Virus record (IMG/VR): IMGVR_UViG_2706794669_000008
From: a virus
Lineage: Duplodnaviria; Heunggongvirae; Uroviricota; Caudoviricetes
Length of the DNA stretch: 4,821 nucleotides
Strand: one strand, 5' to 3'
The notes beneath the pieces were generated by a model. The model saw only the letters and a list, made by a program, of their open reading frames with translations, made no database searches and had not been told where the DNA came from. Of this stretch, positions 1 to 4,821 are shown in pieces. The translations under genes were made by a program, and so were the position numbers. Within the stretch, counting starts at the first letter, position 1, and each line of letters starts with the position of its first letter.

Positions 1-83
1 AGGGACAGCTGATAGAAACAGAAGCCACTGGAGCACCTCAAAAACACCATCATACACTAAATCAGTAAGTTGGCAGCATCACC
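1..83 (-). mobile_element. IS1 terminal fragment (IRL end; element body lies left of the window)
   Basis: Positions 1..83 are the exact reverse complement of the first 83 nt of IS1 as I recall it (GGTGATGCTGCCAACTTACTGAT... at 61..83 reversed). The 23-bp terminal inverted repeat ends at 83 and the sequence becomes AT-rich, non-IS DNA from 84. Confidence 0.9.
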
Positions 84-190
84 GAAGTGGTAAAGAAGAT
101 AATAAAGAATAATATTTAGGGTTATAGGTCTTAGCCCATTTTAAATGGAAGGCAGACATGCAGCCATGCATACTTCGCATGGCAACATAA

Positions 191-532
191 TTATTTAGAC
201 AAACTATCTAATTTTTGCGTCGCTTTTTGTGTTAGGTCGCTGTAACTGATAAACCCTACGTTAGNNNNNNNNNNNNNNNNNNNNNNNNNNNNNNNNNNNN
301 NNNNNNNNNNNNNNNNNNNNNNNNNNNNNNNNNNNNNNNNNNNNNNNNNNNNNNNNNNNNNNNNNNNNNNNNNNNNNNNNNNNNNNNNNNNNNNNNNNNN
401 NNNNNNNNNNNNNNNNNNNNNNNNNNNNNNNNNNNNNNNNNNNNNNNNNNNNNNNNNNNNNNNNNNNNNNNNNNNNNNNNNNNNNNNNNNNNNNNNGCAA
501 ATAATCAGACACCGTTTTTCCATCAGTTTCAA
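191..532 (-). CDS. hypothetical protein, mostly N-masked; boundaries and frame continuity uncertain
   Basis: Readable N-terminus MKLMEKRCLIIC (TTG at 532, first ATG at 523) and C-terminus ...NVGFISYSDLTQKATQKLDSLSK with TAA stop at 191..193. The interior 265..496 is N. Same strand as, and about 60-70 nt downstream of, the 595..972 ORF. No convincing Shine-Dalgarno. Whether the two readable ends belong to one ORF cannot be verified. Confidence 0.3.
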   Translation of the reverse strand: MKLMEKRCLIICXXXXXXXXXXXXXXXXXXXXXXXXXXXXXXXXXXXXXXXXXXXXXXXXXXXXXXXXXXXXXXXXXXXXXXXXXXXXXXNVGFISYSDLTQKATQKLDSLSK

Positions 533-594
533 GAAGAATTACTAGATCTCTTACTTCACCACTGACTTGAGTGCATCCTTAGTAGTAATGTTAA

Positions 595-972
595 TCATTT
601 TTTCCCTCCAAATACGATGCCCTCTACGTCTTTGGAAGCTTTTTGTGATGACCACTCCTCTGAATCAGGTGATTTAATTAAAAATATTGTATCTCCATCA
701 AAAATCGTATTTGTTCCGTAAAAATTCACATTTGATAGATCACCACCAAAAACCCTCTGCCCACTCGAGGTAATTGCCTCACCTAATTTAGTAAAATTAC
801 CAGCAATAGATGATTTTCTTTTTCCACTTCTATTCAAAGTGGCTTTAATTACACCACCACCATCCTTAGAGTTAAATAATTGAATGTCCACTCCAGCAGT
901 TGGTTGTATATATTTTGAAAGCTCTTTCTTGAACTTGTTAATATATTTATCTTTGTTTTCTTTGTTGGTCAT
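595..972 (-). CDS. hypothetical protein, 125 aa, Lys/Gly/Ser-rich, no recognisable domain
   Basis: Uninterrupted 375-nt ORF in roughly 30-35% GC DNA, where stop codons are frequent, so a chance ORF is unlikely. Single ATG at 972, TGA stop at 595..597. No signal peptide or hydrophobic segment, no Cys or His. Weak ribosome-binding site. Confidence 0.55.
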   Translation of the reverse strand: MTNKENKDKYINKFKKELSKYIQPTAGVDIQLFNSKDGGGVIKATLNRSGKRKSSIAGNFTKLGEAITSSGQRVFGGDLSNVNFYGTNTIFDGDTIFLIKSPDSEEWSSQKASKDVEGIVFGGKK

Positions 973-1006
973 TGGTTAGATCCATAGTTCTGGCTGTGAT
1001 TAGGTG

Positions 1007-1012
1007 AAAGTA
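1007..1012 (-). promoter_or_regulatory. candidate sigma70 -10 hexamer (TATACT) for the 595..972 gene
   Basis: Minus-strand TATACT lies about 35 nt upstream of the ATG at 972, with a TG dinucleotide immediately 5' of it. No good -35 match. Judged by eye only. Confidence 0.2.
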
Positions 1013-1125
1013 TACAAGGTTTTTAAAGCGAAGATCACTGTTTTGGCTTCAAGATAGTTTTGATTTATCGTAATCAATCCGCCATAATCCTCTCATCGGA
1101 GCCTGAACAACTCCGGTGACTTCTG

Positions 1126-1149
1126 CGCATTTAAGGGGACTTAAATGCG
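1126..1149 (+). promoter_or_regulatory. perfect 10-bp stem / GGGA tetraloop hairpin overlapping the RBS and start codon of the ylcH-like ORF
   Basis: CGCATTTAAG (1126..1135), GGGA loop (1136..1139), CTTAAATGCG (1140..1149). The 3' arm contains the ATG at 1145..1147 and the loop contains the GGGGA Shine-Dalgarno-like sequence. No U-tract follows, so it is not an intrinsic terminator. Confidence 0.4.
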
Positions 1150-1240
1150 ACCACAATCTGAACTCATCACCTTGTCACAGATGCAGAAATGCACCTGCGA
1201 TTTTCTGCATTCTGCGGTTTCCGTTAGGGAGGCCGTATGA
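1145..1240 (+). CDS. ylcH: small ORF (31 aa, MRPQSELITLSQMQKCTCDFLHSAVSVREAV), ylcH-like position immediately upstream of ybcN
   Basis: ATG at 1145 preceded by AAGGGGA with 5-nt spacing. TGA stop at 1238..1240 overlaps the ybcN ATG (ATGA), the same coupling pattern as the downstream genes. Size and position match the DLP12 small gene ylcH; sequence identity is unverified. Confidence 0.4.
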   Translation: MRPQSELITLSQMQKCTCDFLHSAVSVREAV

Positions 1241-1692
1241 CTCTGCCAGTAGACGGCATCAAACTCCATCGCGGTAACTTCGCGGCCATCGGCCAGCAGA
1301 TTCAGCCATTGCTGGATGCCGGGCAATGCTTACGCCTGCAGGTTAAGCCGTGGCGCGAGAAGCGCAGCCTGTCGCAGAACGCGCTCAGCCACATGTGGTA
1401 CACGGAGATCAGCGAATATCTCATCGCCCGCGGCAAGACCTTCGCTACGCCTGAGTGGGTCAAAGACGCGATGAAGCACACCTATCTCGGCTACGAAAGC
1501 AAAGACCGTGTAGATGTCGTGTCCGGCGAGGTCACCACCGTCCAATCCCTCCGCCATACGTCAGAGCTGGAAACCGGCGAGATGTACATCTTCCTGTGCA
1601 AAGTCGAAGCCTGGGCGATGAATATCGGCTGCCACCTGACAATTCCGCAGAGCTGTGAATACCAGCAGCTGCGCGATAAGCAGGAGGCGTAA
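1237..1692 (+). CDS. ybcN: NinB/Orf-family recombination protein (DLP12 YbcN-like), 151 aa
   Basis: Full-length ORF with GGGAGG Shine-Dalgarno 5 nt upstream of the ATG. Protein is near-identical to my recollection of E. coli YbcN and shares the RSLSQN... motif with lambda NinB/Orf. Confidence 0.9.
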   Translation: MTLPVDGIKLHRGNFAAIGQQIQPLLDAGQCLRLQVKPWREKRSLSQNALSHMWYTEISEYLIARGKTFATPEWVKDAMKHTYLGYESKDRVDVVSGEVTTVQSLRHTSELETGEMYIFLCKVEAWAMNIGCHLTIPQSCEYQQLRDKQEA

Positions 1693-1862
1693 TGGCTACA
1701 CCGCTTATTCGTGTCATGAACGGGCACATCTACAGAGTATCAAATCGTCGTAAGCGTAAGCCTGAGCTGAAGCCATCCGAAATACCAACACTGCTCGGAT
1801 ATACCGCTAGCCTGGTTGATAAAAAATGGTTGCGACTGGCAGCAAGGAGGAATCATGGCTGA
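1692..1862 (+). CDS. ninE: NinE-family protein, 56 aa ([56 protein letters not shown])
   Basis: Hand-translated; it falls below the supplied ORF track. ATG overlaps the ybcN stop (TAATG at 1690..1694) and the TGA at 1860..1862 overlaps the ybcO start. Basic small protein at the conserved ninE position. Confidence 0.75.
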   Translation: MATPLIRVMNGHIYRVSNRRKRKPELKPSEIPTLLGYTASLVDKKWLRLAARRNHG

Positions 1863-2145
1863 TTTGAGAAAAGCAGCGCGTGGTCGGGAATGCCAGGTAA
1901 GAATCCCTGGCGTATGTAATGGCAATCCTGAAACGTCAGTACTGGCACATATCCGGCTGGCTGGATTGTGCGGTACCGGTATCAAACCGCCAGACCTGAT
2001 TGCCACCATTGCATGTTCTGCCTGTCACGACGAAATCGACCGCCGCACATATTTTGTCGATGCTGAGTATGCAAAAGAATGCGCGCTGGAAGGTATGGCG
2101 AGAACGCAGGTTATCTGGCTGAAAGAGGGGGTTATTAAGGCGTGA
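1855..2145 (+). CDS. ybcO: YbcO-family protein (DUF1364, putative nuclease; four Cys residues), 96 aa
   Basis: ATG at 1855 with AAGGAGG at 1844..1850. Sequence [23 protein letters not shown]... matches my recollection of DLP12 YbcO. The track ORF starting at 1816 is an upstream in-frame extension without an RBS. Confidence 0.85.
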
Positions 2146-2459
2146 ATACCTACAGCATCACATTACCCTGGCCTCCGAGCAATAACCGCTATTACCGCCA
2201 TAATCGCGGGCGCACACACATCAGCGCAGAAGGGCAGNNNNNNNNNNNNNNNNNNNNNNNNNNNNNNNNNNNNNNNNNNNNNNNNNNNNNNNNNNNNNNN
2301 NNNNNNNNNNNNNNNNNNNNNNNNNNNNNNNNNNNNNNNNNNNNNNNNNNNNNNNNNNNNNNNNNNNNNNNNNNNNNNNNNNNNNNNNNNNNNNNNNNNN
2401 NNNNNNNNNNNNNNNNNNNNNNNNNNNNNNNNACCATCACCGAAATGGGGAATGAATGA
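2142..2459 (+). CDS. rusA: RusA Holliday-junction resolvase (interior masked by N at 2238..2432)
   Basis: N-terminus [32 protein letters not shown] and C-terminus TITEMGNE match RusA. GTG start overlaps the ybcO stop (GTGA). The readable ORF is 105 aa, shorter than the roughly 120 aa I recall, so the masked length may not be the true length. Confidence 0.85.
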
Positions 2460-2596
2460 TGTTTGAGTTTTATATGGCAGAACTTCTTCGCCACCGCTGG
2501 GGGCATCTGCGCTTATATCGTTTCCCCGGTTCTGTTTTGACCGATTACCGAATACTGAAGAATTACGCCAAAACCCTGACAGGAGCAGGAGTATGA
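2456..2596 (+). CDS. ylcG: small protein YlcG-like, 46 aa ([46 protein letters not shown])
   Basis: Hand-translated. ATG at 2456 overlaps the rusA TGA stop (ATGA); own TGA stop at 2594..2596. Conserved position between rusA and Q in DLP12-type prophages. Confidence 0.6.
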   Translation: MMFEFYMAELLRHRWGHLRLYRFPGSVLTDYRILKNYAKTLTGAGV

Positions 2597-2681
2597 AGTC
2601 AGAGATAACAATCAACTAATACTGTTTTGTTGATTTTTGCTTGTAATTGGCGTTCTGGTCTGATTTTTGTGGAGTAAGTTG

Positions 2682-3065
2682 ATGCGTGATATTCAGATGG
2701 TTCTTGAGCGTTGGGGAGCGTGGGCGGCTAATAATCATGAAGATGTGACCTGGTCGTCCATTGCCGCCGGTTTTAAGGGATTAATTACTTCAAAAGTAAA
2801 ATCTCGCCCGCAATGTTGTGACGATGACGCGATGATTATTTGCGGGTGCATGGCCCGTCTGAAAAAGAACAACAGCGATTTGCACGATTTATTAGTAGAT
2901 TATTATGTAGTCGGTATGACATTCATGTCACTGGCAGGTAAGCATTGCTGCTCTGATGGTTATATCGGGAAAAGGTTACAGAAGGCTGAGGGCATAATTG
3001 AAGGGATGTTAATGGCATTAGATATCCGGTTAGAGATGGATATCGTTGTTAATAACTCTAATTAA
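2682..3065 (+). CDS. quuD: late-gene antitermination protein Q (QuuD-like), 127 aa
   Basis: ATG at 2682 with GGAG at 2671..2674. Sequence [22 protein letters not shown]...[18 protein letters not shown]... matches my recollection of DLP12 QuuD, including the Cys-rich motif. The track start at 2667 is a TTG extension. TAA stop at 3063..3065. Confidence 0.85.
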
Positions 3066-3080
3066 TATGCCAATTGTTTA

Positions 3081-3117
3081 CTAAAAATTATTAAAAATGG
3101 GGCGTTGCAACGCCCCC
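3081..3117 (-). terminator. intrinsic terminator for leftward transcripts (nmpC and IpeX)
   Basis: Perfect 18-nt GC-rich palindrome GGGGCGTTGCAACGCCCC at 3099..3116. On the minus strand it is followed by ATTTTTAATAATTTTT (complement of 3081..3098). On the plus strand it is followed by A-rich sequence, so it is unidirectional. Confidence 0.55.
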
Positions 3118-3257
3118 AAAAATAAAGGGTAATATATAACAGAAGGTTTATATAGTTAGAAGCAAGGTTGTGCTCCTAAAGGAAGTGGCTTGAGGGAGCC
3201 ACTTATATGTTGGGGAGGCAAAGCCTCCCGCAACATATCTTTTAGTAATCAAATTAG
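3090..3257 (-). ncRNA. ipeX: candidate IpeX-like sRNA region (3' end / downstream of nmpC)
   Basis: From memory, IpeX is a roughly 167-nt sRNA overlapping the 3' end and downstream region of nmpC in DLP12, on the same strand. Here the distance from the nmpC stop (3254) to the minus-strand terminator U-tract (about 3090) is about 165 nt and the region is highly structured. Ends are not mapped. Confidence 0.4.
3183..3243 (+). terminator. candidate terminator for rightward transcripts (tR'-like), tandem hairpins plus CTTTT
   Basis: Hairpin A: AAGTGGCT / AGCCACTT (3183..3204, loop TGAGGG). Hairpin B: ATATGTTGGGGAGGC-AAA-GCCTCCCGCAACATAT (3205..3238, one bulged G), followed by CTTTT at 3239..3243. 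Sits between Q and the convergent porin gene. Confidence 0.35.
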
Positions 3258-4336
3258 AACTGGTAAACCATACCTACAGCAACGATATCATCGGTAGCAA
3301 CGCCAGATGCTTTCGTGAAATCGCTCTTATCAATCAGGTTGATTTTGTAATCAACAAAAGTGGACATATTTTTGTTGAAGTAATAGGTTGCACCTACATC
3401 AATATATTCAACCAGGTCCTGATCACCCCACGCACCCAAGTCTTTTCCTTTAGATTGCAGGTAAGCAACGGACGGACGCAGACCGAAGTCGAACTGATAT
3501 TGTGCAACTACTTCGAAGTTTTGTGCTTTGTTGGCAATATGGTTATTACCAAAAACAGTCATGTTCTGGGTTTCAGAATAGGTGGTAGCCAGATAGATGT
3601 TGTTCGCATCATATTTCAGACCAGCTGCCCATACTTCAGCATTTTGACCAGATGCATTCAGGCTGTTGTTACCGTAGATAACCTGATTATTAGTGCGGTC
3701 AGATTTAGCATAGGTTGCACCTACACCGAATCCTTCATACTCATAAGTAGTGGAGAAACCGAAACCATCACCATTAGCTTCAGTTACGTCAGTGCGGTCA
3801 TTTTTACCCTGATACTGAGCAGCAAAGTTCAGACCATCAACCAGACCAAAGAAGTCGTTGTTACGATAAGTTGCAACACCAGTGGTGCGACCAGTCATGA
3901 ACACATCTGTTTGAGTCCAAGTGTCACCACCGAATTCTGGCAGGACGTCAGTCCACGCACCGATGTCGTATGCTACACCGTAGTTACGGCCGTAATCGAT
4001 GGAGCCGTAGTCACCGAATTTCAGGCCAGCGAAGGCAAGACGGGTTTTATCTTTGGAGGAACCTTGAGATTCAGCGCGGTTGCCTTTGAATTCATATTCC
4101 CACTGACCGAAACCAGTCAGTTGATCGTTGATTTGGGTTTCACCTTTGAAGCCAAGACGGGCATAAGTAGTATCACCATCATCTGCATCATTAGAGGAGA
4201 AGTAGTGCTTAGCATTAACTTTCCCGTACAGATCCAGCTTGTTACTGTCTTTATTATAAATTTCAGCTGCCTGAGCAGACATCGCCATCAGTACTGATGC
4301 AGCTACAGCAGAAATTGCCACTGTTAATTTTTTCAT
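3254..4336 (-). CDS. nmpC: outer-membrane general porin, NmpC/OmpD family, apparently intact (360 aa precursor)
   Basis: Start chosen at the ATG at 4336 ([23 protein letters not shown] signal peptide, then [16 protein letters not shown]...). The track start at 4396 adds 20 implausible residues. C-terminal ...VAVGMVYQF ends in the Phe typical of porins. Strong similarity along the whole length to my recollection of OmpC, NmpC and OmpD. TAA stop at 3254..3256. Confidence 0.92.
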
Positions 4337-4726
4337 CGTGAGCCCTTTTTTTGAACTATTATTAAAAAATGATGTCATTGCGCGATAAATATTCATCTAA
4401 TCAATGTGATTATTTCAAGATGTAAGTTTTGGTTTCTCGTTTGATTTGTGAAGTAGATCTCTATTTTTATCTGAACTTTTTTCTATCGAATCCTATTCAT
4501 GGCTCTTGACTGAATAAAAATAAATCTATTAGCCAATTTATATTAACGGCTGTTATTTATAAGTGCTCTATAATTTGAAGGTTCAATTTAAACCGGCTAA
4601 AAATAACACTGGAAATTATTTGTTGGTTATTTGTTGGGATTTGCTTATGTATTTGTAGTGGTGTTTTCAATACTCGGTAGCATTCTCGCAAATATCATTT
4701 AGTGGTTTACGTACGTAAAAAATTGG
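4337..4726 (-). promoter_or_regulatory. AT-rich upstream regulatory region of nmpC; promoter not mapped
   Basis: About 390 bp of AT-rich non-coding DNA between the porin start and the IS1 end, the size expected for a porin control region. Contains a perfect tandem repeat (4616..4637) and a 14-bp palindrome (4706..4719). No confident -35/-10 pair identified by eye. Confidence 0.4.
4616..4637. repeat. perfect tandem direct repeat, 2 x 11 bp (TTATTTGTTGG)
   Basis: 4616..4626 and 4627..4637 are identical and adjacent. Confidence 0.8.
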
Positions 4727-4821
4727 GGTAATGACTCCAACTTATTGATAGTGTTTTATGTTCAGATAATGCCCGATGACTTTGTCATGCAGCTCCACCG
4801 ATTTTGAGAACGACAGCGACT
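4727..4821 (-). mobile_element. IS1 terminal fragment (IRR end; element body lies right of the window)
   Basis: GGTAATGACTCCAACTTATTGAT... from 4727 to the window end is the reverse complement of the last roughly 95 nt of IS1 (3' end of insB plus IRR) as I recall it. Same orientation as the left copy. Confidence 0.9.

Follow-up and report, generated by a model that had tools for sequence, protein, structure and literature searches.

Two IS1 copies of probably separate origin bracket the nin-Q-porin segment of a defective DLP12-like prophage in Shigella sonnei

The 4,821-nucleotide stretch of DNA analysed here (the window) most probably derives from a defective DLP12-like lambdoid prophage on the Shigella sonnei chromosome; it would cover the nin-Q-porin part and lie between IS1 copies of separate origin, a reading to which we assign a probability of roughly 0.9. 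The identity and orientation of the IS1 ends, both junctions, the duplication at the right-hand copy, the sequence outside the pair in complete genomes and a split duplication in cscK were read directly from the sequences compared. The arrangement is ordinary, and the direct repeats around the segment would have arisen incidentally during the spread of IS1 that is typical of Shigella.

The window opens with the IRL end of a left IS1 (terminal 83 bp, 1..83, minus strand, with the remainder of the element off the window), the exact reverse complement of bases 1..83 of the annotated 768-bp IS1A of CV839-06 (L002, 6776..7543). It closes with the IRR end of a right IS1 (terminal 95 bp, 4727..4821, minus strand), the exact reverse complement of the final 95 bases of the same element. 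Both window ends are IS1 termini, including the ~23-bp inverted repeats, and in at least 5000 plasmid records the left 83-mer has 100% matches (E 1e-35) beneath IS1 transposase annotation, which excludes chance. Since both fragments are inverted relative to the canonical element, the two copies stand in direct orientation, and the segment that they bracket extends from 84 to 4726, with the junctions 83|84 and 4726|4727 set by alignment to uninterrupted prophages. A preliminary description, made from the sequence alone, had placed the window ends inside inverted IS1 copies (IRL at 1..83, IRR at 4727..4821) and had proposed that two direct copies bracket the segment; the full identity of both ends to IS1A and the resolution of separate copies in complete chromosomes bear out both statements.

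The window itself holds only 83 + 95 bp of IS1, and the completeness of the copies was judged from near-identical complete genomes. Four complete chromosomes (L003, L005, L008 and L012) contain window positions 1..4821 at 99.9–100%, one of which, L008, was tied through a paper to S. sonnei 4303 (GCA_002073875.2); both IS1 junctions are also present in L016. In the L008 assembly the IS1 copies are internally deleted or duplicated at both sites, which probably reflects assembly collapse and indicates that even a complete record can be unreliable here. From the near-identity of the sequences, we infer that the strain from which the window derives probably shares the outer flanks of these genomes.

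The right copy behaves as a simple insertion. In L005 it is complete (5434..6201, 768 bp), with an intact insA (91 aa) and an open insB frame, and in L003, L005 and L012 the same 8 bp, CCAATTTT, stands on both sides of it; the inner copy of this target-site duplication occupies 4719..4726 of the window (AAAATTGG, unstranded). The target site is single-copy in uninterrupted prophages, and the prophage is unbroken across the element, L005 5433 corresponding to position 10704 and L005 6202 to position 10711 of the ETEC1731 sequence (L001), with the holin, lysozyme, Rz and terminase genes directly beyond. A duplication of its own, together with prophage genes on its far side, indicates that this IS1 inserted in situ and that the lysis region was kept. 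The insertion would have entered the AT-rich spacer between the porin and holin genes, and the element now lies upstream of both, ~390 bp from the porin start and ~183 bp from essD. In its length, its insA and insB frames, its 8-bp duplication, its AT-rich site and its identical termini, the copy resembles the chromosomal IS1 of Shigella (IS1A/IS1B type, 768 bp). The earlier suggestion that IS1 had removed or displaced the replication and lysis regions holds for replication, which is no longer adjacent (gene P is cut and the flank is csc), but not for the lysis genes, which persist beyond the right IS1.

Against typical Shigella IS1 we found no substantive difference other than at the left copy, which lacks a duplication and, in complete genomes, contains a nested IS21-family element. 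In L005 this copy occupies 10910..13812, and an IS21-family element of 2131 bp, with an ATAT duplication, interrupts it at IS1 position 231. Of the two full 768-bp copies that the preliminary description had proposed to look for by extension, the right one is in L005 a single 768-bp element and the left one consists of parts of 231 and 541 bp. Gene P is cut by the left IS1 30 bp short of its end, where the inner flank reads ...CCACTTC. The outer flank in complete genomes reads CGCTTGCAG..., corresponding to cscK position 8001 of L014 (the cscK/cscB sucrose locus). No target duplication surrounds the left IS1, because the flanks derive from different loci; the departure from typical IS1 is accordingly that of a rearrangement junction. 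The 9-bp cscK target CGCTTGCAG recurs in inverted form, as CTGCAAGCG, beside a third, inverted IS1 (L005 17382..18149) 3.5 kb away, and the torI region lies between cscB and this third copy.

Two inverted IS1 copies bounding an inverted 3.5-kb csc-torI segment, with the 9-bp target present once at each copy in inverted orientation, are the features of IS1 duplicative inversion or adjacent deletion (intramolecular replicative transposition), which from sequence alone is indistinguishable from insertion into cscK followed by recombination of inverted IS1 copies. The left junction would thus be the product of either duplicative inversion or insertion and subsequent IS1 x IS1 recombination. Before that event, the left IS1 probably already linked the prophage with the torI (KplE1-type) region, so that one or more preceding deletions or rearrangements mediated by IS1 would have detached the replication, immunity and integrase arm. 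We infer this order and mechanism from the arrangement of the flanks, and both should be regarded as provisional. A simple deletion running from the prophage into an adjacent chromosomal site was set aside: the intact ETEC1731 prophage is located at icd, far from csc, and the outer flank here is csc/torI, so that no fewer than two events mediated by IS1 are required.

Inside the brackets, the content is as the preliminary description had outlined it: a low-GC module, nin genes, Q and a porin. The last 29–30 bp of the lambdoid replication gene P, including its stop codon, remain at 84..112 (plus strand), severed by the left IS1; the end of the P coding sequence at ETEC1731 position 6030 aligns with window position 112. 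GC content is ~0.30–0.37 across 84..1000, where two genes are encoded on the minus strand: a homologue of a 142-aa phage protein of unknown function (phrog_16940; 191..598), which is a pseudogene through a 1-bp deletion and is partly masked by a run of N at 265..496, and a 125-aa phage protein of unknown function (phrog_18061; 595..972). Neither low-GC gene has a match in Pfam, NCBIfam or PADLOC. On the plus strand then follow ybcN of the NinB/Orf family (1237..1692; phrog_72, E 8e-51), ninE (1692..1862; PF05322), ybcO (DUF1364; 1855..2145; PF07102), the Holliday-junction resolvase gene rusA (2142..2459; PF05866), the middle of which is occupied by a second run of N (2238..2432), ylcG (2456..2596) and the late antiterminator Q gene quuD (2682..3065; PF06530). 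The segment ends with an intact prophage general porin of 360 aa, OmpC/NmpC/OmpD-like, on the minus strand (3254..4336; NF007841, 518 bits).

The succession of P, a moron slot, ybcN/ninB, ninE, ybcO, rusA, ylcG, Q, a porin on the opposite strand and a holin is the DLP12-like order, as judged from the annotation of ETEC1731 and CV839-06, the Pfam families of neighbouring genes and matches to isolated phages. Genes, order and orientation agree with the ybcN-ninE-ybcO-rusA-ylcG-quuD-porin(nmpC/ompD-like)-essD module of DLP12 and other lambdoid prophages of E. coli, and phages such as PhiR68_2 match from ybcN to the porin at 90–95% identity. The difference from that module is the work of IS1, by which P/O are cut off at the left and essD is separated at the right. 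The porin ORF here is intact, whereas nmpC, the porin gene in E. coli K-12, is disrupted by IS5.

The interior of the segment was found in 46 of 5,426 complete E. coli genomes, at 92–99% identity to the prophages concerned and with breakpoints exactly at 83|84 and 4726|4727; in such uninterrupted relatives it sits within lambdoid (pro)phages, and none of the 46 carries IS1 at either junction. The IS1-bracketed segment was not found in 72,556 plasmids and 50,697 phages, which yielded only partial matches (ybcN to porin, ≤75% coverage) in phage context, and scans of GTDB species-representative genomes for the exact left and right junctions returned no match, which places the source outside that set. 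A scan of IMG/VR for both junctions recovered two contigs only, both with the L005 context. Across the E. coli genomes, plasmids, phages, GTDB representatives and IMG/VR, the IS1-bracketed unit was found at a single S. sonnei-type locus and nowhere else flanked by IS1.

One alternative is that the bracket, without ever having moved, is functional, with RecA-dependent IS1 x IS1 recombination or transposition from the outer ends deleting or mobilizing the porin, Q and nin genes appreciably in S. sonnei. With the IS21-family element taken out, the two repeats differ at 1 of 768 positions, and homologous IS copies have been described as mediating deletions and rearrangements in Shigella (PMC7373316). 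However, no deleted or mobilized derivative was observed, the IS21-family insertion divides the homology of the left copy into stretches of 231 and 541 bp, and the exact 125-aa protein occurs in 12,488 collection blocks, indicating that the segment is widely retained; on balance, we regard appreciable activity of this kind as unlikely. Unit mobilization or IS1-IS1 deletion is a generic structural possibility that goes beyond what the data show, and it is highly unlikely that the pair constitutes a latent composite transposon or deletion-prone cassette. Were it one, S. sonnei would occasionally lose or move the porin with Q/nin, for instance to pINV or to resistance plasmids, and an outer-membrane porin would vary from strain to strain.

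The preliminary description had also likened the arrangement to Tn9, and the likeness to Tn9 (IS1-cat-IS1) is real in so far as two direct IS1 copies, with both outer ends present and with an intact insA and open insB frame in the right copy, surround a few kilobases of passenger DNA. Other features speak against a Tn9-type unit that inserted or moved together with the porin and nin genes. An 8–9-bp duplication at the outer ends of the pair, which had been suggested as a check, is absent from L003, L005 and L012: the outer flanks, CGCTTGCAG in cscK and CCAATTTT in the prophage, are unrelated (in window orientation, CTGCAAGCG at the left and AAAATTGG at the right), and the right IS1 alone carries a duplication, with the same prophage continuing outside it. 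The passenger DNA retains its native prophage order, the searches described above yielded no second genomic or plasmid location, and the left copy is broken by the IS21-family element in complete genomes. Given this pattern of duplications, we rejected a history as a composite transposon and consider such unit transposition extremely improbable.

Equally hard to credit is an origin of the two fragments in misassembly, or in the opposite termini of a single IS1 carried by a circular or circularly permuted molecule, as the preliminary description had allowed. The window does resemble a short-read scaffold with both ends inside a high-copy repeat, and its runs of 232 and 195 N are shorter than the homologous stretches of 252 and 240 bp in relatives. 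In the megabase-scale L003, L005 and L012/L016 chromosomes, however, a separate IS1 copy stands at each end of the segment and the sequence outside differs, one copy being followed by the prophage lysis genes and the other by cscK; an independent 34.9-kb IMG/VR contig (L025) shows the same arrangement.

A prophage segment caught between separately acquired IS1 copies agrees with the IS1 content of the host. S. sonnei chromosomes carry a median of 286 IS insertions, IS1 makes up 42–59% of IS insertions across the three Shigella species studied, and high IS copy number together with IS-mediated rearrangements has been described for S. sonnei (Hawkey et al., PMC7373316). Arithmetic on these figures gives ~120–170 IS1 copies in ~4.9 Mb, at a mean spacing of 30–40 kb, so that close direct-repeat pairs are to be expected; assuming random placement, we calculate ~10 pairs this close per genome. 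Of the 12,488 collection blocks with the 125-aa protein, 6298 have it on a longest contig of only 2–5 kb, a length that breakage of short-read assemblies at the two IS1 copies would produce. Beyond annotation, the importance of the locus is slight. It cautions that a segment bracketed by two IS copies is not in itself evidence of a composite transposon where the genome holds well over 100 copies of that IS, and it illustrates three effects of IS1 expansion in Shigella: prophages are fragmented, short-read assemblies are interrupted at fixed places, and distant loci become joined.

Both ends of the window match IS1 exactly. Positions 1..83 are the reverse complement of bases 1..83 of the 768-bp IS1A annotated in E. 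coli CV839-06 (L002 6776..7543), and positions 4727..4821 (95 bases) that of the last 95 bases of the same element; at 100% identity (E 1e-35), the 83-mer matched at least 5000 plasmid records, annotated as IS1 transposase. Since both are inverted with respect to canonical IS1, the window opens in the IRL end of a first copy and closes in the IRR end of a second in the same orientation, and the directly oriented pair of the preliminary description was correctly placed. Aligned with uninterrupted prophages, the breakpoints fall exactly at 83|84 and 4726|4727.

The interior (84..4726) is DNA of a lambdoid, DLP12-like prophage; among 5,426 complete E. coli genomes, 46 match all of its unmasked length at 92–99% identity. 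According to the annotation of E. coli ETEC1731 and CV839-06, it comprises the final 30 bp of replication gene P, two genes of unknown function on the minus strand (142 and 125 aa) in a low-GC stretch (GC about 0.30–0.37), ybcN (NinB/Orf family, phrog_72), ninE, ybcO, rusA, ylcG, quuD and a minus-strand porin gene (360 aa; NF007841, OmpC subfamily), followed in intact prophages by essD (holin), lysozyme, Rz and terminase. A GC-rich hairpin (3099..3116; GGGGCGTTGCAACGCCCC) with A/T runs on either side stands between quuD and the porin gene, which converge, and looks like a bidirectional intrinsic terminator.

The low-GC module (191..972, minus strand) lies between P and ybcN, on the opposite strand. 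Its 142-aa protein (phrog_16940, with hydrophobic stretches) and 125-aa protein (phrog_18061) had no match in Pfam, NCBIfam or PADLOC. The 142-aa gene has lost 1 bp (GGATGGCAC to GGATGCAC) in the window and in the S. sonnei-type loci, and its frame stops after 15 codons. In CV839-06, the IS1A (L002 6776..7543) interrupts the 125-aa gene, flanked by a 9-bp duplication, TTCTATTCA, corresponding to window positions of about 827..836; this insertion is independent of the window's IS1 copies, so IS1 seems to have targeted the AT-rich module repeatedly.

IS1 stood at neither junction in any of the 5,426 complete E. coli genomes, and in E. coli prophages that contain the sites these are empty. An exact look-up with the 125-aa protein yielded four chromosome-scale loci holding window 1..4821 at 99.9–100%: L003 (CP104423), L005 (CP049179; 100%, in the opposite orientation), L008 (CP029794; assembly GCA_002073875.2, published as Shigella sonnei 4303) and L012. 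Among the loci compared, both junction 30-mers occur only in these four and in L016, drawn from the same record as L005. In IMG/VR the junctions turned up in two contigs, where the surroundings are those of L005, and neither the left nor the right junction was found in GTDB species representatives. Plasmids and isolated phages, the latter lambdoid, match the segment only partially, from ybcN to the porin (≤75% coverage).

In L005, the right IS1 is a full 768-bp element (5434..6201) that differs from the CV839-06 IS1A at four positions, with insA intact (91 aa) and the insB frame open; its transposase is probably functional. It sits upstream of both neighbouring genes, about 390 bp from the porin start and about 183 bp from essD. 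The sequence CCAATTTT, single-copy in uninterrupted prophages, stands on both of its flanks, and the prophage resumes beyond it without loss (L005 5433 and 6202 equal ETEC1731 [L001] 10704 and 10711); the right IS1 thus arose by simple insertion in situ, duplicating an 8-bp target. Downstream follow the holin, lysozyme, Rz, a KilA-N protein, Nu1 and the large terminase subunit, contradicting the earlier suggestion that the lysis region had been removed. In L003 (5433..6201) the right IS1 measures 769 bp and is called as one 232-aa InsA-InsB fusion ORF, owing either to a sequencing error in a homopolymer or to a transposase allele with fused frames.

In L003, L005 and L012 the left IS1 is made up of bases 1..231, a 2131-bp IS21-family element and bases 228..768. 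The nested element (L005 11141..13271, at IS1 position 231) encodes rve and IstB, ends in TGTCAG...TTGACA and is flanked by a 4-bp ATAT duplication; with it taken out, the left and right IS1 differ at one position. L008 is without the IS21-family element, and its IS1 copies are internally deleted or duplicated (5738..6201 and 10911..11732), probably through repeat collapse in the assembly.

The inner flank of the left IS1 is the P 3' end (...CCACTTC); the outer flank, starting with CGCTTGCAG, is position 8001 of the csc locus of E. coli E2865, with the cscK end 62 bp on, then cscB, and no duplication links the two flanks. The partner 9-mer CTGCAAGCG and the upstream part of cscK, inverted, adjoin a third, inverted IS1 (L005 17382..18149), identical to the right IS1. 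The sucrose-utilisation gene cscK is split (L005 13813..18158): two inverted IS1 copies, each with one occurrence of the 9-bp target next to it, bound an inverted cscK'-cscB-torI segment, where the torI region is the DNA from cscB to the third IS1. The order reads prophage, IRL[IS1]IRR, target 9-mer, inverted segment, IRR[IS1]IRL, inverted target 9-mer, rest of cscK.

IS1 duplicative inversion, an intramolecular replicative transposition, would produce this layout, as would insertion into cscK and then recombination of IS1 copies in inverted orientation; the choice of mechanism is one we infer. Under either, the P 3' end and the torI region were already connected by this IS1 before the csc event. 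The P and torI flanks of that prior junction likewise show no duplication and the intact ETEC1731 prophage is located at icd, so one or more prior events mediated by IS1, whether rearrangement or deletion, had detached the replication-immunity-integrase arm.

The interpretation in the preliminary description was partly supported. We took a duplication at the unit's outer ends, or the unit in more than one context, as marks of a Tn9-like history. Unlike Tn9, the pair here has no duplication at the outer ends of the IS1-segment-IS1 unit, and no second context appeared in the 5,426 E. coli genomes, plasmids, phages or IMG/VR. Such a history was rejected on this duplication pattern; the right IS1 also bears a duplication of its own, made in situ, and the passenger genes stand in native prophage order. 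Two outer IS1 ends are present, and mobilisation or RecA-dependent deletion of the bracketed segment is possible in principle; the data examined support neither.

Both window ends lie inside a high-copy repeat, and the N runs at 265..496 (232 N) and 2238..2432 (195 N) correspond to 252 and 240 bp in relatives, so the window has the look of a short-read scaffold with IS1 at its borders. The two runs resemble scaffold gaps whose size was estimated, not faithful masks, and the first shifts the frame of the interrupted gene. For the exact 125-aa protein, the longest contig is only 2–5 kb in 6298 of 12488 collection blocks, consistent with short-read breakage at IS1. That the bracket itself is an artefact was rejected on megabase-scale chromosome records with two copies in different outer flanks.

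The background expectation for such IS1 pairs is high. The S. sonnei chromosome carries a median of 286 IS insertions, and IS1 makes up 42–59% of IS across the three Shigella species studied (Hawkey et al., PMC7373316); from these figures we derive about 120–170 IS1 copies in S. sonnei at a mean spacing of 30–40 kb. By our own arithmetic, random placement would leave about 13% of neighbouring IS1 pairs ≤4.6 kb apart, half of them direct, or on the order of ten close direct pairs per genome. In the 20-kb locus L005 alone there are three IS1 copies, one IS21-family element, IS3-family elements and an IS4. The IS1 bracket is an ordinary, already documented outcome of IS1 expansion in Shigella sonnei.

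Follow-up and report, generated by a model that had tools for sequence, protein, structure and literature searches.

Positions 113..1058 of the window (the whole 4,821-nt stretch of DNA analysed here) are a horizontally acquired, self-contained two-gene cassette, which is inserted in antisense orientation into a DLP12-like prophage, where the replication and nin modules adjoin it. The first gene (A) encodes a soluble protein. The second (B) encodes an inner-membrane protein, in which a soluble N-domain with the motif EGTPEE(I/V)..F..N.GL...Y...P is followed by three transmembrane (TM) helices.

In the window, two IS1 ends flank 4.6 kb of a DLP12-like lambdoid prophage. Exact matches to the two termini of an annotated IS1A copy were found at 1-83 and 4727-4821, in agreement with the IS1 which an earlier note on this DNA had placed on the left. 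Both termini are in direct orientation, and with one of them at each end, the window resembles a contig that was interrupted at IS1 repeats. The remainder of the replication gene P is gone at the left IS1 junction. Rightward of 1236, the order is ybcN, ninE, ybcO, rusA, ylcG and quuD, followed by a porin gene on the minus strand. The latter is an intact OmpC/NmpC-type gene (360 aa, 3254-4336) located between quuD and the lysis region; an AT-rich upstream region of 390 bp and then IS1 lie beyond it. Positions 1-264 and 497-2237 are identical to the complete chromosome CP104423.1 (locus L052). Window-identical sequence occurs in the complete chromosomes L052 and L059, where IS21 and lacY adjoin it. 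The features in and around the cassette are as follows:

1..83, no strand assigned: terminal 83 bp of IS1, an exact match to one end of annotated IS1A (L002 6775-6857); the prophage is truncated on this side.
84..112, plus strand: remnant of the replication gene P, its last 29 nt (...SGKEDNKE, stop), from alignment to L001 (P annotated at 5316-6029).
113-1058, cassette genes on the minus strand: AT-rich insert between the P remnant and the conserved lambdoid leader.
113..190, no strand assigned: insert-specific spacer between the convergent genes P and B, with a hairpin at 119-137 and a T-rich run (terminator-like); a second hairpin at ~160-181 was read from the sequence.
191..598, minus strand: gene B, a pseudogene, from alignment to L001 and translation; masked at 265-496.
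595..972, minus strand: gene A, intact, encoding a 125-aa soluble protein of phrog_18061, from the ORF and its homologues; its TGA overlaps the ATG of B (ATGA, 595-598).
973..1058, minus strand: insert-specific region upstream of A, presumed to bear the promoter, with a TATACT -10-like hexamer at 1014->1009 read from the sequence.
1059..1236, plus strand: lambdoid leader upstream of ybcN, outside the cassette and forming its right boundary, with 79-95% identity to HK639, phi80, HK225 and phage 82.

The right boundary of the insert was set at the start of homology to other lambdoid phages. The 178-bp leader that begins there is present in ~2,800 E. coli records; its counterpart in phi80 is the feature IR4, and in phage 82 it carries an annotated -35, -10 and regulator-binding site. 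Some annotations put a 32-aa ORF within this leader (1145-1240). The AT-rich character claimed for the insert is evident in the window itself, where the GC content is 0.33-0.37 at 501-1100 versus 0.52-0.59 at 1200-2100. In an unmasked relative, the insert has a GC content of 0.35 versus 0.50-0.57 in the surrounding phage genes. The foreign base composition also holds for codon positions, the GC3 being 0.25-0.28 in the insert and 0.68-0.76 in the flanking P and ybcN. Transcription opposite to the nin genes, as had been claimed, was likewise borne out.

Two runs of N complicate the reading of the window. The mask at 265-496 comprises 232 N versus 252 nt in L052, i.e., it is 20 nt too short, and the mask at 2238-2432 comprises 195 N versus ~240 nt in L052. 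The masks do not keep length, and therefore frames and gene lengths read across them are unreliable; rusA appears to be 105 aa across a mask versus its real 120 aa. The earlier note had taken an intact ORF at 191..532 as the second gene of the module, which proved to be wrong. This ORF was rejected as a gene: its 5' piece (MKLMEKRCLIIC) is out of frame with the true C-terminus, and the two are connected only because the run of N, whose length is wrong, is read as open. The sequence hidden under the mask 265-496, whose recovery had been proposed as a check, was obtained from the relatives L052 and L001. It places the second gene, B, at 191..598, where it is a frameshifted pseudogene, and contains no further lesion in B. 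Among the findings that would speak against its module, the same note had named that 191..532 is not an ORF and that 595..972 is a fragment of a longer disrupted gene. The former turned out to be the case, but 595..972 is a complete gene.

The intact form of B is WP_000608370.1 (142 aa), whose start ATG overlaps the TGA of A and whose end corresponds to position 191. The ATGA overlap suggests that A and B may be translationally coupled. Based on hydropathy and an AlphaFold2 model, intact B has a soluble N-terminal domain of ~35-45 aa followed by the three TM helices. In the model (pLDDT 74), a small beta-hairpin and a helix precede three long helices, and its structural resemblance to other proteins did not go beyond generic helical bundles. 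Loop 2 carries a mean of 1.5 K/R versus 0.3 D/E, and this charge distribution weakly favours a cytoplasmic location of the N-domain and loop 2. The protein matches phrog_16940 over the entire HMM (E 2.3e-96, 1-142/142).

In the window, one base of B is missing at 574 (CC -> C, plus strand), corresponding to nt 25 of the gene. The reading frame is shifted at codon 9, and the product reads MINITTKD, then ALKSVVK, before a premature TAA at 551-553 (codon 16). The complete genomes L052, L059 and L061 share this deletion, which is the lesion of B in the Shigella-type genomes that match the window. Another 1-nt deletion, which arose independently, affects an A-run at nt 118 of B; it is present in L060 and L061 and splits B into ORFs of 46 aa and 96 aa, so that L061 has both deletions. 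In this Shigella-type lineage, gene A is intact where B has decayed by either frameshift. The module in the window is very probably non-functional, given the frameshift at codon 9 of B and the truncation of the prophage by IS1; A alone could still be made.

The complete 125-aa ORF reported on the minus strand at 595..972 was confirmed, and its product is identical to WP_000182282.1, an annotated protein found in E. coli A7, 536 and others. It matches phrog_18061 from end to end (E 9.3e-85, 1-125/125 of the HMM). An exhaustive profile search with the alignment of enterobacterial A proteins as the query yielded 100 cluster representatives of the A family at E<=1e-3, nearly all of them 120-135 aa long, and 78 wider members of the family also match phrog_18061. 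The family is characterised by the motifs Y-I-N-N-F-R-R (near the N-terminus), F-G-G-N-L..F.F.G-T-N-T-I-L-E.N-R-I-I.I-K and E-W-S-D..A..D-V. No DNA-binding domain, known antitoxin domain or hydrolase signature was recognised in A by the profile searches.

One metagenomic protein, P0098 (447 aa), combines an A-like domain (residues 1-120) with an HNH nuclease and an uncharacterised C-terminal region. Its HNH domain was assigned to Pfam PF01844 and matched McrA in the PDB at E 3.5e-5. The fusion is encoded at 246-1589 of the locus L062/L063 and represents just one metagenomic cluster, whose contig is 1.6 kb long. It hints that A may be modular and combine with different effectors.

Enterobacter and Klebsiella have close homologues (63-92% identity), and each of the 11 loci analysed from these genera contains a gene for 125 aa and, directly after it, one for 142 aa, the two overlapping by 4 nt. 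The moron-like arrangement proposed for the window was found throughout: in 11/11 Enterobacter/Klebsiella-type loci, as well as in the E. coli relatives, the pair is in antisense orientation, with the replication module on one side and the first nin gene on the other. The flanks vary, with P or DnaB/DnaC types plus small ORFs on the replication side and a ybcN-like gene or DUF1367 on the nin side, in mosaic surroundings. Among complete E. coli genomes, 46 of 5426 contain the cassette, always in the chromosome, as an 816-bp unit with an identity of >=99.8%, versus the ~2,800 records that have the adjacent leader. Between its conserved neighbours, the cassette is therefore either there as a whole or missing, and it deviates from them in base composition. 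As for signals of its own, the antisense orientation requires that the cassette has its own promoter; a consensus scan of 973..1058 gave none for A on the minus strand, with no good -35 and only the lone TATACT hexamer, and on the other side of the genes stands the hairpin at 119-137 with its T-rich tail. Overall, the cassette behaves like a moron, i.e., an accessory unit between conserved phage genes.

Both A and B are under purifying selection (dN/dS 0.07-0.19). A spurious pair of ORFs was ruled out because of this ratio together with the conservation of the genes. In E. coli CV839-06 (L002 6775-7542), IS1 is inserted in A at about codon 45 and B downstream is intact; in the MAG locus L033, A is truncated and B is likewise intact.

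Other cargo was observed in the immunity regions of related prophages: a DUF4411 and ImmA/IrrE metallopeptidase pair at L001 925-2573 and, in Klebsiella-type phages (L007, L009 13685-14446), a KilA-N/BstA_C protein of the BstA abortive-infection family. These genes represent defence-type cargo at a second site in the same prophages.

The pair forms one branch of an unannotated family that extends to many bacterial phyla and to phages. In 22/22 distant loci, an A-like gene is immediately followed by a B-like gene. These loci come from Acinetobacter and other Gammaproteobacteria, Nitrosomonas, Deltaproteobacteria, Myxococcales, a Nitrospira MAG, Acidiferrales, Synechococcus, Bacteroides, Flavobacterium, Mariniflexile and four IMG/VR viral contigs. 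The pair thus spans Proteobacteria, Nitrospirota, Cyanobacteria and Bacteroidota, in addition to viral contigs. The distant B-like genes encode 123-145 aa and in most cases share the ATGA overlap with A. Their products have the N-domain motif M-K-x-G..E-G-T-P-E-E-I/V..F..N.G-L...Y...P, three hydrophobic helices and a conserved R-F-K loop that links the second and third of these. The alignment of enterobacterial and distant B profiles by hhalign gave a probability of 98% (E 2e-13, 110 columns). An A-like gene followed by a gene for an EGTPEE-type domain with three TM helices was found in all 22 distant loci and in all enterobacterial ones, the B gene of the window being frameshifted. Co-occurrence of the two genes elsewhere, suggested earlier as a check, was seen in every locus examined.

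An all-against-all comparison of 195 neighbouring ORFs at 24 loci gave no conserved third gene. Two distant loci have additional unannotated same-strand genes after the A/B pair, namely genes of 212, 220, 148 and 323 aa at L018 6875-9879, and genes for a 334-aa cysteine-rich protein and a 110-aa protein at L021/L024 6846-8324; these are not shared between the loci. In most hosts, the GC content of the cassette is lower than that of its flanks, with differences of up to 19 points. Phage or prophage contexts include the lambdoids, a phage contig that has genes for terminase, portal and lysis, and the edges of Acinetobacter prophages. At some loci, the neighbours are of defence type (HepT/MNT, SNF2 helicase with methylase, type III R-M, C5 methylases, SNIPE, KAP NTPase). 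However, many distant loci lie amid ordinary housekeeping genes, and the defence-island signal is inconsistent.

The absence of a recognised family for the 125-aa protein, as first reported, holds even with profile tools. No Pfam, NCBIfam or PADLOC family was matched by A, B and 99 members of the A/B family. In PADLOC-DB v2.0.0 (dated 2023), there was no hit for E. coli A or B, and the 99 family members gave three chance-level hits (E 0.002-0.009). The profiles of A and B had no match among PDB sequences. The sole library matches of the two proteins were phrog_18061 and phrog_16940, both of which are unannotated and labelled 'unknown function'. The families were not found in the literature searched, whose coverage did not include a relevant 2025 screen (Brenes and Laub, E. 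coli prophage defence genes). The accessions and sequences of A and B are also absent from the supplementary files of Rousset et al. 2022 (PMC9122126). Both protein families are undescribed in every library searched, but the kind of system, a small prophage-borne sensor with a membrane effector, is familiar.

Based on the above results, we favour the reading that the pair could be a phage-defence module acting by abortive infection or exclusion, with a sensing or restraining role for A and membrane damage by B; we rate the chance of this as somewhat short of even. According to this scheme, the module would be expressed from the prophage, and A, as a cytosolic sensor or regulator, would bind the cytoplasmic N-domain of B and keep B inactive. 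Upon infection, B would be freed or oligomerised and the inner membrane would become leaky, so that the infecting phage would be stopped and the cell sacrificed. We counted in favour of such a module the constant order of A and B (in E. coli and in the 11/11 and 22/22 loci), the lack of a third gene, the purifying selection and the low GC content. The phage, prophage and defence-type contexts point the same way, as do the weak charge-based placement of the B N-domain in the cytoplasm and the A-HNH fusion without a B partner, an effector-swapping pattern typical of defence sensors. Against it stand the lack of homology to validated defence proteins in the PADLOC searches, the housekeeping contexts, the occurrence of the HNH fusion in a single cluster and the lack of a convincing promoter.

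The pair might instead be a toxin-antitoxin or addiction cassette, with B as a small membrane toxin and A as a protein antitoxin; it would then stabilise the mobile element, and any phage defence would be incidental. We consider this unlikely. CptA/YgfX-type modules are an example of two-gene toxin-antitoxin systems with a small membrane toxin, and A/B resembles them in size, operon overlap, mobility, patchiness and low GC content, although no homology to them was detected. The pair is small, has a 4-nt overlap with the putative antitoxin gene first, and occurs as scattered single copies of low GC content in unrelated contexts, including housekeeping genes. In addition, it is the putative toxin that decays by two independent frameshifts in the Shigella-type lineage, while A is kept. 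However, the disruption of A in CV839-06 and its truncation in the L033 MAG, with B intact in both, would be lethal for a classical pair. IS1 polarity, which could silence B, or sequencing errors could excuse these cases. Since A-only genomes (Shigella-type) and a B-only genome (CV839-06) both exist, either gene can apparently be lost alone under native expression, which argues mildly against strict toxin-antitoxin dependency, polarity being a possible explanation of the IS1 case. Furthermore, neither a DNA-binding domain nor a known antitoxin domain could be recognised in A, and the A-HNH fusion fits a sensor better.

A membrane function outside defence, such as a stress-responsive channel, a transport regulator or a holin/antiholin-like pair timing lysis for the carrier phage, seems improbable. 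Class I holins also have three TM helices, a phage lysozyme lies a few kb away in three loci, and many chromosomal loci have no defence context. Nevertheless, no holin Pfam family was matched by B or 17 of its relatives, and B does not lie in a lysis cassette: the E. coli prophage has its own, essD/rrrD, elsewhere. The pair is antisense to the lytic operon and would thus not be timed with lysis, and its patchy, low-GC, mobile distribution (46/5426 E. coli genomes) is unlike that of housekeeping genes. Superinfection exclusion, in which the inner-membrane protein B would block the entry of an incoming genome with A as an accessory and the cell would survive, would suit a small inner-membrane protein carried as prophage cargo and transcribed independently of the lytic operon, but it is quite improbable given that the cassette is not confined to prophages and extends to phyla whose envelopes and phages are very different, and that a strictly conserved cytosolic partner and an HNH-fused variant are unexpected for a passive entry block. 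Membrane superinfection-exclusion proteins such as T4 Imm, HK97 gp15 and P22 SieA/SieB are single proteins tied to particular phage groups. They are, like B, small inner-membrane proteins carried as prophage cargo, whereas the A/B pair has an obligatory cytosolic partner and is found in many phyla and at non-phage loci.

For the suggested defence module, RexA/RexB of phage lambda, an abortive-infection system encoded by the prophage that pairs a cytosolic sensor with an ion-channel effector in the membrane, offers a comparison. It is also a two-gene prophage cassette expressed independently of the lytic genes, consisting of a soluble protein and a small polytopic inner-membrane protein, with a proposed logic of a sensor activating a membrane effector. 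RexA has ~279 aa, and RexB has four transmembrane helices. In contrast, A has ~125 aa, and B has three predicted helices and a conserved N-domain that is predicted to be cytoplasmic. There is no sequence similarity between the two systems: RexAB-type homology was not detected in the defence library, Pfam or PDB searches, including the PADLOC search with the 99 family members. The sites differ as well, rexAB being located in the immunity region and A/B between P and nin. Rst_Hydrolase-3Tm and other small systems that have TM effectors come from P2/P4 hotspots (Rousset et al. 2022, PMC9122126). Rst_Hydrolase-3Tm, like A/B, is a two-gene phage-borne candidate composed of a soluble and a 3-TM protein, but A lacks a hydrolase signature and the pair resides at the lambdoid P/nin junction instead of the P2/P4 hotspots.

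Taken more broadly, A/B may represent a new multi-phylum anti-phage family of the abortive-infection type, a possibility that we regard as doubtful in this full form. Here, A would be a sensor with a new fold, and the effector would usually be a membrane-disrupting 3-TM protein and occasionally an HNH nuclease in cis; in lambdoid prophages of Enterobacteriaceae, the pair would be a lysogen-protecting moron at the P/nin junction. The copy in the window is a decayed remnant in an IS1-eroded prophage and is unlikely to act. Intact alleles are available in UPEC 536, F11 and A0 34/86, and the 1-nt deletion is a natural loss-of-function allele that provides a ready control. If the proposed defence role holds, this ~0.8-kb cassette with its two new protein families would be one more immune module built from a sensor and a membrane effector, and the replication/nin junction of lambdoid prophages would be a cargo site to mine.

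Follow-up and report, generated by a model that had tools for sequence, protein, structure and literature searches.

IpeX is a small RNA of 167 nt which, according to a 2025 review, is made from the phage porin promoter within the porin transcript, is then processed, and controls OmpC. Further papers named both OmpC and OmpF as the targets of IpeX. In MG1655, a supplementary table (PMC8313858) placed ipeX at 574365..574531 on the reverse strand, with a length of 167 nt. Among related regulators, MicF and MicC are antisense sRNAs that block the translation of ompF and ompC, and processed sRNAs derived from 3' untranslated regions (3' UTRs) form the class of CpxQ and SroC. The late control region next to lambdoid Q genes is represented by the PR'-tR' module with the StxS sRNA of 933W and Sakai Sp5 and by PR', qut and 6S RNA of lambda.

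In the present study, we analysed a stretch of 4,821 nucleotides (IMG/VR record IMGVR_UViG_2706794669_000008, hereafter the window), which is a fragment of a DLP12-type lambdoid prophage with an IS1 end at each boundary (1..83 and 4727..4821). The gene order was ybcN-like/NinB, ninE, ybcO, rusA (partly masked with N), ylcG and quuD on the plus strand, followed by a convergent porin gene on the minus strand, and K-12 DLP12, O55:H7 CB9615 and the viable phage PhiR34_1 are annotated with the same order. The quuD gene (2682..3065, plus strand) encodes a Q-family late-gene antiterminator of the Q933W/Q21 type (Pfam PF06530, E = 3.5e-53; RefSeq annotation quuD). QuuD shared 88% identity with Q of phage Lambda_2E9 and 78% amino acid identity with Q of the Stx phage 933W, where the similarity stopped at residue ~120, and it matched the Q21 structures 6P18 and 6JNX distantly (E = 7.6e-7). 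Judged from the sequence, the last ~7 codons of quuD are part of an inserted porin cassette and not of the Q933W-like backbone. The porin gene (3254..4336, minus strand) is intact and of the nmpC/lc type (Pfam Porin_1, E = 3e-153), and its relatives in genomes and phages are annotated as porin OmpC/OmpD. Because the stop codon of quuD ends at 3065 and that of the porin gene lies at 3254..3256, the gap between the two genes spans 3066..3253; the stop-codon positions thus bear out the 188-bp gap between convergent genes given in an earlier note on this DNA.

PR' is interrupted by an IS1 element whose left end occupies 4727..4821 on the plus strand; this end matched thousands of IS1 family transposase records, and the alignment with DLP12 breaks at 4727. 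From its end sequence, we take 1..83 (plus strand) to be the right end of a second IS1 copy in the same orientation as the first. In strain CV839-06, IS1A is annotated in the equivalent region, though the site is not identical, and the exact IS1-PR' junction was absent from all 5,426 complete E. coli genomes searched.

The comparison with K-12 showed that the feature in the gap is the ipeX gene, an already known element. In NC_000913.3 the nmpC stop codon lies at 574529..574531 and quuD ends at 574339, and alignment A1 mapped MG1655 ipeX to 3256..3091 of the window with six substitutions, mostly in loops, and one indel (~96% identity). The homologue in the window is 166 nt long (3091..3256, minus strand; 167 nt in K-12) and, from the alignment and the fold, forms the 3' untranslated tail of the porin mRNA from the stop codon to the terminator U-run; its 5' end at the porin stop codon is an annotation-derived position. 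Its location directly 3' of an nmpC/lc-type stop codon, its strand and its terminator are shared with IpeX of K-12 DLP12 and with that of phage PA-2, where the gene lies 3' of lc; it is the same gene. K-12 DLP12 differs in carrying IS5 58 bp before the porin stop codon, whereas the porin gene of the window is intact, so that its promoter can give rise to IpeX. The earlier note had expected the structured leftward RNA between the porin stop codon and a minus-strand terminator to be IpeX and had proposed aligning the gap with the DLP12 quuD-nmpC region and with IpeX; the literature coordinates, carried over by alignment A1 at the identity given above, agree with that expectation.

A consensus scan of the minus strand at the 3' end of the porin gene (3256..3500) found no promoter-like site, which fits an RNA derived from a 3' UTR. 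IpeX is in this respect like the class of CpxQ and SroC: it shares the terminator of its mRNA, the scan gave it no separate promoter-like site, and processing from the porin transcript has been reported for it. The sequence of the gap was present in 2,510 of the 5,426 complete E. coli genomes (~46%) at 90-100% identity, and it also occurred in many IMG/VR prophage contigs; K-12-type records were 96.4% identical to a 191-nt gap query. When the GTDB species representatives were searched with the 24-nt ipeX core as an exact pattern, two records matched, both from E. coli, and at this stringency no homologue of the core was found in the representatives of other species. When the whole window was compared with Rfam at E <= 1, no family matched, and the search thus added no independent support from a curated family model; this result is not evidence against membership of IpeX. 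Finding ipeX again in a very common prophage remnant is routine annotation, and the interest of the locus lies in the arrangement of the cassette and in the predicted pairing described below.

The joint explanation that we consider highly probable is that the gap is ipeX and that the porin gene and ipeX together form a lysogenic-conversion moron between Q and PR', with IpeX, we infer, acting as an antisense RNA. The porin gene would be read leftward through its stop codon and across a structured 3' UTR of ~160 nt to a GC hairpin and U-run at 3116..3093. IpeX is that tail, which according to the literature is freed by processing of the porin mRNA and lowers the synthesis of OmpC and OmpF; the lysogen would therefore swap its host porins for the phage porin. 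IpeX resembles MicF and MicC in being a trans-acting RNA encoded beside a porin gene, in its imperfect complementarity to the ribosome-binding site (RBS) of another porin, which for IpeX is predicted only, and in a net exchange of porins. Unlike MicF and MicC, IpeX is the phage-borne 3' tail of a porin mRNA and not a separately transcribed divergent gene.

The fold of the leftward RNA (3256..3091) contained five hairpins, with an energy of -61 kcal/mol and z = -7.5. The porin-ipeX transcript ends in a predicted intrinsic terminator at 3093..3116 on the minus strand, identified by both the terminator scan and the fold, with a 7-bp GC stem, a variable 4-nt loop and a following AUUUUU. It reads GGGGCGTTGCAACGCCCC and then ATTTTTAATAATTTTT, with the stem at 3116..3099 and the U-run at 3093..3097, and the hairpin energy was -13.9 kcal/mol. 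This site, which is a match to a sequence pattern, was one of two terminator-like sites in 2600..3500, where shuffled sequences led us to expect 0.6; its stem was kept in 99.5% of cells, and its loop was variable. Hairpin 4 of IpeX (3133..3154, minus strand) has a 7-bp A/U stem, all seven pairs of which were invariant, and an 8-nt loop, ACCUUCUG. Hairpin 3 (3156..3179, minus strand) has 9 bp, one of which switches between G-U and A-U. In 29 distinct IpeX variants, 97% of the five-helix cells were paired. The covariation test on these 29 variants found zero two-sided compensatory changes in any helix, a consequence of the high similarity among the sequences, and its shuffle control carried no information; the structure of IpeX is therefore based on thermodynamics and conservation only. 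Separately, an AU-rich single-stranded stretch was observed directly after the porin stop codon.

The remaining two hairpins, at the 5' end of IpeX, stand in tandem at 3183..3238 and fold on either strand. Hairpin 2 (3183..3204) forms a 9-bp stem as plus-strand RNA and 8 bp on the minus strand, and hairpin 1 (3205..3238) forms a 15-bp stem with one bulge, after which the plus strand reads CUUUUAG (3239..3245). On the plus strand the pair had a folding energy of -36.2 kcal/mol (z = -7.0), a value that none of 200 shuffles reached, and on the minus strand, where no U-run follows, -34.2 kcal/mol (z = -8.3). The earlier note had placed strand-specific terminators in the gap, one for each direction. 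As sequence patterns, both parts of that description hold: the minus-strand terminator has its stem and U-run, and the tandem hairpins, which fold on both strands, are followed by a T-run on the plus strand only, since the U-run is absent after them on the minus strand. For transcripts that run out of quuD, the tandem hairpins may be a weak terminator in the rightward direction, a suggestion that is plausible but weak, and the two 5' hairpins of IpeX may in this way also halt rightward quuD transcription before it collides with the porin gene.

This arrangement raises the possibility that the gap serves as a two-way insulator, in which the minus-strand hairpin would end porin transcription and the tandem hairpins with CUUUU would end rightward transcription from quuD. 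In the lysogen, such an insulator would keep antisense transcription out of the porin gene, and it is compatible with IpeX, whose hairpins would simply have a second job. The strong 15-bp hairpin followed by CTTTTAGT on the plus strand only speaks for it, as does the Q gene of Lambda_2E9, which likewise has a plus-strand hairpin with T8 ahead of a convergent moron. However, the T-run has just 4 nt here and varies among strains (TTTT in the window, TTTTT in K-12 and TTTG in another strain), the base of the tandem-hairpin stem is A/U-rich, and the terminator scan did not call the tandem hairpins. We found no study in the literature that combined ipeX with Term-seq, and the supplements of Adams et al. 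2021, in which 3'-end data were sought, held no entries for ipeX, quuD or nmpC. We treat the insulator as a tentative reading, less likely than not.

The predicted anti-Shine-Dalgarno region of IpeX lies at 3120..3152 on the minus strand. It takes in hairpin 4 from its loop through its 3' arm and then the unpaired nucleotides that lead up to the terminator. In a local duplex scan, IpeX nt 109-123 (3148..3134) matched ompC positions -21 to -7 with 15 contiguous base pairs, including one G-U pair, and a run as long was found in 4 of 1000 dinucleotide shuffles. The IpeX segment, 5'-AACCUUCUGUUAUAU, comprises the last base of the 5' arm of hairpin 4, its whole loop and its 3' arm; the partner segment in ompC, 5'-AUAUAACAGAGGGUU, is the Shine-Dalgarno region. 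Another 9 bp were found between IpeX nt 128-136 (3129..3121) and ompC -31 to -23, where the single-stranded CCUUUAUUU faces AAAUAAAGG in ompC. The full duplex between IpeX nt 105-137 and ompC -31 to -3 contained 27 bp in three blocks and had an energy of -26.7 kcal/mol; with the ompC region -45 to +12, 0 of 1000 shuffles were as good (z = -4.2). The costs of opening were ~3.7 and 5.5 kcal/mol, and the 3' arm of hairpin 4, which is part of the 15-bp run, must open before pairing. The predicted target in ompC includes the AGAGGG flank and AUAUAACAG, and the CCUUCU of the IpeX loop lies at 3146..3141.

The same analysis was carried out with other leaders. IpeX nt 118-131 (3139..3126) matched ompF -13 to +1, from the Shine-Dalgarno sequence to the start codon, at 13 of 14 positions (leader segment AGGGUAAUA), and the duplex had an energy of -21.6 kcal/mol, which was not significant alone (76 of 1000 shuffles as good). 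The duplexes with the leader of ompA (-11.4 kcal/mol, 764 of 1000 shuffles as good) and with the phage porin's own leader (-10.8 kcal/mol, 507 of 1000) were at background. The predicted order of strength, with ompC above ompF and ompA unaffected, agrees with the reported phenotype, in which OmpC and OmpF are lowered and OmpA is not, and with the reported need for Hfq at ompF but not at ompC. The 15-nt block of IpeX was invariant in 145 loci retrieved with a pattern outside the block, whereas the terminator loop and the flanks varied; the ompC leader was at least 99% identical in 5,368 of 5,371 genomes. In a search of small size, the gap (plus strand) and the ompC leader (sense strand) agreed at 26 of 33 aligned positions, with E = 0.002, and a weaker similarity, counted by eye, ran on into the first codons. 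This similarity points to an inverted copy of the 5' end of a porin gene as the origin of IpeX.

On this basis, we give about even credence to a model in which IpeX would be a classical antisense RNA whose invariant core (3120..3152) would derive from a porin leader by inversion and divergence and whose CCUUCU loop would pair with the ompC RBS and more weakly with that of ompF. Pairing with the ribosome-binding region of ompC, and more weakly of ompF, would block translation initiation, and the phage porin's own leader, having no target, would escape IpeX. The IpeX-ompC pairing is a prediction and possibly a new element. The predicted 27-bp pairing with the ompC RBS offers a straightforward idea, open to mutational tests, of how an sRNA with a mechanism described as unclear could act, and it fits lysogenic conversion, with the phage porin in place of the host porins. 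Phage PA-2 uses OmpC as its receptor, so the porin exchange would amount to superinfection exclusion.

A different account does without base pairing: IpeX would repress OmpC through, for instance, protein titration or an indirect envelope-stress route, and the complementarity would be a relic or a coincidence. IpeX has been credited with a "novel mechanism" in which complementarity is not obvious. The discoverers of IpeX reportedly proposed repression of this kind, and the abstract of the primary paper is said to report that no complementarity to ompC was found and that the effect on ompC is Hfq-independent; the effect on ompF reportedly needs Hfq. Some of our own scores point the same way: full-length IpeX against leaders of 140-190 nt gave unrealistic whole-molecule duplexes with marginal z-scores that were not significant. 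In a windowed energy scan with mononucleotide shuffles, the pairing was also not significant by energy alone; significance arose only when the run length or the translation-initiation region was tested. Against this account stand the 27 bp centred on the Shine-Dalgarno sequence, which no shuffle equalled, the invariance of the pairing block between variable flanks, and the agreement of the predicted specificity with the phenotype. In addition, the longest exact stretch in the IpeX-ompC match is 10 nt, so a search with a word size of 11 would, we infer, miss it. We consider repression without pairing less likely than not. The antisense reading, if true, would account for an ompC effect that is independent of Hfq and an ompF effect that depends on it.

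The location of the late promoter was examined by comparison with the mapped PR' of related phages. In the 933W record, the putative PR' overlaps the end of Q and has the -35 element TTTACG, a 16-nt spacer and the -10 element TATCAT. Sy et al. (PMC7547250) mapped the transcription start site (TSS) of the Sakai Sp5 PR' by dRNA-seq at 1,266,203 and the 3' end of tR' 258 nt downstream. Their coordinates were shifted by 142 nt relative to NC_002695.2, an offset that we accepted because the tR' 3' end then falls exactly on the T-run of a strong terminator; with this offset, the TSS lies 7 nt after TATCAT. Downstream of the 933W/Sakai promoter stand a AGAGTGGTTAC box and a CCCGCCG...GCGGG hairpin with a T-run after it. 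The clear homologue of this promoter in K-12 DLP12 and PhiR34_1 lies immediately before the holin gene (essD), and no homology was found between the promoter and the gap. A published paper cites control of the DLP12 essD operon by a Q-type antiterminator and RpoE, and the numbering of the regulatory fragment that it used, -121 to +650, follows its ref. 28.

In the window, alignment A2 with the annotated PR'-tR' of 933W, with DLP12 and with PhiR34_1 placed a truncated late promoter PR' (essDp) at 4705..4726 on the plus strand. The -35 element TTTACG lies at 4706..4711 within the 14-bp palindrome TTTACGTACGTAAA (4706..4719). The homology starts at ~4690 and ends at 4726, that to the 933W PR' resuming at 4705, and from 4727 onwards IS1 has taken the place of the -10 element, the start site, the pause/qut region, the terminator and the lysis genes. 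The window thus has a homologue of the PR'-tR' module, which, unlike that of 933W, Sakai Sp5 and lambda, is separated from Q by the porin gene and truncated by IS1. We examined a set of 109 loci in which the ipeX core was followed by at least 1.75 kb of sequence; the motif GTTTAC[GA][AT][TA]CGTAAAAA occurred in 106 of them, ~1.58 kb past the core (1.58-1.60 kb in all but a few), and in none of the 109 inside the gap. This position of PR' is why we regard porin-ipeX as a moron between Q and PR': the two genes would form a self-contained cassette inserted between the Q gene and Q's target, PR' lies beyond the porin gene, pointing in the other direction, and Q-modified polymerase would start there and never enter the porin gene.

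The earlier note had expected PR' and the Q-utilisation site in the gap, with Q-modified transcription running antisense into the porin gene, and had offered TTGCAA (3105..3110) and TAATAT (3130..3135), with a 19-nt spacer, as possible elements. Both strings are present where the note put them. The expectation itself is contradicted by the homologue of the mapped PR', found past the porin gene and directed away from it, and by a consensus scan of 3066..3253 that found no sigma-70-like promoter on the plus strand. The candidate -35 TTGCAA, 19 nt from the -10 candidate, also sits in the terminator loop, which varies among strains (TTGCAA, TTGAGA, TGGAAA, TGTCAA and TTGAAA). That Q-modified polymerase starts in the gap and transcribes rightward, antisense through the porin gene, to the late genes is very improbable: PR' does directly follow or overlap the end of Q in 933W and lambda, TAATAT and a second -10-like string, TATATAGT (3146..3153, in an A/T-rich region), lie within an invariant stretch, and a plus-strand hairpin with a short T-run lies downstream, but the sole -35 candidate stands 19 nt off in that variable loop, the PR' of the nearest Q relative has its homologue beyond the porin gene in nearly every locus of the set, the antisense match to ompC is a better explanation of the invariant stretch, and the published work puts Q-type control on the essD (lysis) operon and assays the regulatory region of that operon.

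With PR' located beyond the porin gene, the porin-ipeX cassette of DLP12-type prophages sets Q ~1.6 kb from its promoter, and "late promoter just after Q" is therefore an unsafe annotation rule. In the window, PR' is destroyed by IS1, which leaves an orphan Q; PR' is cut and the lysis genes are gone, so QuuD is without a cis target there. A comparable separation was observed in Lambda_2E9, in which morons unrelated to porin-ipeX (a convergent lipocalin gene and ybgA) follow Q and a 933W-like promoter lies ~1.9 kb downstream.

The 5' end of IpeX, the sRNA formed by the 3' tail of the phage porin mRNA, was compared with the RNase E motif RN|WUU, as quoted in PMC7547250. At the porin stop codon, the RNA reads 5'-UAA|UUUG (window 3253..3256, minus strand), which was compatible with this motif, and the match coincided exactly with the annotated IpeX 5' end. 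RNA folding predicted that the match lies in a single-stranded stretch. In the K-12 RefSeq record NC_000913.3, the gap between quuD and nmpC (574340..574528; 6341..6529 of our K-12 sequence, L001) carried no ipeX feature; the same record does list other ncRNAs, such as micF.

The porin-ipeX cassette was found to be a recurrent site of insertion sequences. In K-12, an IS5 (L001 6592..7786) is located 58 bp upstream of the stop codon of the porin gene, and in strain JB2 an IS5-like element (L009, from about 2565 onward) lies within ipeX, directly after AAATAAAGGG. In one IMG/VR contig, an IS200-like element separates ipeX from the porin stop codon (L096, about 3865..4580), and in the window an IS1 interrupts the late promoter PR'. 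In E. coli strain Q5 (L008 2440..3765), the porin gene and ipeX are kept between ybcM and yedK, quuD is reduced to a short remnant of its 3' end, and the lysis genes are absent; therefore, the cassette outlasts the loss of Q and PR'. Among the approximately 2,900 places in E. coli records that matched the gap, 2 were located on plasmids rather than chromosomes.

Analysis of the late promoter covered window 4706..4719 together with 3423..3436 in sequence L005 and 2283..2296 in sequence L010, and revealed that a perfect 14-bp palindrome contains the -35 element in PR' of the Q933/QuuD type. The palindrome reads TTTACGTACGTAAA in DLP12 and TTTACGATCGTAAA in the Stx phage 933W, the two differing by a TA/AT change at the centre that keeps the symmetry, and its counterpart in Lambda_2E9, a phage with a QuuD-like Q, is imperfect (TTTACAATCGTAAA). 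We regard the palindrome as a candidate site for protein binding; it may be the Q binding element. A hairpin followed by a T-run was observed about 25-50 nt past the PR' start in Sakai Sp5 (L134 650..700) and PhiR34_1 (L003 6084..6115), and the 933W record labels the hairpin and T-run at this distance as tR'. Term-seq has placed the 3' end of the Sakai PR' transcript at a second terminator, 258 nt past the PR' start (PMC7547250); thus the hairpin annotated as tR' in 933W is evidently not the end of the Sakai transcript. In DLP12, only the first hairpin is present between PR' and the holin gene.

The window begins with an IS1 right end (1..83) and finishes with an IS1 left end (4727..4821). Both ends have the same orientation; therefore, direct copies of IS1 flank the 4.6-kb prophage fragment, as in a composite transposon. 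The exact IS1 junction at 4727 was absent from all 5,426 complete E. coli genomes searched; the fragment may therefore come from a genome rich in IS1, of the Shigella-like kind. Two N runs (265..496 and 2238..2432) mask sequence that includes most of rusA. A 125-aa ORF on the minus strand (595..972) had no Pfam match, and the corresponding segment in other E. coli genomes, between replication protein P and ybcN, is annotated as hypothetical proteins.

Follow-up and report, generated by a model that had tools for sequence, protein, structure and literature searches.

The closest described relatives of the gene studied here are nmpC of Escherichia coli, lc of phage PA-2 and ompD of Salmonella enterica. 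Salmonella ompD is a core chromosomal gene, located outside any prophage. In E. coli K-12, nmpC belongs to the prophage DLP12 and, as the initial annotation of our sequence had stated, is split in its 3' end by an IS5 insertion; we confirmed that the element is IS5B and that it leaves a 3' fragment of 58 nt. The K-12 gene is silent because of an insertion element, and nmpC mRNA is a target of RybB in E. coli (PMC3333887). In the REL606 lineage of E. coli B the gene is silenced by an IS1A within the coding sequence (nmpC::IS1A), and excision of the element restores transcription and raises permeability to cefotaxime (bioRxiv 10.64898/2026.08.19.745717). The same porin module is carried by functional temperate phages, namely PA-2, ev243, mEp332 and PhiR34_1 (98.5% identical over the porin module), and phage 434 has it in an IS5-split form.

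We analysed a 4,821-nucleotide stretch of DNA, virus record IMGVR_UViG_2706794669_000008, referred to below in its entirety as the window. We consider it highly probable that the window carries an intact and working general-diffusion porin of the NmpC/Lc/OmpD type, at the usual moron position of a decayed, IS-ridden lambdoid prophage. As in E. coli B, an IS1 accompanies a gene of this family; here, in contrast, the element lies outside the gene.

A lambdoid prophage remnant between two IS1 ends

The features of the window, in order of position and with the evidence for each, are as follows.

1–83, minus strand: terminal 83 bp of an IS1 (IRL end) in reverse orientation, forming the left prophage boundary (sequence ...ATCAGTAAGTTGGCAGCATCACC)
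84–112, plus strand: remnant of a lambda-type replication protein P gene, its last ~30 bp (homology)
191–972, minus strand: two small hypothetical genes of low GC content (35%), a partly N-masked homologue of a 142-aa protein and a 125-aa gene at 595–972 (WP_000608370.1 and WP_000182282.1 in the related locus L003)
1237–1692, plus strand: ybcN-family gene (Pfam NinB), in the DLP12-type nin/Q block, 1237–3065
1692–1862, plus strand: ninE (Pfam NinE)
1855–2145, plus strand: ybcO (Pfam YbcO)
2142–2459, plus strand: rusA, partly masked (nin/Q block, colinear with DLP12)
2456–2596, plus strand: ylcG (nin/Q block, colinear with DLP12)
2682–3065, plus strand: antiterminator gene quuD (Pfam Phage_antitermQ)
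3066–3253, both strands: highly structured Q–porin intergenic region (folding against shuffled sequences, terminator scan)
3254–4336, minus strand: intact porin gene of the NmpC/Lc/OmpD type (open reading frame, Pfam, translation identical to the coding sequence annotated WP_000737275.1)
4337–4726, minus strand: native upstream and regulatory DNA of the porin gene, 390 bp (near-identity to relatives)
4727–4821, minus strand: first 95 bp of an IS1 (IRR end), 390 bp upstream of the porin ATG (homology break, IS1A-family match)

The nin/Q block is colinear with that of K-12 DLP12 at 86–98.6% identity, and with the prophage of E. coli ETEC1731 at 99.3%. Its gene order, ybcN-ninE-ybcO-rusA-ylcG-quuD followed by the porin gene in reverse, is that of DLP12 and PA-2. 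The porin site, between the Q antiterminator and the holin and lysozyme genes and on the opposite strand, recurs in the same order in K-12, PA-2 and ETEC1731. The earlier placement of the porin within a prophage remnant was therefore borne out: the synteny is lambdoid and of the DLP12 type, and the prophage is decayed.

To the left of the nin/Q block, positions 83–190 are 100% identical to DNA annotated as 'replication protein P', and the end of the P gene at position 5030 of L003 corresponds to window position 112. The two small genes at 191–972 overlap one another (L003 5109–5911) and occupy the interval between P and ybcN where K-12 DLP12 has ybcL/ybcM. Their only matches are phrog_16940 and phrog_18061, PHROGs without an assigned function; neither gene had a match in Pfam, NCBIfam or PADLOC. 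In the complete genome CP049179.1 (L008; see below), the 142-aa frame is apparently broken, with an open reading frame of 113 aa at most and no gene called there. The window contains two runs of N, at 265–496 in the 142-aa gene and at 2238–2432 in rusA, which are shorter than the true sequence in CP049179.1 (232 versus 252 nt and 195 versus 240 nt respectively). Because of this, the lengths of reading frames that cross them are masking artefacts (rusA appears as 105 aa, not 120 aa).

Homology to uninterrupted prophages breaks at 83/84 and again at 4726/4727, and the flanking 83 and 95 bases are IS1 ends in the same orientation. The left end had been overlooked in the initial annotation. Thousands of E. 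coli records contain sequence that matches the right end, 4727–4821, and carries an IS1A-family annotation; the insertion junction reads GTACGTAAAAAATTGG/GGTAATGACTCC. The window is probably a whole short-read contig of a strain resembling Shigella sonnei, broken at two IS1 repeats.

The structure beyond these breaks could be read in CP049179.1, a complete 4.88-Mb genome that we reached by an exact-protein look-up and in which all unmasked bases of the window, the right-hand junction included, recur at 100% identity. There, the right IS1 is a full 768-bp copy with an 8-bp target duplication, AAAATTGG, on both sides, and beyond it the prophage resumes with the distal CAP site of the porin gene, the holin gene essD, the lysozyme gene rrrD and Rz. 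Because of the duplication and the continuing prophage, we conclude that this IS1 is a simple insertion and not the end-point of a deletion. The initial claim that an IS1 sits upstream of the porin gene rather than inside it thus proved accurate. The left IS1 of CP049179.1 is split by another IS (~2.1 kb, IS21-like) and abuts the sucrose genes cscB/cscK (L008 12550–17083); the left arm of the prophage, from the integrase gene to P, has therefore been lost or rearranged away.

Since the window begins and ends with IS1 termini of one orientation, we considered whether the 4.6-kb segment between them might be a Tn9-like composite transposon that mobilizes the porin gene. This is very improbable. 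In CP049179.1 the right IS1 has its own 8-bp duplication, with the prophage continuing past it, and the left IS1 is split; the two copies were rejected as a transposing unit on these grounds. The internal segment is, moreover, colinear with ordinary DLP12-like prophages at the usual place, and a search of 5,426 E. coli genomes gave no copy of the junctions on a plasmid or at a second site.

The exact left and right junctions were absent in scans of genome contigs, and a BLAST search with both against 5,426 complete E. coli genomes gave no identical junction. The single near-miss was in E. coli MS20675: an IS1 that entered its DLP12 remnant (L006) independently, and with the same orientation, lies 19 bp farther out from the porin gene and falls inside the distal CAP site. 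Past that IS1 (L006 4080–4211, compared with window 4700–4740) the rest of the prophage is gone and is replaced by ISAs1 and unrelated genes; the porin allele of MS20675 is 94.2% identical to that of the window. Among the loci that we fetched, the exact IS1 junction occurs only in CP049179.1, and most other copies of the same porin are without an upstream IS1.

The porin locus has been hit by IS elements repeatedly: by IS5 in K-12 and phage 434, by IS1A inside nmpC of E. coli B, and by IS1 upstream of the gene in the window and in MS20675. These repeated hits may reflect either a preference for AT-rich targets or selection.

The porin and its mosaic allele

The porin reading frame runs from an ATG at 4336 to a stop codon at 3254–3256, giving 360 codons plus the stop and a protein of 360 aa. 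A mechanical list of open reading frames places the start 20 codons earlier, at an ATG at 4396 (380 aa). We adopted the start at 4336, in line with the annotation of RefSeq relatives and of PA-2 lc; the PA-2 record also marks a signal peptide of 23 aa. The signal peptide of the window porin is of equal length (23 residues, codons 4268–4336) and would leave a mature protein of 337 aa that begins AEIYNK and ends VAVGMVYQF, with phenylalanine as the final residue. The computed mass of the precursor is 39.63 kDa.

We looked for a frameshift or internal stop along the whole frame, 3254–4336, and found none. The translation matches the Pfam Porin_1 profile (PF00267) over its full length (profile positions 1–337 of 337) with an E-value of 3.1e-153 and 510.6 bits, against a cut-off of 23.7; because of this full-length match, assignment to the porin family is far beyond chance. 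The hallmarks of classical general porins are present, namely the signal peptide, the PEFGG motif of loop 3 and the C-terminal aromatic residue. Across 30 homologues there is no variation in PEFGG or in residues K39, R60, R99, D124, E134 and R150; we take these six to be the basic and acidic residues of the constriction, the counterparts of OmpF K16, R42, R82, D113, E117 and R132 respectively.

When the IS5 is removed in silico, K-12 NmpC is a protein of 365 aa, and the window porin matches it at 329 of 360 aligned residues (91.4%). The same count, 329 of 360 (91.4%), was obtained with PA-2 Lc (J02580, AAA32301.1). OmpD of Salmonella enterica (P0093) is 80–81.5% identical over its full length and scores 630 bits; it belongs to the same porin subfamily, but its external loops are different. 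The initial annotation had described an uninterrupted NmpC/OmpD-type porin at 3254–4336, from signal peptide to C-terminal Phe, and had proposed alignment to NmpC and OmpD references as a check for frameshifts. The description holds, with a 360-aa frame that matches Porin_1 at full length, and the alignments, at 91.4% and 81.5% identity, revealed no frameshift.

Scores against other porins support the same placement. The window porin scores ~720 bits with NmpC/Lc-type proteins and ~630 with OmpD, compared with 406–461 for the solved structures of OmpC, PhoE, OmpF and OmpK37. In NCBIfam, its 518 bits exceed the cut-off (484) of the broad 'porin OmpC' subfamily model, and it falls below the cut-offs of the PhoE (506 against 599) and OmpF (484 against 583) equivalogs. 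RefSeq labels the protein, WP_000737275.1, 'porin OmpC' because the OmpC subfamily model is the only one of the NCBIfam models that it passes; the label is a subfamily name and does not denote the ompC locus.

The porin aligns end to end with solved trimeric chains, from OmpK37 (E 2e-137) through OmpC and PhoE to OmpF, with E-values down the series to 1e-108. An AlphaFold2 model has 16 long strands and is of moderate confidence (pLDDT 70.8, pTM 0.69, with loop 3 at pLDDT < 50). The 16-strand trimeric barrel fold is one that we infer mainly from the sequence similarity, above 60%, to trimeric porins of solved structure.

The nucleotide sequence of the gene is a recombinant mosaic. Its first ~440 nt are 99–100% identical to K-12 nmpC, after which identity drops abruptly to 71–87%. 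The comparison with PA-2 (L004) gives the same pattern as that with K-12 (L002): the 3' two-thirds are diverged, and the allele is 5 aa shorter (360 versus 365). The protein differs from K-12 NmpC at 36 positions, two indels among them; 28 of the 36, including both indels, fall in external loops L3–L8 as predicted from the AlphaFold2 model, with a concentration in L4–L8. The abrupt drop in identity along the gene fits a swap of a surface-loop cassette between prophage alleles.

The same differences could be taken to mean that the frame is a cryptic pseudogene, preserved in frame but disabled by substitutions so that it forms no functional pore. Thirty-six changes from K-12 NmpC, with two indels, would be the argument for this reading, and we regard it as almost certainly wrong. 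The differences are mostly in external loops, the pore-lining and motif residues are invariant, at least 1000 contigs and 17,488 index blocks preserve the exact sequence, and viable phages carry close relatives of it.

Those counts refer to the exact 360-aa protein, WP_000737275.1, and they contradict the rarity of an intact copy that the initial annotation had implied. The protein is variously named 'porin OmpC' (RefSeq), 'porin OmpD [Shigella sonnei]' and 'outer membrane porin protein LC'. E. coli B1-56, ETEC1731, CV839-06 and many other strains carry a 100% identical porin in the same prophage context. In approximately 45% of complete E. coli genomes, 80% or more of the 1.6-kb porin region lies in one place, a figure that may include IS-split copies, since the count joins pieces across gaps of up to 1.3 kb. 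Public assemblies of E. coli and Shigella very commonly contain an intact copy, with the identical protein in thousands of them, and it is the K-12 and E. coli B copies that are interrupted. The allele, its prophage context and even the exact IS1 arrangement are already present in public genomes; this is a known gene in a known setting.

Flanking DNA and expression of the porin

The spacer between quuD and the porin gene (3066–3253) is unusually structured on both strands, with fold z-scores against shuffled sequences of −8.3 for the minus strand and −6.2 for the plus strand, and with four or five consecutive hairpins. Downstream of the porin gene, a terminator scan picked out a minus-strand hairpin at 3116–3099 with a U-run behind it, an arrangement that resembles a terminator of the porin transcript. 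The plus strand has hairpins at ~3182–3238 and then CUUUUAG, a candidate terminator of the late operon, possibly tR'-like. The Q-dependent operon presumably has its late promoter and its terminator in this spacer, alongside the porin terminator. An Rfam search at E ≤ 0.1 gave no family match anywhere in the window, the spacer included.

On the other side of the gene, the 390 bp between the porin ATG and the IS1 are near-identical to the DNA upstream of K-12 nmpC, PA-2 lc and the ETEC1731 and B1-56 porin genes. The stretch contains a proximal CAP/CRP site at 4444–4464, 109–129 nt before the ATG, as judged by an exact match to the annotation of J02580. The distal CAP site, annotated in PA-2 at 405–425 nt upstream of the ATG, is outside the window and is present just past the IS1 in CP049179.1. 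The IS1 stops 13 bp short of this site and displaces it by ~776 bp. Upstream of the porin gene, a simple sigma-70 consensus scan returned no promoter and an FNR-box search no match; a CRP-box search recovered the annotated proximal site and nothing else, a yield no higher than chance would give.

We propose that the porin gene would be transcribed against the late operon, from a promoter region of its own. The precursor would be exported by Sec and cleaved after AQA (residue 23), and the BAM machinery would then insert the protein into the outer membrane by way of its C-terminal Phe signal. There it would form a trimer of 16-strand β-barrels, with loop 3 narrowing the pore, and would provide a minor, non-specific channel and new surface loops beside OmpC and OmpF. 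Of the two IS1 copies, one cuts off the left arm of the prophage inside gene P; the other, a simple insertion, lies 390 bp before the porin ATG. The second element spares the gene, the proximal CAP site and the 390 bp of native DNA, and moves the distal CAP site and the lysis genes away by ~776 bp.

Work on related strains bears on whether such a gene is expressed. Shigella flexneri transcribes nmpC, with an anaerobic induction that depends in part on FNR (PMC4229854), and patients seroconvert to the S. flexneri protein (PMC7809897). GMMA vesicles of S. sonnei contain an 'OmpD' of 39.6 kDa at 0.8–2.1% of protein (PMC7806729); the agreement between this value and the 39.63 kDa computed for the window precursor is a match by name and mass only. 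By analogy with these cases, the window porin is probably a minor but expressed porin.

The gene might instead be intact but transcriptionally quiescent, a silent reserve porin whose AT-rich upstream DNA is silenced, for example by H-NS, or whose needed distal CRP site has been uncoupled by the IS1. Several observations point that way: the upstream region has a GC content of 29.7%, a consensus sigma-70 promoter was not detected in it, the IS1, which ends 13 bp before the distal CAP site known from the PA-2 annotation, has moved that site ~776 bp away, and nmpC is often called quiescent or dormant in the literature. We nevertheless think quiescence unlikely. In the studies considered, the dormant state of nmpC in K-12 and E. 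coli B is put down to an IS inside the gene and not to the promoter, and in the window the proximal CAP site and the 390 bp of upstream DNA are unchanged. In addition, the S. sonnei vesicles contain the 39.6-kDa OmpD (by the match of name and mass), and S. flexneri nmpC is expressed both in vitro and in patients.

The upstream IS1 could also have rewired control of the porin, either by removing the distal CRP site or by breaking an AT-rich tract silenced by H-NS, with the result that an S. sonnei-like lineage expresses the porin differently from E. coli strains that have this allele. We hold this to be distinctly unlikely. If it were true, the IS1 of MS20675, inserted 19 bp away in the same orientation, could hint at recurrent selection and not just at a preference for AT-rich targets.

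For an intact and working porin, as we prefer to read the locus, the consequences hardly go further than correct annotation. Through an intact porin of this kind, a prophage can give its host a minor route of diffusion for nutrients and β-lactams, and the surface loops can act as phage receptors or as antigens; the NmpC of Shigella has been among the antigens considered for vaccines (PMC7809897).

Follow-up and report, generated by a model that had tools for sequence, protein, structure and literature searches.

An IS1 insertion likely splits the late lysis-gene promoter of a DLP12-like prophage and leaves the promoter of the neighbouring nmpC-type porin gene intact

Gene content and prophage context

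The window, by which we mean the whole 4,821-nt stretch of DNA that was analysed, comes from a DLP12-like lambdoid prophage, of which it holds the Q-nmpC part. Its + strand carries a ybcN/NinB-like gene, ninE, ybcO, rusA, ylcG and the gene for the Q antiterminator, and its main landmarks are as follows.

1 to 83, − strand: IRL end of another IS1, oriented like the right-hand copy (reverse complement of IS1 IRL)
2682 to 3065, + strand: Q antiterminator of the QuuD type, Q21/Q933W family (PF06530, E = 3.5e-53)
3254 to 4336, − strand: intact porin gene of the nmpC/OmpD/Lc type, 360 aa (Pfam Porin_1, E = 3e-153)
4727 to 4821, − strand (the porin strand): IRR-proximal 95 bp of a full-length IS1, comprising the 3′ end of insB′ (reverse complement of the canonical IS1 right end)

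The exact porin protein is very common in public assemblies, and the Q protein of the window is 78% identical to Q of VT2-Sakai, with a distant match to the Q21 structures 6P18 and 6JNX. In gene order and Q type the window agrees with DLP12 (qsr′) of E. coli K-12, which is arranged quuD-nmpC-essD/rrrD/rzpD. In K-12, however, it is the 3′ end of nmpC that carries an insertion, an IS5, and the spacer up to essD is intact, whereas the window has an intact porin gene and an IS1 in the spacer; the left boundary differs as well, the window having a remnant of gene P together with IS1. In the mutant phage 434B (OL657227), a laboratory derivative of phage 434, the late region has been replaced, according to the record annotation, by the ylcG-to-essD block of K-12 DLP12, Q-nmpC::IS5-essD, acquired by recombination; the spacer of this phage matches K-12 at 100% identity.

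A look-up of contigs that encode exactly the porin of the window led to CP049179.1 (locus L132), a 4.88-Mb chromosome whose reverse complement is 100% identical to all unmasked parts of the window. Two runs of N, of 233 and 195 letters, mask positions 264–496 and 2238–2432 of the window, the second covering most of rusA. Their lengths are not those of the DNA that they hide, as the corresponding spans of CP049179.1 measure 252 and 240 bases. A 125-aa open reading frame (595–972, − strand) that had no Pfam match is flanked by the P remnant and ybcN, and a 125-residue gene is called at the equivalent place in other prophages (CP049179.1 and loci L135 and L136). Two GC-rich hairpins (3099–3116 and 3205–3230) separate Q from the 3′ end of the porin gene, where GGGGCGTTGCAACGCCCC reads as a minus-strand terminator and GGGAGGCAAAGCCTCCC lies directly past the porin stop codon; these hairpins probably insulate the porin gene from transcription arriving from the Q side. 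An Rfam search of the window returned no match at E ≤ 1.

The right-hand IS1 is a simple insertion

An earlier note on this DNA had placed an IS1 about 390 bp upstream of the porin gene, with insAB reading towards it. Both points were borne out: the porin ATG is at 4336 on the − strand and the IS-free stretch from 4337 to 4726 measures exactly 390 bp, while the equivalent IS1 end in E. coli MS20675 bears an IS1 transposase annotation on the strand of the porin gene, the strand on which the complete IS1 of CP049179.1 also encodes InsA and InsB′. Both terminal inverted repeats of IS1 are present in the window (IRL, GGTGATGCTGCCAACTTACTGAT; IRR, GGTAATGACTCCAACTTATTGAT), with IRR at 4727–4749 and the reverse-complemented IRL of the left copy at 61–83. 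The IRR end, reading GGTAATGACTCC..., begins at 4727, and seven bases (4720–4726) separate it from a 14-bp palindrome that is discussed below. One further feature marks the junction.

4719 to 4726, no strand: left copy of the 8-bp IS1 target-site duplication AAAATTGG, duplicated in CP049179.1 and single in IS1-free genomes

In CP049179.1, where both ends could be located, the IS1 is a complete 768-bp element with the InsA reading frame and the InsB′ frame open on the porin strand, arranged as ...AAAATTGG / IS1 / AAAATTGGTTATGCT. Beyond it, the −10 element, start region, hairpin and the genes essD-rrrD-Rz are all intact. From the 8-bp duplication and the intact, collinear essD side, we concluded that the right-hand IS1 arrived by simple insertion and does not mark the edge of a rearrangement.

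Comparison with IS1-free nmpC upstream regions, which the earlier note had proposed as a way of locating the insertion point, placed it at intergenic position 390/391, within ...AAAAATTGG/TTATGC.... In IS1-free genomes, the porin gene and essD, which encodes the holin, diverge from a 572-bp intergenic region; the insertion point is thus 390 bp upstream of the one and 182 bp upstream of the other. The retained 390-bp stretch was found in 2420 of 5426 complete E. coli genomes and is 98.7% identical to K-12. The exact right junction was absent from these 5426 genomes (CP049179.1 is not one of them) and from the genome-contig, metagenome-contig and plasmid collections searched. MS20675 alone in the 5426-genome set has an IS1 nearby, an independent insertion 19 bp away.

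In MS20675 (L004, 6080–6110) the IS1 sits 19 bp deeper into the same promoter region in the same orientation, and its far side is rearranged, with an ISAs1 pseudogene and PAAR/WD40-type genes in place of essD. The window lineage and MS20675 together provide two IS1 insertions within 19 bp at an AT-rich spot. A supposed third IS1 in the spacer, in MB22 (H163), was rejected, the element being located in the Q gene, and a terminator-like site at 4723–4740 was dismissed as a coincidental joining of the flanking TTGG to the IS1 IRR.

The left-hand IS1 breaks off the prophage close to the 3′ end of the replication gene P, and its flank matches regions annotated as replication protein P in IS1-free genomes. 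In CP049179.1 (reverse complement 1–2765), a further IS of approximately 2.1 kb has in turn entered this copy 231 bp from IRL; it carries a 390-aa gene matching the rve and Mu-transposase C-terminal domains. Such nested and multiple elements indicate that the host genome carries many insertion sequences. Directly oriented IS1 ends bound the window, and Tn9-like elements share this layout of two directly oriented IS1 copies, so that the 4.6-kb Q-porin segment could be read as an IS1 composite transposon moving the porin gene. We rejected this reading as extremely improbable: the two copies share no single target duplication, the right-hand one having an 8-bp duplication of its own with collinear prophage sequence past it, the left-hand one is disrupted by another IS, and neither junction was found at any other site in the E. 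coli genomes or the contig, metagenome and plasmid collections. The right-hand IS1 is instead an ordinary IS insertion that happens to expose a useful promoter element.

The porin promoter region is retained

The earlier note had suggested that the IS1 might displace regulatory sites of the porin gene. [quoted passage not shown] We set this interval against the intergenic features of the window, including a tandem repeat to which the earlier note had drawn attention.

4337 to 4546, − strand: nmpC-type porin promoter region, −1 to −210 from the ATG, intact, approximately 99% identical to K-12
4616 to 4637, no strand: tandem duplication of 2 × TTATTTGTTGG, copies 100% identical

The PnmpC regulatory region, with its Crp, OmpR, IHF and MprA sites (the K-12 paper also names RyhB), is kept in the window in a form nearly identical to that of K-12. 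It is unaltered by the IS1, and both the tandem repeat (−280 to −301 from the ATG) and the palindrome (−370 to −383) fall outside it. A consensus promoter scan gave no σ70 site at its threshold, and for this reason a relaxed scan and homology were used instead; the relaxed scan gave CRP-like sites at 4405–4420 and 4447–4462 and to TTGAAA-19-AATATT at 4418–4388 as the best σ70 candidate. The displacement of porin regulatory sites is thus not supported, the defined PnmpC being wholly retained, and with the roughly 210-bp promoter untouched, no change in porin expression is predicted. As far as the sequence goes, we found no supporting evidence for an effect of the IS1 on the porin gene.

The tandem repeat was verified at 4616–4637 as two identical 11-bp units. 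Perfect tandems of two 11- to 15-bp units arose in 0 of 2000 shuffles, from which we take the repeat to be a real duplication. Among the 42 IS1-free intergenic sequences compared, however, the repeat scored 18–21 of 22, most commonly 21, the forms with 18–20 having their changes mostly in unit 1; it is perfect in the window lineage alone owing to a private G at 4637, and the 20-bp bins around it are among the more variable of the spacer. An OmpR or IHF reading was dropped, as we saw no convincing match by eye and no conservation. A role as a regulator site, as the earlier note had allowed for, therefore found no support in a feature whose perfect form is private to one lineage, which lies in a variable zone and which bears no sign of selection. 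On this comparison, the repeat appears to be a decaying ancestral 11-bp duplication with no evidence of function.

Taken together, these results make it very unlikely that the IS1 alters porin expression by insAB read-through or displaced sites and that the repeat and the palindrome are porin regulator sites. The orientation of the IS1 is as that proposal needs, the upstream region is AT-rich enough that silencing effects are conceivable, and the repeat is not a chance match. Yet the promoter, regulator sites included, extends no further than −210 from the ATG and is kept whole, the repeat is imperfect and variable in other genomes, and the palindrome, as shown below, belongs to a divergent promoter. 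Read-through from insAB would need to cross 390 bp, and the IS1 promoter is weak and autorepressed. On the porin side, moreover, the outward box in IRR, read from the sequence, offers only TTGGAG-17-TACGTA, with a poor −10 and no usable hybrid promoter. Distal effects on the porin gene through H-NS, supercoiling or IS1 read-through may still occur.

The palindrome lies in a predicted late promoter split by IS1

The perfect 14-bp palindrome 7 bp from the IS1 end was present as the earlier note had described it. It was detected computationally as a perfect 7+7 palindrome; it did not figure in the repeat finder's list and was read directly from the sequence. Dinucleotide shuffling produced perfect palindromes of at least 14 bp at a rate of 7.8% for the 390 bp and of 28% for the whole window, so this one is by itself unremarkable. 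It is also not the target context of the IS1, which had been one suggestion, as the 8-bp duplication overlaps it by only one base. It does align with the late promoter pR′ of Stx phages.

4706 to 4719, + strand: dyad TTTACGTACGTAAA, corresponding in the Stx-phage pR′ alignment to the −35 hexamer of pR′ (4706–4711) and the first 8 bp of the spacer; candidate Q-binding element

The palindrome opens an 82-bp block (intergenic positions 369–451) with homology to pR′ of the Stx phages. When phage genomes were searched sensitively with the spacer of K-12, 277 records fell in the 60–80% identity band, and the matches of that band among the 40 rows sampled all cover only the spacer from about 369 to 451, that is, from the palindrome onwards. 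The matching Stx-phage segment lies after gene Q and bears annotations for the late promoter, qut and a terminator. In the alignment, TTTACG-N16-TATCAT of the Stx phages faces TTTACG-N16-TATGCT of the DLP12 type, and both continue with TAAGAGTGGTTAC..., followed by a hairpin and a T-tract. By dRNA-seq and Term-seq, the Stx pR′ start was mapped 258 nt upstream of the 3′ end of tR′ (PMC7547250). We applied this distance, which is independent of sequence version, rather than the published absolute coordinate of the start, and in the VT2-Sakai record it puts the start 4–7 nt past TATCAT.

The correspondence extends to the surrounding cassette. The Stx phages 933W, VT2-Sakai and phi24B, like the phage 21 cassette, have a Q of the same family (PF06530), and the Stx-phage pR′ shares TTTACG, the 16-bp spacer, the start region TAAGAG, the hairpin with T-tract and the downstream holin, endolysin and spanin genes. 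The window departs from the Stx phages in having a reversed porin gene between Q and pR′, TATGCT in place of TATCAT as the −10, TA rather than AT at the centre of the dyad, and an IS1 that splits the promoter. Whereas the Stx-phage start is experimentally mapped, the DLP12-type promoter is matched by homology, with only its −35 half in the window. The holin, endolysin and spanin genes (essD, rrrD and Rz) lie downstream in IS1-free genomes and beyond the IS1 in CP049179.1, as does the hairpin with T-tract, which is conserved in all promoter classes and falls outside the window. The −10-like elements AAGAGT and TAC.T. (a candidate pause element) were seen by eye only, likewise beyond the IS1.

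By this homology, we assign the palindrome to a DLP12-type pR′ that would drive essD and read away from the porin gene, with the Q of the window as the cognate regulator of the split promoter. The Stx alignment, the mapped Stx start and the related Q together place the IS1 inside the pR′ spacer, one base before the −10, so that the insertion, judged from sequence homology, is in the late (lysis-gene) promoter of a DLP12-like prophage and not in a porin control region. The suggestion that the palindrome could be a regulator site was reasonable, but the element is one of the divergent late promoter and not of the porin gene. The earlier note had linked its proposal to whether all porin regulation lies within the retained 390 bp and whether the repeat and the palindrome are conserved: porin regulation does lie there and the repeat is not conserved, while the palindrome is.

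A strong hairpin with T-tract lies approximately 26–48 nt past the pR′ start in all eight promoter classes described below (for example K-12 L002 5425–5460 and locus L005 1262–1284). The Stx transcript is reported as 258 nt long and ending at a second terminator, despite this early hairpin.

Predicted consequences for the lysis genes

We propose that a 768-bp IS1 together with the 8-bp AAAATTGG duplication entered the spacer of a Q-dependent pR′. The −35 hexamer with the dyad TTTACGTACGTAAA would have stayed next to the porin gene, and everything further along, namely the −10 (TATGCT), start site, promoter-proximal hairpin/terminator and lysis genes, would have been moved away from it by 776 bp. 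This would destroy the native pR′. On the porin side, the −35/dyad now faces TAATGA of the IS1 end, from which we predict that pR′ is dead on that side. On the essD side, an outward −35 in the IS1 IRL, TTGGCA, lies exactly 17 bp from TATGCT in CP049179.1, and may rebuild a promoter. Outward −35 elements of IS1 and the hybrid promoters that they form are documented in PMC8764528, which cites Prentki 1986. Known IS1 hybrid promoters (Prentki et al. 1986; afaA in ST131) likewise pair an outward −35 in the inverted repeat with a resident −10, and the 17 bp seen here fall within the 16–18 bp expected of an IS-created promoter; here, by contrast, the −35 of an existing promoter is replaced and no silent gene is activated, and the promoter is a predicted one that lies outside the window. 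The rebuilt promoter would be without the dyad, the probable recognition element of the QuuD/Q933W-type antiterminator, and Q-dependent read-through into the lysis genes would consequently be lost or crippled. The 8-bp duplication retains on the essD side the spacer bases nearest the −10, and some Q contact might survive through these.

Overall, we consider it likely that a simple IS1 insertion splits pR′ and uncouples the lysis genes, that the porin promoter is spared, and that the 2 × 11-bp repeat is a feature with no evidence of function. Such an insertion would be one more example of IS-mediated prophage decay or domestication: cutting the lysis cassette from its Q-dependent promoter while sparing the porin would keep a useful gene and disarm lethal ones.

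Relation to the published essDp promoter

An RpoE- and Q-dependent lysis promoter of DLP12, essDp, was reportedly described by Rueggeberg in 2015 and is said to be the only published DLP12 lysis promoter. Its position could be derived indirectly from the reporter primers, the reverse one of which has two typographical deletions relative to the genome. The reporter, given as −121 to +650, maps to K-12 L002 4928–5698 (771 bp, starting at the equivalent of window position 4264), which puts +1 at window position 4385.

4353 to 4379, + strand: σE-like GAACT-N17-TCATT, the position suggested by the reporter primers and a motif scan for the RpoE-dependent essDp (start at approximately 4385)

This motif ends 6 nt upstream of the implied start and is the only loose σE match in the region. 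The essDp start therefore appears to lie approximately 340 bp from the pR′ homologue and the IS1, and not at the dyad; if essDp is real, the IS1 is within its 524-nt leader. On this basis, the relevant lysis promoter could be essDp, with the dyad merely part of a long 5′ leader and the IS1 acting by polarity or termination. The reporter endpoints and the σE-like motif just upstream of 4385 speak for this reading, which we nonetheless regard as distinctly unlikely: dyad-N16-TATGCT is homologous to a pR′ whose annotation fits the Stx-phage dRNA-seq, and the dyad block is the most conserved part of the intergenic region. The two promoters are, moreover, not mutually exclusive, and with either one essD is uncoupled by the IS1 from its native promoter or promoters.

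A genomic SELEX study gives an RpoS-holoenzyme peak at position 576032 of K-12, in the insH/nmpC-essD spacer, and the passages of its RpoE list that were covered hold no DLP12 spacer entry (PMC5493296). We take that position to lie near the porin start rather than near the dyad.

A position-fixed dyad varies with Q clade

The dyad was invariant in all 43 DLP12-type spacers collected and lies within the most conserved part of the spacer; in the Stx phages it reads TTTACGATCGTAAA, with the central TA changed to AT and the palindrome still perfect. Anchoring on nothing but the conserved transcribed segment, we assembled 120 viral loci, in which eight dyads occupy one fixed position: TTTACGTACGTAAA, TTTACGATCGTAAA, TTTACAATCGTAAA, TGTTATAACA, GCGTACGC, GCGGTCCGC, TGGAATTCCA and TTCGTTACGAA, each followed by an A/T-tract and a −10. 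Of 46 distinct sequences, 41 had the dyad centre 23–23.5 bp away from this anchor, as against 1.1% of shuffles, the exceptions being one-mismatch variants. Across 100 loci with 55 distinct Q sequences, every Q cluster carried a single dyad family and none was mixed; each dyad family mapped to its own Q clade or clades, with Q between 5 bp and 2.9 kb from the promoter. Inside a class, the dyad is fixed while the bases from the A-tract to the −10 vary. This exclusive pairing of dyad classes with Q clades suggests that the palindrome is probably a Q-type-specific recognition element, that is, a candidate Q-binding element (QBE). Physical linkage could account for part of the association.

Such a site would be unlike the one known for the family. 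In phage 21, the solved QBE consists of two directly repeated 8-bp subsites, ATTGAGCA and AATGAGCA, in the −35/−10 spacer, an arrangement that we did not find here; the window and the seven other promoter classes have instead a dyad-symmetric element over the −35 and early spacer. A palindromic site would hence be a different architecture within the family, and our literature search found no paper defining a QBE for the 933W-type Q group.

It is conceivable that the dyad is the operator of some other dimeric protein, or a −35/UP structural feature linked to Q, and that the QBE lies near the −10. The Q21 precedent, in which the direct repeat fills the spacer and the two protomers have different roles, fits tandem better than symmetric sites, and co-inheritance is to be expected of neighbours such as Q and pR′. 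We find this explanation somewhat unlikely, however, as it is the dyad that stays fixed within a Q clade and the A-tract to −10 bases that are free to vary, and as the association persists where Q is 0.6–2.9 kb from the promoter. The downstream transcribed segment, furthermore, is common to all classes, so recombination does split neighbouring pieces, and no regulator besides Q is known at pR′.

In its fullest form, the proposal is that the palindrome is the QBE of the QuuD/Q933W branch, that at least eight specificity classes co-vary with Q, that loading is non-tandem and that the IS1 lineage is a natural QBE swap; we put this forward tentatively, as plausible but not quite probable. If it is true, this group of antiterminators, to which the regulators of Shiga-toxin expression belong, would read a dyad-symmetric site that overlaps the −35. 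Their loading geometry would be symmetric, or would differ in some other way from the tandem Qu/Qd one of the Q21 structure, which would be a testable departure from that structural model. In the IS1 lineage, the Q-responsive −35/dyad would have been replaced by the constitutive −35 of IS1. The dyad sequence would then also be a simple way to tell which Q and pR′ of Stx phages are compatible, with a bearing on toxin expression. The comparative result, that a dyad of fixed position in the late promoters of the Q933W/DLP12 group differs from one Q clade to the next, is of wider interest than the insertion, and a dyad-type Q recognition element, as we infer it from these alignments, would be the sole part of this analysis to reach beyond the locus.

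A recombinant promoter was seen at one IMG/VR locus (L099), in which a dyad with a TA centre, TTTTACGTACGTAAAA, is joined to a 933W-type spacer and −10, AATCTGCATATCATGA. The Q of this locus, 826 bp upstream, is intermediate, scoring 232 bits against the Q of the window.
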